DNA from: Gemmatimonadales bacterium
Lineage (GTDB): Bacteria; Gemmatimonadota; Gemmatimonadetes; Gemmatimonadales; GWC2-71-9
DNA: 64,000 nt
Direction: 5' to 3'
NCBI GenBank assembly: GCA_037189525.1
Contig: JBBCJC010000003.1
Location: forward strand, 576,001 to 640,000
The notes beneath the pieces were generated by a model. It did not search any database. It saw nothing but the letters and a program-made list of their open reading frames with translations, and had not been told where the DNA came from. Positions 1 to 64,000 of this stretch are shown one piece after another (the first letter of the stretch is position 1; the number at the start of each line of letters is the position of its first letter). A program made the translations under genes and the position numbers.

Positions 1-95
1 TGCGCTCGACCCGATTCTATTCGTTTGCGACCTATTTTACCTACGCGGCGTATTTTGCCAGCGGGGGAGTGGCTCGCATGCGTAGATCAGGCTGA
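1..95 (+). CDS. Phe/Tyr-rich attenuator leader peptide (start codon cut by the window edge)
   Basis: Frame from nt 3 reads [30 protein letters not shown] (TGA at 93-95). Nt 1-2 are TG, consistent with a clipped ATG/GTG/TTG. It has 4 Phe and 4 Tyr codons within 14 codons (nt 15-56), directly upstream of aroF. Confidence 0.8.
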
Positions 96-122
96 CAGTA
101 GCGCCAGACGCAAGCGAACCAC

Positions 123-154
123 GGCCCCCGCAAATCGCGGGGGCCTTTTTGTTT
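123..154 (+). terminator. Attenuator (intrinsic terminator) upstream of aroF
   Basis: GGCCCCCGC-AAATC-GCGGGGGCC followed by TTTTTGTTT. GCGGGGG at 61-67 can pair instead with CCCCCGC at 125-131. Confidence 0.85.
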
Positions 155-175
155 GCCCAAAGCCCCGAGGATCCG

Positions 176-1018
176 ATGACCGCGTTTTCTGCCCAGCTGC
201 CTGCGACCGTTCCCGTCACCGTCGGGGATCGGTGCTGTTTTGGTGGCACCGATCTCGTCGTGATCGGCGGGCCCTGCTCGGTCGAGAGCGCGGCCATGGT
301 ACTCGACACCGCGTTGTCCGTGGCGGCGTCCGGAGCGCGGATGCTCCGGGGTGGGGCCTTCAAACCGCGCACCTCGCCCCACACCTTCCAGGGAATGGGC
401 GACCCGGCGCTCGACCTGCTGGCCCAGGCCGGCGAACGGGCCGGTCTCCCGGTCGTGACCGAAGTGACCGATCCTCGGCACGTGGATCGAGTGGCCGGGG
501 TGGCCGACATGCTCCAGGTCGGCGCCCGCAACATGCAGAACTACGCCTTGCTCGCCGAGGTCGGCCGGAGTGGAAAGCCGGTCCTGCTCAAGCGCGGCCT
601 GGCCGCGACGCTCAAGGAATTCCTGCTTGCTGCGGAGCATATCCGGGTCGCGGGGAACGATGCGGTGGTGCTCTGTGAACGCGGGATCCGCACCTTCGAA
701 ACCGCCTCCCGTTTCACGCTCGATGTCACCGCCGTTCCCGTCCTCAAAGCCGAGAGCCACCTGCCGGTCATCGTGGACCCGAGCCATGCGGGCGGGCGCG
801 CCCCGCTGGTGGCCCCGCTGGCCCGGGCGGCCATCGCGGCAGGTGCGGACGGGTTGATCGTCGAGGTACACCCCGAGCCGGCGACGGCCCAGTCCGATGC
901 GGAGCAATCGCTGACGTTCGCCGCGTTTGCGGAGCTGATGGTGCAGGTGGAGCGGGTGGCGCTCGCCGTGGGGCGGACCATCGGTGCCGCGCCGCTGGCC
1001 GTCGGGGCCTCGGTATGA
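176..1018 (+). CDS. aroF: 3-deoxy-7-phosphoheptulonate (DAHP) synthase, type I-beta, catalytic domain only
   Basis: [30 protein letters not shown] and DPSH motifs. ATG at 176 has a GAGG SD. Confidence 0.93.
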
Positions 1019-1566
1019 TGCGGATTGCCATTCAGGGCGAACTGGGCGCCTTCTCCGAGATCGCGGCCGACTATATGAGCCGGGGCGAGCACGAGGTGGT
1101 TCCCACCCGCTCGTTCCGGGACGTGGTCGAGGCGGTGGAGAGTGGCCGGGCGGATGCCGGTGTTCTCCCGATCGCCAACAGTATCGTGGGGCCGGTGGTG
1201 GACAGCGTCGATGCCCTGGCAAGCGGGACGGCGGTCCTGGTCGATGGCGAATGCGACGTTCCGGTGCGCCTCCACCTGATGGGCCTGGGCGCGGCCACCC
1301 TCGACCGCGTGGCGCACGTCGCATCCCATCCCGTAGCATTGGCGCAGTGTACTCGTTTCCTTGGCGGCCATCCCGATTGGTACGTCGAGACCTATTACGA
1401 CAGCGCGGGCGCGGCGCGTGACGTGGCCGCGCGCGGGGATTCTTCGTTCGTCGCCATCGCGGGCGACGCTGCCGCCACGCGGTATCGGCTTGCCATTCTG
1501 GCCCGCGACGTCCACGATCTGCCGGACAACTCGACCCGCTTCGTGCTGATTCGGAGGCGCCCATGA
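1015..1566 (+). CDS. pheA: Prephenate dehydratase lacking an ACT domain
   Basis: [23 protein letters not shown] and SHPVALAQC motifs; ends just after the N-S-TRF motif. Confidence 0.88.
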
Positions 1567-1940
1567 CCCGCCGGATGTGGGGCCTTCGCGGCGCCATCAC
1601 CGTCGACGCCGACCGTCCGGAGCTGATCCGGGCCGCGACGCGCGAACTGCTCGAGACGCTCGTCACCAGGAACGACCTGGATCAGGACGAGATCGTGAGC
1701 GCCATCTTCAGCGTCACCACCGACCTCGTGAGCGAATATCCGGCTACGGGTGCTCGCGAGCTGGGTTGGGTGGAGGTGCCGCTGCTCTGCACGACCGAGA
1801 TTCCGGTGCCCGGCGGCCTTCCGCGGGTCATTCGGGTCCTGCTGCATGTCGAGCCTGCCGTGCCGCGAGCCCGATGGCAGCCGGTCTACCTCCGGGGGGC
1901 CACGGTGCTGCGTCCCGATCTGGTGCCGGTCCCCTCCTGA
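1563..1940 (+). CDS. aroH: Chorismate mutase, AroH class
   Basis: GLRGAIT, FSVTTDL, YPATGAR, VPLLCTTEI and VYLRGATVLRPDL motifs. Confidence 0.92.
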   Translation: MTRRMWGLRGAITVDADRPELIRAATRELLETLVTRNDLDQDEIVSAIFSVTTDLVSEYPATGARELGWVEVPLLCTTEIPVPGGLPRVIRVLLHVEPAVPRARWQPVYLRGATVLRPDLVPVPS

Positions 1941-2117
1941 GGCCGGCTCGATGCCGAGCCGCCGGCTATTTCGGAATGGCTGGCGGTCGGGTTACCCTTC
2001 CTGCCGCAATTTGTTCCTCGGCGGAACAATCCGCCCCGGCGCTCGGCCGGGGCGGTCGGATCTCCGGCGTCCGGCGGAATATCCGCCCGGATTTGCCCGG
2101 CTGAACCTGGGGTTGGT

Positions 2118-3455
2118 GTGGGCTTAACGATCATCTCGACACTCGTCGTCATCGGTGTGCTCGTGTTCATCCACGAGCTGGGGCATTTCCTGGCCGCGAA
2201 GTGGGCCGGGATCCATGTCCACCGGTTCTCGCTGGGCCTGGGCGCGCCGATTCGCTGGCTCTCGTTCAAGCGCAACGAGACGGAATATTCCGTGTCCTGG
2301 CTGCCGCTTGGTGGGTACGTCAAGATGGCCAGCGACATGGAAGAAACCGATGCGATGCTCGAAGGCGGGGCGGAGCAGGTCGAAGTGCCCCGCGAGCGCC
2401 GCTTCGAAGCCAAGCCGATCTGGGTTCGGATGGTCGTGATCCTTGCCGGCGTAGTCATGAATGCGCTGTTTGCCTGGCTGGTGCTGTCCGGACTGATCTA
2501 CGTCCGGGGCCGGCCGACGCTCCCGGTCACCACGATTGCCGGCGTCGACTCGACCCGGCTGCCGGCCGGCGCGCGCGGGTTGGAACTGGTGGCGCGGGGC
2601 GATCGCGTCGTGGCGGTCAACGGCGTTGCCGTGACGACCTGGGAAGAGATGCAGCGGGAGTGGTTGGGAATCCGCGATACCGTCACGATTGACGTGGCGG
2701 GCAAGAGTCCGGTGGTCATTGCCGGCTCGCTCGAAGACCGGAGGACGGCGCTCACCACGATGCGTCCCTTGCTTCCTCCGGTCGTGTCGGATGTGGTGCC
2801 GCAGCGACCCGGAGCGCAGGCCGGCCTGGCCCGGGGCGATACGATCGTCACCTTCGATGGCGCGGCCGTCGGCGAGTGGCGCGAGATGGTGAGCCGGATC
2901 GAAAGCAAGGCCGATCAGCCAGTGGAACTGCTCGTCGGCCGTCCGACCGGGCGTACCGTCATCCAGGTCACTCCAGCCGCTGAGGACGTGGAGGGCCGGA
3001 CCGTCGGACGCATCGGGATTTACGGACCGCTCCAGCCGGAACTCCGCGAGCGGGTCGGGCTTGGGACCGCGGTGGTCGAGGGCGGTGAATGGACCTGGTT
3101 CATTGCGACCCAGATTGCCAACACGGTGCGCGGGATGTTTTCGGGGCGCGTCTCCACCCGCGAGGTGGGCGGCCCGATTGCCATCGGCATGGCCGCCGGG
3201 GAGAGCGTTCGGCGGGGAGCCGAGGACTTCCTGGTGTTCATGGCGGCCATTTCCGTCAACCTGGCCGTGCTCAATCTGCTGCCGATTCCGTTGCTCGACG
3301 GCGGGCAGTTCCTCTTCCTGCTGGCGGAAGCGGTCACCCGGCGCCCGATAACGGGACGGGTGCGGGAATGGCTTACCATGGCCGGCTTCGTGGCGCTGGT
3401 GATGCTGATGGTATTGGCCTTCTCCAACGACATCCGGCGGTTGCTCGGCATTTGA
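2118..3455 (+). CDS. rseP: RIP metalloprotease RseP
   Basis: HELGH, PLGGYVKM, PDZ-like regions and NLLPIPLLDGG. Confidence 0.93.
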   Translation: MGLTIISTLVVIGVLVFIHELGHFLAAKWAGIHVHRFSLGLGAPIRWLSFKRNETEYSVSWLPLGGYVKMASDMEETDAMLEGGAEQVEVPRERRFEAKPIWVRMVVILAGVVMNALFAWLVLSGLIYVRGRPTLPVTTIAGVDSTRLPAGARGLELVARGDRVVAVNGVAVTTWEEMQREWLGIRDTVTIDVAGKSPVVIAGSLEDRRTALTTMRPLLPPVVSDVVPQRPGAQAGLARGDTIVTFDGAAVGEWREMVSRIESKADQPVELLVGRPTGRTVIQVTPAAEDVEGRTVGRIGIYGPLQPELRERVGLGTAVVEGGEWTWFIATQIANTVRGMFSGRVSTREVGGPIAIGMAAGESVRRGAEDFLVFMAAISVNLAVLNLLPIPLLDGGQFLFLLAEAVTRRPITGRVREWLTMAGFVALVMLMVLAFSNDIRRLLGI

Positions 3456-3573
3456 GGATTCAGGCTCCGTAGTACTACGGTTTCGCATCCCTCCGATCCC
3501 GGTGATCTTGGTCGCGCTGCGCGATCGGTCCGGGTCGAACTCGGGGGATGCGCGCCGAGTGGGGGGGGGAGCC

Positions 3574-4638
3574 GTGAGCGTAGTCCGGGAGCCGCGCGTC
3601 GGTGTCCTGCTCGTCAATCTGGGAACACCGGATACGCCGAGTGTGAAGGACGTCCGGCGCTACCTGCGTGAGTTTCTCGGCGACCCCCGGGTCCTCGATG
3701 TCCATCCGGTCCTGCGCTGGTACCTCCTCAACCTGGTTTTCCTTCCGTTTCGTCCTCGGCGTTCCGCTGCGCAGTATGCGTCCATCTGGACCGCGGCCGG
3801 CTCGCCGCTCCTGCTGCACAGCCGCGCCCTGACCACCGCATTGCAGCAACGACTCGGCTCGAGTGTGACGGTCGACCTGGCCATGCGCTACGGCCAACCC
3901 ACGGTCGATAACGCGCTCGACCGTCTGATGGCGGCGGCGGTCGACCGGATCATCGTGGTGCCGCTCTATCCGCAGTACGCCAGCTCCGCAGGCGGCACCG
4001 CCATCGCGCACGTGATGCGGCGAGCGGCCGAGCGATGGAATGTGCCGCCGATCGAAATCGTCGCCGACTACTTCGACGACCCCCGCTTCATCGAGGCGCT
4101 CTGCCGTTCGGTTCGTCCGGTGCTCGACGGGTTCGATCCGGACTTCGTACTGATGAGCTATCACGGTGTGCCCGAACGCCAGGTGCGCAAATCCGATCCC
4201 TCGGGCGACTGGTGCCTGCAGTCCGATCGCTGTTGTGAGGGGATCGATCAGGCCAATCGCTGGTGCTACCGGGCGCAGTGTTTTGCGACCAGTCGTCATC
4301 TGGCCGCGGGGCTCGGCCTGGCGTCCCACCAGACCGGGACCGCCTTTCAGTCCCGGCTCGGTTCTGACCCCTGGATCCGTCCGCATACCGATCGGATGTT
4401 CGGTCAGCTGGCCGCGGCCGGGGTGCGCCGCCTGGCGGTCGTCTGTCCCGGTTTTGCGGCGGATTGCCTGGAGACCATCGAGGAAATCGGCGATCGCGGG
4501 GCCCACGCCTGGTCCGCGCTGGGCGGCGAGGCGTTTCAGCTGGTTCCCTGTCTCAATGCCGAGCCGGGTTGGGTCGATGCGCTGGCGGGGATGATCGAGG
4601 CCCGGATCGGAATCGAGGCGTCCGTCGGTAGCATCTGA
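3574..4638 (+). CDS. hemH: Protoporphyrin ferrochelatase
   Basis: VLLVNLGTPD, AMRYG, PLYPQY, SYHGVP, FQSRLG and FAADCLETIEEI. GTG start follows a G-rich SD. Confidence 0.93.
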   Translation: MSVVREPRVGVLLVNLGTPDTPSVKDVRRYLREFLGDPRVLDVHPVLRWYLLNLVFLPFRPRRSAAQYASIWTAAGSPLLLHSRALTTALQQRLGSSVTVDLAMRYGQPTVDNALDRLMAAAVDRIIVVPLYPQYASSAGGTAIAHVMRRAAERWNVPPIEIVADYFDDPRFIEALCRSVRPVLDGFDPDFVLMSYHGVPERQVRKSDPSGDWCLQSDRCCEGIDQANRWCYRAQCFATSRHLAAGLGLASHQTGTAFQSRLGSDPWIRPHTDRMFGQLAAAGVRRLAVVCPGFAADCLETIEEIGDRGAHAWSALGGEAFQLVPCLNAEPGWVDALAGMIEARIGIEASVGSI

Positions 4639-4740
4639 CCTGCCAGTGGCCGGGCTTCACTCCATTCAGGTACTATTCGGATACGGGTGCGGGCCCGATC
4701 CGGCGCAACGCCCCGAGACGCTTCACCAGGAGGGGTTTGG

Positions 4741-4869
4741 ATGAGCAAGCTGCTTCGCGGATTGGCGGCAGGGTGGGGTGCCAAGAAGTTGGGCGGGGGA
4801 TGTCTGAGCACCGTGCTGATTTTTCTGCTTCTCTGGTGGTTACTCGGTAATTTCGAGATCTTCAAGTGA
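4741..4869 (+). CDS. Small 42-aa membrane protein
   Basis: AGGAGG SD before the ATG. Sequence MSKLLRGLAAGWGAKKLGGGCLSTVLIFLLLWWLLGNFEIFK; stop overlaps the next GTG. Confidence 0.65.
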   Translation: MSKLLRGLAAGWGAKKLGGGCLSTVLIFLLLWWLLGNFEIFK

Positions 4870-6119
4870 GCGTTCCGGTCTCCGTCGAGCCGGTGTCGGG
4901 CGAGTCCCCGGCACCGGCTGCCGACGGTGTCAGCGGGTATGATCGACGCGCCATTGCGTACCTGGCGGTAGCGCATGGCGTCGATGATTTCTACCAGGCC
5001 GCGGTGCCTGCGCTGGTGCCGTTCTTCGTCGTCGCGCACAATCTGAGCTATCAGGCGGCCGCCGGGGCCGTCCTGGTCTCCAATCTGCTGTCGTCGCTGC
5101 TCCAACCGTTCTTCGGATACTGGGCCGATCGCCATCGGGCGCCGTGGCTCGTTTGGGGCGGGATGGGACTGGCCGGCATCGGCGTGTCGCTGGCGGTGCT
5201 GACGCAGTCGTTTCCGCTCGCGCTGGTCCTCTGCGGTATCACCGGAGTGGGGATTGCCGCGTTTCATCCGGAGGCCTCGCGGGCCACGGCCCAGGCGTCG
5301 GGTCGCCGGCGTGGCACCGGGATGAGCGTCTTCGCGTTGGGCGGAAACGGTGGTTTTGCCCTGGCGCCCCTTGCGGTCGTGCCGCTGGCCTCGAGTTATG
5401 GAATTCGTGCCGTGGCGGTATTGATCGTGCCGGCGCTGGCCATGATGGCGTTCCTGGTTCGTAACGCGACGCAGTGGCAGTCGATTCGGGTTGCCCGTCC
5501 GGCTGCCGGCGCCGGCGAGCATGCCGCGGAGCCGGAGGCGTGGGGGGCGTTTGCGCGGCTGACCGGCGCGGTCGGGATGCGCTCGATCGTCTTTTTCGGT
5601 CTCAACACCTTTCTGCCCATCTACTGGGCGACCCGTTTCAATCTCGATCTCGCGGCCGGAGGCCTGGCGCTCACCGTCCTCCTGATCGTCGGCGTGGTGG
5701 GCACCCTACTGGGCGGCCGAGCGGCCGACCGGTTCGGGGCGCGCGCGGTGGTGGTGGTGTGTTCCTGCGCGCTGGGTCCGTTGCTCTGGCTCTTTCTCCA
5801 GGCCGATGACCGGCTGGTCGCGCTTGGTCTGCTGATTCCGCTTGGTATTGCACTCTCGGCGCCGTTCAGTGTGATGGTCGTGCTGGGTCAGCAGTATCTG
5901 CCGCGCCACGTCGGCACGGCGTCCGGCGTGACGCTGGGCCTGGCGGTCACCGTCGGCGGACTGGCCGCGCCGGTGCTCGGCCGCATGGCTGACGAGCAGG
6001 GCGTGGCCGCTGCACTCGGCGTACTGGTCTGGACGGCGTTGCTCACGGCGGTACTCTCGCTTACCCTGTCGCCTGTTCCCAGTGCCCGTGCCGGCGGCCC
6101 GTCGCGCACCGTGACCTGA
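4866..6119 (+). CDS. MFS transporter (Fsr-like)
   Basis: About 12 hydrophobic segments; HGVDDFYQ, QPFFGYWADR, FHPE and GGNGGFALAP. Confidence 0.88.
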   Translation: MSVPVSVEPVSGESPAPAADGVSGYDRRAIAYLAVAHGVDDFYQAAVPALVPFFVVAHNLSYQAAAGAVLVSNLLSSLLQPFFGYWADRHRAPWLVWGGMGLAGIGVSLAVLTQSFPLALVLCGITGVGIAAFHPEASRATAQASGRRRGTGMSVFALGGNGGFALAPLAVVPLASSYGIRAVAVLIVPALAMMAFLVRNATQWQSIRVARPAAGAGEHAAEPEAWGAFARLTGAVGMRSIVFFGLNTFLPIYWATRFNLDLAAGGLALTVLLIVGVVGTLLGGRAADRFGARAVVVVCSCALGPLLWLFLQADDRLVALGLLIPLGIALSAPFSVMVVLGQQYLPRHVGTASGVTLGLAVTVGGLAAPVLGRMADEQGVAAALGVLVWTALLTAVLSLTLSPVPSARAGGPSRTVT

Positions 6120-6131
6120 TCCGATCGGCGT

Positions 6132-6162
6132 CCGGTCCGGGGTCGGACCGGTCTGTCGTTTT
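6132..6162 (+). terminator. Probable intrinsic terminator
   Basis: CCGGTCCG-GGGT-CGGACCGG with a T-rich tail after the MFS stop. Confidence 0.5.
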
Positions 6163-6311
6163 CGGTTCTTCGAGCGCGCGGCGATCGGGTCAGGACCGCT
6201 GGTAACCTCGGCCAGCACGGTTCTCGTCGTTCCGGAGTTTGCCGGCCGGGTATCGTTGACGATTCCTCGAGCCGGGAGCAACTTTCCATTCTGCCTTCAC
6301 TCGGAAATCCC

Positions 6312-7421
6312 ATGGCTTCCACTCGCCGTCAGTTCGTTCGGCAGGCATCCTCCGTTGCCGGTGCCGCCGCGCTCGCGCCATTCCACATCTGGGTGCCGCG
6401 TTTTCGCACCCAGAAGAAACTCAACATCCTGATCCTGGGCGGGACCAACTTCATCGGTCCATACCAGGTTCAGTATGCGCTCGACCGCGGGCACACCATC
6501 ACCCTCTTCAACCGGGGCAAGACGAACCCCGCGCTCTTTCCCAACGTCGAGAAGCTCACGGGCGACCGCAACAACGACCTCAAGTCGCTGGAAGGGCGCA
6601 AATGGGATGTCGTGATCGACATCTCCGCCACCAATCCGGAGTGGGTCGCGCTGTCGGGACGGGTGCTGGAGCATTCGGTCAAGCAATATGTCTTCATTTC
6701 GACCCGGTCGGTCTATTACGACACGAGCCGGGTGCCGATGACCGTCGATGCGCCGCTGTTCTCCCCGGAGAACACTCCGGTACCCGCCGGGCGGCCGCTC
6801 CCGTACGGGCTTGCCAAGGCCATCTCCGAAAAGACGCTGCGTGACCGGTTCGGCAACCGGCTGCTGGTGGTGCGTCCGTCGCTGGTGGTCGGCCCCGGGG
6901 ATACCACCGACCGGTTTACCTACTGGCCGTTGCGGATCGAGCGGGGTGGGGAGGTGCTCGCGCCGGGCGATGGGACCGACCCGGTCCAGTTCATCGACGC
7001 CCGGGATCTGGGCGAGTGGGTCATCCGCCTGGTCGAGATGGGCACCACGGGGTACTACAACGCCCTGGGGCCGCAGACGCCCCGGTCCTTTGCGGAATTG
7101 CTCCACGGGATCAAGGCCGTCACCACCTCGAACGCCACGTTCACCTGGGTCGACACCGACTTCCTGCTGGCCAATCAGGTCCGGCCCTACCAGGAAATGC
7201 CGGTCTGGCAGCCGGCCCGGGACGGGAAAGAGGGCTTTGCCCGGTTCGACATCTCGCGCGAGGTGGCGCTGGGGCTCACGTTCCGGTCTCTGGCGGTGAC
7301 CACCAAGGACACGCTCGACTACTACCACGCCCAGACGCCCGAGCGCCAGGCGCAGCTCCGGGCCGGCATCACGCCCGAGCGGGAGCAGGAAGTCCTGGCC
7401 GCCTGGCGGGCGCGCCGGTAG
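6312..7421 (+). CDS. NAD-dependent epimerase/dehydratase family protein with Tat signal
   Basis: TRRQF twin-arginine motif, ILGGTNFIG Rossmann motif, YGLAK. Confidence 0.85.
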   Translation: MASTRRQFVRQASSVAGAAALAPFHIWVPRFRTQKKLNILILGGTNFIGPYQVQYALDRGHTITLFNRGKTNPALFPNVEKLTGDRNNDLKSLEGRKWDVVIDISATNPEWVALSGRVLEHSVKQYVFISTRSVYYDTSRVPMTVDAPLFSPENTPVPAGRPLPYGLAKAISEKTLRDRFGNRLLVVRPSLVVGPGDTTDRFTYWPLRIERGGEVLAPGDGTDPVQFIDARDLGEWVIRLVEMGTTGYYNALGPQTPRSFAELLHGIKAVTTSNATFTWVDTDFLLANQVRPYQEMPVWQPARDGKEGFARFDISREVALGLTFRSLAVTTKDTLDYYHAQTPERQAQLRAGITPEREQEVLAAWRARR

Positions 7422-7450
7422 TAGTCCAGGGGGCCGGAATGGCCCTGGCG

Positions 7451-7493
7451 GACGCCCCTGCTCCCAGCCGCCCGGCCGGGGAGCGGGGGCGTC
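7451..7493 (+). terminator. Long GC hairpin after the epimerase gene
   Basis: GACGCCCCTGCTCCC pairs with GGGAGCGGGGGCGTC (15 bp, one G-U). Confidence 0.55.
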
Positions 7494-7522
7494 TTGCCTC
7501 CCGGATTCTGGCTATCTATATT
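7494..7522 (+). promoter_or_regulatory. Sigma70-type promoter of rpsO
   Basis: TTGCCT-N17-TATATT, about 60 nt upstream of the rpsO ATG. Confidence 0.65.
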
Positions 7523-7581
7523 GAAAGGCTACAACCACTTACGAACTTTTTAAGCGCGTCGAAGCAACGAGGACACAGCAA

Positions 7582-7842
7582 ATGGGGTACGACAAAGCGG
7601 GCGTCATGGCGAAGTATCGCCAGCACGGCGAAGACACGGGATCGGCCCGGGTTCAGGTCGCCATGCTCACCGAGCGTATCAACTCCCTCACGGATCACTT
7701 CCGCACCCATCCGAAAGACCATCATGGTCGGCGCGGGTTGCTGAAGATGGTCGGTCAGCGGCGGCGGCTCCTTTCTTATCTCCGCAGCACCGATCTTCAG
7801 ACGTACCGAGCGCTGATTCAGGACCTCGGTCTCCGTCACTAA
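7582..7842 (+). CDS. rpsO: 30S ribosomal protein S15
   Basis: [13 protein letters not shown] and [29 protein letters not shown]. Confidence 0.97.
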
Positions 7843-7950
7843 ATCATCGGCTCCAGACGCGGGCGCCCCAGGATATGACGGGGCGCCCTCGGTGCTTTGG
7901 GGCTGCCTGGTGTGTCGATGACTACCAGTTCACCGATGAGGGATAATCCT

Positions 7951-10032
7951 GTGCATCGTATCGAAACGACTTTTGCCGGGCGGCCGTTGCTGCTCGAAAC
8001 CGGCCGTCTGGCCAAACAGGCCGCGGGCTCCGTGCTGGCGCAGTTCGGAGAAACCGTCGTGTTGGCCTCCGTGACGGTGAGCAGCCGCGAATCGTCGCTG
8101 CCGTTTTTTCCGCTGACCGTCGAGTATCGCGAGAAGAGCTACGCAGCTGGCAAGATCCCCGGCGGCTTCCTCAAGCGCGAAGGCCGTCCGAGCGACGACG
8201 AGATTCTGGCGGCGCGCATCATCGACCGCTCGATTCGTCCGCTCTTTCCCGAAGGCTTCAAGAACGAAGTCCAGGTCTTCGTGACGGTCGTCTCGGCCGA
8301 TCAGGAGCACGGCGCCGATGTGCTTGGTGCGCTGGCGGCGTCGGCGGCGCTGGCCATCTCGCCGGTGCCGTTCAACGGACCGATCGCGACGGTACGGGTC
8401 GGCCGGGTCGAAGGCAAGTGGATTCTGAACCCGACCTTCCACCAGCTCGAGTTCTCCGATCTCGACGTGACGGTGAGCGGGAACGGTGAGTCGATCGGCA
8501 TGGTCGAGGGCGGTTCGGCCGAAGTGTCCGAAAGCGATGTGATCGAAGCGCTCAAGGTCGCCCAGAAGGGGATCCGCGAGCTGCGTGGCCACATCGAGAC
8601 GCTGGTGGCCAAGGAGGGCAAGCCCAAGATGACGTGGACCCGCGCGGAGCCGGACGCGGTGCTCGTCAAGCGGGTGCGCGAGCTGGCCGAGAAGGACATG
8701 GCCAAGGCGATCAACCACAAGGACAAGGCGGGCCGGGCCGGTCAGGTGCGGGCCATTCGCGACGCGGCGGCCGCCGTGCTTGCCGTCGAGTTCCCGGACA
8801 AGATCAAGGACGCCGACGCCGAGCTCGACGAGATCGAGTACCGGGTCATGCGCGGCCAGGTGCTCGACAAGGGCGAGCGGATCGACGGGCGCGATCTCGA
8901 GACGGTTCGTCCGATCTCGATCGAAGCCGGCATCCTGCCGCGCACCCACGGCTCCGCGCTCTTTACCCGCGGCGAAACGCAGGCGCTGGTGGCGGTGACG
9001 CTGGGCACCTCGGACGACGAGCAGCGGATCGACTCGATCAACGTGGCGGGTGAGTCGACCAAGTCGTTCATGCTGCACTACAACTTCCCGCCGTACTCGA
9101 CCGGTGAAGTGCGTCCGATCCGCGGCACCAGCCGTCGTGAAGTGGGCCATGGTGCGCTGGCCGAGCGGGCGTTGCAGGCGGTGCTGCCGGGCTTCGATGC
9201 TTTCCCGTACACGCTGCGGGTGGTGTCCGAGATCCTCGAGTCCAACGGCTCGTCCTCGATGGCGACGGTCTGCGGCGGCTCGCTGGCGCTGATGGATGCG
9301 GGCGTCCCGATCAAGGCGCCGTGCGCAGGTGTCGCGATGGGGTTGATCACCGACGGCAAGCGGGTGGCGGTGCTCACCGACATCCTCGGCACCGAGGATC
9401 ACCTGGGCGACATGGACTTCAAGGTGGCCGGAACGGAACAGGGCATCACCTCGATCCAGATGGACATCAAGATCTCGGGTCTGAGCCTCGAGATCATGAC
9501 CGATGCGCTGGAGCGGGCCCGTCGCGGCCGGCTGCACATCCTGGGCGAGATGAAGAAGGCGCTTGCTGCGCCGCGTCCGGAGCTGTCGAAGTACGCGCCC
9601 CGGATCTTCACGATGATGATCAAGCCGGACAAGATCGGCGACGTTATCGGTCCCAAGGGCAAGACCATCCGGGGCATCCAGGATGCCACGGGCGCCAAGA
9701 TCTCGATCGAGGATTCGGGTCTCGTCACCATCGCCGCCGTCGGTGGCGAAGCGGGCGACAAGGCGCGCGAGATGGTGTCGGCGCTGGTGGCGGAGCCCGA
9801 GGTCGGCAAGGTCTACGAAGGCCCGGTCAAGAGCACGACGGCGTTCGGCGCCTTCGTGGAAATCATGCCCGGCGTCGAAGGCTTGCTGCACATCAGCGAA
9901 CTGCAGCATGGCCGGACCGAGAAGACCGAAGACGTGGTCAAGAAGGGCGACATCGTGCGAGTCCAGCTCCTCGAGGTGGATGATCGGGGCCGCATGAAGT
10001 TGTCGCGGAAAGCGCTCCTGCCCAAGGAGTGA
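7951..10032 (+). CDS. pnp: Polyribonucleotide nucleotidyltransferase (PNPase)
   Basis: FFPLTVEY, RREVGHG, ESNGSSSMA, GDMDFKVAG, KH and S1 domains. GTG start at 7951 inferred from the SD. Confidence 0.97.
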   Translation: MHRIETTFAGRPLLLETGRLAKQAAGSVLAQFGETVVLASVTVSSRESSLPFFPLTVEYREKSYAAGKIPGGFLKREGRPSDDEILAARIIDRSIRPLFPEGFKNEVQVFVTVVSADQEHGADVLGALAASAALAISPVPFNGPIATVRVGRVEGKWILNPTFHQLEFSDLDVTVSGNGESIGMVEGGSAEVSESDVIEALKVAQKGIRELRGHIETLVAKEGKPKMTWTRAEPDAVLVKRVRELAEKDMAKAINHKDKAGRAGQVRAIRDAAAAVLAVEFPDKIKDADAELDEIEYRVMRGQVLDKGERIDGRDLETVRPISIEAGILPRTHGSALFTRGETQALVAVTLGTSDDEQRIDSINVAGESTKSFMLHYNFPPYSTGEVRPIRGTSRREVGHGALAERALQAVLPGFDAFPYTLRVVSEILESNGSSSMATVCGGSLALMDAGVPIKAPCAGVAMGLITDGKRVAVLTDILGTEDHLGDMDFKVAGTEQGITSIQMDIKISGLSLEIMTDALERARRGRLHILGEMKKALAAPRPELSKYAPRIFTMMIKPDKIGDVIGPKGKTIRGIQDATGAKISIEDSGLVTIAAVGGEAGDKAREMVSALVAEPEVGKVYEGPVKSTTAFGAFVEIMPGVEGLLHISELQHGRTEKTEDVVKKGDIVRVQLLEVDDRGRMKLSRKALLPKE

Positions 10033-11285
10033 CCGTGGCTCGGGAGCAACTCGACGAGCGGCTCTACCAGACCACCGCACCGAACGGCCTCGTGGTGCTC
10101 ACCGAGCACTTGCCGGGGCTCCGATCCGTGGCGGCAGGCATCTGGTTCCGCTCGGCGAGTGGTCACGAGCGGCGCGAGCAGATGGGGATTGCCCATCTGC
10201 TCGAGCACATGGTGTTCAAAGGGACCGAGCGGCGGACGGCCAAGGAATTGGCCCATGCGCTCGAAGTGCGCGGCGGCGGCCTCGACGCGTACACCAGCCG
10301 AGATCATACCAGCTTTCAAGCGCATGTCCTCGACCAGGACCTTCCACTTGCCGTGGAGGTTCTGAGCGATCTGGTGCGCCGTCCGCTCCTGCGGGCGGAG
10401 GATCTCGAACTCGAGCGCAACGTCGTGCTCGAGGAGATCAAGGGCGTCGAGGATACCCCGGACGACCTGGTCTTCGATCTGGCCTCCGCGGCGCTCTGGC
10501 CGTCGCATCCGTACGGTTACTCGATTCTGGGCACGCCGGACACCGTGAGCGCGCTGTCGGCGGCCGATCTGGCGGCCTTCCATCGCGCGGCGTACCATCC
10601 GCGAAACGCGGTCATCGCCGCAGCGGGCAACGTCGACCATGATCAGTTGCTGGATCACCTGGCCGCCGAAGGGTGGTTCGAGACTTCGCTCGATGGCGAG
10701 CGGACCCCTCCGGTGGTACCGGCTCCCGCGCGCCGCGGCGACAACGCGATGGTGCCGCGGGAGACCGCGCAGGCGCACCTGGTCCTGGGGACCGATACCT
10801 TCGCGTCGCGCGATCCGCGGCGCTACGCGCTGGCCATTCTGATCAATCTGCTGGGTGGCGGGATGTCGAGCCGGCTGTTCCAGCGGGTGCGGGAACAACT
10901 GGGCCTGGCGTACGCGATCTATGCGTATCAGCAGGCCTACCGGTCGACTGGCTTGCTGGGCATCTACGTGGCGACCCAACCCGCCGCGGCGCTGCGCGCC
11001 CGGGAGGCGATTGCGGTCGAGCTCGAACAGCTGGCAGCTGGGGGCTTGAGTGACACGGAGCTGGCCGACGGTAAACGGCAGTTGCAGGGCCAGCTGATGC
11101 TGGCATTGGAAAACCCGTCGAGCCGGATGCACCGGCTGGCGGGTTTCGTGCTCAATGACGATCGATACCGTAAATTGGACGAAGTCCTGGCGGCTATCGA
11201 CGCAGTGAGCCGGGAGGACGCGCTCGCGGTTGCCGGAGAGTTTCTGGCGCCGGAGCGGATGACCGTAGTACAGTTGGGCGGCTGA
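10029..11285 (+). CDS. M16 family (pitrilysin-like) zinc peptidase
   Basis: [11 protein letters not shown] inverted zinc motif; [10 protein letters not shown]. Confidence 0.92.
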
Positions 11286-11340
11286 AGGTTCCGGCCGCTC
11301 CGGACGTAAACCAACTTTGTCGCAACAGGTGGAGACGGGC

Positions 11341-12453
11341 ATGATCATCGGCGTACCGAAGGAGATCAAGACCAATGAGAATCGGATCGCATTGGTCCCG
11401 GCTGGTGCGGAGCTACTGACGGAGACGGGTAATACGGTCTACATCGAGAAGGGGGCCGGGCTGGGGAGCGGCTTCACCGATGAGGACTATGTGGGCGCCG
11501 GCGCGAAGATCCTCGACACCGCGGACGAGGTCTGGGCCAAGGCCGACATGATCATGAAGGTCAAGGAGCCGATCGCGGTCGAGTGGCCGCGGATGCGCGC
11601 CGGACAGGTCATCTACACCTACTTCCATTTTGCGGCGTCGGAAGAACTGACCCGGGCCGTGATTGCCTCTGGCGCGATTGCGATTGCATACGAGACCGTG
11701 CAGTTACCGACCGGCGAGTTGCCGCTGCTCACGCCGATGTCCGAAGTGGCAGGCCGGATGGCGGTGCAGGAGGGGGCCAAGTACCTGGAGAAGGTCTACG
11801 GCGGCCGCGGTGTGCTGCTGGGTGGCGTGCCCGGTGTGCCGCCGGCAGACGTGATCATTCTGGGCGGTGGCGTGGTCGGCATCAATGCGGCCAAGATGGC
11901 GGCCGGCATGGGCGCCAATGTCACCATCATGGACCTGTCGCTCGATCGGTTGCGCTACCTCGACGACGTGCTGCCCGCTAACGTCACCACCCTCTATTCC
12001 AACCGCTACAACATCCTCGGCGCGATTCAGCGGGCCGATCTGGTGGTGGGTGCCGTGCTCTTGCCGGGTGCCAAGGCGCCGCGTCTGATCCGGCGTGAAG
12101 ACCTCAAGACGATGAAGCCGGGCGCGGTAGTGGTCGACGTTGCGGTCGACCAGGGCGGCTGTGTCGAAACGATCAAGCCGACCACGCACGAAGATCCGAT
12201 CTACTTCGTCGACGGTGTGCTGCATTACGCCGTGGCCAACATGCCGGGCGGCGTGCCGCGGACTTCGACGCTGGCGCTGACCAATGCCACGCTGCCGTAT
12301 GCCATTCCGCTGGCCAAGCTGGGCTGGCAGGAAGCCTGCCGCCGCGATCGCGCGCTGCAGCTCGGCCTCAACGTGGTCGAGGGCAAGGTGGTTTATCCCG
12401 GCGTCGCGGAGGCCTTCGGCCTGCCGCTGGTCGACGTCGGCGCGGTGTTGTAG
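11341..12453 (+). CDS. ald: Alanine dehydrogenase
   Basis: [33 protein letters not shown] and VANMPG. Confidence 0.96.
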
Positions 12454-12464
12454 TATGCCGACCT

Positions 12465-12495
12465 GCCGGACGCACCGAGGGATGGTGCGTCCGGC
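12465..12495 (+). terminator. Hairpin after ald
   Basis: GCCGGACGCACC / GGTGCGTCCGGC perfect 12-bp stem; no U tract. Confidence 0.45.
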
Positions 12496-12556
12496 CGGTC
12501 GATGCATTACAGGTCGTTCCCCCCTCGGTCAATCCGCTTCCTCCGCATCGACGACC

Positions 12557-12994
12557 ATGACGATTGTTCAGATTCAGCGACTCCCCCACGGTGCGGAGCT
12601 GCCGGTGCCAGCTCTGCAGACGGCAGGCTCGGCAGGTGCGGATATCGCGTCGGCCGACGAGGGCACTCTGGCCCCTGGCGAGCGGCGGATTTTCCGGACC
12701 GGTTTTGCGGTGGCGATTCCCACCGGGTTCGAAATCCAGCTCCGGCCGCGGTCCGGCCTTGCGGTCAAGCACGGCATCACCCTTCCCAACAGTCCGGCCA
12801 CCATCGATTCGGACTACCGCGGCGAACTCATGGTCGGCCTGGTCAATCTGGGCCAGGAGGCGTTTCAGGTGACCCGCGGTATGCGGATTGCCCAATTGGT
12901 ACTCGGGCGAGTCGAACCGGTGCAATTCGAACTGGTTGATTCGTTACCAGCGACGTCGCGGGGTGAGGGCGGCTTCGGGAGCACCGGCCTATAA
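12557..12994 (+). CDS. dut: dUTP diphosphatase
   Basis: SAGADI, RPRSGLA, TIDSDYRGE, RIAQL and RGEGGFGSTG motifs. Confidence 0.95.
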   Translation: MTIVQIQRLPHGAELPVPALQTAGSAGADIASADEGTLAPGERRIFRTGFAVAIPTGFEIQLRPRSGLAVKHGITLPNSPATIDSDYRGELMVGLVNLGQEAFQVTRGMRIAQLVLGRVEPVQFELVDSLPATSRGEGGFGSTGL

Positions 12995-13071
12995 ATAGTT
13001 CGCCGTTCCATTGTTAAACGCCTCGCTCGGGCCCGGAGGGGCGGGGCGGAGTTGGGTCGGCTGGTGCAGCC

Positions 13072-13100
13072 TTGTCGAAGTTCTTGCCGGACATTAACTT
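13072..13100 (+). promoter_or_regulatory. Sigma70-type promoter of mreB
   Basis: TTGTCG-N17-TAACTT, 30 nt upstream of the ATG. Confidence 0.5.
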
Positions 13101-13130
13101 GCGCATCGGCCGGGGGGCGTCAGCTATCTC

Positions 13131-14165
13131 ATGAAGTTTCCGTTCAAATTCAAGTCACTCATACCCGCGAACGAGATCGCCGTCGATCTCGGCACGGCTA
13201 ACACGTTGGTTTACGTCAAGGGCGAGGGGATCGTCCTCAACGAGCCATCGGTGGTGGCCATCGACCGGGGCAGCGGGGAACCCAAGGCGTTCGGGCTCGA
13301 TGCCAAACGGATGCTCGGGCGGACCCCCGAAGGGATCATCGCGGTCCGGCCGCTCAAGGACGGCGTGATCGCCGATTTCGAGCGGACCGAGAAGATGCTC
13401 CGGCATTTCCTCAGGACCATCATTTCGAAGCATTTCTTCCACGTCAAACCGATGGTGGTCGTCGCGGTCCCCTCCGGAATTACCGAGGTGGAACGCCGGG
13501 CCGTGCGTGACTCGGCCGAGACGGCGGGCGCCAAGGCGGTGTTCATGGTGGCGGAGCCGATGGCGGCTGCCATCGGAGTGGGGCTTCCGGTCGAAACCCC
13601 GACCGGCAACATGGTCATCGATATCGGCGGCGGCACGACCGAAATCGCCGTGATCGCGCTGTCCGGCATCGTCTGCGACACCTCGATCCGCACCGGCGGT
13701 GATGAGCTGGACCAGGCGATCGTCCAGTTCATGCGGAAGAACTACAACCTGCTGGTCGGTGAGCCGACCGCCGAAGCGATCAAGATCAAGATCGGGTCGG
13801 CCTACCCGACGGGGGACGAGCGGGAGATGGAGGTCAAGGGCCGCGACTTGGTCTCGGGGATCCCGAAAACGGTTCGGGTGCACTCGACCGAGGTGCGGGA
13901 GGCGGTCCAGGAACCGATTCAGCAGATCGTCGACGCGGTTCGCCGGGCTTTGGAGATCACCCCGCCTGAGCTCGCGGCCGACATCGTCGACCGGGGCATC
14001 GTGATGACGGGTGGTGGCGCGCTGATTCGCGGGCTCGATCTTCTTTTGCAGCAGGAAACCGGTCTCCCGATTCACGTCGATGAGGACCCCCTGACGTGCG
14101 TCGTCCGCGGTACCGGTCGCATTCTCGACGAGTACGACAAGTATCGGAATGTCCTGACGAGGTGA
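13131..14165 (+). CDS. mreB: Rod shape-determining protein MreB
   Basis: [22 protein letters not shown] and TGGGAL. Confidence 0.97.
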
Positions 14166-14166
14166 C

Positions 14167-15009
14167 ATGAGGCCGAGCCTGGGCCGGTCGCTGTCCCGGA
14201 GCGATACGTTCCTTCTCGCGGTGTGCCTGGTCCTGTCGCTCACCGCGCTGGCCTTGCCGTCGCGCTGGACCCAGGCGTTTGCTTCCTCGGTTCGATCGAC
14301 CGCCCTCGCCCCGCTCCTCTGGATTCAGACCAACGCCGAAGAGCAGCGCACCAGCCGGCTCCGGCTGCGCGCCATTGCCGAGGCTCGTGATTCGGCCGCG
14401 CTCGCGGCGCAGTCGCTGGCGGCGCTTTCGGCGGAGAACCAGCAGCTTCGCGCTCTGCTCGACCTCCGGCCCAAGGTGGGCTACCAGACGGTTGCCGCGG
14501 AGGTGCTCAGGCAGTCGCTGCCCACCGACGGCAGGACCTTGCTGATCGGGGCGGGGCAGTCGGCGGGCATCGCGGTCGGCGACCCGGTGGTCTCTCCCGA
14601 AGGCTTGATCGGTCTCGTGATCAGCGTGGACGTCGCGTCCTCGGTGGCGATGTCCTGGGCGCATCCGGATTTCGCGGTCGCCGCGGCTACGGAAGACGGG
14701 AGTGTCATGGGCATCGCGGCACCGATCAGTAATGTGGGGGCCAACGAGGCCTTTCTCGAGCTGCGCGGCGTGCCCTATCGCGATACCGTCGCGGTCGGTA
14801 CGCAGGTTTTGACGTCCGGTCTGACCGGGGTCTATCCCAAGGGCATCCCGATCGGTCGTGTCACCGGCGTTCGCCGCGAAGAGTTGGGGTGGGAGCGGAT
14901 CTATCGTCTCAATCCGCTGGCCAATCCGGCCCACGTGACGCACGTGCTGGTCTACCTGATTCGCAGCAGCAATCGATTGTCCATCGGCGAGGCCGATTCG
15001 AATCCATGA
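14167..15009 (+). CDS. mreC: Rod shape-determining protein MreC
   Basis: N-terminal TM and coiled coil (ENQQLRALL), TSGLTGVYPKGIPIG; operon position. Confidence 0.9.
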   Translation: MRPSLGRSLSRSDTFLLAVCLVLSLTALALPSRWTQAFASSVRSTALAPLLWIQTNAEEQRTSRLRLRAIAEARDSAALAAQSLAALSAENQQLRALLDLRPKVGYQTVAAEVLRQSLPTDGRTLLIGAGQSAGIAVGDPVVSPEGLIGLVISVDVASSVAMSWAHPDFAVAAATEDGSVMGIAAPISNVGANEAFLELRGVPYRDTVAVGTQVLTSGLTGVYPKGIPIGRVTGVRREELGWERIYRLNPLANPAHVTHVLVYLIRSSNRLSIGEADSNP

Positions 15010-15500
15010 CGACGAGCCGGCGGGCCCAGCGATGGCGGGTCGGGGTCGTGATCGCGATCCTGGTAGCTGCGCATTTCTACGTCCGCCCCTGGTTCGGGCG
15101 GGCCGGGCCGGATCTGGTCATGCTCGCGCTGATGCTGGTCGCGATCCGGAGCCGGCCGGGGACGGCCGCCGTCGTCGGGTTCGTGGTTGGTCTCACGGCG
15201 GATATCCTCACCCCGGCGCGCTTCGGCGCCGGCGCGCTGGCGCACACCATCGTCGGGTACCTGGCGGCCTGGGGTCGCGCGGTATTTTTCCCGGACAATC
15301 TGCTGGTCAACGCCGGCCTGTTTGCCGCTGGCCTTTGGGTCCGAAACCTGATTGTATTGATCACCAGTTCGGCGACGCCCGGTGACCTGGCGGAATCGCT
15401 CCTGATCTGGTCGCCGATCCAGGCGTTGTCAACGGCCGTGGCGGGGGTGATCGTCGTGGTGATGTTCCGGGAATGGCTGGCCATCCGGCTGGAAGAATGA
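15006..15500 (+). CDS. mreD: Rod shape-determining protein MreD
   Basis: Hydrophobic protein with PDL and GFVVGLTADIL; lies between mreC and mrdA. Confidence 0.85.
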   Translation: MTTSRRAQRWRVGVVIAILVAAHFYVRPWFGRAGPDLVMLALMLVAIRSRPGTAAVVGFVVGLTADILTPARFGAGALAHTIVGYLAAWGRAVFFPDNLLVNAGLFAAGLWVRNLIVLITSSATPGDLAESLLIWSPIQALSTAVAGVIVVVMFREWLAIRLEE

Positions 15501-17368
15501 GCAGCGCGTTCAATCCTTTCCGGGTTCGTGAGCGGAGCGCCATTGCGACCTGGGTGCTTGCCGTGGTGTTCCTGCTGCTGATCGGAGCGTTCTTTCGTGC
15601 TCAGGTACTGAGCAGCGAGGACTTTCGCCGGCAGTCGGCCAACAATCGCCTCCGCCGGCTGACGCTGGCTTCCCCGCGTGGCATCATTTTCGACCGCCAC
15701 GGAGTTCCGATCGCCGAGAATGCGCCGGGGTACACGGTACGCCTGGTGGCGCGGACCGGATCGGGGCAGAGCCCGAAGGACTCGCTGCGCGCCGTCGTTC
15801 GGCGGATCGGCAAGTTGGTACCGATCAGCGAGGATCTGGAGGCGCAGGTGGTCCGCCGGTACGAGATTGCCCCGTTCCAGCCGGCGCTGGTCTTTGCCAA
15901 TGCGAGTCTCGAGACGGTGGCGGTGCTCGAGGAGCATCGCTATCTGCTGCCCGGCCTGGTGGTGCGCACCGAGCCGCGCCGATCGTATCCGGGCGGGTCG
16001 GCGGTGGCGCATCTGATCGGATATGTCACCGAGGTCTCCGACGACGACCTCGAGAAGAAACGGTATCCCGGCGCCAAAGCGGGCACGCTGGTCGGCAAAG
16101 ACGGGCTCGAGTCTCGCTACGATTCAATCGTGCGGGGCCTCGAAGGTGTCAGTTTCGTCGAGGTCGATGCCCGGGGCCGCATGGTGCGCGACGAGAGCCA
16201 GTCGCCGGCGCTCAAACCCGTAGCGGGCGAGCCGATCAAGACGACCATCGATCTCGGTCTCCAACTCTATACCGACAGTCTCTGGAACGCGGACTACGCA
16301 GGTAAGCGCGGCGGGGCGATCGCGATGATGCCCAACGGCGAGGTCCTGGCGCTCTACTCAGCGCCCACGTTCGATCCGAATGAATTCATCAGCGGGGTGT
16401 CGCCGCGCCGCTGGGGCGAACTCAATACCGACGAAGCGCGCCCGCTCCTCAACCGGGCCGTGCGCGGCTCGTTCCCGCCCGGCTCACCGTTCAAGCTGGT
16501 GACGGCCGCAGTGGCGCTCAAGCGGGGGCTGGTTGACTTCGATTCGCACATGCCGCAGTCGTGCACCGGCGGCCTGCGCTTCGGGAATCGGGTCTTCCAC
16601 TGCTGGAAGCGCAGCGGACACGGCTCGCTCGATCTGACCGGGGCGATTGCCAACAGCTGCAACGTCTACTTCTATCAGCTGGGCCTCAAGATCGGCCTCG
16701 ACAATCTCCTGAACGAAGTGACGGCAATGGGGCTCGGTCGCCCGACCGGCATCGATCTGGGCTCCGAACGCAGTTCCATTTTCCCGCCGTCGACCGCCTA
16801 CTACGACCGGCAGTACGGGTCGCGGGGCTGGAGCAACGCCGTCACCCTCAATCTGTCGATCGGGCAGGGGGAGAACGCCCAGACGCTGCTCAGCCAGGTG
16901 CGCTTCTACGCAGCGATGGCCGGCGACGGCGTCATCCCTACGCCGTACATCGTCAAGCCGCCCACCGATGCCCAGCGCTCACTGGGTCTCTCGCCGGAAC
17001 AGCTGCGTGGCTTGCGGAGCGCGATGCAGGCGGTGGTGGACCGGGGCACGGCGGCACGAAGCGGCGGGCGCGACATCCGGGTGGCCGGGAAGACGGGTAC
17101 GGCACAGAATCCCCACGGCGCGGATCACGGCTGGTTCGTTGCCTTCGCTCCGGCGGACGACCCCAAGATCGTGGTGGGCGCCATCATGGAGTTTGCCTTG
17201 CACGGTACGGTCGTGGCACCGTTCGTCGTCAAGGTGATTCGCCGCTATCTCGAAAGCCTCGATCCGTCGCTCGCGAAAGTAGACGTCCGGATCATGCTCC
17301 AGCCCGACTCCGCAACCACGGAGTCGGACCTGCCGGACGACTCGACCGGGCAGATTCGGGAGCCCTAG
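15497..17368 (+). CDS. mrdA: Penicillin-binding protein 2
   Basis: RGIIFDR, SPFK, SCN and KTGTAQ motifs. Confidence 0.94.
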   Translation: MSSAFNPFRVRERSAIATWVLAVVFLLLIGAFFRAQVLSSEDFRRQSANNRLRRLTLASPRGIIFDRHGVPIAENAPGYTVRLVARTGSGQSPKDSLRAVVRRIGKLVPISEDLEAQVVRRYEIAPFQPALVFANASLETVAVLEEHRYLLPGLVVRTEPRRSYPGGSAVAHLIGYVTEVSDDDLEKKRYPGAKAGTLVGKDGLESRYDSIVRGLEGVSFVEVDARGRMVRDESQSPALKPVAGEPIKTTIDLGLQLYTDSLWNADYAGKRGGAIAMMPNGEVLALYSAPTFDPNEFISGVSPRRWGELNTDEARPLLNRAVRGSFPPGSPFKLVTAAVALKRGLVDFDSHMPQSCTGGLRFGNRVFHCWKRSGHGSLDLTGAIANSCNVYFYQLGLKIGLDNLLNEVTAMGLGRPTGIDLGSERSSIFPPSTAYYDRQYGSRGWSNAVTLNLSIGQGENAQTLLSQVRFYAAMAGDGVIPTPYIVKPPTDAQRSLGLSPEQLRGLRSAMQAVVDRGTAARSGGRDIRVAGKTGTAQNPHGADHGWFVAFAPADDPKIVVGAIMEFALHGTVVAPFVVKVIRRYLESLDPSLAKVDVRIMLQPDSATTESDLPDDSTGQIREP

Positions 17369-18607
17369 ATGCGGACCACGCTCGATCGTCCGCTCCTGAT
17401 TACGCTGTTCCTGCTCTGCGGGTACGGCCTCGCCATGGTGTACTCGGCGGGGCAGACCGATGTGCCGTCGTTTGCGGAGCGAGCGTGGATTCGGCAGGCG
17501 GGCTGGATGGTCGTAGCGGTGATTGCCGCGTCGCTGTCGTTCCGGGTTTCGTTTCGGCTGCTCGAGTGGAGCGCGCCGCTCCTCTACGGGCTGGGTCTGG
17601 TGCTGCTGGTCGTCACCCTCCTGGTCGGAACCGGCGCCGGTACCGCAGCAAGCAGCAAGAGCTGGCTGGCCATCGGCGGGGTGCGCATCGGGCAACCGGT
17701 CGAACTCGCCAAGCTGGGCACCGTGCTCCTCCTGGCGCGCTATCTGTCCGGTCTCCGCCATGCGCCGGCGACCCTGCGCGACCTGGTCACCCCCGGACTG
17801 ATTGCCGGCGTGCCGTTTTTGCTGGTGCTCCGCCAGCCCGATCTGGGCAGCGCCATGGTTTTCATCGGCATCCTCTTTACGATGCTGTTCTGGGGCGGGG
17901 TGCGTCCGTCGCTGCTGCTGTTGCTGGCCTCGCCGATGGTGAGCCTGCTGCTCGCGGCCAATACGGCCTGGTGGGCCGGCTGGATCGTCCTCCTCACGGT
18001 ACTGCTGCTGGTTTGGCGCACCTATGTGAGCGAGGGGGTCTTCATCTGGCTCGTCAACGCCGCGATGGGCGTGCTGGCCATCATGCTGTGGGATCGCCTC
18101 AAGCCGCACCAGCAGCAACGTCTGGTCTCGTTTCTCAATCCCGCGGCCGACCCCGTCAACTCGGGCTACCAGGCGATTCAGTCCAAGGTGGCAATCGGAT
18201 CTGGCGGATGGTTCGGTAACGGCTGGCTCGAAGGACCGCAGAAGCGGCTGGCTTTTCTTCCGGAGCAACCGACCGACTTCATCTTCTCGGTCGTGGGGGA
18301 GGAAATGGGCTTCATCGGCGTGCTGGTGGCCCTGGCGTTGTTTTTTACCCTGTTCCTGATTCTGATTCGGGTGGCCCGCCGAGCGACCGACACATTCAGC
18401 AGCCTCGTCGTCTTCGGGGTGCTGGGAATGCTCTTTACCCACGTGTTCGAAAACGTGGGGATGACGATCAATCTGATGCCGATCACCGGTATTCCGCTGC
18501 CCTTCTTTTCGTACGGCGGCTCCTTCGTCCTGGCGTGCGGGCTGTCCATGGGGCTCGTTTTTCGGGTGGCGTGGGATGCCCGCTCCAGTGGCTATGTTGA
18601 GACATAG
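17369..18607 (+). CDS. rodA: Rod shape-determining protein RodA
   Basis: QPVELAK, QPDLG, GYQAIQSKVAIGSGG, TDFIFS and SYGGS. Confidence 0.94.
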   Translation: MRTTLDRPLLITLFLLCGYGLAMVYSAGQTDVPSFAERAWIRQAGWMVVAVIAASLSFRVSFRLLEWSAPLLYGLGLVLLVVTLLVGTGAGTAASSKSWLAIGGVRIGQPVELAKLGTVLLLARYLSGLRHAPATLRDLVTPGLIAGVPFLLVLRQPDLGSAMVFIGILFTMLFWGGVRPSLLLLLASPMVSLLLAANTAWWAGWIVLLTVLLLVWRTYVSEGVFIWLVNAAMGVLAIMLWDRLKPHQQQRLVSFLNPAADPVNSGYQAIQSKVAIGSGGWFGNGWLEGPQKRLAFLPEQPTDFIFSVVGEEMGFIGVLVALALFFTLFLILIRVARRATDTFSSLVVFGVLGMLFTHVFENVGMTINLMPITGIPLPFFSYGGSFVLACGLSMGLVFRVAWDARSSGYVET

Positions 18608-18711
18608 CAACAGGTTATCTGTCAAGGTCTGGCGCGAACCGACCCCGGCCGCCAGATTCCACCGCTCGATTTCATTTGTGGAGATGATCTTCTTGCGACC
18701 CGACGGCAGCG

Positions 18712-19587
18712 ATGGCCTGGTTTAGAAAAGAACGAAAGCCGCGGGCGTCTCAGCGCGCCCGGCTCGAGATCCCGAAAGACGCATGGGACAAGTGCGAGGC
18801 GTGCGATCACGTCGACATTCGGGAACGGTTCGAGCGGGCGCTCAACGTGTGCCCGGCTTGCGGCCACCATCGTCGGTTCACGGCCGAGGAGTATATCGAG
18901 CTGCTGACCGACGCGGGCACCTGGCGTGAGTTGAACACCAATCTCCGCGCGCTCGATCCGCTGTCGTTCGAGCACTATCCGGATCGGACCAAGCTGGCCC
19001 AGGCCAAGACCGGCCAGCTCGATGCGATGTACACCGGCCTGGCGCGTCTCGAATCGATTCCGATCCATCTCGGCGTGATGAACTTTGCCTTCATGGGCGG
19101 CTCGATGGGGTCGGTGGTCGGCGAGCGGATTGCCCGCCTGGCGCGTCGGTCGGCCGACAAAGGTGTCCCCCTCATTCTGGTCTGCTGCTCCGGCGGCGCC
19201 CGGATGCAGGAGGGGGTTTTCTCGCTGATGCAGATGGCCAAGACGTCGACCGCCATCGCGGAAGTGAAACGCGAAGGCGTGCCGTTCCTGACCCTGCTGA
19301 CCAACCCGACCACGGGCGGCGTCTCGGCGAGTTACGCCATGCAGGGCGATGTGATCCTGGCCGAGCCGGGCGCCGTGATCGGGTTTGCGGGACAACGCGT
19401 CATCAAACAGACCATCGGTCAGGATCTTCCCGAAGGATTTCAGACGGCGGAGTTCCTGCTGGAGCATGGTCAGATCGACGACGTGGTCCCTCGCGGCTCC
19501 CTCCGTGAGACGATCACCCGGCTCTTCCGCCACATGCTGGGACACAAGGCCGAAGCGCAAGCCGGAGGGCCGAGGGCCGACGGGTGA
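18712..19587 (+). CDS. accD: Acetyl-CoA carboxylase carboxyltransferase beta subunit
   Basis: CxxC...CxxC zinc finger, FMGGSMGS, SGGARMQEG and PTTGGVSAS. Confidence 0.96.
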   Translation: MAWFRKERKPRASQRARLEIPKDAWDKCEACDHVDIRERFERALNVCPACGHHRRFTAEEYIELLTDAGTWRELNTNLRALDPLSFEHYPDRTKLAQAKTGQLDAMYTGLARLESIPIHLGVMNFAFMGGSMGSVVGERIARLARRSADKGVPLILVCCSGGARMQEGVFSLMQMAKTSTAIAEVKREGVPFLTLLTNPTTGGVSASYAMQGDVILAEPGAVIGFAGQRVIKQTIGQDLPEGFQTAEFLLEHGQIDDVVPRGSLRETITRLFRHMLGHKAEAQAGGPRADG

Positions 19588-20852
19588 GCGATTCCGCGAG
19601 CCCGTTGGTGGAGGCCGTAGAGCTCAGTTACCGCGACGCCCTCGAATTTCTCTTTCCCAGAACGACCGCCATCAAGTTCGGACTCGAGCGCACCGAGCGT
19701 TTACTCGAGGCGCTCGGCAACCCCCATCACGTGATGCCCGTCGTGCATGTCGGCGGGACCAACGGGAAGGGGAGCGTCACGACACTCGTGGTTGCTGCGC
19801 TGGCGGCGGCCGGGTGGCGGGTCGGGACCTATACGTCGCCGCATCTGGTCGATTTCCGTGAGCGGGTTACCGTGGACGGAGTGCCGATCTCGGAAGCTGC
19901 CGTCGCGATGTGGACCAACCGGCTGCGTGCCCTCATCGAGACCGAAGGCGCCACCTTTTTCGAAGCGACCACCGCGATTGCCTTTGCGGACCTGGCGGCG
20001 CGCGGGGCCGAGATTGCGGTGATCGAGGTCGGACTGGGTGGCCGGCTGGACAGCACCAACGTGGTTCGGCCGCTGGTGAGCGGAGTCACCAAGATCGCAA
20101 TGGACCACCAGAAGTACCTGGGCGACACGCTCGACCGGATTGCCGCGGAGAAGGCGTGGATTGCCAAGCCCGGGGCGCCGTTCGTCATCGGCGAAGAGGA
20201 CCCGGCGGTGATCGCCGTGCTGGAATCGGAAGCTGCCCGGGCGGTTCAATCTCTCGATCCCGCAGCGCGGCCCGACCTGCGGCTGGTGCCCGCCGGAGCG
20301 GTGTGGGAGGGGCCGCTGGGCCTGGCAGGCCCGCATCAGCGGCGCAACGCGGCGGTGGCAGCTGCCATGCTGGCTGCCCTGCCGGAGCCCTACCGCCCCA
20401 CCGCCCAGGCGACCGCCGAGGGGTTTGGGTCGGCGTTCGTGCCAGGCCGACTCGACCGGCGGGGAAAGTGGCTCTTCGACGTGGCGCACAATCCGGACGG
20501 GGTCCGGGCGTTGGTGCGGGCGCTCGAGGATCAGGGTCCGCCCAAGCCGATCCATGCCCTGGTCTCGATCCTGGGTGACAAGGAGTGGCCGGCCATGTTG
20601 GTCGAGCTCGACCGCGTCATCGATCAGGGCGTCCTCACGGTCGCGCCGTCGGCCGACACCCGGAAGTGGGATCTGGACTGGCTCCGCGCCTGGCTCGAAC
20701 GGTCGGATCGGCCGTCGCCGCACGCCCGCTGGCGGCTGATCGAGGACTTTCCGGCGGCGCTGGCGGAGGTCCAGCAGGGTGCCGGAACGGTGCTGGTCAC
20801 CGGCTCGTTTCACACCGTGGGCGACGTCATGGCGGCGCTGGGTTTCGCCTGA
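19584..20852 (+). CDS. folC: Bifunctional folylpolyglutamate/dihydrofolate synthase
   Basis: HVGGTNGKGS, TSPHL, EVGLGGRLDSTN and DVAHNPDG. Confidence 0.94.
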   Translation: MSDSASPLVEAVELSYRDALEFLFPRTTAIKFGLERTERLLEALGNPHHVMPVVHVGGTNGKGSVTTLVVAALAAAGWRVGTYTSPHLVDFRERVTVDGVPISEAAVAMWTNRLRALIETEGATFFEATTAIAFADLAARGAEIAVIEVGLGGRLDSTNVVRPLVSGVTKIAMDHQKYLGDTLDRIAAEKAWIAKPGAPFVIGEEDPAVIAVLESEAARAVQSLDPAARPDLRLVPAGAVWEGPLGLAGPHQRRNAAVAAAMLAALPEPYRPTAQATAEGFGSAFVPGRLDRRGKWLFDVAHNPDGVRALVRALEDQGPPKPIHALVSILGDKEWPAMLVELDRVIDQGVLTVAPSADTRKWDLDWLRAWLERSDRPSPHARWRLIEDFPAALAEVQQGAGTVLVTGSFHTVGDVMAALGFA

Positions 20853-20896
20853 TCGAGCGCCGTCCATAACCGGGGGGCCCCCGTCTATATTGGGGC

Positions 20897-22210
20897 ATGG
20901 CGATTCAGGCCCTCCCCGGTTTCCGTGACTTCCATCCAGATGATCTCGCCGCTCGGTCGCACCTCTTCGGGGCGATGCGGCGCGTGGCCTTACGGTACGG
21001 CTTTCAGGAGTACGACGGCCCGCCGCTCGAGTCGCTGGAGCTCTATACCCGGAAGAGCGGGGATGAGATCGTCGGCCAGCTCTACAATTTCCGGGACAAG
21101 GGCGATCGGGAGGTTGCGCTCCGGCCGGAGATGACCCCGACGCTGGCCCGGATGGTGGCGCCCAAAGCGGGCGCCCTCAAGAAGCCGATCCGGTGGTTCT
21201 CGATCCCGCAGCTGTTCCGCTACGAACGGCAGCAGCGCGGTCGTCTCCGGGAGCATTTCCAGCTCAACTGCGATCTGATCGGCGAGGCCGGTCCGCTGGC
21301 CGACGCCGAGATCGTGGCCCTCTGCATCGACGTGATGCGGGAACTGGGCCTGACCGAGGCCGACGTGCGGGTGCGGATTTCCGATCGGCGTCTGTTGACG
21401 GGGATCCTGACCCAACTCGGCCTCACGGATGCGCAGCGGACGCTGGCGTTTCAGGCGCTCGACAAGCTCGGGCGGAGTGAGTACGCTGCGCGGGAGGCGG
21501 CCCTCCGCACTGCCGGCGTCGGCGACGCGGTGCTCGAGCGGCTGGCGGGGCTTGCCGCCATTACGAGTTGGGACGCCCTCGACGCGGCATTTCCGGAGCT
21601 GGGTGCGGACGCGGCACCGCTCCGCGCCAGCTGGCAGGCGCTCGAGGCCATGGGACTCGGCGGATTCCTCGATCTCGATCTGACGATCGTGCGGGGGCTC
21701 GCGTACTACACGGGTACGGTCTTCGAGTTGTTCGATGCCCAGCGGTCGCTGCGCGCCATCTGCGGCGGCGGGCGATACGACAATCTGCTGCAGGCCTTGG
21801 GCGGGGTCGATTTGCCGGCGCTCGGTTTCGGGATGGGCGATGTCGTCTTGGGAGAATTGCTGCGCGAACGCGGGCTCCTGCCGGGGGCGCCGGCCAGCGC
21901 GGATGTCTTCGTGGCCCAGGTCACTCCGGACGACCGCCCGCATGTGCTGGCGCTGACCCATCAGCTCCGGGATGCCGGGTTCCGGGTGGAGTTCCCGTTT
22001 GCGGAGCAGGCGATTGGCAAACAGCTCAAACTGGCCGACGCGCGTGGCGCGCGGGCCGTGGTGGTAATCGGGCCCGATGACCGGGCTCGTGGACACGTGA
22101 TACTCAAGGACCTGTCGGCAGGGTCGCAGCTGGCCGTCGAGCCGGCCCGCCTGCCGGACGCACTCGATCACATGGGTATTTCCAGGGTCGCAGCTCGGCT
22201 CGAGAGATAA
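20897..22210 (+). CDS. hisS: Histidine--tRNA ligase
   Basis: LRPEMT, FRYERQQRGRLREH, RGLAYYTG and GGGRYD. Confidence 0.96.
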   Translation: MAIQALPGFRDFHPDDLAARSHLFGAMRRVALRYGFQEYDGPPLESLELYTRKSGDEIVGQLYNFRDKGDREVALRPEMTPTLARMVAPKAGALKKPIRWFSIPQLFRYERQQRGRLREHFQLNCDLIGEAGPLADAEIVALCIDVMRELGLTEADVRVRISDRRLLTGILTQLGLTDAQRTLAFQALDKLGRSEYAAREAALRTAGVGDAVLERLAGLAAITSWDALDAAFPELGADAAPLRASWQALEAMGLGGFLDLDLTIVRGLAYYTGTVFELFDAQRSLRAICGGGRYDNLLQALGGVDLPALGFGMGDVVLGELLRERGLLPGAPASADVFVAQVTPDDRPHVLALTHQLRDAGFRVEFPFAEQAIGKQLKLADARGARAVVVIGPDDRARGHVILKDLSAGSQLAVEPARLPDALDHMGISRVAARLER

Positions 22211-22219
22211 GGAATCGTC

Positions 22220-23671
22220 ATGTCGGACAACAAAGCACTCACGACGCGGGCGCAGGACTTCAGCGCCTGGTACAACGAACTGATCGCCCGCGCCGAACTG
22301 GCGGACTACAGCCCGGTACGCGGCTGTATGGTGATTCGTCCGAACGGGTTTGCGATCTGGGAGCACATGCAGTTGGCGCTCGACCGGATGTTCAAAGACA
22401 CCGGCGTGCAGAATGCGTACTTCCCGCTCTTCATTCCGCAGAGCTTCCTGGCCAAGGAAGCCGAGCACGTCGAGGGCTTTGCGCCGGAAACCGCGGTCGT
22501 CACGCATGGCGGTGGTAAGGAACTCGAGGAGCCGCTGGTGGTCCGGCCGACCTCGGAAACGATCATCGGGTCGATGATGGCCAAGTGGATTCAGAGCCAT
22601 CGGGATCTCCCGATGCTGCTGAATCAGTGGTGCAACGTGGTGCGTTGGGAAATGCGGACCCGGCTCTTCCTGCGCACCACCGAGTTCCTCTGGCAGGAAG
22701 GGCATACGGCCCATGCCACCGAGGCGGACGCCGAGGCACGGACGCTCGAGATGCTGCAGGTGTATCGGCGGTTCCAGGAGGATTATCTCGCCATTCCGGT
22801 CATCTCGGGGCGGAAGAGCGAAAGCGAGAAGTTCGCGGGGGCGCTGCGCACCTACGCGCTCGAAGGCCTGATGCAGGACAACAAAGCCCTCCAGCTGGCG
22901 ACCAGCCATAATCTCGGGCAGAACTTTGCCAAGGCGTTCGACATCACGTATCAGACTGCGGACGGCGGTCTCGAACACGTCTGGAATACGTCGTGGGGCT
23001 CCTCGACCCGGATGATCGGTGGCATGATCATGGCGCACAGCGACGATGCCGGCTTCGTCTGTCCGCCTCGGCTGGCGCAGTGGCAGGTGGTGATCGTGCC
23101 GATCTACAAGACCGATGCGGAGCGAGTGACGGTATTCGAGGCTGCGACCCGGCTGGCTGCCGAGCTCAAGGCGCAGGAGCTGCGCGTCATGGTCGATATC
23201 CGAGAGGGGATCAAGCCGGGCGCCAAGTACTACGAGTGGGAAGGACGCGGGGTGCCGTTCCGGATCGAGATCGGTCCTCGCGATCTCACCACCAACTCGG
23301 TCATGCTCGCTCGGCGCGCAGGCGGGCCCAAGGCATCGTTTCCTCTCGCGGGACTCGGCGGGCGTCTGCATGGCGAGATCGATGCCATGCAGCGGGCGCT
23401 GCTCGATACGGCGCGGACCCGACGGGAGGCCAACACGCTGCGTGGCCCCAAGAGCAAGCAGGAGTTCATCGACTACCTGGAAAGCGGTGGCGGAATGGTC
23501 TACGCCGGTTGGTGCGGAAGCCCGGCCGTCGAGGCCGAGATCAAGGAAGCGACCAAGGCCACCATTCGGGTCATTCCGGACCCGGAGTTCCGGTCGGCCA
23601 CGCCGCCCTCTACCTGCATCTGGACCGGCGAGCGCGCCGTGTCCGAAGTCGTGTTTGCGAGGGCCTATTGA
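22220..23671 (+). CDS. proS: Proline--tRNA ligase (archaeal/eukaryote-like type)
   Basis: RPTSET, RWEMRTRLFLRTTEFLWQEGH, SWGSSTR, C-terminal FARAY. Confidence 0.96.
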   Translation: MSDNKALTTRAQDFSAWYNELIARAELADYSPVRGCMVIRPNGFAIWEHMQLALDRMFKDTGVQNAYFPLFIPQSFLAKEAEHVEGFAPETAVVTHGGGKELEEPLVVRPTSETIIGSMMAKWIQSHRDLPMLLNQWCNVVRWEMRTRLFLRTTEFLWQEGHTAHATEADAEARTLEMLQVYRRFQEDYLAIPVISGRKSESEKFAGALRTYALEGLMQDNKALQLATSHNLGQNFAKAFDITYQTADGGLEHVWNTSWGSSTRMIGGMIMAHSDDAGFVCPPRLAQWQVVIVPIYKTDAERVTVFEAATRLAAELKAQELRVMVDIREGIKPGAKYYEWEGRGVPFRIEIGPRDLTTNSVMLARRAGGPKASFPLAGLGGRLHGEIDAMQRALLDTARTRREANTLRGPKSKQEFIDYLESGGGMVYAGWCGSPAVEAEIKEATKATIRVIPDPEFRSATPPSTCIWTGERAVSEVVFARAY

Positions 23672-24999
23672 GCACACCGATTGTCCGCAACACCGGCGCC
23701 CAGGCGCCGGCCGATCCGATGCCGCTGTTTGCGGACGCCGGTCTGGAACGTGACGGGCACGGCGTCCTGCGCATGGATGGCGTGGCGCTCGACTCGATTG
23801 CGGCCGATGTCGGAACCCCGACCTACGTCTATCACGCTGCGCCGATTCGGGAGCGCTTTCAGGCCCTGACATCGGCGTTTCGTGACATTCCCCACGAGAT
23901 TCACTTCGCGGTCAAAGCGAACTCGAATCTTGCCGTCCTGCATCTGCTCAAAGAACTCGGGGCCGGCGCCGACATCGTATCGGGAGGCGAACTCCAGCGG
24001 GCGTTGCGCGCTGGTTTCGATCCCGGCTTGATCGTGTTCAGCGGGGTCGGGAAGTCGGAGGAGGAACTCGAAGCGGCCGTGGCGGCGCAGATCGGAAGCA
24101 TCAACATCGAAGCGCCCGAAGAGATGACGGTGCTCGAACGGATTGCCGCTCGCCGATCCGATCCGACGCCGATCCGGCTGGGCATTCGGGTCAATCCCGA
24201 TGTGGCGGCCGAGACCCATCCGTACATTTCGACCGGTATGGGCGGGATCAAGTTCGGGGTTCCGGCCGAACAGGTACCGGCGCTTGCCAAGCGGATTGCC
24301 GCCAATCCGCGGTTCACGCTGGTCAGCATTGCGATGCACCTGGGCAGCCAGTTGCTCGATCCGGCCCCGTTCGCCAGCGGAGCTGCCAAGCTGACTCAGC
24401 TGCTCGACCAGCTGGTTGCCCTTGGTATCACGACGATCACCACGCTCGATGCCGGCGGTGGGTTGGGCATTCGATATCGGGACGAAACGCCGCTCAGTCC
24501 AGAGGCGCTTGCCGCGCAGCTCCGGCCCATCGTAGCCGGACGCGGGCTCACGCTGCATCTCGAGCCGGGGCGCTTTCTCGTGGGCAGCGCGGGTGTGCTG
24601 CTCACCGAGGTGCTCTATCGGAAGCGATCGGGTGGTAAAGATTTCGTCATCGTCGACGCCTCGATGACGGATCTGGTGCGCCCGAGCCACTATCAGGCCT
24701 ACCACGCCATGGTCGAAACGACCCGCCGTCATCCGGGCGGCATCGTGGCTGATGTGGTCGGTCCGGTCTGCGAAACCGGCGACTTCCTGGCGCTCGATCG
24801 TGCGCTTCCCGACGTGCAGCCGGGCGAGCGGATCGCGATTCTCTGTGCCGGAGCCTATGGCGCCGTAATGTCCTCCAACTACAACACCAGGCCCCGGGCG
24901 CCGGAGGTGCTGGTCGATCGCGGCCGGTACGCCGTTGCCCGCCCGCGTGAGACGATCGACGCGCTATTCCGCGACGAGATCGTCGAGCCGTTACCGTAA
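23668..24999 (+). CDS. lysA: Diaminopimelate decarboxylase (start may be ATG 23719)
   Basis: [23 protein letters not shown] and GAYG...SNYN. Confidence 0.94.
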
Positions 25000-25009
25000 C
25001 AGGTTGCCC

Positions 25010-26560
25010 GTGAGCAAGAACGCAATTCTCATCCTGGACTTCGGGTCCCAGTTCACGCAGCTGATTGCGCGCCGGGTCCGCGAGGCGCACGTCTATTGCG
25101 AAATCCATCCGCCGACGCGCTCGCTCGAGTGGATCAAGGCCTGGAATCCAAAGGGGATCATCCTTTCCGGCGGGCCCAACTCGGTCTACGACGAGGGAGC
25201 GCCGACTGCTCCGCAGAATCTGCTCGACCTCGATGTTCCGGTGCTTGGCCTCTGCTACGGGATGCAGATCATGGCGCAGCTGGCGGGCGGCACGGTGGTG
25301 CCGGCCGGCCGGCGGGAGTATGGCCGGGCGCAGATCACGGTGCAGGGTGGCAAGCTGTTTGGCGGTTTCCATGCCGGTGAAGGCACCACGGTGTGGATGA
25401 GCCACGGCGATCACGTCGATGCGGTGCCGCCCGGGTATCGCCTGACGGCGTCGAGTGACAATTGCCCGATTGCGGGTATCGAGCACGAGCAGAAGCCCTG
25501 GTATGCGGTCCAGTTCCATCCGGAGGTGGCGCATACGGCCCGGGGCGGGGAAATCCTGAACGCCTTTCTGTTCGACATCTGCGCCTGCACGCCGGATTGG
25601 ACTTCGGCGCATTTCATCGAGACCGAGGTCGCCAAGGTTCGGGCGCAGACGGGGGAGACGGCGCGCGTCATCTGCGGCCTGTCGGGTGGGGTCGATTCGG
25701 CGGTGGCGGCGGCGCTGGTGCACCGAGCCGTTGGCGACCGACTCACCTGCATCTTCGTCGATCACGGCCTCTTGCGTCTGCATGAGCGCGAGCAGGTCGA
25801 ACAGACCTTTCGCCGCCACTTAGGGATAGATCTCCGCGTCGTCGACGCGAGCGAACAGTTTCTCGGCCTCTTGGCCGGAGTGACGGATCCCGAGCAGAAA
25901 CGGCGGATCATCGGCCATACCTTCATCGATGTCTTCGAGCAGGCGGCCAAAGAAGTTGGCGAGGGCGTCGGGTTTCTGGTGCAGGGCACGCTCTATCCCG
26001 ACGTGATCGAATCGGTGTCGCCGACGGGCGGCCCTTCGGTGACGATCAAGAGTCATCACAACGTGGGCGGCTTGCCCGAGCGGCTGCCGTTCAAGCTGGT
26101 CGAGCCGCTCCGCGAGCTCTTCAAGGATGAAGTCCGCTCGGTGGGCAGAGAACTGGGCCTGCCTGAGGAGATCGTCGGGCGGCATCCGTTTCCGGGGCCG
26201 GGCCTCGCCATCCGGATTTTGGGGGACATCACTCGGCCCTCGCTCGATACGCTCCGCCAGGCCGACGCGATCTATCTCGAGGAGATTCGCGCCGCCGGAC
26301 TCTACGATGACATCTGGCAGGCCTTTGCAGTGCTGCTGCCGATCCGCTCGGTCGGTGTGCAGGGTGACGGCCGGACCTACGATCAGGTGGTCGCCCTCCG
26401 CGCGGTGACCAGCCGCGACGGTATGACGGCGGATTGGTACCCGTTCCCGCCGGAAGTCATGGGCCGGATCTCCAATCGGATTGCCAACGAGGTCCGCGGC
26501 GTCAATCGGGTCGTCTACGACGTGAGTTCCAAGCCGCCGGCCACGATCGAGTGGGAGTGA
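25010..26560 (+). CDS. guaA: GMP synthase (glutamine-hydrolysing)
   Basis: [34 protein letters not shown] and KPPATIEWE. Confidence 0.97.
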
Positions 26561-26665
26561 CGCCGCTCATCGAGACTGTCCGGACGTAGGTTCTGCGGAG
26601 CCGGCGTCAGACTTCATTGCGGTCACGCCGGTACTGTCCCCTCGGTACGAGGCAACGTCGGTGAA

Positions 26666-27448
26666 ATGACTCCGAGAGCGGAGAACGCAGGCGATCTGCG
26701 TGTCCTGGTGACGGCCGCCGGCGGTGGCCTCGGCCGGGTCGTGGCAACCCGATTCCGCCTGGCTGGTGCGCAGGTCGTGGCGTGTGACATCGACCGGCCG
26801 GCGATCGAGTCGCTCGTTGCGGAGACCGGGGCCATCGGGCTCGCCGCCGATGCCGGCATCGAGGCGGCGGTACGGTCGATCTTCGAGGTCGTCGATGACC
26901 GGCTGGGCGGGCTCGATGTGCTGGTCAACAACGTCGGTATCGCCGGTCCAACGGCCGCTGCCGAGGACGTGGCGCTCGAGCAGTGGGAAAGTTGTCTCCG
27001 CGCCAACCTGACCAGTCATTTCCTGTTTGCCCGCGCCGCCATTCCCGGCATGAAACGGCAGGGCAGCGGGCTCATCGTCAATATTTCCTCGGGCAGTGCC
27101 AAGGTCGGCTTGCCGCTCCGGCTGCCGTATGTCGTGTCGAAAGGCGCGGTGTTGAGCCTGACGACCAACCTGGCCCGCGAACTCGGTCCTTTCGGCATTC
27201 GGGTCAACGCCATCCTTCCCGGCGCCATTCGCGGCCCAAGAATCGAGCGTGTCGTCGCCGCGAAAGCGGAGGCGCTCGGCGTGCCGGCGGCCGAGTATGA
27301 GCGGTCGCTGCTGCGCTACATCTCGATGCGGACCATGGTCGAGCCCGATGATATCGCCGCCATGATCGAGTTCCTGGCCTCGCCCGCGGGGAGCCGGATC
27401 TCGGGGCAGCTGATCGGTGTCGACGGCAATGTGGAATGGGAGGAATAG
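26666..27448 (+). CDS. Short-chain dehydrogenase/reductase
   Basis: TAAGGGLG, NNVG, YVVSK and VNAILPG. Confidence 0.88.
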   Translation: MTPRAENAGDLRVLVTAAGGGLGRVVATRFRLAGAQVVACDIDRPAIESLVAETGAIGLAADAGIEAAVRSIFEVVDDRLGGLDVLVNNVGIAGPTAAAEDVALEQWESCLRANLTSHFLFARAAIPGMKRQGSGLIVNISSGSAKVGLPLRLPYVVSKGAVLSLTTNLARELGPFGIRVNAILPGAIRGPRIERVVAAKAEALGVPAAEYERSLLRYISMRTMVEPDDIAAMIEFLASPAGSRISGQLIGVDGNVEWEE

Positions 27449-27619
27449 GGTGGGGACGCTGACCTGCTGCCGGTCCCCCACTGAGCCGCCCGCGTAGAAC
27501 CTACGGGATTGTCCTGATTCAACGAGACAACCGTCAGCCGGCTGTGTCGCCCCCCCTCATAGTTGTGATGTACCGTCCTGCTGGAGACGCTGCGGTACCG
27601 CCCGGACCGAGGTGATTGA

Positions 27620-28072
27620 CTAAGCGGTCTTGAGATCCAGAAGGTCCAGGAACTCGTCGGTCGACGTGAGGCGGCTCAGCCGGAGCGGGACTTCGGGGTC
27701 TTTGGCAAGCTGCGCAATCTTCCCGAGCACCGGCAGGTACTGGTTGGCGACCTCGGAGGGAGGAGCGACGATCAGGAACACGTTGTTGACGATCTTCTGA
27801 TCGATGGAATTGAAGTCGATCCCGCTCTGATGCCGGCCAAAAGCGACCCGAAGCCGGTTCACGGCAAGCGTGCGACAGTGGGGCACCGCCACGCCCCGTC
27901 CGATCCCGGTCGACCCCAACTGCTCTCGGCGCTGGACCAGCCGCAACACGGTGCCGTGCGAACGGGGATCGATGCCGAGGAGATGCACCATCTCTGCCAG
28001 CACCGCATCCTTGTCGGTACCGTGGAGGTCGAGCGAAATTGCTCGAGCATCGAAAAAGTCGCGCAGTCGCAT
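27620..28072 (-). CDS. PTS EIIA component (Fru/Ntr type)
   Basis: REQLGSTGIGRGVAVPH containing the phospho-acceptor His. Confidence 0.9.
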   Translation of the reverse strand: MRLRDFFDARAISLDLHGTDKDAVLAEMVHLLGIDPRSHGTVLRLVQRREQLGSTGIGRGVAVPHCRTLAVNRLRVAFGRHQSGIDFNSIDQKIVNNVFLIVAPPSEVANQYLPVLGKIAQLAKDPEVPLRLSRLTSTDEFLDLLDLKTA

Positions 28073-28180
28073 GCGGGGGGAAGTCTATGATTTCGACCGG
28101 AAATCCGGTAGGGTCATCGGCCGTATCCTGCGCACATCCTGCTGGTCGTTACAGTCGCACCCTTAGCCACCGAGGATTCC

Positions 28181-28567
28181 ATGGCGCTCTCTGCCGCGCA
28201 GTCGCTGAGTCTCGTTCGTCGGATCGTGGCTGCAATACTGCTGATTCACGGTGTGGCCCGGATTGCGCACGGCGGAGTGGCGGGGTTTGGCGAGTTTCTC
28301 AACGGGCAGGGCATCCCGCTGGGCAATTGGTTGGCCTGGGCGATCTCGATCTTCGAGGTCGCGGGTGGTATCGCGCTGTTCCTCGGCCGGTTCGTGCGAC
28401 CGGTGGCCTGGATCTTTGCCGTGCAGTTGGCGGCAGGGATTGCGCTGGTCCATGCTCGTGAAGGATGGTTCGTGGTGGGTCTGGGGCGGAATGGGGTGGA
28501 ATTCAGCGTACTCCTGATCGGCTGCCTCGTCGCCCTGGCGCTGGCTCAGGAGCCGACTCGCAAGTAG
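28181..28567 (+). CDS. DoxX family membrane protein
   Basis: R...LIHG, FEVAGG, LVH and GVEF pattern; GAGGA SD. Confidence 0.85.
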   Translation: MALSAAQSLSLVRRIVAAILLIHGVARIAHGGVAGFGEFLNGQGIPLGNWLAWAISIFEVAGGIALFLGRFVRPVAWIFAVQLAAGIALVHAREGWFVVGLGRNGVEFSVLLIGCLVALALAQEPTRK

Positions 28568-28576
28568 TTTTAAGCC

Positions 28577-29560
28577 ATGCGGTTACCGTACGCCACCTCG
28601 ATCGAGACCCCGTTGATCCTGGCCCCCATGGCCGGGGTCTCGGAGGCGCCCTTCCGGCAGATTTGCCGGCAGTTCGGCGCGGATGTCCTGATGACCGAGT
28701 TCCTGGCGGCCGAGGCCATCCGCCGGGGCATTCGCGCCACGCTGGAAGGCTGCGAGTTCGAGTCGATCGAACGTCCGCTCGGCGTGCAGATCTACGGGGC
28801 GGATCCGGACGCGATGGCCCGCGCCGCCGAAATCGTAACCGCAGAGTATGCGCCCGACTTCATCGACATCAACTTCGGGTGTCCGGTCAAGAAGGTGGTG
28901 CAACGGAACGGCGGGTCGGGCTGCCTCCGCGACATGGACCTGGTGACCAAGATCATCCGGGCCGTGGTGCGCGCGACCCAGTTGCCGGTCACGGTCAAGA
29001 CGCGGAGCGGCTGGAGCGAGGATTCCCGTCAGCCGGTCGAGATTGCCCTTCGGATGCAGGACGCCGGCGCCAAGGCTTTTACGCTGCATGCGCGGACCCG
29101 GACCCAGATGTTTTCGGGCAACGCCAACTGGGACGAGATTGCGCGCGTCGTCGAAGCGCTCGAGATCCCGGTCATCGGCAACGGCGACATCGAATCGCCG
29201 GCCGACCTGGTGCGGATGAAGGAACATACCGGTTGCGCAGCAATCATGATCGGGCGCGGGTCGTTCGGCAATCCGTGGCTGTTCGAACAGGGCAGGGCGC
29301 TCCTCGACGGCGCCGCCGACTTCCGGCGTCCGTCGCCGGCGGAACGGTTCGAGGTCGCGCTGCGCCATGCCGAGCTGGCGCTCAGGCTCCAGGGCGATTC
29401 GCGCCGAACGGTCATCGAGTTCCGGAAGCACCTGGGCTGGTACACCAAGGGGCTGCCGCAGGCATCGTCCCTTCGCGAACGTCTCTTCCAGGTCGAGACC
29501 ATGTCCGCAGCCGAAGCGATCTTTCGCGAGTATCTTGAGGCAAGTACCATAGGCGTCTGA
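28577..29560 (+). CDS. dusB: tRNA dihydrouridine synthase DusB
   Basis: LAPMAGVS, DINFGCP, HARTR, GNGDI and MIGRG. Confidence 0.93.
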   Translation: MRLPYATSIETPLILAPMAGVSEAPFRQICRQFGADVLMTEFLAAEAIRRGIRATLEGCEFESIERPLGVQIYGADPDAMARAAEIVTAEYAPDFIDINFGCPVKKVVQRNGGSGCLRDMDLVTKIIRAVVRATQLPVTVKTRSGWSEDSRQPVEIALRMQDAGAKAFTLHARTRTQMFSGNANWDEIARVVEALEIPVIGNGDIESPADLVRMKEHTGCAAIMIGRGSFGNPWLFEQGRALLDGAADFRRPSPAERFEVALRHAELALRLQGDSRRTVIEFRKHLGWYTKGLPQASSLRERLFQVETMSAAEAIFREYLEASTIGV

Positions 29561-29614
29561 TCGATTCCGTCCGGTACGGTTCTCCTCTTTCCGATGACAT
29601 CTAAGGAGCGCTCG

Positions 29615-31378
29615 ATGACTCGTTCGTATCGGCACGTCTGTGCCGGGTTGGCGACCTTGGGGCTCCTCGCCTGTGGCGGCGGTACCGGCCCGGTCACACC
29701 GCCGCCGCCTCCACCACCTCCCCCGCCACCGCCTGCTGCCGTGGCCTCGGTCGAAATCACGGGGAACTCGACTACGCCGCTGGCCGGTGGTCAGACCCGA
29801 GCCTTGTCGGCAACCCTGCGCGATGCCGGCGGCACCGTCCTGACCGGCCGAACGGTGACCTGGAGCACCAGCAGTGAAGCGATCGCAACGGTGTCTACCG
29901 CGGGTCTGGTCACGGCCACGGGGGCCGGTACTGCCACGATTACGGCCGCCTCCGAGGGCCGGAATGGTACGGCGCAGGTGATCGTCGAGCTTGTACCGGC
30001 CGCGATCCAGCTGACGTATGGCAGTTCGTACCTGCTGCTCCAGGACACGCTGCATCTCGCCGCGCGCGTGGTGGATAACGGCGGCCGGGTCGTGCCGGGC
30101 ACGACGGTCACCTTCACGACCGGGAATTCGAGCGTGGCGAGCGTCTCGTCCACCGGGATCGTCACGGCCGACGCGCCGGGTCAGGTCGAGATCACGGCCG
30201 CAGCCGGAACGCTCACCCGAACCGCCGCGCTCACCGTCACGGCGGGCGGCGGAACCCGAGTGGGGAGTCTGGCGGCAATCGACAGCCTCGTGATCAGCGA
30301 GTTGGTCCGCACCAATATTCCGGCCGTCTCGGTCGCCATCGCGCGCAACGGTGAATTGGTCTTTGCCCGTGCCTACGGCTATGCCGACACGACGACCAAA
30401 CGGATCGCGCTGCCCGAGCAGATGTACCGGGTCGGCAGCACCTCGAAGCCGCTCACGGCCGTGGCAGCGATGCGTCTGGTACAAGAAGGAAAGCTTTCCC
30501 TCGACGATAAGCCGTTTGTGATGCTCCAGGCCGAGATTCCACTGCTTGCCGGGCAGACCGAGGATCCGCGGCTGGCGGATGTCACGCTGCGCGACCTGCT
30601 CCAGCATTCGGGCGGCTGGCACGTCGACCGCAGCATCGACGATATCATCTGGCGCGCGGTCTGGCAGGACGCGGTGATCGACCCGGCGCAGTTCTCGCGC
30701 TATGGCCGTGGCGTCGCGCTGACGACGACACCAGGTACGGCATACGCCTACACCAACTACGGATATCAGATTCTCGGCCGGCTGATCGAGAAGGCTTCCG
30801 GCCAGCCGTACGAGACGTACGTGAAGGACGCGATCCTCACCCCGGCCGGCGTGACCACGATGCGGCTCGGCCGAACTCCGCTCGCGATGCGCGATCCGCT
30901 CGAGGTCACCTGCTATACGACGTCTCCGGTCGTCACCGGATTGTACGGCACCGGGCCGTGGTGCGACGTGGTACCGGCGCAGGAGTACGCCGAAGCCTCC
31001 GGTTCCTGGGTCGCGTCGGCCACGGACATGGTTCGCTGGATGTCGGTCGTCGACGGATTCCCGGGATCCCGCGCCGACCTCCTGACCACCGCGACGATCA
31101 CGGCCATGACGGCGCGACCGACCGCCGTCTGGCCGGGAACCGGCACCTATTACGCACTTGGCTGGCAGGTGGCGACGGATGGCGCGGGATTGCGATGGTT
31201 CCATTCGGGCGCCCAGTCGGGCGGCGACGGGTTCGTGCTTCGGTTGCCTAACGGCGTGCTGATGTCCATTCTGGTGAATCGCGACCGTCCGCTGAGCGTC
31301 GTAGCCGACCAGGTCGACCAGAAGCTGGTCCCGCTGGTTCGCGCCATCACGACCTGGCCGGGCGGAACGGCGTTCTGA
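29615..31378 (+). CDS. Lipoprotein with Ig-like (Big_2) domains and a beta-lactamase-family serine hydrolase domain
   Basis: LLAC lipobox, poly-Pro linker, two V-S-x-x-G-x-V-T-A Ig-like repeats, STSK, YTN and HSG motifs; AAGGAG SD. Confidence 0.85.
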   Translation: MTRSYRHVCAGLATLGLLACGGGTGPVTPPPPPPPPPPPPAAVASVEITGNSTTPLAGGQTRALSATLRDAGGTVLTGRTVTWSTSSEAIATVSTAGLVTATGAGTATITAASEGRNGTAQVIVELVPAAIQLTYGSSYLLLQDTLHLAARVVDNGGRVVPGTTVTFTTGNSSVASVSSTGIVTADAPGQVEITAAAGTLTRTAALTVTAGGGTRVGSLAAIDSLVISELVRTNIPAVSVAIARNGELVFARAYGYADTTTKRIALPEQMYRVGSTSKPLTAVAAMRLVQEGKLSLDDKPFVMLQAEIPLLAGQTEDPRLADVTLRDLLQHSGGWHVDRSIDDIIWRAVWQDAVIDPAQFSRYGRGVALTTTPGTAYAYTNYGYQILGRLIEKASGQPYETYVKDAILTPAGVTTMRLGRTPLAMRDPLEVTCYTTSPVVTGLYGTGPWCDVVPAQEYAEASGSWVASATDMVRWMSVVDGFPGSRADLLTTATITAMTARPTAVWPGTGTYYALGWQVATDGAGLRWFHSGAQSGGDGFVLRLPNGVLMSILVNRDRPLSVVADQVDQKLVPLVRAITTWPGGTAF

Positions 31379-31381
31379 TCT

Positions 31382-32296
31382 ATGCGACAGACCGTACTGG
31401 AGACCACGGAACCGTCGCTCACCTGGATCGACGTGATTGCCCCGGACCGGGCCGAACTCACCGAGCTGGCCCGGGAGTTCGGTTTCCACTCCATGTCGGT
31501 GGAGGATTGCCTCGATCCCTGGCACCTGCCCAAGGTCGAGCGGATGGGCGACACCACGTTTCTCATCCTGCGGGTCTTCGACTCCAACAGCCCACCAACC
31601 GGCGGGACCATCCAGGACATCACCCGGAAGATCGCCATCTACTATCGGGCGGGTCTGGTCATCACGATCCACCGGGTCGACCTGCCGGCCGTCCATGCGG
31701 CGCGCGATCAGTTTTCGCATTGGTCGGGCGCCGGGACGCTGCACGAGACCCGGATCCTCGGGTTCATCATCAATGCCGCGCTCGATTCCTTCGAGGCCCC
31801 GCTCGACGTCGCCGAACGGACGGTGGATTCGTGCGAGGATGCCCTGATGAACCAGCACATGCCGACGCCCGATCTGCAGACGGTCCATGAGGTCAAACGG
31901 CGGGTTGGGCTGATCAAGCGGCTGCTCTGGCAGACCAACTCGGTCATCCAGCGTCTGGTACCGGTGCAGGAGCGGAGCGGGGCAGTGTTTCAGGACGTCA
32001 AGGAAAGCGCCGAGGGCTACTTCTTCTACGCCGAGCAGCTGCTGGATTCGGTCAACAACCTGCAGAGTCTCCACGTGTCGCTGGCGTCGCAGCGCGCCGG
32101 CGAGGTGATGCGGGTCCTCACCGTCTTCTCGGCGTTTTTCCTTCCCCTGACGTTCATCGTGGGGATCTACGGGATGAACTTTCACTGGATGCCGGAGCTC
32201 CAGCATCGGTGGGGGTACCCCGGGGTGCTGATCCTGATGGCCGGAGTCTGTGTTGCGATCGCGCTCTGGTTCCGGCGCCGGGGGTGGCTCGGATAG
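31382..32296 (+). CDS. CorA family divalent cation transporter
   Basis: YGMNF and MPEL signature flanked by two C-terminal TM helices. Confidence 0.92.
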   Translation: MRQTVLETTEPSLTWIDVIAPDRAELTELAREFGFHSMSVEDCLDPWHLPKVERMGDTTFLILRVFDSNSPPTGGTIQDITRKIAIYYRAGLVITIHRVDLPAVHAARDQFSHWSGAGTLHETRILGFIINAALDSFEAPLDVAERTVDSCEDALMNQHMPTPDLQTVHEVKRRVGLIKRLLWQTNSVIQRLVPVQERSGAVFQDVKESAEGYFFYAEQLLDSVNNLQSLHVSLASQRAGEVMRVLTVFSAFFLPLTFIVGIYGMNFHWMPELQHRWGYPGVLILMAGVCVAIALWFRRRGWLG

Positions 32297-32397
32297 CCGT
32301 TCCTGGTTCACATGCCACATGAAGTGAGCCGCGTAAGTTATTGTAGTGTTTGTGCTTGTTGTGTATCTGTTGACGGGATCGTTGCCTTTTGGTGAAT

Positions 32398-32406
32398 TGT
32401 TATTAT
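32398..32406 (+). promoter_or_regulatory. Extended -10 promoter of ssrA
   Basis: TGnTATTAT in an AT-rich stretch about 22 nt upstream of the mature tmRNA 5' end. Confidence 0.45.
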
Positions 32407-32428
32407 CGTTGATCTGTTGGGCCCTTTC

Positions 32429-32791
32429 GGGGGCGACTGGTTTCGACGGGTTAGTTGAAGGTGGAGACGCGTGTCCAGGTTCCAAGCACCTGGTAAAACC
32501 CTTGGAAAACATTATCTGCCAACACTGAATTGGCGATGGCTGCCTAAGCTGAGCTAAGCTCGCTTACGCACCACCGGAGAAAGGAGCCCTGCCTGGGGCG
32601 CCCCAACCCGGACCGAAAATCCAGGCTGGCCCGTAGCGACGCTCTCGCGATGCGGGTGAGATTCAGGAGAGCTCGGGTCGACGTAGGCTGGCCGGTAGCC
32701 GGCGTCGGGCTAGGGTAAGAAGATCGGCCTACACACGTAGTGGCTCTGCTGGAAGCTGATTCGGACCAGGGTTCGATTCCCTGCGCCTCCA
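32429..32791 (+). ncRNA. ssrA: Transfer-messenger RNA (tmRNA), one-piece; tag ANTELAMAA* at 32518-32547
   Basis: Acceptor stem GGGGGCG / CGCCTCC-A with G3-U; ACTGGTTTCGAC 5' motif; T-arm CAGGGTTCGATTCCCTG; pseudoknot CCAGGT/ACCTGG and TCCAAG/CTTGGA; CCA not encoded. Confidence 0.96.
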
Positions 32792-32792
32792 T

Positions 32793-32837
32793 GACCAAGC
32801 GGTCGGCCGTGAATACGGCTGGCCGCTTGGGTCGTTT
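32793..32837 (+). terminator. Terminator hairpin after ssrA
   Basis: GACCAAGCGGTCGGCCGT-GAAT-ACGGCTGGCCGCTTGGGTC-GTTT. Confidence 0.7.
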
Positions 32838-32998
32838 GAGCAGGAACGTTTAAGCAAGAAACTGGGGTCCGGCAGCAGACGGCGCCGAGGTCTCGGTTCG
32901 TATTTGGGGGAAGATCGGAGAACGCGGTCCGCGCGCCCTTTGCTCAACCGCGCCTGGCTTCGCCAGGGCGGCTAGCCGGAATCAGGTCCAGGGCCCGA

Positions 32999-34129
32999 TC
33001 AGGCGCTCTGGAGGCGCCGAAAGGCCTCTTCGGCCAGGGCTAGTGCGGCTGCGGGAGTGGGGGCCACGCAGTTGAGGTGACCCATCTTCCGGCCCGGTCG
33101 AGGGGTCTTCTTGCCGTAGAGATGCAGGGTCACACCCGGCAACGCCAGGGCGCGATGCCAGAGCGGCGGACCATCGGACCAGAGGTCGCCAAGCAGATTG
33201 ATCATGGCGACCGGTGTGAGCAGTCGCGGGTCGCCCAAGGGCAGCCCGGCCAGGCAGCGCACCTGCTGCTCGAATTGGTCGGTGGCACAGGCGTCCATGG
33301 TATAGTGGCCCGAGTTGTGGGGCCGGGGCGCCAACTCGTTGACGAACAGTTGACCGCCCTCCGCTACGAACAGCTCGACGCCCATTACACCGACATATTC
33401 GAGTTCCGTCGCGACCCGGCGGGCGAGTTCGAGCGCCTGTGCCGTGAGCCGAGCGTCGATTGCAGCGGGAACGACCGTGGTGTGGAGGATGCCGTTCCGG
33501 TGCACGTTCTCACCGACCGGGAAGGATGCGACCGTACCATCGGTGCCGCGCGCCAGGACCACCGACACCTCGAGTTCGAGGGAGAGTCGCCGTTCGAGCA
33601 CGCAGGGCACTCGGCCGAACCGTTCGAACGCAGCCGCGGCGTCCTCGAACGAATCGACGACGGCCTGGCCTTTCCCGTCATAGCCCATCCGGCTGGTCTT
33701 GAGCAGGGCCGGCGCGCCAAGCCGTTCCCACGCTCCGGGCAGATCCGCGGCGACTTCGATCGATTCGAACGGGGCGGTCGCAATCCCGTTGGCGCGCAGA
33801 AACGACTTCTCGATCAGCCGATCCTGGCAGATCGCTACCGCCGTTCCGGACGGGCGACACTCGATCTGTTCTGCGAGCCAATCGAGCGTGGTCGCCGGTA
33901 CGTTTTCGAACTCGGTGGTCACGGCGGCGACCGATCGCACCAGCGATTCCAGCGCTTGGAGGTCGTCGTAGGGCGCGGCCAGGTGACGGGTGGCAACCGC
34001 CCCCGCAGGGCTGTCCGGATCGGGCTCGAGCACCACGACCTCGTACCCCATGTCGCGGGCCCGCTGCGTGAACATCCGCCCCAGCTGCCCTCCGCCCAGG
34101 AGGCCGAGGGTACTGCCGGGTGAAATCAT
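32999..34129 (-). CDS. purK: 5-(carboxyamino)imidazole ribonucleotide synthase
   Basis: GGGQLGRM, TEFENVP, GYDGKGQ, NELAPRPHNSGH and RKMGH. Confidence 0.95.
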   Translation of the reverse strand: MISPGSTLGLLGGGQLGRMFTQRARDMGYEVVVLEPDPDSPAGAVATRHLAAPYDDLQALESLVRSVAAVTTEFENVPATTLDWLAEQIECRPSGTAVAICQDRLIEKSFLRANGIATAPFESIEVAADLPGAWERLGAPALLKTSRMGYDGKGQAVVDSFEDAAAAFERFGRVPCVLERRLSLELEVSVVLARGTDGTVASFPVGENVHRNGILHTTVVPAAIDARLTAQALELARRVATELEYVGVMGVELFVAEGGQLFVNELAPRPHNSGHYTMDACATDQFEQQVRCLAGLPLGDPRLLTPVAMINLLGDLWSDGPPLWHRALALPGVTLHLYGKKTPRPGRKMGHLNCVAPTPAAALALAEEAFRRLQSA

Positions 34130-34139
34130 TCGGACAAAA

Positions 34140-34631
34140 TCATTCGGGTGGAAGCGTCGCGGCGAGGACGGTGGCCGTCTGCTTGGCACGGAAGGCCTCG
34201 AGACGCTCTGCCAGTGCCGGATCATGACGGGCCAGGATCGCCACGGCGTAGAGTCCGGCGTTATGGGCGCCGGCTTCGCCGATCGCGAAGGTTGCGACCG
34301 GCACGCCCGCGGGCATCTGGACGATCGAGAGCAGGGAATCGAGTCCCTTGAGGTGCCGGCTCGGTACCGGCACGCCCAGGATGGGAACGGTCGTTTTGGA
34401 GGCGAGCATCCCCGGCAGGTGCGCAGCGCCACCCGCGCCCGCAATGATGCAGGCCAGCCCGCGCGCGGCGGCCGACTCGGCGTACTCGAACAGAAGATCC
34501 GGCGTTCGATGCGCCGAGACGACCCGGGTCTCGTGGGGCACGGCAAACTCGGTCAGCCGCGCCGCGGCGTGCCGCATCACCTCCCAGTCGGAGGTGGAGC
34601 CCATCACGACGCCGACCAGGGGAGCTGTCAT
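34140..34631 (-). CDS. purE: N5-CAIR mutase
   Basis: VMGSTSD, SAHRTP and [12 protein letters not shown]. Confidence 0.96.
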
Positions 34632-34632
34632 C

Positions 34633-37296
34633 TCAGAGAGTGCCTCGGGTCCGGTCCATGGTGCCGCGTTCGGCCAGCGCAGCCTGCGCCGCTGCCAGCC
34701 GCGCAATCGGCACGCGATAGGGTGAGCAGGAAACGTAGTTCATTTTCTGCTTCTCGCAGAAAGCGACCGCATTCGGTTCGCCGCCGTGCTCACCGCAGAT
34801 GCCGACTTTGAGATCCTGACGGGTCTTCCGGCCCAGTTCCACGGCCATCGAGAGCAGGCGGCCGACCCCGACGGTGTCGAGTTCCTGGAATGGGTCGAAC
34901 TCGATGATGTTGCGCTCGAGGTATGCCGGCAGGAAGTAGCCCGAGTCGTCGCGCGACAGGCCCCAGGTCGTCTGGGTCAGGTCGTTGGTGCCGAACGAGA
35001 AGAACTGCGCTTCGCGCGCAATCTCGTCGGCGGTCAGCGCGGCGCGGGGCAGCTCGATCATGGTGCCCAGCAAGTAGGGCACCGTGATCTGCCGCTCCCG
35101 GAAGACCTCTTCGGCCACCTGGCGGACAATGAGCGCCTGTTTCCGGAACTCGACCACGTGCGCCACCAGCGGAATCATCACTTCCGGCTGAACCCGGCCT
35201 TTCCGTTCGGCAACCGTGCAGGCCGCTTCGAAGATGGCCCGGGCCTGCATGGCCGTGATTTCGGGGTACATGATGCCCAGCCGGCAGCCGCGCAGGCCGA
35301 GCATCGGGTTGACCTCGTGCATCGAGTCGATGATGCGCTGGACGTCCTTGACCGACTTCCCGATCTCCTTGGCCAGATCGGCCAGTTCGCTCGCGTCGTG
35401 CGGCAGGAACTCGTGGAGCGGCGGGTCGAGCAGCCGGATGGTGACCGGGTAGCCTTCCATGGCGCGGAAGATGCCCTCGAAATCCGCGCGCTGCATCGGC
35501 AGCAGCTTGGCAAGCGCTTTCTTCCGTCCGATCTCGTCCTCGGCGAGGATCATTTCCCGCATGCTCGTCAGGCGGTCGCCTTCGAAGAACATGTGCTCGG
35601 TCCGGCAGAGCCCGATGCCCTCGGCGCCGAAGTCGCGGCCCCGGTGCGTATCGGCCGGGGTGTCGGCATTGACGCGGACGCGCAGGTGCCGCATCCGGTC
35701 GGCCCATACCATCAGCCGGTTGAAATGCTCATCGAGTACCGGCGTGACCAGTTGCGCCTGGCCGGCGTAGACCCGGCCGGTGCTGCCGTCGACGGAGATC
35801 CAGTCGCCCGCCGCAATCGAGCGCCCGTTGACGCGGAACAATGCCTCGGGTTCATCGACATCGATGTCCTGGGCGCCCGCAACGCACGGGGTGCCCATGC
35901 CGCGCGCCACGACGGCCGCGTGCGAGGTCATACCGCCGCGTGCCGTCAGAATCGCCTTGGCGGCGACCATGCCGTGGAAATCCTCCGGACTGGTCTCGCG
36001 CCGGACCAGGATGACCGGGCCCTTCTTGCTCAGCTCGGCCGCGACGTCCGCGTCGAAAACCACGGTGCCGCTTGCTGCGCCTGGAGATGCGGGCAAGCCG
36101 GTGGTGAGCAAGTCCAGCTGGGCAGTCGGATCGATGGTCGGATGCAGCAGCTGGTTCAGGTCGTTGGGAGGAATGCGGGCAACGGCTTCCTCTTCGCTGA
36201 TCGACCCCTCGTCGACCATCTCCACCGCGATCCGGACGGCGGCCTGACCGGATCGCTGGCCGCGCCTGGTCTGCAGCATGTAGAGCCGGCCGCGCTCGAT
36301 GGTGAACTCGAGGTCCTGGACGTCGCGGAAATGACGCTCCAGCGTTCGGGCGACCCGTTCGAGTTCGCCGTACGCGTGCGGCATCTGATCCTTCAGCTCG
36401 GCAATCGGGGCCGGCGTGCGGGCGCCCGAGACGACATCCTCACCCTGCGCATTGAGCAGGAACTCGCCGTAGAGCGTATGCTCACCAGTCGAAGGATTGC
36501 GGGTAAAGGCTACCCCGGTGCCGGAGTCTTCGCCCATGTTGCCGAAAACCATCGCGACCACGTTGACCGCCGTGCCCATGCTGTCCGGGATGTCGTGCAG
36601 CTTCCGGTAGTCGATGGCGCGTCGGGTATTCCAGCTTTCGAAGACGGCCTCGATGGCGCCCCAGAGCTGATCAACCGGTTCCTCGGGAAATGGCTTATTG
36701 GTTTCGCGCTCGATCAGCTCTTTGAACTCGACCACCGTGGCGCGCAGTTCGTCGATCGGCATGTCGATGTCGCGGGCCACGCCGAGCCGGTGCTTGCGCG
36801 CTTCGAGGCGCTCCTCGAAGAGCTTCTTGGGCAGGTCGAAGACGACCGCGCCGAACATCTGGACGAACCGCCGGTAGGAATCCCAGGCAAAGTGGGGGTT
36901 GCCGCTCAACCGCTCGAGCCCGGCGACCGTGGTGTCGTTGAGGCCCAGGTTGAGGATGGTTTCCATCATGCCCGGCATCGACAGGGCAGCCCCCGACCGG
37001 ACCGAGACCAGGAGGGGATTGTCCACCCCCCCGAACTGCTTGCCGGTGGCGGCCTCCAACCGTTGCAGCCCTGCCTCAACCTGGGTGCGGAGCCGCGGCG
37101 GGAACTGCCGCATGCCGAGGTAGGTGCCGCAGACGGTCGAGGCGATCGTAAACCCCGGCGGGACCGGGATGCCCAGGTTGGTCATCTCGGCCAGGCCGGC
37201 GCCCTTCCCACCGAGCGTCTCCTTCATGGCCGCTGTGCCGTCCGCGCGGCCCTGCCCGAAGAAGTAGACCAGCGGTTGGGTCAGGTGATCCGTCAT
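34633..37296 (-). CDS. ppdK: Pyruvate, phosphate dikinase
   Basis: [36 protein letters not shown] and [10 protein letters not shown]. Confidence 0.96.
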
Positions 37297-38690
37297 GCCG
37301 TGCTCCCAGCGAGGGTTTGGGGTCGCCCGAGCTGCATCAGCTCGTCGGCCACGTCTACCAGGTAGTGGCCCGAAAAGCAGGCGTGGCAAAAGCTGTTCCG
37401 CGCCCCGCCGGCCTTGATCATCCCGTCCAGGGAGAGGTATCCCAGGGAGTCGACCCCGAGGTAATCCCGAATCTCGGCCAGGGAATGGTTGGCGGCGATC
37501 AGCTCCGCCCGGTTCGGCGTGTCGATCCCGTAATGGCACGGCCCGGTAATGGGCGGCGACCCGAGCCGGAGGTGGACTTCCCGGGCGCCCGCCGCCCGGA
37601 TCATCGATACCAGGCCCTTGCTGGTGGTGCCGCGCACCAGGCTGTCGTCGACCACCACCACCGAGCGGCCTTCGATGACGTGGCGTACCGGGTTGAACTT
37701 GATCTTGACCTTGGCCACCCGGAGGGCCTGGGTCGGGTTGATGAAGGTCCGGCCGATGTAATGGTTCCGGATCAGCCCGTGCTCAAGCTTGAGCCCTGAT
37801 TGGTCCGCATAGCCCAGCGCCATCATGTTGGCACTGTCGGGTACACTGAAGACGACGTCGGCATCGGGCACCGGATGCTCGATGGCCAGCTGGCGGCCGA
37901 TTTCTCGGCGGACCCGGTCGACCGACTCGCCGAAGACGGTGCTGTCCGGCCGGGCAAAGTAGACCAGTTCGAAGACGCATCGCTGCGCAATCGGTGCTCG
38001 GCCGATCGGCGCGAGATCGCGCACCATGCCGTCGTCGATTTCGACGAAATCGCCGGGTGTGAGTTCACGCTCCAGGGTCGCGCCGACCAGATCGAGTGCG
38101 CAGGTTTCGGAAGCCGCGACGACGCCCTGGCCCAGCCGGCCGAGCACCAGCGGCCGAAATCCGTGGGGATCGACGGCGCAGTACAGGGTGCGCCCGACGG
38201 CGATGACCAGACTGAACGCCCCTTCGACTCGGGACAGCGCTTCGCGGATCCGGCCTTCGACCGTCGGAGCGCGCGAGCGGGCGATCAGGTGGACGATGAC
38301 TTCGGAATCCGATGACGTCTGGAAGATGGCGCCCTGGGCCACCAGTTCCTGCTTGATCGTCATCGCGTTGGTGAGGTTGCCATTGTGCGCCAGCGCGAGC
38401 GGCCCGCCCTGGATATCGGCCAGGCAGGGCTGCGCATTGGCCAGGACCGACGAGCCGGCCGTGGAGTAACGGGTGTGCCCGACGGCCACCGATCCGTCGA
38501 GCGACCGGAAGTCGCCCTCACGGAAGATGTCGCCGACCAGGCCCATTCCGCGGACCGCGTGCGGGGTGCCGTCGTCGTCCACGGTGACGATCCCGGCGCT
38601 CTCCTGCCCGCGGTGCTGGAGGGCATAGAGGCCGAGATACGCTGCCCGAGACGCATCAGGCAGGTTGGAGACACCGATCACACCGCACAT
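37293..38690 (-). CDS. purF: Amidophosphoribosyltransferase
   Basis: N-terminal MCG, LQHRGQE, GHTRYST and VDDSLVRGTT. Confidence 0.96.
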   Translation of the reverse strand: MCGVIGVSNLPDASRAAYLGLYALQHRGQESAGIVTVDDDGTPHAVRGMGLVGDIFREGDFRSLDGSVAVGHTRYSTAGSSVLANAQPCLADIQGGPLALAHNGNLTNAMTIKQELVAQGAIFQTSSDSEVIVHLIARSRAPTVEGRIREALSRVEGAFSLVIAVGRTLYCAVDPHGFRPLVLGRLGQGVVAASETCALDLVGATLERELTPGDFVEIDDGMVRDLAPIGRAPIAQRCVFELVYFARPDSTVFGESVDRVRREIGRQLAIEHPVPDADVVFSVPDSANMMALGYADQSGLKLEHGLIRNHYIGRTFINPTQALRVAKVKIKFNPVRHVIEGRSVVVVDDSLVRGTTSKGLVSMIRAAGAREVHLRLGSPPITGPCHYGIDTPNRAELIAANHSLAEIRDYLGVDSLGYLSLDGMIKAGGARNSFCHACFSGHYLVDVADELMQLGRPQTLAGSTA

Positions 38691-38693
38691 GGT

Positions 38694-40961
38694 TCAGGCC
38701 GCCATTCGTCGAGGAATTGCATCAAAGTAGGTCCGCCGCAGTTCGACCGTCTGCCAGGTGTGCAGCGCGGTCCCGACCGTAATGCGGAGTTCGGCATTGG
38801 GGTCGGTGACCGTACCGGCCACGGTGAAGGGCACGCCATGCGCAGCTGCCAGGTCGCGCACGGCCTCCACACTGGCCGGGTCGAACGATACCACGGCCCG
38901 GGCGCCGTCTTCTCCGTAGAAGAACGCTGCCGGGTCCATGCCATCCGGGACGGCAAACTGGACGCCGGCACCGAGGGTGTGGCGGGCGTAGGGGTCGCCG
39001 ATGCACGCTTCGGCCAGGGCGACGGCCAGGCCGCCATCCGACAAGTCATGCGCCGAGCGGAGCAGGCCCTGCTGGGCCGCGGCGACCAGGAAGCGCTGCA
39101 GTCGGACTTCCGCGTCCAGATTGCAGGGCGGCGGCGGTCCTCCCAGGAAATCGCGGACGATCCACCAGTACATCGATCCGCCGAGATGCCCGGTGGTGTC
39201 GCCGAGCAGCGCGATCAGGTCGCCGGGGTTTCGGAAGCTGCTCGGGACCCGGTTGGTGACATCCTCGAGCAGGCCGACCATGCCCACGGTCGGGGTCGGG
39301 TCGATCGCGCCGGTCGGATTCTCGTTGTAGAGCGAGACGTTGCCGCCGGTGACCGGAGTTCCGAATGCCAAGCAGGCGTCGCCCATGCCGCGGACGGCTT
39401 CGCGAAACTGGAAGAACACCTCCGGCTTGTCGGGGTTGCCGAAGTTGAGGCAGTTGGTGATCCCGAGCGGTACGGCGCCGGTGCAGGCGACATTTCGGGC
39501 CGCCTCCGCCACCGTCATCTTGCCGCCTTCGTACGGATCGAGCACCACATAGCGGTTGGGGCAGTCGACCGAGACCGCCAGGCCGAACTTGGCGTCCTCG
39601 ACCATCAGGACGCCGGCATCGCCGCCCGGGCCGAGCACGGTGTTGGCCTGGACCGTCGAGTCGTACTGTTCGTAGACCCAGCGCTTGCTGGCGATGGTCG
39701 GATCGTCGAGCAGGCGGGGCAGGGCGTCGGTCGCATCGACCACCGGCGCTGCCGTCGGCGTGGCTGCGCGCCGAGCGATGGCCTCGGGAGCCTCCAGGGC
39801 CTCGGGATGGTAGATCGGAACGCCGTTGACGAGGCGTTCACCCGGAATCGCAGCGACCGTAACACCGTCGTGCACCACGCGGAACAGACCGTCATCGGTG
39901 ACCTGGCCGATCGGGGTCCCGACCAGCTCCCACTTGGCGCAGATGGCCTGCACCTCGGCCACCCGGTGCGGCTCGACCACTACGAGCATCCGTTCCTGCG
40001 ATTCGGAGAGCAGGATTTCGTAGGGCGTCATCCCGGGTTCACGGAGCGGAACCTTGCTGGTGTCGAGTTCGACCCCGACTCCGCCGCGCGCCGCCATTTC
40101 GGCCGATGAACTGGTCAGGCCGGCCGCGCCCATGTCTTGAATCGCGACGATGGTGCCCGAGGTGATCAGTTCGAGGCTGGCTTCGAGGAGCAGCTTCTCG
40201 GTGAAGGGGTCACCCACCTGAACCTGAGGACGACGCGCTTCGCTGGCTGCGGAGAGATCCTCCGATGCGAAGCTGGCGCCGTGGATGCCGTCGCGTCCGG
40301 TCCGGGCGCCGACATTCATCAGGATGTTGCCGACACCATGCGCTCGCGCCCGAATCAGGTCTTTGGCCCGGAGAATGCCGACGCACATGGCATTGACCAG
40401 CGGGTTCCCGGCGTAGCCCGGCGCGAAGGTGACTTCGCCGCCCAGCGTCGGGACGCCGACGCAGTTGCCGTAGTCGCCGACGCCCTTGACCACGCCGCCG
40501 AAGAGGTAGCGGTTCCTCGCGTCGTCGAGCGTCCCGAAGCGGAGGCTGTTGAGCACCGCAATCGGGCGGGCGCCCATGGTAAAGACGTCACGCAGGATGC
40601 CACCTACGCCGGTAGCCGCGCCCTGATACGGTTCGACGGCCGACGGGTGATTGTGCGATTCGATCTTGAAGGCTACGGCCCAGCCGTCGGGCAGTTCCAG
40701 CACGCCGGCATTCTCACCGGGACCCTGGAGGACCTGCGGCCCCTCGGTCGGAAAGGTCTTGAGCACCGGTCGGGTGTGCTTGTAGGAACAATGCTCCGAC
40801 CAGAGCGCGCTGAAGACGCCGAGCTCGGTCAGCGTGGGCGTCCGACCGAGGATATCGAGAATGACCTCGTACTCCTGCTCGGTGAGTTTGTGCTCCCGGA
40901 CCAGGGCGTCGGTGACAGCGGGTTCTCCGGCAAACGGACTGGCGGCAACGGCGCGGGCCAT
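38694..40961 (-). CDS. purL: Phosphoribosylformylglycinamidine synthase subunit PurL
   Basis: [22 protein letters not shown] and SESQERM. Confidence 0.96.
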
Positions 40962-40963
40962 GG

Positions 40964-41275
40964 TCACGCTTTCTTACGATTCGAGAAGAGGCCGCCGAAG
41001 AAACGCCCGAAGTACCCGGGATCCTGCTGCTTGGCGAGCGTTTCGAGTTCACCGTCGTCGAGCCAGATTCCGTTACAGTCGGGGCAACGGTCGATTTCGA
41101 CGCCGCCGACGGCCTGGTGCTCCAGATGGCCGCCGTCTTTGGGACAGCGCATGTAGTGCGTCTTCCGCTCCGCCAGGTCGGCCTCTTTCTGCTGCGCGAG
41201 ACGCTGCGTTTCGAGCAACTCGGCATTCTGGCGAGCGAAGTATTCGTCTTCGTTCTGACTGGGCTTCTCGGTCAT
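40964..41275 (-). CDS. Small zinc-ribbon (zf-TFIIB-like) protein
   Basis: MRCPKD...[24 protein letters not shown]. Confidence 0.8.
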
Positions 41276-41300
41276 CGGGAACCTCGCAAAAGGGCGGTGG

Positions 41301-42011
41301 TCAGGAGGAAGCCGGCGCGACCGAGGCTCGCGTCCAGCGCATGAGCGATGTAAAGGTGCGGCGCCCTGCCGAGCTGCCGAGCATGTCGTCGGCCAGGCGT
41401 TCGGGATGCGGCATCATGCCGACGACGGTGCCGCCGGGGCTCGAGATGGCCGCAATGTCGCGCACCGCTGCGTTGGGATTGGGATGCACGTCCGGCATGC
41501 CGGTCGCGACGTATCGCATCACGATTCGGCCGGTGGACTCGAGCTGGTCGAGCGTCTCTTCCGATGCAGTAAAGCGTCCGTCGCCGTGCCCGACCGGAAT
41601 CCGGATGATTTCACCCTGGCGGTAGTCGCCGGTAAACGGAGTGTCGGTTCGCTCGATCCGGACATCGACCGGGCGCGAGACGTAGCGCAAGCTTTCGTTC
41701 CGGACCAACCCGCCGGGCAGCAATCCTGCTTCGCACAGGATCTGGAACCCGTTGCAGATGCCGAGCACCGGCTTACCGTCCGCGGCGTGGCGCTCGACCG
41801 CCGCCATGATCGGGCTGAACCGCGCGATGGCGCCGGCCCGCAGGTAGTCGCCGTAGCTGAAGCCACCGGGGAGAATCACGGCGTCGGCATCCCGCAGATC
41901 GGTTTCGCGATGGAAGACGTAGAACGCCGTGCCGCCTTCGCGCTCGACCGCCCGGTACGCATCCGGCTCGCAGTTGCTGCCGGGAAACCGGAGAACCGCC
42001 ACCCGTGTCAT
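41301..42011 (-). CDS. purQ: FGAM synthase glutaminase subunit PurQ
   Basis: FPGSNC, PGGFSYGDY, GICNGFQ and MMPHPER. Confidence 0.96.
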   Translation of the reverse strand: MTRVAVLRFPGSNCEPDAYRAVEREGGTAFYVFHRETDLRDADAVILPGGFSYGDYLRAGAIARFSPIMAAVERHAADGKPVLGICNGFQILCEAGLLPGGLVRNESLRYVSRPVDVRIERTDTPFTGDYRQGEIIRIPVGHGDGRFTASEETLDQLESTGRIVMRYVATGMPDVHPNPNAAVRDIAAISSPGGTVVGMMPHPERLADDMLGSSAGRRTFTSLMRWTRASVAPASS

Positions 42012-42259
42012 CGCGCCGTCACCTCGATCTCGTACTCTTCCGTGACGGGGTTGGCGAGCAGCTTTTCACACATGGCAATCGCCGCGGTGCGCGCCGCACT
42101 CTCGTTGTCGGCTTGCAGGTCGAACGCGATGGCGCGGCCGACGTGGACGTTGCCCGCCTGGTCGAACTTGAGCGCGCGGAGCGCCGATTCGACGGCTTGG
42201 CCTTGCGGATCGAGCAGGCCACGGCGCGGCATGACACGGACAAAAACTCGGAAACTCAT
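42008..42259 (-). CDS. purS: FGAM synthase subunit PurS
   Basis: LDPQGQAV and LLANPV. Confidence 0.93.
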
Positions 42260-43080
42260 CGTTCCTCCTCGGGAACGCGATCGACAGAAGAATGGTCACC
42301 GGCGGCCGCGGGGAGCTCGGCCGGTTGGCCGCGCTCGAGCAGATTCAGGACCATGTGGCGGACGATGCCGCCCAGCATATAGAAGATGCCCAGCAGAAAC
42401 AGGAACGAGCCGGGAGCCAGGATGGCGCCCCCGATGATCACGATATGGACCAGCAGGCCGGCAACGCCGGACCAGGTCCGCACCCCGATGCGCGGCCAGC
42501 GGGGATACTTGATGTTGCTCACCATCAGGGCCGCGAGCAGCAGGATCAGGACGGTCACCCCGATGTGCTGCGCATCCCGATCGGCGAATGTCGTCTGGTA
42601 CCAGGCCGTTTCGGTGAACAGGAAAAAGGTGGCCAGCGTCATCCCGGCCGCCGGCGATGGGATCCCGGTGAACCACGACGACGGCGCCCCGTGAGACATC
42701 ACGTTGTACCGGGCCAGCCGGAGTGCCGTCGCAACGACGTAGAGGTAGCAGACCACCCAGCCGAACTTGCCCGCCGTAGTGAACTCGAGAAAGTACATCA
42801 GCAGCGCCGGCGCGACCCCGAAGGACACCACGTCGACCAGCGAGTCCAGCTCGGCGCCGAATTTGGTTCCGGTGTTCGAGAGCCGGGCAATCCGGCCATC
42901 GACCATGTCGAGGATGCCGGCAAACACGATGAAGAATCCGGCCCACCGGAAGTTGCCGTTGAAGGCCATCACGATGGCCCAGAATCCGAAGAACAGATTG
43001 GCGAGCGTGAAGAAACTGGGAACGACGACGACGACGCGCCGAATTCCAGTCTGACGACGCGGCTCCGTCACGTCGGCCAT
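42256..43080 (-). CDS. pssA: CDP-diacylglycerol--serine O-phosphatidyltransferase
   Basis: DMVDGRIAR...[15 protein letters not shown] and LRLARYN; adjacent to psd. Confidence 0.9.
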
Positions 43081-43697
43081 GTGGCAATCACCGTCTCGCC
43101 CGCTTTGGTGATATCCCCGGCCTTGACGCGGAGCGTGGCGCCAGGCGGGAGGAAGAGATCGACTCGCGAACCGAAACGGATCAGGCCGAGGCGATCACCT
43201 TGGGTTGCCTGATGACCGACCTGGTGATCGGTCACGATGCGGCGCGCGACCAGGCCGGCAATCTGGCGGATCAGCAGCTTGCCACGAGCGGTCAGCAATC
43301 CGATCGTCGCCTGCTCGTTGGCGGTGCTGGCCTTCTCCACGGCGGCGTTGAGGAACGCGCCTTCCGTGTAGCTGCGGAACTCGACGGTGCCGCTAGCCGG
43401 GTATCGGTTCACATGGACGTTGAACACGTTCATGAAGATGGCGACGCGGGTCGCCGGTCCGCCCAGATAGACGGGTTCGTCGATCGGAATGATGCTGACG
43501 ATCTTCCCGTCGGCGGGAGCCAAAACAAGTTCGTCGCCCCGAACCCGGTCACGGACCGGATCACGGAAGAACGCAATCACCCAGATCACGATCGGCAGCC
43601 AGATCAGCGCCGCAACCTGCCACCCCGCGGCCGCGAGCAGCACCAGGATTGCCGCGGCGATCAGGATGAACGGCCAGCCCTCCCGCGCAACTTTCAT
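43068..43697 (-). CDS. psd: Phosphatidylserine decarboxylase proenzyme
   Basis: FFRDP, APADG, HVNR, QIAG and IRFGSRVD. Confidence 0.92.
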
Positions 43698-44617
43698 GGC
43701 TCGTCCTCAGCAAGTGGGGCACCGGTGAGCAGACGATAGGCCTCGAGGTAGCGCCGGCTGGTGGCATCGACGACTTCGGGCGGCAAAGGCGGAGGCGGCG
43801 CTTCCATGTTCCAGCGCCCGGCCCGCTGGAGATCCTGGAGGTAATCGCGGAGCGGCTGCTTGTCGAAGCTCGGCTGGGCGCGGCCGGGAGCATACCGGTC
43901 TTCGGGCCAGAAACGGGACGAGTCCGGCGTGAGCACTTCGTCGATCAGACGCAAGGTGCCGTCCGGGTCCAGGCCGAATTCGAACTTGGTGTCGGCGATG
44001 ATGATGCCGCGGGTGGCCGCATGATCCCGGCCGGCGCGATAGATCGCCTGGCTCCGCGCTTCGAGCTGCGCGGTAAAGTCGGCGCCGAGCGCTTGCGCGA
44101 CATCCTCGGGCGTCACATTGATGTCGTGGCCCGAGGCGGCCTTCGTAGCCGGCGAAAAGACCGGCGTCGGGAAGGGGTCGCTTTCGCGCAGCCCCGGAGG
44201 CAGTGGCGCGCCGGCCAGCGTGCCGGTTGCTGCGTACTCTTTCCAGGCCGACCCCGAGATGTAGCCACGAATCACGCACTCGAACAGCACCGGCTCGGTA
44301 CGCCGCACCAGCATGGCGCGCCCGAACAGCTGGCGTCGCTCACCGGCCAGGGCCGGAATCTCACGGACGATTCGATCGACATCGGCGGTCAGGAAGTGGG
44401 TCGGACCGAGCGGCGCCAGCTTGGCAAACCAGAAGGCCGAGAGCTGGGTGAGAACGGCGCCTTTCCGCGGAATGGTCTCGTTCATGACGATATCGAACGC
44501 GCTGACCCGGTCGCTGGCGACCAGCAGCAGACGGTCGGCGTCGACTTCATACACTTCGCGTACCTTGCCGCGTCGCAGCAACGGCAGCGGAAGCGAACTG
44601 GCCGTGAGCGCGGTCAT
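43694..44617 (-). CDS. purC: SAICAR synthase
   Basis: GKVREVY, SDRVSAFD, ADTKFEFG and DEVLTPDSSRFW. Confidence 0.95.
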   Translation of the reverse strand: MTALTASSLPLPLLRRGKVREVYEVDADRLLLVASDRVSAFDIVMNETIPRKGAVLTQLSAFWFAKLAPLGPTHFLTADVDRIVREIPALAGERRQLFGRAMLVRRTEPVLFECVIRGYISGSAWKEYAATGTLAGAPLPPGLRESDPFPTPVFSPATKAASGHDINVTPEDVAQALGADFTAQLEARSQAIYRAGRDHAATRGIIIADTKFEFGLDPDGTLRLIDEVLTPDSSRFWPEDRYAPGRAQPSFDKQPLRDYLQDLQRAGRWNMEAPPPPLPPEVVDATSRRYLEAYRLLTGAPLAEDEP

Positions 44618-46053
44618 ACCGTCACCTCCGGAGCCGGCGCGTCCGCGGCGACGGCGGATGCCCGGTCGAGCAGCGGGAGGAAAAACTCCCGGAGAAATTC
44701 CGCGGTCTGCTCGGGCGCCCGTCCGACGTATCGAGCCGGGTCGAGCTCGGCGCGCAGCTGCGCCACCGGCACCGAGGCAAACTCGGGCGCCACGGCCAGT
44801 CGTTCGAGCAAGTCGTTCGGACCGCCTTCGCTGACCTGCTTGGCAACCGCATGGCTCGCCTGGCGAATCACTTCGTGCAGTTCCTGGCGATCGCCGCCGG
44901 CCCGGACTCCGACCATCATCCACCGCTCGGTGGCCATGAACGGCATCTGATCGGCGACATGCCGCGCGATCACCCCTTCCCGGACTTCGAGGCCGGCCGC
45001 GATGTTGGTCGCCAGAATCAGGACCGCGTCGGTGGCCAGGAACGCCTCGGGCAGCGTGAGCCGGCGGTTGGCGCTGTCGTCGAGCGTGCGCTCGAGCCAC
45101 TGGGTCGCCGCGGTATGCGCGGTATTGCCCGTCAGCGAGATGACGAACCGCGCCAGCGCATTGATCCGCTCGGCGCGCATCGGGTTCCGCTTGTACGCCA
45201 TGGCGCTCGAACCGATCTGCTCCGACTCGAACGGTTCGAGCAGCTCACCTTCGTGCTGCAGCAGGCGCAGATCCGAAGCCATCTTCGAAGCCGACTGCGT
45301 GATCCCGCTCAGCAGATCGAGAATCTGGGCATCGGCCTTCCGGCTGTAGGTCTGGCCGGTCACGGGAAACGACGCTGAGAAGCCGAGCCGGCGAGTGACG
45401 GCGCGGTCGAGCTCCCGCACCTTGTCGTGGTCGCCGTGGAACAGTTCGAGGAAGGAGGCCTGGGTGCCGGTCGTGCCCTTGCAGCCGCGAGTGCGCAGCG
45501 CCTCCAGCCGATGGAGCATTTCTTCGATGTCCAGCGCGATGTCCTGGGCCCACAGGGTGGCCCGCTTGCCGACCGTCGTGAGCTGCGCAGGCTGGAAGTG
45601 GGTGTAGGCCAGACAGGGCAGGGAAGCGTAGCGCTCCGCAAAGCCGGCCAGGGCGCGTCCCAGCGCCACTAGGCGACCCAAGAGGAGGCGCAGGCCGTCC
45701 CGCATCACCATCATGTCCGCGTTGTCGGTCACGAAGGCGCTGGTGGCACCCAGGTGGATGAACGGCCGTGCTGCCGGAGCCTGCTCACCCAGCGCATGTA
45801 CGTGCGCCATCACGTCGTGGCGGAACCGTCGTTCGAATTGGGCCGCCTGAGCCAGATCGCAGTCGTCGAGATGGGCCCGAATCTGTTCCAGCGCCTCGTC
45901 GGGAATCGCGATGCCCAGCTCCCGCTCCGCTTCAGCCAGGGCCAGCCAGATCCGGCGCCAGAGCCCGACTTTGTATCGCTCGCTCCACAGGAGTTGCATC
46001 GCGGGCGAGGCGTATCGGGTTCCCAACGGGGAGTTGTAGCGGGGCTCGGTCAT
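44614..46053 (-). CDS. purB: Adenylosuccinate lyase
   Basis: HDVMAH, HLGATS and GSSAMAYKRNP. Confidence 0.95.
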   Translation of the reverse strand: MTEPRYNSPLGTRYASPAMQLLWSERYKVGLWRRIWLALAEAERELGIAIPDEALEQIRAHLDDCDLAQAAQFERRFRHDVMAHVHALGEQAPAARPFIHLGATSAFVTDNADMMVMRDGLRLLLGRLVALGRALAGFAERYASLPCLAYTHFQPAQLTTVGKRATLWAQDIALDIEEMLHRLEALRTRGCKGTTGTQASFLELFHGDHDKVRELDRAVTRRLGFSASFPVTGQTYSRKADAQILDLLSGITQSASKMASDLRLLQHEGELLEPFESEQIGSSAMAYKRNPMRAERINALARFVISLTGNTAHTAATQWLERTLDDSANRRLTLPEAFLATDAVLILATNIAAGLEVREGVIARHVADQMPFMATERWMMVGVRAGGDRQELHEVIRQASHAVAKQVSEGGPNDLLERLAVAPEFASVPVAQLRAELDPARYVGRAPEQTAEFLREFFLPLLDRASAVAADAPAPEVTV

Positions 46054-47483
46054 CGGAACGAAAGATCCACGTAAGAGTAGGCGCCGGCCCGTTCGAAGAA
46101 GATCCGGAACAGCGCATTCGAGCCCATCGACTCGAGCATGCCTGCTACCTGCGCTGCCGTCCGGACTTCGGTCCGGTTGATGGCGATCAGGACATCGCCT
46201 TCCATCAGCCCGGTGGCCCGGCTGACTTCCGGAGTAATCCGGTAGATCAGCGCACCCCGGTCGCGGCGGAGCCGGCGTTCCGCCATCACGCTCGGGTTGA
46301 CGGTGATCAGCTCGAGACCGCGGATCACGCTGACTTTGGCGGCGGTGACGCTGGGCAAGTCGCCCGTGACGATCCGACGTGTTTCGAGCGCCGCGGCCGC
46401 GCCGCGCTTGAAGCGCAGCGAGACGGTGTCGCCGACGTGGAGGTCGAGCTTGACGGCTTCCCAATCGAGATAGTTGCGGAGCTGGCGACCGTTCGCTTCG
46501 ACCAGCACCGCCCCCGGCTCGATACCGGCCTTGGCCGCGGGGCCGTCCGCCGTCACATCCACGACGCGCACGCCGCCCGACCGCTTCCAGTCGCGCATGG
46601 TCGAGGCGTCGCCCACCGTAAGACCGGTCCAGGCCCGCCGAACTGCGCCGTTCCGGATGATTTCATCGGCTACCCGGATCACCCGTTCGATCGGAATGGC
46701 AAAGCCGATTCCGGTCGAGCCGGCGGTGGTCGAGAGGATGAACGAGTTGACGCCGACCACTTCGCCAAGCGAATTGGTCAGCGGGCCGCCCGAGTTACCC
46801 TGGTTGATCGCGGCGTCGGTCTGAATCATGTCCAGATAGAGGCCGGACAGGGTGTTGTTCGGCAGCACGTTCCGACCGAGCGCGCTGACGACCCCCGCCG
46901 TCACGGTCGGCTCGGCGTTGCCAAGCAGATAGGTGTAGGGATTACCCAGCGCCACGACCCACTCGCCGATCATCAGGTCGGTACTGCGTCCGATCTGGAC
47001 TGCGGGCAGCGTCTGATCGACCTTGAGCACCGCAATGTCGGTGGTCGGATCTTCACCCAGCAGCGTGGCGGGCAGGTCGGTGCCGTCGGGCAGCGATACC
47101 GTAATCGAGTCGGCGCCTTCGACCACATGCTGGTTGGTGACGATGATCCCGTTCGGCTTGGCGACGAAGCCGGTGCCGTAACCCTGAACGGTTCGTTCGG
47201 TCGTCTGCGGCACGAAGAAGGAGAAGAAATCGCTCGGCTCGCCGGCGGCCACGCGGCGCCGCGAGAGCACGCTGATCGAGACGACCGAAGGAGCGACCCG
47301 CGTCACCGCATCGACGATCGCGGTTTTACGGCTGGTGTCGATGGACGACGAAGACGTCGCCGCTCGCTGGGCACTGGCCTGGTCGCCGAGCGGGGCAGCA
47401 TCCTGTTGCCGATCGGAGCACGCCACGAAGGCGCCTGCGAGCAGCAGGGACGCGATCAGGAAGCGAAGGGAGGCGCGAACCAT
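46050..47483 (-). CDS. HtrA/DegP family serine protease with PDZ domains, probable lipoprotein
   Basis: FVAC lipobox, TNQHV, DIAVL and QTDAAINQGNSGG. Confidence 0.9.
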   Translation of the reverse strand: MVRASLRFLIASLLLAGAFVACSDRQQDAAPLGDQASAQRAATSSSSIDTSRKTAIVDAVTRVAPSVVSISVLSRRRVAAGEPSDFFSFFVPQTTERTVQGYGTGFVAKPNGIIVTNQHVVEGADSITVSLPDGTDLPATLLGEDPTTDIAVLKVDQTLPAVQIGRSTDLMIGEWVVALGNPYTYLLGNAEPTVTAGVVSALGRNVLPNNTLSGLYLDMIQTDAAINQGNSGGPLTNSLGEVVGVNSFILSTTAGSTGIGFAIPIERVIRVADEIIRNGAVRRAWTGLTVGDASTMRDWKRSGGVRVVDVTADGPAAKAGIEPGAVLVEANGRQLRNYLDWEAVKLDLHVGDTVSLRFKRGAAAALETRRIVTGDLPSVTAAKVSVIRGLELITVNPSVMAERRLRRDRGALIYRITPEVSRATGLMEGDVLIAINRTEVRTAAQVAGMLESMGSNALFRIFFERAGAYSYVDLSFR

Positions 47484-48235
47484 TCCTCTGAATACACCGC
47501 GGTTACGAAGTAGAGACCCTCGGCCGGCGCCGGCGGACTGGTCCGGACGTCGGCGGCCCGAGCCAGCAGCCGGTCGAGATCGTCGAGCGGTCGGCGTCCG
47601 AGTGCGATATCCACCGACGTGCCGACCAGCATGCGCACCATGTGGTGCAGGAAGCGGTTGGCAGCGATGGCAAACGTCACCCCGGCTCCATCCGGGCGCT
47701 CGGTCCATTCGGCCTGGCGGATCTCGCATCGCGTGTGCGGCGGATGCGACCGCAGAACCGAAAGGGCGGCGAAATCATGTTCGCCCGGCAAGCGACTCGC
47801 GCAGGTTCGCAATAGCGCGAGGTCGAGCGGGATCCCCAAGGCCCATTCATAAGGCCGCCGGAACGGGGATCGGGCCAGGCGATCGGTGCCGATCTGATAT
47901 CGATACCGTCGTTCGGTCGCCGAGCGCCGGGCATGAAACCCTTCACGTGCTTCCCGGACCGCGGTCACGAAACAGTCGCGGGGCGCCAGCGCGTTCATGG
48001 CTCGCTCTAACGCAGCCGGGGTCCAGCGATCCGGGAGAGCGAAGCTGATCGCCATTCCCAAAGCGTGGACCCCGGCGTCGGTTCGGCCTGCCGCGTGCAC
48101 GCGCACCGGTTGGCCCGCGAGCCGCTGGAGTACCGCCTCCAGCTCGGTCTGTACCGCGCGTCCTTCTCGCTGACGTTGCCAGCCGACGAAGTCGGTGCCG
48201 TCGAATTGGAGCGTCGCGAGAAACGTTCGCGGCAT
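47456..48235 (-). CDS. truA: tRNA pseudouridine(38-40) synthase
   Basis: FDGTDFVGWQ, AGRTDAGVHA and FLHHMVR. Second ATG preferred (first at 48241). Confidence 0.94.
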   Translation of the reverse strand: MPRTFLATLQFDGTDFVGWQRQREGRAVQTELEAVLQRLAGQPVRVHAAGRTDAGVHALGMAISFALPDRWTPAALERAMNALAPRDCFVTAVREAREGFHARRSATERRYRYQIGTDRLARSPFRRPYEWALGIPLDLALLRTCASRLPGEHDFAALSVLRSHPPHTRCEIRQAEWTERPDGAGVTFAIAANRFLHHMVRMLVGTSVDIALGRRPLDDLDRLLARAADVRTSPPAPAEGLYFVTAVYSEEWFAPPFAS

Positions 48236-48370
48236 CGTCATTAATGTAGCGCAAGACAGGGGGGAAACAAAGCCGGGTGTGGTCCGGAAAACCGGGGTCC
48301 TGGCGACGAAAAACCCCGCGATCGGCCAGCCAGCCGACCACGGGGCACCTGATGATCCGGCGGCGGAGAA

Positions 48371-48979
48371 TCAGTACTTCCGAATGACCCCGACCACCAC
48401 ACCCTGAACCATGACGTCGCTTTCCGGCACCCGAATCGGCTGCATGGTCGCGTTGGCTGGCTGGAGCCGGACCCAGCCGCCGCTTTCCCGGTAGTACCGT
48501 TTGACTGTGGCCTCGGCGCCGTTGACCAGCGCAATGACCATTTCTCCGTTATCGGCGGTTTGCCGTCCGTGAACCACGACGAGGTCGCCGTCGATGACGT
48601 GATCATCGATCATCGAGTTGCCCCGGACCCGGAGAGCGTAATTCGGTCCTCGGCGGCTCAACATCTGATCGGGCACCGACACCATTTCACCATGCACGGC
48701 TGCCTCGATCGGCAAGCCGGCGGCGACCAGGCCCAGGAGCGGGATTTCGGTCGCTCCGGCTGCGCCTTTGGGCGGCAGGACTTCGATGGACCGACTCTCG
48801 TTATAGGTGCGCCGGATGTACCCTTTGCGTTCGAGATTGGTCAGGTGCTCGTGCACCGTCGCCAGTGACTGGAAGGCAAACTGCTCGGCGATTTCCTCGA
48901 AACTTGGCGCATAGCCATACTGGCGAATGTGCTGCTCGAGGTAGGTCAGGATTTCCCGCTGGCGTCGTGTCAGCGCCAT
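48371..48979 (-). CDS. lexA: SOS repressor LexA
   Basis: LTRRQREIL, PSFEEI, VAAG cleavage site, GNSM and ATVK; GGAGG SD. Confidence 0.95.
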   Translation of the reverse strand: MALTRRQREILTYLEQHIRQYGYAPSFEEIAEQFAFQSLATVHEHLTNLERKGYIRRTYNESRSIEVLPPKGAAGATEIPLLGLVAAGLPIEAAVHGEMVSVPDQMLSRRGPNYALRVRGNSMIDDHVIDGDLVVVHGRQTADNGEMVIALVNGAEATVKRYYRESGGWVRLQPANATMQPIRVPESDVMVQGVVVGVIRKY

Positions 48980-49166
48980 AATTGGTCCTCCGGAGGTCGG
49001 CCGCAGTTTCGGAGACCCGAAACAATGCCAAAGTACCCGAACGGGTACCGAAGCGCAAGCCGTCCCGATCGGTTCGGCATGCCATTGGCGGCTTATTATC
49101 TTGTGCTGATCGCTGTCCGGGCACGGGGGTGCCGGCCGGCGGGTACCAGATGCCATCGACGACGCG

Positions 49167-50888
49167 TTGCCTTTGGGGGGCCGCCTGACGGATGCTGTCC
49201 GCTCCGCGGGAGATCTCGATCTTCCGCTCCCGCCACAGCAGGTCGAGGAACTGATCCGAACCGTCGTCAAGGCGGTGCGGGCGTTCCAGATGTATCTCCC
49301 CAACAACCCCATCTATCAGCGTTCGATCGACGCGTTGCGCGCCGCTTTCAATCCGATCTGGGCCAACGTTGCGTCCCTGACGCTCAAGGTGGTCGAAACC
49401 GATCTGGTCTGGGAAGACCAGGTGGTCTATCACCAGCCGATTCGGACCGAGAGCTTTGCATGGAGTCTCTATAAAGACGGACTCCGGTTGCTGGTTTTAC
49501 GCCCCGGTGTCGAGGATGAGGAGCTGGCGGTCTTTCTGCAGACCATCGTTCGTGCCCGGCTGCTGGCGCCCGATGCGGGCGACGACCTCCTGACGCTGCT
49601 CTGGGAGCACGACTACACCTTCCTCGACTACCGGTTTGCCGAGATCGTGACGGAAACGCTCACGGTGCTCGATCCGCAGGCAATCGAGATGGGTATCGGT
49701 CCGGATCCCTATCAGCAGACCCAGACCCAGCAGCGGATTCGCGATGAACTGGGCTCGATCGGCCCGGGAATCGTCGATCTCGACGAGTTCGACTCGACTC
49801 TGTACTTCCTCGATGAAGTCGAGATCAACGCGCTCAAGCGTCAGGTCGACGAGGAGTACGAGCGCGACATCCGCACCTCGGCGCTCTCGGCGCTGCTCGA
49901 CATCTTCGAATTGCAGGTCAACACCGCCGTGCGCGAAGAGGTCATCTCGGTGCTCGAGTCGGTCTTTCCCAATCTCCTCAACCGCGGCGAGTTCCGAGTC
50001 GTGGCGTGGCTGTTGCGGGAACTGCGGCTGATCGGACATCGGGTTGCGGCCATCGACCCGGCGGTCCGCGGCAAGCTGGACTCGTTCGAGAATCGGCTCA
50101 GCGAACCGGCCTTGCTCGCCCAGATGCTGCAGGCGGTGGACGAAGCCGTGGGTTCGGTCCAGGACGAAGACATGACCGAGCTGCTCAAAGAATTGCGGGT
50201 GCCGGCGCTCGAACCGCTGCTGGTCCATCTGGGCGGCGTGCGCAACGAGCGGGCTCGCAACATCCTGGAGCAGGCGGCCGATCGGATCGTTCGGGGCCAT
50301 ATCGATGAGTTTCTCGGGTTGCTTCGCCGGCGCGACTTCGCGGCCCTGACGGGCGCGATCGGGATCGTGCGGCGGATCGAACTGCAGCCCGCCATCGGCG
50401 CGCTGGGCGATCTGGTGGGTCATCAGGATCCGGCCGTTCGGCTGGCCGCGGTAGAAACGCTGGGCCAGCTGGGCACGCCCGGTGCTCTCTCGCTGCTCGA
50501 GCGCGGGGTCGACGATGCCGATCGGTCCGTGCGGCTGGCGGCGGTCGGGATCGTTGCGAATCGCGGCTACAAGGGTGCGCTCAAGCGTCTCGAAGCGGTG
50601 GTGCAGGGCAAAGGGCCGCATGAACTCGAGCGCGCCGAGCGGCGTCAGTTCTTCGAAGCGTTTGCGGTGGTTGCCGGGCCGAAGGGGTTGCCGATGCTCG
50701 CGGAAATTCTCGAGCCGAAGGGTATGTTCCGTCGTAAGGAGTCGCCGGACACGCGAACCTGCGCCGCCTATGCCATTGCCAGGATCAAAACCGCCGAAGC
50801 GCGAGACGTCCTCGAACGGGTAGCGGCCGACAAGGAACTGTCGGTGCGGAATGCAGTGACGCGAGCGCTGCGGGAGTGGGACGCGTGA
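49167..50888 (+). CDS. HEAT-repeat protein (start uncertain)
   Basis: MYLPNNP N-terminal motif; repeated D-x-x-VRLAAV helical hairpins near the C-terminus. Confidence 0.8.
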   Translation: MPLGGRLTDAVRSAGDLDLPLPPQQVEELIRTVVKAVRAFQMYLPNNPIYQRSIDALRAAFNPIWANVASLTLKVVETDLVWEDQVVYHQPIRTESFAWSLYKDGLRLLVLRPGVEDEELAVFLQTIVRARLLAPDAGDDLLTLLWEHDYTFLDYRFAEIVTETLTVLDPQAIEMGIGPDPYQQTQTQQRIRDELGSIGPGIVDLDEFDSTLYFLDEVEINALKRQVDEEYERDIRTSALSALLDIFELQVNTAVREEVISVLESVFPNLLNRGEFRVVAWLLRELRLIGHRVAAIDPAVRGKLDSFENRLSEPALLAQMLQAVDEAVGSVQDEDMTELLKELRVPALEPLLVHLGGVRNERARNILEQAADRIVRGHIDEFLGLLRRRDFAALTGAIGIVRRIELQPAIGALGDLVGHQDPAVRLAAVETLGQLGTPGALSLLERGVDDADRSVRLAAVGIVANRGYKGALKRLEAVVQGKGPHELERAERRQFFEAFAVVAGPKGLPMLAEILEPKGMFRRKESPDTRTCAAYAIARIKTAEARDVLERVAADKELSVRNAVTRALREWDA

Positions 50889-52354
50889 CGGGCGACGAGA
50901 ATCGGACCCGCCCGGGCGGGCGCGAAGCCGGCGACGAAGGGTTCATCCGATCCTCGGGCCGGGGCTTGTTGCTCGCGTTGCATTCGGCGTTACGGTCGCT
51001 CAAGCTGTACCCGGTCGAGAACGCGACCGTGCAAAAGTCACTCGACGAGCTGCAGGCGCAGGCAACGGCGTTCGTTGCCTCGGAACAGGAAATCGAGCTC
51101 CGCCTCTCCGGCGACTTCATGTTCCTGAACGGCGTCCGGTTGCGGCTCGAACTCGACAACTTTGCGGCGTTCAGCGGCGTCGTGTCGATCCTGCGAGCCT
51201 TCGACATCGGGGTCCTGCGAGTTCACGGTGGGATCGAGCGGCGCGAGTGGCTCGCCTTCCTGAGCATCATGCTCCACCTCGCTGCGCAGCCGGCGGACGA
51301 TCGCTACGTCATGCTGCTCGAGCGGATGTCGGGCGCGGCGCTGCCGAACCTCGAACTCGAACCGAGCGCCGAAGCGTCGGAAGACATCGGGGGCGAGCAG
51401 GAGGCCAAGGAAGTCGCCAAACGCACCTACGCGCAGGGCGTGGCCGTTACCAAGGAGGTCGTCAACTCGATCCGAATGGGGCGGACGTCGAGCCTCAAGA
51501 AGGTCAAGCGGGCAGTGCAGATGATCGTCGACCAGGTCCTCAACAACGAGACCTCGATCATCGGCCTGACCACACTCCGCGACTATGACGAATACACCTT
51601 CATGCATTCGGTCAACGTCTGCATCTTTGCCGTGGCCCTGGGGCGAAAGATCGGGTTCAGCAAGCTGCAGCTCTACGATCTGGGCATGACGGCGCTGCTG
51701 CACGACATCGGCAAGGCGCGGGTGCCGATCGAGATCACCAACAAGACGACGGGCCTGGAAGAGTTCGAGTGGCGTGAAATGCAGGCGCATCCCTGGCGCG
51801 GCGCCATGACGTTGTTCAGCCTCCGCGGATATGACGAGATACCGTACCGGCCGATCCTGGTCGCCTACGAGCATCATATGAAGATCGACCTGTCGGGATA
51901 TCCGCGCATCGTTCGGCCGCGGGCGCTCGGTCTCTTCTCGCGGATCGTCGCGGTGGCCGACGGTTTCGATGCCGCCACGACGCGGCGCAGCTACCAGACC
52001 ACGCCGATCGAGCCGGACCAGGTTCTCAAGGAGATGTGGAGCAACCCGCGGCGCGGCTACGACCCGATGATCGTCAAGGCGCTGATCAATCTGATCGGGG
52101 TGTATCCGATCGGGACCTGCGTCATTCTCGATACCTTCGAAGTCGGTATCGTGGCGTCGACCGTGACCGATCGCGATCAGCTGAATCGTCCCGAAGTGCG
52201 GATCGCGATCGACGCCAATGGAGGTGTCGTTCCGCCGCCCGGGCTCGCCGTGGATCTGCAGGACGTCGATGCCGCCGGCAACTTCGTTCGCTCGATCGTG
52301 AAGGTGACGAGTCCTGATCGCTACGGGCTCGTGCCCGGCGACTTCTTCGTCTGA
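50885..52354 (+). CDS. HD-GYP domain phosphodiesterase
   Basis: DEYTFMHSVNV, LLHDIGK, HHMKIDLSGYP and VADGFDA. Confidence 0.88.
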   Translation: MTGDENRTRPGGREAGDEGFIRSSGRGLLLALHSALRSLKLYPVENATVQKSLDELQAQATAFVASEQEIELRLSGDFMFLNGVRLRLELDNFAAFSGVVSILRAFDIGVLRVHGGIERREWLAFLSIMLHLAAQPADDRYVMLLERMSGAALPNLELEPSAEASEDIGGEQEAKEVAKRTYAQGVAVTKEVVNSIRMGRTSSLKKVKRAVQMIVDQVLNNETSIIGLTTLRDYDEYTFMHSVNVCIFAVALGRKIGFSKLQLYDLGMTALLHDIGKARVPIEITNKTTGLEEFEWREMQAHPWRGAMTLFSLRGYDEIPYRPILVAYEHHMKIDLSGYPRIVRPRALGLFSRIVAVADGFDAATTRRSYQTTPIEPDQVLKEMWSNPRRGYDPMIVKALINLIGVYPIGTCVILDTFEVGIVASTVTDRDQLNRPEVRIAIDANGGVVPPPGLAVDLQDVDAAGNFVRSIVKVTSPDRYGLVPGDFFV

Positions 52355-52361
52355 GTAGTCG

Positions 52362-54437
52362 ATGGCCGCCGACATCGAAACGGTCGCGCGCGGATACGCC
52401 AGGGCTCTGGCGTATTTGGGCACTGCCACGGTGGCGGCCATGCTGGTGCTCGATCCGCGCTGGTTCGACGCGCCACTGGTTGCGCTGGCGGTCGCCCTGA
52501 GCTTGTTGGTGCTGCGATCGGCGCCGGTTCGGCTCAGCAAGTTCTCCTATCTGACGCAAACCGGAGTAGCGGCGCTGGTGGCCGCGGTTGCCGCCGCGCC
52601 GTCGACCGCGGTGCTCGGTTTGTTTGCCGGGGTGTTGCTCACCGACTGGGCCGTGCTTCGGAAGACGGCCTGGGCGGCGCTGGTCAACGCGGGGCGGGAA
52701 GTCATTGCCTTTGCAGTGGGTTTCGGCTTCTACGCCCTGGTGCTCGAATCCACCGGGCTCACGGCGATCCACCTCGAGTTCCTCCCCGCCGCCGCGGCGC
52801 TCTGCGCGGCGTACTTCTTTGCCAGCCGGCTCCTGTTCTACTTCTCGCTCCTGCTGCGCAACAAGCTGACGCAGGAGGATCGGTCGTTCCTGCTGCGCTG
52901 GGAAGTGGTCTCGTTCCTGGTGACGGTGCTGGCCACGGCGGTGGTCGTCTGGGCCATTGCCGCGTTGTCACCCATCGGCTGGATTCCCGTTGCGGTTGCC
53001 CTTGGTGTGCTCGGGTATCTGACCCGGTTACTGCTGGAGGAGGCCATTGCGGCCGAGGACCTCAACAAGGTCCATATGATGCAGTCGACCATCACGAGCA
53101 ACGTCAGCCTGCGCCTGTCGTTCGAGCAGTTGGAAGAACTCGCCAATCGCCTCCTCGATTGGGGCGACTTTCGGGTCTATCGAGGCGCCACTGAGCCGGT
53201 GCTCGCATATCGCGCCGAGAACGGTCGACCGGGGCGGCGGGCTCCCGATGCCGGTCTCAATGCGGTGCGGCGGCAGGTGGTCGACACCGGAGAAGCGGCC
53301 ATCATCGACGATACGCGTCAGCGTCCCGGGCTCACCACGTCGCCGGAGATCCGGTCGATCGTGATTCATCCGCTCCGGTTTGCCGATCAGTCGCTTGGCA
53401 CCTTGGAGCTCGAGCACCACAAACGCTATCATTATCGCTCTCGCGACCTTTCGGCCATCGCCGCGATTGCCACGCAGATTTCCACGGCCATCCATATTGC
53501 CGAATTGCGCCGGCCGCTGTTCGATACCGTCGATCAGATCGGCTCGCAGTCACAGGCCCTGGCCCGGGCCGTCAATTCGCTTCGCGCGTCGGCCAATGCG
53601 CTGGCCACGGCGTCCGAGAACATGCGCCGGGAGGCCGCAACCCAGGAAGCGTTTGCCCGGACCGGGCTCGATGCGACCACCCAGCTCTCCTCGCGCGCCG
53701 AGCGGGCAGCCTCGGCCGGCGCCCGGGCGGCGCGGATCAGTCAACGCGCTGCCGGAGACGCCGCCAAGCATCGTTCGGGAATCGAAGAAGCCATCGAACG
53801 CCTGCTCCAGGTGCAGGGCTTCGTCGCCGATAGTTCGCGCCAGGTGGCCTCGCTCGGCGAGACGAACACTCGCATCCAGGGCCTGCTTGACTCGATCCAG
53901 GAACTTGCCGAATTGACCAACCTGATTGCGCTCAATGCCTCGATCGAGGCCACCCGGGCCGGCGACGGCGGGCGCGGGTTTGCCGTCGTGGCCCAGGAAA
54001 TCCAGAAGCTGGCTATCCAGAGCGGTCACACCAGCGAAGAAGCTGGCCGCCTGGTGTCGGATATCGTCCGGAAAACGGCGGGCATCGGCGAGCAGATGGC
54101 TCGCGGGCAGGAACTGGTCGCCGGCGTCGGACAGATGAGCACCGAGGCGGCCCGCGCTCTCGATGCCATCGTCCATGCAACCATCGAGGCCGGTGAGCAT
54201 GCCCGCGCCATTGCCGAATCGGAAGCGGAACAGGAGCAGGGCAGCCGGCGGCTGGCCGATCAGATCCGGCAACTCGCGGAGGCCGCGGTGCGCATGCGCG
54301 GCGAAACGGAGTCGCTGGCGCGCCAGGCTGGCGAAGCGACGCATGGCCAGGCCGACCTCGAGGCCGCGTTGAGCGAACTGCAGCGGGTGGCGGCGGATCT
54401 CAAACAGCTGGCGCGCCATTTCGCGGTGGAGACCTGA
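52362..54437 (+). CDS. Methyl-accepting chemotaxis-like protein with multi-TM and GAF domains
   Basis: About 7 N-terminal TM segments, GAF-like RSIVIHPL...LGTLEL, MCP hairpin [26 protein letters not shown]. Confidence 0.87.
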
Positions 54438-54440
54438 ATC

Positions 54441-55301
54441 GTGGAACTGGTTCGGACCATCGCACAGCTTCGAGACGCGGTCGGCGGATGGCGCGCCCGC
54501 GGCGAACGCGTGGCATTGGTACCGACGATGGGGGCGCTCCACGAGGGGCACCTGGCGCTGGTCGACGCGGCGCGAGGGCGGACCGCCCGGGTGGTGGCGA
54601 GCGTGTTCGTCAACCCGCTCCAATTCGGACCGACCGAAGACCTGGCTCGGTACCCGCGCAACCTCGAACGGGATCGGGCGCTGCTCGAGGAACGTGGCGT
54701 CGACCTGCTTTACGCACCGAGCGTCGAGGAGATGTACCCCGACTCGGTGCAGGTTACCGTCGAACCGGGTGTGCTTGCCACGTATTGGGACGGTGCGGCC
54801 CGTCCCGCGCACTTTGCCGGCGTGCTGACGGTGGTGGCCAAGCTGTTCAATCAAGTCGGCCCCGACGTGGCGGTCTTCGGCCAGAAGGATTTTCAACAGG
54901 TCACCGTGATCGGCCGGATGATTCGGGATCTGAACTGGCCGATCGAACTGATCGTGGCGCCGACGGTTCGCGAAGCCGACGGCCTGGCGCTGAGCAGCCG
55001 GAATGTGTACCTGACACCGGCCGATCGGATCGAAGCCCGCCGCCTCTCTGCCGCGCTCCGCGAGATGCAGCGGGCATGGGAGGCAGGGGAATCCGACCCT
55101 GGACGGCTCGAAGTACTCGGCCGAGGCGTACTCGAGGCGGGCCAGGGGATCGTGGTCGACTATGTCGCGGTGGTAGATCCGGCCACGCTGCAGCAACCGA
55201 AACGTGCCGACCAAGCGTCCGTCGTGCTGATCGCCGCGCGGGTCGGGACCACTCGGCTGATCGACAACGCGGCGTTGGGTCGCCCGCTGGATCGTCTCTG
55301 A
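54441..55301 (+). CDS. panC: Pantoate--beta-alanine ligase
   Basis: PTMGALHEGH, FVNPLQF, FGQKDFQQ, LALSSRN and RLIDN. Confidence 0.96.
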   Translation: MELVRTIAQLRDAVGGWRARGERVALVPTMGALHEGHLALVDAARGRTARVVASVFVNPLQFGPTEDLARYPRNLERDRALLEERGVDLLYAPSVEEMYPDSVQVTVEPGVLATYWDGAARPAHFAGVLTVVAKLFNQVGPDVAVFGQKDFQQVTVIGRMIRDLNWPIELIVAPTVREADGLALSSRNVYLTPADRIEARRLSAALREMQRAWEAGESDPGRLEVLGRGVLEAGQGIVVDYVAVVDPATLQQPKRADQASVVLIAARVGTTRLIDNAALGRPLDRL

Positions 55302-55864
55302 TGTATCACACCGCTACCGATCCGCGTCTTCCTCCCTGGGCTTGCGTCGGCGAACGGCGCCTGGAGCACATTCGGCGAGTCTCGGATCTAGTCGAAAGCT
55401 GGGCCGATGCGATGCGCATCGATCCGGGCGAACGCCTCCGCTGGCTGCGCGCCGTCTGGCTGCATGATGCGCTTCGCGATGCGGACCCGTCGGTTCTGAT
55501 CAACGAAGGTGGAGACGGAGCCGGGGTTCTGTTGCCCGAGGTGCTGCATGGTCCCGCTGCCGCTCATCGGGCCGAGCGGGAGGGTGAGCGCGACCGGGGC
55601 ATTCTCGATGCCGTTCGCTATCACTCGGTCGGCTATGCGGACTGGGAGCTGGTTGGCCGAGTGCTCTATGCGGCGGACTTTCTCGAACCGGGGCGGTCGT
55701 TCGATCGCGCTGAGCGGGCGGCGCTGGCCGAGCGATTCCCGGCCGATCCCGATGGTGTCTTTCGCGAGGTGGTTCGGCGCCGGCTTGCCTACATCGTGCG
55801 CGAGGGTTGGAGCATTCCCGAACCGACCGTCCGTCTCTGGAATCATCTCACCGCATCGGCCTGA
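55301..55864 (+). CDS. HD-domain hydrolase, YqeK (Ap4A hydrolase)-like
   Basis: RLEHIRRV, LHDA, LHGPAAA, YHSVG and ADFLEPGR. Confidence 0.8.
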   Translation: MYHTATDPRLPPWACVGERRLEHIRRVSDLVESWADAMRIDPGERLRWLRAVWLHDALRDADPSVLINEGGDGAGVLLPEVLHGPAAAHRAEREGERDRGILDAVRYHSVGYADWELVGRVLYAADFLEPGRSFDRAERAALAERFPADPDGVFREVVRRRLAYIVREGWSIPEPTVRLWNHLTASA

Positions 55865-56019
55865 TCCTCTCGGTCGCGCTCGCCTCAGTTGCTCGCGTCG
55901 TCCGAGGACAGCAGGACATGGTAGGAGCGCGTGGCGGCTCGGCTTGATCATCTCGGCTGCGCTCGCCTCAGTTGCTCGCGTCGTCCGAGGGTAGCAGGAC
56001 ATGGCGGGAGCGCGTGACG
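55856..56019. repeat. Two tandem copies of an 83-bp intergenic unit
   Basis: Copies start at 55856 and 55939; 9 mismatches over 81 aligned nt; identical 32-nt core GCGCTCGCCTCAGTTGCTCGCGTCGTCCGAGG. Confidence 0.9.
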
Positions 56020-56139
56020 TCGCCAGACCCCCCGGCGACACCAGGGAGGGCCATTGCCCGTAAGGAGAAGTATCGTTCCGGTCTGACGCCTAGTTCCGGG
56101 CAGCCGGGTCCGAACTCACTCGCACTCTCGGGAAAGCTC

Positions 56140-57108
56140 ATGATCCTCCTCGCCGCCGCTCTCACGATGGTGACCGCCGCGACCCCGCAACCCGCCGGAC
56201 CGGTGCTCGTCGTCGTCAACAAGCCTGCCAGCACCGTCTCCGTGGTGGCGCTCACCTCCGGGAAGATTCTGGCGACGCTGCCCACCGGGAACGGACCGCA
56301 TGAGGTGGCTGCCTCCGCCGATGGACGTTGGGCGGTGGTCACCGACTACGGGGCCCAGACGCCCGGTTCGTCGCTCACGGTCGTGGACCTGCGAACCCTG
56401 ACCGTGGCGCGCACGATCCCGCTGCCCGCCAACCCGCGTCCGCACGGGGTCTGGTTCCTTCCCGACAACGTCACGGTCGCGATCTCATCCGAAGCGAGCC
56501 AGTCGGTCGTGCTCGTCGACGCCGCCCGTGGCGCCATCACGCGCACGGTGCCCACCGGGCAGGCGCTGAGCCACATGGTGGCGGTCTCGCGCGACGGGAA
56601 GCGGGGGTATACCGCCAACATCACGCCTGGTACGCTGAGCGCCGTCGATCTCGAGACGCCGGGCGAGCCCAGGGTGCTCAAGGTGGGCACCATGACCGAG
56701 GCGATCAACATCACCCCGGCCAACGATCAGGCCTGGCTGGGCAGCAACAACACCGGCAAAGTGTACGTCGTCGATCTGGCTCGCTGGCAGGTGATCGATT
56801 CGCTGCAGACGAGTGGGTTCCCGTACCGGATCGGCTTCACGCCCGACGGCGCCACCGCGATCGTCACGAATCCGCAGCAGGACGAAGTCCAGGTGATCGA
56901 CGCGAAGACCCGTGCCAAGCTGGCCACCATGCCGGTGAGCGGCGGGCCGATGGGTGTCGCAATCGCGCCGGACGGTTCGGTGGCATGGATCACGCTGGCG
57001 GGCGCGGGCGAGGTGGCCGAGATAGATCTCCGCGCCCACACGGTGCGCCGGCGGTTTGCGGCGGGGGTGGGGCCCGACGGCATCGCGTACGCCGTACCGG
57101 CGCGCTGA
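56140..57108 (+). CDS. Secreted YVTN/YncE-type beta-propeller protein
   Basis: Signal-peptide-like N-terminus; repeated P-x-x-V-x-x-S-x-DG blades (GNGPHEVAASADG, GGPMGVAIAPDG). Confidence 0.85.
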   Translation: MILLAAALTMVTAATPQPAGPVLVVVNKPASTVSVVALTSGKILATLPTGNGPHEVAASADGRWAVVTDYGAQTPGSSLTVVDLRTLTVARTIPLPANPRPHGVWFLPDNVTVAISSEASQSVVLVDAARGAITRTVPTGQALSHMVAVSRDGKRGYTANITPGTLSAVDLETPGEPRVLKVGTMTEAINITPANDQAWLGSNNTGKVYVVDLARWQVIDSLQTSGFPYRIGFTPDGATAIVTNPQQDEVQVIDAKTRAKLATMPVSGGPMGVAIAPDGSVAWITLAGAGEVAEIDLRAHTVRRRFAAGVGPDGIAYAVPAR

Positions 57109-57121
57109 GCTGCAGCCGGAG

Positions 57122-57157
57122 TCCGCCGGCGCCACCGTGTATCGTGGTGCCGGCGGA
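57122..57157. terminator. Hairpin between convergent genes
   Basis: TCCGCCGGCGCCAC / GTGGTGCCGGCGGA 14-bp stem with one G-U pair. Confidence 0.55.
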
Positions 57158-57177
57158 TTCGGAACGAGCGGGATCGG

Positions 57178-57444
57178 CTATCGGAACATCGTGGGGTTGA
57201 TCTCGAGGGTCACTTCCGAGATCCGATCGACCGGGAGCCCTGCGCGCCTGGCGTGCTCCAGAACCGATTTCCGGTCCGGCGCGTCATACTCGCAGTAGAT
57301 CTTTCCCTCCGTATCGGACACATAGCTGCGGATCCATACGACGCCCGGCATCTCGCTGATCACCGCGTTGGATTTTCGCCCGGCTGCTTCGAGTTCCTCG
57401 CGTGTCAGGCTGCCGACGGTCCGTTCGATGATGTAGCGGGTCAT
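57178..57444 (-). CDS. DUF4242 / SCO4226-like small protein
   Basis: YIIER, V-x-W-x-x-SY, KIYCEYDAP, EHARRAGLPVDRISEV; GAGGAGG SD. Confidence 0.8.
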   Translation of the reverse strand: MTRYIIERTVGSLTREELEAAGRKSNAVISEMPGVVWIRSYVSDTEGKIYCEYDAPDRKSVLEHARRAGLPVDRISEVTLEINPTMFR

Positions 57445-57463
57445 GATCCCTCCTCGCTCAGGG

Positions 57464-60400
57464 TCACCAGGTGGAGATACGGCGCAGTCGCTCGCATGCG
57501 ACGGTTAGTTCCGCGTCTTCGGATTCGTTCGCGATCAGCCCTGCCTGTTCCAACCGTTCCGCCGCCTGTTCGGTCCGGCCGTCCATCAGGCCGGTCTTCG
57601 CGAGCGCATGGAGCATCCAGCCCTCGCCGCGGCGGTCGCCGAGGGCGCGGCGGAGTTCGAGCGAGCGGCCATAGCACTCCTCCGCCCGCCGGACATTTCC
57701 TTGTTCGATCAGGACATCGCCGAGCGCGGCGAGCGCATGGGCTTCGAGGAGGCGTTCGCCCGAGCGCTGATTCACCAGGACCGCTTCGTCCAGCCGCTCA
57801 CGGGCCTGGTCCCACCGCTCCATCGCCGAGAGGGTGACGCCGATGCTGTTGAGGATCAGCCCGGTGTGCGCCGGGTCGTCGCCGTCGCGATACACGGCGA
57901 GCGCGCGCTCGTATTGTTCGAGGGCGGCGGCGTATTCCCGCCGGCTCCACTCGAGGATCCCGATCGTGTTGCGCAGCCGTCCTTCGGCAGGCCGGTCGCC
58001 CAGCGCGAGCGCCAGTTCGAGCGCGCTATGGTAGTGCGGCAGTGCGAGCGACGGCTCCGGCAACTGACGGCGGGTATTTCTGCCGAGCCCTTCCAGTGCC
58101 TCCAGTTCGCCGGCCCGATTGCGGACCTGCCGGGAGAGCGCGGCTGCCTTACTCCAGGCGGTCATTGCTCCAGCGCTGTCTCCCAACTGCTCCCGCGCGG
58201 CGGCGACCTTGCCCCAGACCAGGGCTTCATTCTCGGCGTCTTTGAGCTGGGCAAACACGCCGGCTGCCTCGTCCAGACTTCCCGCCGCGGCGCCGGCGCG
58301 TCCCAGGCCGAGCAGGACTTCGCCCTGGATCCGCAGCGACTGGGCCAGCCCGGGGGCGTACTTTGCCTTGCGGGTCAGGTCGACCGCTTCCTGATAGTAT
58401 CGCAGGCTCTCCCCGATGTCGCCGTCGAGCAGGTGGACGTGCGCAACGGAGGTGTAGTGATAGGAGAGTTGGATCGGGAGCCGCTTCTCGAGCGCGGTTT
58501 CGCCCGCGCGATGGAGGCAGGCGAGGGCCAGGGTGCGGTCGCCCCGCTCGCGATGGATGTTGGCCAGGTGGTGCAACGCATAGACCCGCTTGATCGAGAT
58601 CTCGTCCTCGACTGATCCCGCCTCGCCTGCCGTCGCGTCTTCCGAGTAGCCGAGTGCTTCCTCGAGCGCGGCCTGGGCCGATTCGTGCCGACCAAGCGAC
58701 CTGAGGATCGCGCCGAGATTGGTGAGGTCGCCCACCAGGCCGACGATGTCCTGCCGCTGGCGGTCGATCCGGAGGGTCTGCTCGACCAGCGCGAGCGCGT
58801 CCTCGTTCCGCTCCTCGTGCCAGCGCAGCAAGCCGAGGCTCCGGAGCGTGTTACGCTCGCCGACGGGGTCGCTCAGCGCGCGGCGGATTCGGAGGGAGCG
58901 TTCGAGCGCGGCTTCGGCCTCGTCGAACCGGCGGAGCAGGGTGTAGAGATCGCCCTGGCGAAGATATGTCTCGGCCAGCCGATCCTGGTCCCGCTCGGGC
59001 TCGAGCAGCGCGATCAGCTCGTCGATCAGCTGCTGTTGCCGGGCGCGATGGCCCAAGGTTTCGCAGAGGCGTTCCTGACGGAGCAGAAGGTCGATCTGCA
59101 CGTTGCGCCGTTCGGACCCGCGCGGCAGCTTGGCCAGCCAGCGCTGAGTGCGCTCGAGGATCTGGAGCGCTTCGGGAAACTGCGCCAGCTGGCTGGTCCG
59201 TTCCGCGGCGCGGAGCCCGTAGCGGACCGCTTTCTCCCACACCTCGGCGCGGCTGAAGTGGTGCGCCAGCCGCTCCAGATGCTCCTCGGGCTGATGCTCG
59301 TACAGCGTCTCGATGACCGTGCCCACCTTGCCATGCAGCTCGCGCCGCTGGTGCTCCAGCAGGCTGCCGTACGCAACCTCCTGGGTCAGGATGTGCTTGA
59401 ACCGATAGACCGGCTCTCGGCCGCCCCGCGTCTGCTGGATCACACCGGCCGCCGTGAGCGTGTCCAGCGCTGCGGGCACCGACTCCCGCTCGACCGTGGC
59501 GAGATCGAGGACACCGCGGGTGAACTCCCGTCCCACCACCGAGGCGAGACGCAATACGCCCCGCGCGCTTCGATCGATCCGGTCGAGCCGGGCGCGGATT
59601 ACCGCCTGGACGGAGTCGGGAAGGTCGAGCGTCTCGAGCGGTCCTGCCAGCCGCGCAGCAGCGCCGTCTACGCGGATCGAGCCGTCCTCGAGCAGGGCCT
59701 GGCAGATCTCTTCCAGGAAGAAGGGGTTGCCGCCGGTGCGCTCGTGCAGCAGGGCTCCGAGTTCGTCCGGGAAATGGTCGATGCAGAGGAGTGAACGTAG
59801 TAGCGTCGTCGTGGCCTCGGGCTCGAGCGGACGGAGTGCGATTGTGGTATGCAAGCTCGGGTCGCCCAACGCCACGCCGTAGCCCGGCCGGCTGGTGACG
59901 AGTACCAGGATAGGGTAGCCCGAGACCACATCGGCGAGACCTTTCAGCACCGCGTGCGACGCGTCGTCCGCCCAGTGCCAATCCTCGAGGAGCAACACCA
60001 ACGGCCGAGTCGCCGCGCTCGCGGTGAGGAACTCGACCAGGGCGTCCTGCGTGGCAAGCCGAAGCGCGTCGCCCTGGAGGTGCTTGGGCACCGGGTGGCG
60101 GGGGCTCCGAATAGAGAGCAGGTGGAGGTAGAGCGGGAGAAACTCCTCCAGCTCGGCTGCCAGCTCCCGGATTCTCCCAACGGCTTGCTCGGGCGAGACC
60201 TCCGTGTCGCCCAGGCCGATGGCGCTGCGCAGGATGTCGATGAAGGGCAGATAGGCGGCCGCGCTCCCGTACGATTGGCATCGGCCGGTCAGCACGGTCG
60301 CCTCCCGGTCGTCCAGCTGCTGGTGCAGCTCGTAGAGAAGCCGGCTCTTGCCCATGCCCGGCTCGCCCATGATGAGGACGATCTGGCCCTCGCCGCCCTG

Positions 60401-62260
60401 CGCTGCAGCCAGCGATCGGCGCAACGCCGCCAGTTCCGTCTCACGCCCCGTGTAGGCGGTGAGACCGATCTTCTCCGCAGCTTCCATGCGGGTGCGGAGC
60501 CCGGACTCTCCGATCACCCGATGGGGTACCAGGGTGTGCTTGCGGTCGCGGACGGCGAGCGGAGGTTCCGCCACGGTCTCGAAGAACGGCGCAATCAGAT
60601 GATGGCACTCCGGCGTGATCCAGAGCGCACCAGGCGGAGCCTCGTCGGCCAGGCGCGCGGCGAGTTGTGCCGGCGGGCCGACGATTCGATAGGTGCGGCC
60701 GTCGGGTCCGCCCGGATGCGCCACCACGCGCCCGGTGTCGATCCCGCTGTGGAGCGCGAGAGGCGGCCCGCCTCGGCCTTCCACCTGGCGGCTCAGCTCG
60801 GACACCCGGAGGCTGAGTTCGCGCGCGGCGCGGACGGCACGGACGGCGTCGTCTTCCTGCACCACCGGAATCCCGAAGAGCATCGTCAACTCGGCGCCGG
60901 CCTGGTGGTCGAGATACCCGCCGTGCCGGGTCGCCACCAGCGCTGCATCCTCGTGGACGCGGGCCATCACGGCGTCTACCTCGGCAGGGACCAGGGTCTC
61001 CACCAGGGCGTCGAATCCCGAGAGCACGGCGGCAACGATGGTGAGCTGGCGTCGGTCTCCGTCGGGAGGCGTTTCCGCAGGCGGGCTGTTTGGAGCATCG
61101 GTTGCTTCAGCGATAGGTCGCTTGCTTCGCATCGAGTCGGCCCCGGTGGTCGGCGCGCCGGCGGTTTCGAGCGCATCGGCCATCGCGGCGGCGCTTGGGA
61201 AGCGCTCTCCGGGTGCCTTCGCGAGCGCCCGCATCGTCATCTGCTCGAGTGTGAGCGGGACGCCCGGCTGCGCAGCGCCGAGCGGTACCGGATCGGCGCT
61301 GATGATGGCGTCGAGGAGTGCCCGGTCGGATGGTGCGACGAACGGGCGGCGTCCCGCGAGCATTTCGTACAGCACCACACCGAGCGACCAGAGATCTGTG
61401 CGCTCGTCGATTGCGTCGCCGCGGGCCTGCTCCGGGCTCATGTAGGCCGGCGTGCCGGGCGTGGTGTCCGGGTTCGTGACGCTGACATCCATCAGCTTTG
61501 CCACCCCGAAGTCCACGATCTTGACCAGCCCGCCGGCGGTGAGCATCAGATTCGCGGGCTTGATGTCGCGATGGATGATCCCGCGCGCGTGTGCCGCGGC
61601 CAGGCCGCGCGCCACCTGCCGCGCGATGTCGGCCGCCTGCTCGGCGGGAAGGGGACCGGCAGCGATCCGCTGGTGCAGTGTCTCGCCCTCGTAGTACGGC
61701 ATCGCGAGGTAGAGCTGGCCTTCGTCGGTCTCGCCGATCTCATAGATCGTGCAGACGTTCGGATGGTCGAGCGCCGCGGCCGCCTGCGCCTCCAGCCGGA
61801 ATCGCTCCGCGGCGCGCGGGTCGGCGCCCAGGTGAAACGGAAGGAACTTGAGAGCGACCAGGCGGTCGAGCTGGCGGTCGCGGGCCCGGTACACGACGCC
61901 CATTCCCCCGCCGGCCAGCTTCCCGAGCATCTCGTAGCGCGCGATGCGATACGGCCCCGGCTGGGTCGGTTCGGCGGAGGTGGCAGATGGCGCGAGTGAC
62001 GTCGCCAGCTCCGCGGCGGACCCGTCGAGCAGGCTGGCCCGGTCGTGCGCGGCGAGCAGCGAGACGACTTCATCGCGGAGGCCGGGCTCGTTGCGGCAGG
62101 CGCGCTCGAGAAAGTCGGTTCGTTCGTCGGGCGTAAGCTCGGCAGCGGCGGCAAAGACGCGCTCGACGTCCGGCCAGGCGGGAGCGGGGGCCCGCGGTGC
62201 GGGCCGGCCGATCAGGCGCCCGAGTGCGAGCCAGAGCCGCCGGGCCGCCGAGTCGCTCAC
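57464..62260 (-). CDS. Ser/Thr kinase - degenerate class III cyclase - AAA/STAND ATPase - TPR protein
   Basis: GGGMGVVY, VALK, HRDIKPAN, DFG, GTPAYMSPE; cyclase-like GIDTG and LAARL; Walker A GEPGMGKS, Walker B LLLEDWHWAD, TGGNPFF; many TPRs. GTG start overlaps the sigma factor stop. Confidence 0.9.
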   Translation of the reverse strand: MSDSAARRLWLALGRLIGRPAPRAPAPAWPDVERVFAAAAELTPDERTDFLERACRNEPGLRDEVVSLLAAHDRASLLDGSAAELATSLAPSATSAEPTQPGPYRIARYEMLGKLAGGGMGVVYRARDRQLDRLVALKFLPFHLGADPRAAERFRLEAQAAAALDHPNVCTIYEIGETDEGQLYLAMPYYEGETLHQRIAAGPLPAEQAADIARQVARGLAAAHARGIIHRDIKPANLMLTAGGLVKIVDFGVAKLMDVSVTNPDTTPGTPAYMSPEQARGDAIDERTDLWSLGVVLYEMLAGRRPFVAPSDRALLDAIISADPVPLGAAQPGVPLTLEQMTMRALAKAPGERFPSAAAMADALETAGAPTTGADSMRSKRPIAEATDAPNSPPAETPPDGDRRQLTIVAAVLSGFDALVETLVPAEVDAVMARVHEDAALVATRHGGYLDHQAGAELTMLFGIPVVQEDDAVRAVRAARELSLRVSELSRQVEGRGGPPLALHSGIDTGRVVAHPGGPDGRTYRIVGPPAQLAARLADEAPPGALWITPECHHLIAPFFETVAEPPLAVRDRKHTLVPHRVIGESGLRTRMEAAEKIGLTAYTGRETELAALRRSLAAAQGGEGQIVLIMGEPGMGKSRLLYELHQQLDDREATVLTGRCQSYGSAAAYLPFIDILRSAIGLGDTEVSPEQAVGRIRELAAELEEFLPLYLHLLSIRSPRHPVPKHLQGDALRLATQDALVEFLTASAATRPLVLLLEDWHWADDASHAVLKGLADVVSGYPILVLVTSRPGYGVALGDPSLHTTIALRPLEPEATTTLLRSLLCIDHFPDELGALLHERTGGNPFFLEEICQALLEDGSIRVDGAAARLAGPLETLDLPDSVQAVIRARLDRIDRSARGVLRLASVVGREFTRGVLDLATVERESVPAALDTLTAAGVIQQTRGGREPVYRFKHILTQEVAYGSLLEHQRRELHGKVGTVIETLYEHQPEEHLERLAHHFSRAEVWEKAVRYGLRAAERTSQLAQFPEALQILERTQRWLAKLPRGSERRNVQIDLLLRQERLCETLGHRARQQQLIDELIALLEPERDQDRLAETYLRQGDLYTLLRRFDEAEAALERSLRIRRALSDPVGERNTLRSLGLLRWHEERNEDALALVEQTLRIDRQRQDIVGLVGDLTNLGAILRSLGRHESAQAALEEALGYSEDATAGEAGSVEDEISIKRVYALHHLANIHRERGDRTLALACLHRAGETALEKRLPIQLSYHYTSVAHVHLLDGDIGESLRYYQEAVDLTRKAKYAPGLAQSLRIQGEVLLGLGRAGAAAGSLDEAAGVFAQLKDAENEALVWGKVAAAREQLGDSAGAMTAWSKAAALSRQVRNRAGELEALEGLGRNTRRQLPEPSLALPHYHSALELALALGDRPAEGRLRNTIGILEWSRREYAAALEQYERALAVYRDGDDPAHTGLILNSIGVTLSAMERWDQARERLDEAVLVNQRSGERLLEAHALAALGDVLIEQGNVRRAEECYGRSLELRRALGDRRGEGWMLHALAKTGLMDGRTEQAAERLEQAGLIANESEDAELTVACERLRRISTW

Positions 62261-62817
62261 GCCGAGCACTCGCGGTTGAGCCACGCTCTGGCGAGCAACC
62301 AGTCGCGCTTGACCGTGGCGGGTGAGATGCCCAGCAGTTCGGCCGTCTCCTCGATCGTCAGGCCCGCGAAGTAGCGGCACTCGACGATCCGGACCAGGCG
62401 CTCATTGGTTCGCTCCATCGCCGTGAGCGCTTCATCGAGTGCCAGCATCTGGTCCGCCTGCTGGTCGGTGATCCACATGTCGTCCTCGAGGGCCACCTTG
62501 CGCCGCGCGCCCCCTCGCTTCGCCGCCTGCCGAGCAAGCGCGTGGTCTACCAGGACCCGCCGCATCGCCCGGGCGGCGATGGCGAAGAACTGAGCGCGGT
62601 TTTTCCACTCGATGTGATCGAGGCCGCCGAGCTTGAGGTAGGCTTCATGGACGAGATCGCTGGTGGCCAGCGTGTGATCGGAACGCTCCGACCGCAGCTG
62701 GCGGCGGGCGAGGTGCCGCAGCTCGTCGTAGACGATCGGCAGGAGCCGGTCGAGTGCGTCCTTGCCGCCGTGGCCGATGGCGGCCAACAGCTGTGTCACA
62801 TCTCCGGAATCCGGCAT
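62257..62817 (-). CDS. ECF sigma factor, kinase-associated (TIGR02999/ECF43-like)
   Basis: VTQLL, VYDELRHLA, LVHEAYLKL, MRRVLVDHA, KRGG, RYFAGL and TVKRDW. Confidence 0.9.
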   Translation of the reverse strand: MPDSGDVTQLLAAIGHGGKDALDRLLPIVYDELRHLARRQLRSERSDHTLATSDLVHEAYLKLGGLDHIEWKNRAQFFAIAARAMRRVLVDHALARQAAKRGGARRKVALEDDMWITDQQADQMLALDEALTAMERTNERLVRIVECRYFAGLTIEETAELLGISPATVKRDWLLARAWLNRECSA

Positions 62818-63225
62818 CGGATGGTTTTCCAGGAGGGGATTGGCAGGTGCAACGCGAAAACCCCCATCGCGAGATAATATAGCTTGGCATCCGAGGGAAC
62901 AACTGAGCCGCTACATCCCAGAACAGGCATGTGTGGCGTGGTGCGAAAGCGGGCGGCGGAGCAGGTCCGACTCGGCACTTCAGCGCTGTCGCGATCCCCG
63001 GCGAGGCTGCCGTCGCGTTGGGACATGACGCAGGTGCAGTGCATGCGCAGATCCTGATCATGGCGCGCCGCGATCGGTGCGCCCCTTATCCGTCAGGTGA
63101 GCCGGGCGCCGATGAGCCAATCCGGCCGTTTTTCCGGCTTCTATCGATGAGCGGGATCACCGACCCTTCCGGTTGTCGGTCCCATTCCCGAATTCCCGAT
63201 ACCCGCAGCTTCGAGGAGACGCCCG

Positions 63226-64000
63226 ATGGAACCCACCGCCGCTCCACCCGCCCACAGCGCCTCGACGTCTCGGCCCGCCGCCCAGAGCGGTTCGCCCTCC
63301 GACCGGTCCCCCTTCACGGTCGAGATGCTGGAGCGTTTTCAGCAACGCTCTGCCGGATACGATCGCGAGAATCGATTCTTCACCGAAGACTTCGAGGAGC
63401 TTCGCGATGCGGGCTACCTGACGTTGCCCGTGCCGCGCGAGTTGGGTGGCCGAGGGTATACACTGGCGCAGGTGGCGCAGGAGCAACGGCGGTTGGGGTA
63501 CTACGCGGCGCCCACGGCGCTCGCGGTCAACATGCATCTCTATTGGGTCGGACTGGTGGCCGATCTGTGGCGGAACGGCGATCGGTCGCTCGAATGGCTC
63601 CTCAAGGAGGCGGCGAACGGCGCTGTCTTCGCGGCCGGTCATGCGGAGAGTGGCAACGACATCCCGGTCCTCCTTTCCACCACGCGCGCCGAGCGGGTGG
63701 AAGGCGGCTACTGCTTCTACGGTCACAAGATGTTCGGCAGCCTGACGCCGGTCTGGACCATGCTCGGGATTCACGGCCTCGACACCAGCGATCCGAGTGC
63801 GCCCAAGGTGGTGCACGCTTTCATGCCGCGCGACAGCAAAGGCTACAGCATCAAGGAGAGCTGGGACGTGCTGGGCATGCGCGCCACCCGGAGCGACGAC
63901 ACGATCCTCGACGGGGTCTTCGTGCCCGACCGGTACATCGCGCGGGTAGTGCCGGCAGGCGCCGCGGGGGTCGACGGATTCGTTTTGGGCGTGTTCGCCT
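63226..64000 (+). CDS. Acyl-CoA dehydrogenase-family flavoprotein (3'-truncated; absent from the ORF track)
   Basis: GAGGAG SD. Reads MEPTAAPP...YDRENRFFTEDFEELRDAGYL...ELGG...VNMH...GHKMFGSL...WDVLGMRATRS and stays open to the window end. Confidence 0.87.
   Translation, partial: MEPTAAPPAHSASTSRPAAQSGSPSDRSPFTVEMLERFQQRSAGYDRENRFFTEDFEELRDAGYLTLPVPRELGGRGYTLAQVAQEQRRLGYYAAPTALAVNMHLYWVGLVADLWRNGDRSLEWLLKEAANGAVFAAGHAESGNDIPVLLSTTRAERVEGGYCFYGHKMFGSLTPVWTMLGIHGLDTSDPSAPKVVHAFMPRDSKGYSIKESWDVLGMRATRSDDTILDGVFVPDRYIARVVPAGAAGVDGFVLGVFA

What the first reader, a model, noticed from the sequence alone, without database searches (positions are those of the whole stretch)
1..175. Dual Phe/Tyr leader-peptide transcription attenuator upstream of aroF-pheA-aroH
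Seen: a short ORF missed by the ORF track, (M)[30 protein letters not shown], with 4 Phe and 4 Tyr codons in nt 15-56, unusual in GC-rich DNA. A strong terminator follows at 123-154, and GCGGGGG (61-67) is complementary to the terminator's 5' arm CCCCCGC (125-131), giving a possible antiterminator. Established: this matches the pheL/trpL ribosome-stalling design. Inference: it senses both Phe-tRNA and Tyr-tRNA. I am not aware of such an attenuator being described in this lineage, but could not check.
Basis: partly seen in the sequence, partly recalled or inferred. Interest (0 to 1): 0.85.

Follow-up and report, generated by a model that had tools for sequence, protein, structure and literature searches.

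The report
Leaderless Phe/Tyr attenuator before aroF-pheA-aroH
A 31-codon mini-gene with four phenylalanine and four tyrosine codons, followed by two competing RNA hairpins, sits in front of three aromatic amino-acid genes, two of which lack their usual feedback domains, and likely lets a stalled ribosome switch them on when these amino acids run short; this is a textbook control device in a little-studied bacterial phylum.

Summary
The base before nt 1 is A, so the ATG is real. The 31-codon frame carries 4 Phe and 4 Tyr codons, and both the terminator (123-145 plus U-tract) and an antiterminator (61-131, z -4.95) are present. A -35/-10 pair ends 6 nt before the ATG and there is no SD, so the mRNA is likely leaderless. 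The layout recurs before 81 of 100 related aroF loci, against 0 of 19 paralogue loci and 41 of 1939 terminator-like sites genome-wide. On average leaders pair better with their own terminator arm than with others. Folding models put the sensing window at Tyr12-Phe13-Tyr15; the last Tyr/Phe pair would not relieve termination. Here AroF lacks its regulatory domain and PheA lacks its ACT domain. PheA is the only prephenate dehydratase found in the genome, and a second DAHP synthase heads the trp operon behind a Trp leader. Function is untested, and dual sensing is inferred: the known Corynebacterium Phe-Tyr-Phe leader responded to Phe only. It is a new member of a known kind, not in Rfam. This scan has already noted the same family in at least nine genomes.

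The parts
1..95 (+). Leader [34 protein letters not shown]; the A of the ATG is nt 0, one base outside the window. Its predicted sigma-70-type promoter also lies outside the window (TTGCGC, 17 nt, CAGATT; G000:C3:575965-575993) and ends 6 nt before the ATG, so the transcript is likely leaderless
   Evidence: no Pfam match. Same promoter geometry in 75 of 85 homologous leaders against 126 of 12158 other ATG/GTG sites; promoter conserved in G021 and G005 apart from one base of the -10 in G005. Start site not measured.
15..56 (+). Control codons F6 Y7 F9 Y12 F13 Y15 Y18 F19; predicted main sensing window Y12-F13-Y15 (nt 33-44)
   Evidence: Sequence; constrained folding
40..67 (+). Predicted protector hairpin (segments 1:2) that hides nt 61-67; extends to about nt 21-90 in the full transcript
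61..131 (+). Predicted antiterminator (segments 2:3): 61-67 pairs with 125-131 on top of a long stem 69-122
   Evidence: z -4.95; the G021 and G005 changes here fall in unpaired or mismatched positions; own-leader/own-arm pairing across the family
123..155 (+). Intrinsic terminator (segments 3:4): 9 G-C pairs at 123-145 and a U-rich tail at 146-155
   Evidence: the G021 and G005 changes lie only in the loop
176..1018 (+). aroF, DAHP synthase without the N-terminal ferredoxin-like (ACT-type) regulatory domain; SD-like GAGG at 167-170
   Evidence: (PF18152 absent here, present in the genome's two other DAHP synthases)
1015..1566 (+). pheA, 183-aa prephenate dehydratase, catalytic domain only (no ACT domain); the only PF00800 match in the genome
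1563..1940 (+). aroH, AroH-type chorismate mutase; no AroQ-type (PF01817) match found in the genome
1970..1998 (+). Possible separate promoter for the downstream rseP (TTCGGA, 17 nt, TACCCT); marks the likely end of the cassette
   Evidence: Read by eye, where the stretch is conserved in all three cassette-bearing genomes; not tested against chance

Best explanation
This is likely a classical ribosome-stalling transcription attenuator on a likely leaderless mRNA, predicted to raise transcription of aroF-pheA-aroH when charged Phe-tRNA, and probably also Tyr-tRNA, is scarce. Inferred steps: transcription starts at or next to the ATG and a ribosome loads there without an SD. If the ribosome runs through to the distal codons or the stop codon, nt 61-67 are covered or paired upstream and the 123-145 terminator forms. 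If it stalls at Tyr12, Phe13 or Tyr15 (more weakly at Phe6, Tyr7 or Phe9), nt 61-67 capture 125-131 before the terminator's 3' arm is made and RNA polymerase reads through. Shown: the sequences, their conservation, and the domain content of the genes. Because AroF and PheA lack their allosteric domains, this switch would be the main visible feedback on this set of enzymes. Tyr codons make metabolic sense because AroF and AroH feed both branches and the genome holds a TyrA-like gene elsewhere.
For: ATG, codon cluster, terminator and antiterminator are present. The element is top of 1939 terminator-like sites for aromatic content. Leader plus terminator occurs in 81 of 100 related aroF loci against 0 of 19 paralogue loci. 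Leader peptides in 85 called loci are 8.8% Phe, 10.9% Tyr and 2.3% Trp. Across 64 distinct terminator arms the own-leader duplex averages -18.6 against -15.1 kcal/mol for cross pairs; none of 10000 permutations came below -16.6, and 51 of 64 beat 95% of base-shuffled leaders. A promoter ends 5-9 nt before the start in 75 of 85. An SD-like pairing is seen in 2% of 85 leader starts against 35% of 78 aroF starts. Nt 0-154 are 152/155 and 151/155 identical in G021 and G005, while aroF third codon positions are 156/240 and 132/240 identical. Model, transcript to nt 143: antiterminator probability 0.99-1.0 for stalls at Y12, F13 or Y15, terminator 0.96-0.99 for Y18, F19, distal codons and the stop. 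Leaders before aroF-tyrA are Tyr-heavy (mean Tyr share 0.80, n=17) and those before aroF-pheA are mixed (0.44, n=33). The trp-operon DAHP synthase of the same genome has a WWWPW leader instead. TyrA-like gene at C5:775473-776336.
Against: No expression or reporter data. In equilibrium models the terminator wins once its full 3' arm is free (transcript to nt 146: 0.59-1.0 for all stall sites), so readthrough depends on folding kinetics. The same model gives a clean switch in only 34 of 85 homologues. With no ribosome the G000 model is undecided (0.48 terminator at nt 143). The own leader ranks in the top tenth for only 21 of 64 arms, because the arms are alike and GC-rich, and related genomes are not independent. 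The link between codon content and operon content rests on 2 changes on the tree and 1-2 independent pairs, so it is not statistically shown. In C. glutamicum, Tyr availability did not affect the Phe-Tyr-Phe leader. The TyrA-like protein scores under every NCBIfam cut-off.
Confidence: 0.88

Rival explanations
1. The same attenuator responds in practice to Phe only. The Tyr codons are kept for RNA structure (TAT/TAC and TTT/TTC are similar U-rich codons that pair in the protector) or were inherited from an ancestral aroF-tyrA operon. This is a sub-case of the best explanation that refutes only the word 'dual'.
For: C. glutamicum aroR responded to Phe and not to Tyr (review passage). The operon holds pheA but not tyrA. 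The codon run is also segment 1 of the protector.
Against: Two of the three codons in the modelled sensing window are Tyr. A TAT to TAC change in G005 keeps Tyr12. Tyr is the commonest aromatic residue in the family, and several leaders have Tyr but no Phe. AroF and AroH serve both branches (established pathway knowledge).
Confidence: 0.3
2. The switch senses general ribosome slowing or loss of transcription-translation coupling (stress, translation inhibitors, or arrest by the nascent peptide), not a specific amino acid.
For: Any stall in codons 12-15 gives the same modelled outcome. Leaders end in Arg/Gly-rich tails (15% Arg).
Against: The peptide sequence is not conserved apart from aromatic enrichment. 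In the same genome the codon identity matches the pathway downstream: Trp before trp, Cys before cysK, Met/Cys before metY-metX. The Arg/Gly tails coincide with the G/C-rich antiterminator strand.
Confidence: 0.07
3. The hairpin is simply the terminator of the upstream dxr transcript and the short frame is incidental.
For: dxr ends at nt -71 on the same strand, so its transcripts would meet this terminator.
Against: The element travels with aroF in many other gene contexts. In most other genomes of the genus dxr lies directly before rseP, with no cassette. It has its own promoter, aromatic run and antiterminator.
Confidence: 0.02
4. It is a T-box or a metabolite-binding riboswitch.
For: T-boxes control aromatic genes in other phyla (recalled).
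Against: No T-box or riboswitch family among the 10 Rfam matches at E up to 10 in window 1-1000. Only about 120 nt precede the terminator, and 96 of them are the reading frame. Conservation across the family is at the level of codon class, not nucleotide motif.
Confidence: 0.02

Closest known systems
Corynebacterium glutamicum aroR-aroF attenuator (Mentz 2013, PMC4046766, passages read; Neshat 2014 not seen, only as summarised in passages of PMC11802643)
   Same: Leader peptide with Phe and Tyr codons before a DAHP synthase operon; transcription raised under Phe limitation by ribosome stalling.
   Different: There a single Phe-Tyr-Phe motif, and Tyr had no effect; here 4 Phe plus 4 Tyr, a different phylum, and an operon with domain-less AroF, domain-less PheA and AroH. 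Sequence relationship not tested.
E. coli pheL-pheA and trpL-trpE attenuators (Rfam RF01859 Phe_leader; review passages; four-segment scheme recalled)
   Same: Short leader frame with control codons, protector, antiterminator and intrinsic terminator.
   Different: Not an Rfam member (17.5 bits, E 5.4, against a gathering score of 55); likely leaderless instead of SD-led; two amino acids rather than one.
uORFC-13-1 motif upstream of aroF in Acholeplasma (PMC8632094, passages read)
   Same: Predicted uORF with Phe codon(s) directly before a terminator upstream of aroF.
   Different: Has an RBS, is restricted to Acholeplasma and environmental sequences, and is described as Phe-based; not compared by sequence here.
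Leaderless polycysteine sORF attenuators of mycobacteria (bioRxiv 10.1101/834739, abstract and outline read)
   Same: Leaderless short frame with clustered control codons as the first element of an operon.
   Different: They sense Cys and act by freeing the downstream ribosome-binding site; here the output is an intrinsic terminator.

Membership tests
Classical leader-peptide transcription attenuators | Short upstream ORF with a valid start codon | tested here: met
   ATG at nt 0, 31 codons
Classical leader-peptide transcription attenuators | Cluster of codons for the pathway's end products | tested here: met
   4 Phe and 4 Tyr in 14 codons; top of 1939 sites; 81 of 100 homologous loci
Classical leader-peptide transcription attenuators | Intrinsic terminator between the leader and the first gene | tested here: met
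   85 of 100 homologous loci by my rule
Classical leader-peptide transcription attenuators | Mutually exclusive antiterminator placed so that a stall on control codons frees it | tested here: met
   equilibrium models switch cleanly in 34 of 85 homologues only
Classical leader-peptide transcription attenuators | Measured amino-acid-dependent readthrough that needs translation of the leader | not testable with these tools
   No RNA holder was listed; needs a reporter or Term-seq
Rfam Phe_leader RF01859 | Score at or above the gathering threshold of 55 bits | tested here: not met
   17.5 bits, E 5.4
Leaderless sORF attenuators | Promoter placed so that transcription starts at the start codon, no SD | tested here: met
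   By sequence only: -10 ends 6 nt before ATG here, 5-9 nt in 75 of 85 homologues; SD-like pairing in 2%
Leaderless sORF attenuators | Experimentally mapped start site at the ATG | not testable with these tools
   No RNA run listed
C. glutamicum aroR-type dual Phe/Tyr leaders | Phe and Tyr codons in a leader upstream of DAHP synthase | tested here: met
C. glutamicum aroR-type dual Phe/Tyr leaders | Common descent with aroR (sequence or structure homology) | not tested
   The aroR leader was not fetched; convergence is likely given how short such leaders are (inference)
T-box riboswitch | Stem I with specifier and the T-box antiterminator motif | tested here: not met
   No T-box match at E up to 10 in window 1-1000

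The most novel reading that the evidence does not exclude
A true two-input (Phe or Tyr) leaderless attenuator has replaced allosteric feedback altogether on this branch: DAHP synthase without its regulatory domain, prephenate dehydratase without ACT, and an AroH mutase, all controlled only by ribosome speed. Across Gemmatimonadota the leader's codons are re-tuned to whatever the operon makes (Tyr-rich before aroF-tyrA, mixed before aroF-pheA, Trp before aroF-trp), as part of a phylum-wide set of leaderless attenuators.
Probability: 0.4. Interest if true: 0.55.

Novelty: new member of a known kind. Interest (0 to 1): 0.36.

Why it matters
It extends a textbook mechanism to a phylum for which my searches of the held library found no report, and defines an RNA family of at least 85 members that Rfam lacks. 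The natural series of leaders with different Phe:Tyr:Trp ratios in front of different operons is a ready test set for whether one leader can sense two amino acids, which the Corynebacterium case left unsupported. The pairing with enzymes that lack feedback domains suggests that transcriptional sensing can stand in for allostery. The mechanism itself would not surprise a specialist.

Tried and rejected
(1) RNA evidence: no RNA holder was listed for the locus; this says nothing either way, and read laying was not used. (2) Idea that Tyr codons are there because Tyr is made from Phe by phenylalanine hydroxylase: it arose from a blank PF02153 search and a PF00351 hit. Rejected: PF20463 found a TyrA-like gene that PF02153 had missed, present in all three cassette-bearing genomes, and the hydroxylase homologue has Ala where the solved enzyme has the first His of its FHDLFGH motif. 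Because PF02153 gave a false negative here, the order-wide tallies are not used for absence claims; one search was used only to locate three tyrA seeds. (3) Horizontal transfer of the cassette from family f2: the quick tree grouped G000 with L032 and L120 (SH-aLRT 97), but an AU test did not reject grouping with other same-family copies (p 0.71, and the constrained tree scored higher). Origin is unresolved. (4) Statistical proof that leader codons follow operon content: only 1-2 independent pairs. (5) My first -35 pattern missed TTGCGC (42 of 85) and was widened after I had seen the sequences, so 75 of 85 is a post-hoc figure, though its control rate is 1%. (6) Papers on a Shewanella aroF-tyrA attenuator: a table lists one as sensing Tyr-tRNA, citing an E. 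coli paper (PMC2659441, passages); PMC5343134 (passages) added nothing. (7) PMC8408635 (passages) calls AroH an unregulated mutase but gave no passage on domain-less DAHP synthase, so feedback insensitivity of AroF and PheA rests on domain absence and recalled knowledge. No covariance model, structure prediction or complex prediction was run. No supplements were read.

Full report
Observation. The window starts one base into the leader. The genome shows A before nt 1, so the frame is ATG-initiated and reads [31 protein letters not shown] from nt 0 to 95. Phe codons start at 15, 24, 36 and 54, Tyr codons at 18, 33, 42 and 51. A terminator of 9 G-C pairs spans 123-145 and is followed by TTTTTGTTTG. 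Nt 61-67 pair with 125-131 and close a long hairpin 61-131 (-41.3 kcal/mol, z -4.95). The full leader instead folds into a protector plus the terminator (-67 kcal/mol, z -3.70). Of 1939 terminator-like sites in the genome, 41 have a 12-45-codon frame upstream with at least 4 aromatic codons in 10, and only this one reaches 6. Rfam has no member-level match; Phe_leader scores 17.5 bits against a cut-off of 55.

Surroundings. Upstream, dxr ends at nt -71. Then come TTGCGC, 17 nt, CAGATT and 6 nt to the ATG (G000:C3:575965-575993 for the promoter), with no SD; the generic promoter scan did not list this site, which matches the consensus loosely. Downstream lie aroF (176-1018), pheA (1015-1566), aroH (1563-1940) and rseP. 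This AroF lacks the ferredoxin-like regulatory domain PF18152 that the genome's two other DAHP synthases carry, and its frame is open for only 30 codons upstream of the ATG, too few for that domain. Its closest solved relatives are 262-276-residue enzymes. PheA is 183 aa and covers the catalytic domain only. The organism belongs to Gemmatimonadota, most likely Gemmatimonadales: the best titled relatives of AroF carry those names, and two of them are identical in the aligned part to loci from the same order and family.

Conservation. I examined 102 related aroF loci: 38 returned as loci, 59 of the 60 that I fetched down the list (L112 fell outside the group on the tree), and 5, after dropping 2 duplicates. 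Two had too little upstream DNA. Of the remaining 100, 85 have a short frame plus terminator and 81 have at least 4 aromatic codons in 10. Of the 15 misses, 8 show a leader by eye with a hairpin that my rule missed, 2 have aroF inside a longer operon, and 5 show none. Controls: 0 of 19 Gemmatimonadota paralogue loci reach 4 (one has a Trp leader with 3), and 7 of 67 aroF loci from other phyla do; one of those 7, L163, looks like a T-box by a recalled motif. In other orders of the class 5 of 21 loci pass. Between G000, G021 and G005, nt 0-154 differ at 3 and 4 positions, against 35-45% divergence at aroF third codon positions. The changes fall in the terminator loop, in unpaired or mismatched positions of the antiterminator, or are synonymous for Tyr12; one changes Ala25 to Val at an internal-loop position.

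Antiterminator and promoter across the family. For 64 distinct terminator arms, the duplex with the leader's own coding region averages -18.6 kcal/mol against -15.1 for cross pairs. No permutation of 10000 came below -16.6, and 51 of 64 beat 95% of shuffled leaders. Against this, the own leader ranks in the top tenth for only 21 of 64 arms, and kin are not independent. A -35/-10 pair ends 5-9 nt before an in-frame start in 75 of 85 leaders, against 126 of 12158 other ATG/GTG sites; the pattern was widened after inspection. SD-like pairing is seen at 2% of 85 leader starts and 35% of 78 aroF starts. Leaderless translation is therefore likely but not measured.

Mechanism. With the ribosome modelled as a block from 18 nt before to 13 nt after the A-site and the transcript ending at nt 143, stalls at Tyr12, Phe13 or Tyr15 give the antiterminator at 0.99-1.0. 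Stalls at Phe6, Tyr7 or Phe9 give 0.60-0.65. Tyr18, Phe19, distal codons and the stop give the terminator at 0.96-0.99, and with no ribosome the two are even. With three more bases free the terminator wins everywhere (0.59-1.0), so readthrough would rest on the antiterminator forming first. Across 85 homologues mean terminator probability is 0.53 at the best aromatic codon, 0.95 at distal codons and 0.92 at the stop, with a clean switch in 34. These are equilibrium models, not measurements.

Why both amino acids. AroF and AroH act before the Phe/Tyr split (established pathway). G000 has a stand-alone TyrA-like gene, as do G005 and G021. A second DAHP synthase heads the trp operon behind a leader with WWWPW and the same promoter geometry, so the genome appears to divide Trp sensing from Phe/Tyr sensing between two copies. 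In the family, leaders before aroF-tyrA have a mean Tyr share of 0.80 (n=17) and those before aroF-pheA 0.44 (n=33); 34 loci had neither gene in the fetched DNA and 1 had both. That contrast rests on 2 changes on the tree and 1-2 independent pairs, so it is suggestive only. The caution is C. glutamicum, where a Phe-Tyr-Phe leader before aroF answered to Phe but not Tyr (review passage). I put dual sensing at about 0.6-0.65 given that the attenuator is real.

What is particular here. Only 3 of 22 genomes of the genus have this aroF copy and a PF00800 match (14 of the 22 pass the completeness and contamination limits). In 16 of the other 19, dxr lies directly before rseP (0 to about 220 nt apart) with no cassette between, counting G004 by its second rseP match; in the rest the contig ends too early (G001) or no dxr match lies within the fetched flank (G007), and the counts are read from the tblastn table, where 17 loci of 16 or 17 genomes show the dxr match. 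So the cassette with its attenuator was placed into the dxr-rseP junction, or lost from it in the others; the tree does not decide between transfer and descent. Domain-less AroF is common in aroF-pheA operons (24 of 33) and was not seen in aroF-tyrA operons (0 of the 12 of 17 with a called start). That AroF and PheA are feedback-insensitive is inferred from domain absence and recalled biochemistry; a paper passage calls AroH an unregulated mutase (PMC8408635).

Comparison and novelty. It works like pheL and trpL but is not an Rfam Phe_leader member. Aromatic leaders before aroF are described in C. glutamicum (PMC4046766 and PMC11802643, passages) and predicted in Acholeplasma (PMC8632094, passages). 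Leaderless attenuators are described in mycobacteria (10.1101/834739, abstract and outline). Three searches for a report in this phylum gave 0, 1 unrelated and 0 papers; the library lacks most subscription papers. The scan's own notes hold the same family in at least nine genomes; these are leads, not support. Verdict: real, likely functional as described, a new member of a known kind; interest 0.36.

Noticed in passing
G000:C3 about 116300-116520, minus strand (L225 about 12300-12520): Likely leaderless Trp attenuator (peptide with WWWPW, TTGACC/TATACT promoter, terminator) before a full-length DAHP synthase that heads trpE-G-D-CF and, further down, trpA. L025 has a similar Trp leader.
   Followed up: partly
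L056 and L079 (G173, G415), about 600 nt upstream of aroF: Two leader-terminator units in series: a promoter-proximal leader with four Tyr in a row and its own antiterminator (-18.2 and -23.5 kcal/mol), a further hairpin, then a Phe/Tyr leader with terminator and no promoter found by my rule.
   Followed up: partly
G000:C5:484090-484830, minus strand (L230:1477-2220): Phenylalanine hydroxylase homologue with Ala in place of the first His of the FHDLFGH motif seen in the solved enzyme; the G005 and G021 copies also score weakly, while G015 and G009 keep the His. That this His binds iron is recalled. Likely inactive.
   Followed up: partly
G000:C3 about 809900-810060 (L226): Likely leaderless short frame with two Cys-Cys pairs and a hairpin before cysK.
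   Followed up: no
G000:C5 about 194700-194890 (L227): Short frame rich in Met and Cys codons with a terminator before metY-metX.
   Followed up: no
G000:C5 about 533750-533930, minus strand (L228): Likely leaderless frame with three Cys in a row and a strong terminator before a gene with no NCBIfam match.
   Followed up: no
L129, L133, L144, L151, L181, L182: Aromatic-rich short frames with terminators before aroF in records titled Anaerolineae, Planctomycetota, Solirubrobacteraceae and Calditrichota, so the design is not confined to Gemmatimonadota.
   Followed up: partly
window 1968-2009: Stretch between aroH and rseP conserved in all three cassette-bearing genomes, with a possible TTCGGA/TACCCT promoter that would free rseP from the attenuator.
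   Followed up: no
genus-wide, 22 genomes: 19 of 22 genomes have no PF00800 (prephenate dehydratase) match and 17 of 22 no match to the G000 TyrA-like protein; they may be Phe auxotrophs or use another route. Eight of the 22 fall short of 90% completeness or the contamination limit.
   Followed up: no
L043, L052, L057, L063, L067, L080 (genus g28): Leader and hairpin are intact but the U-tract is weak and interrupted; termination there may be inefficient or factor-dependent.
   Followed up: no
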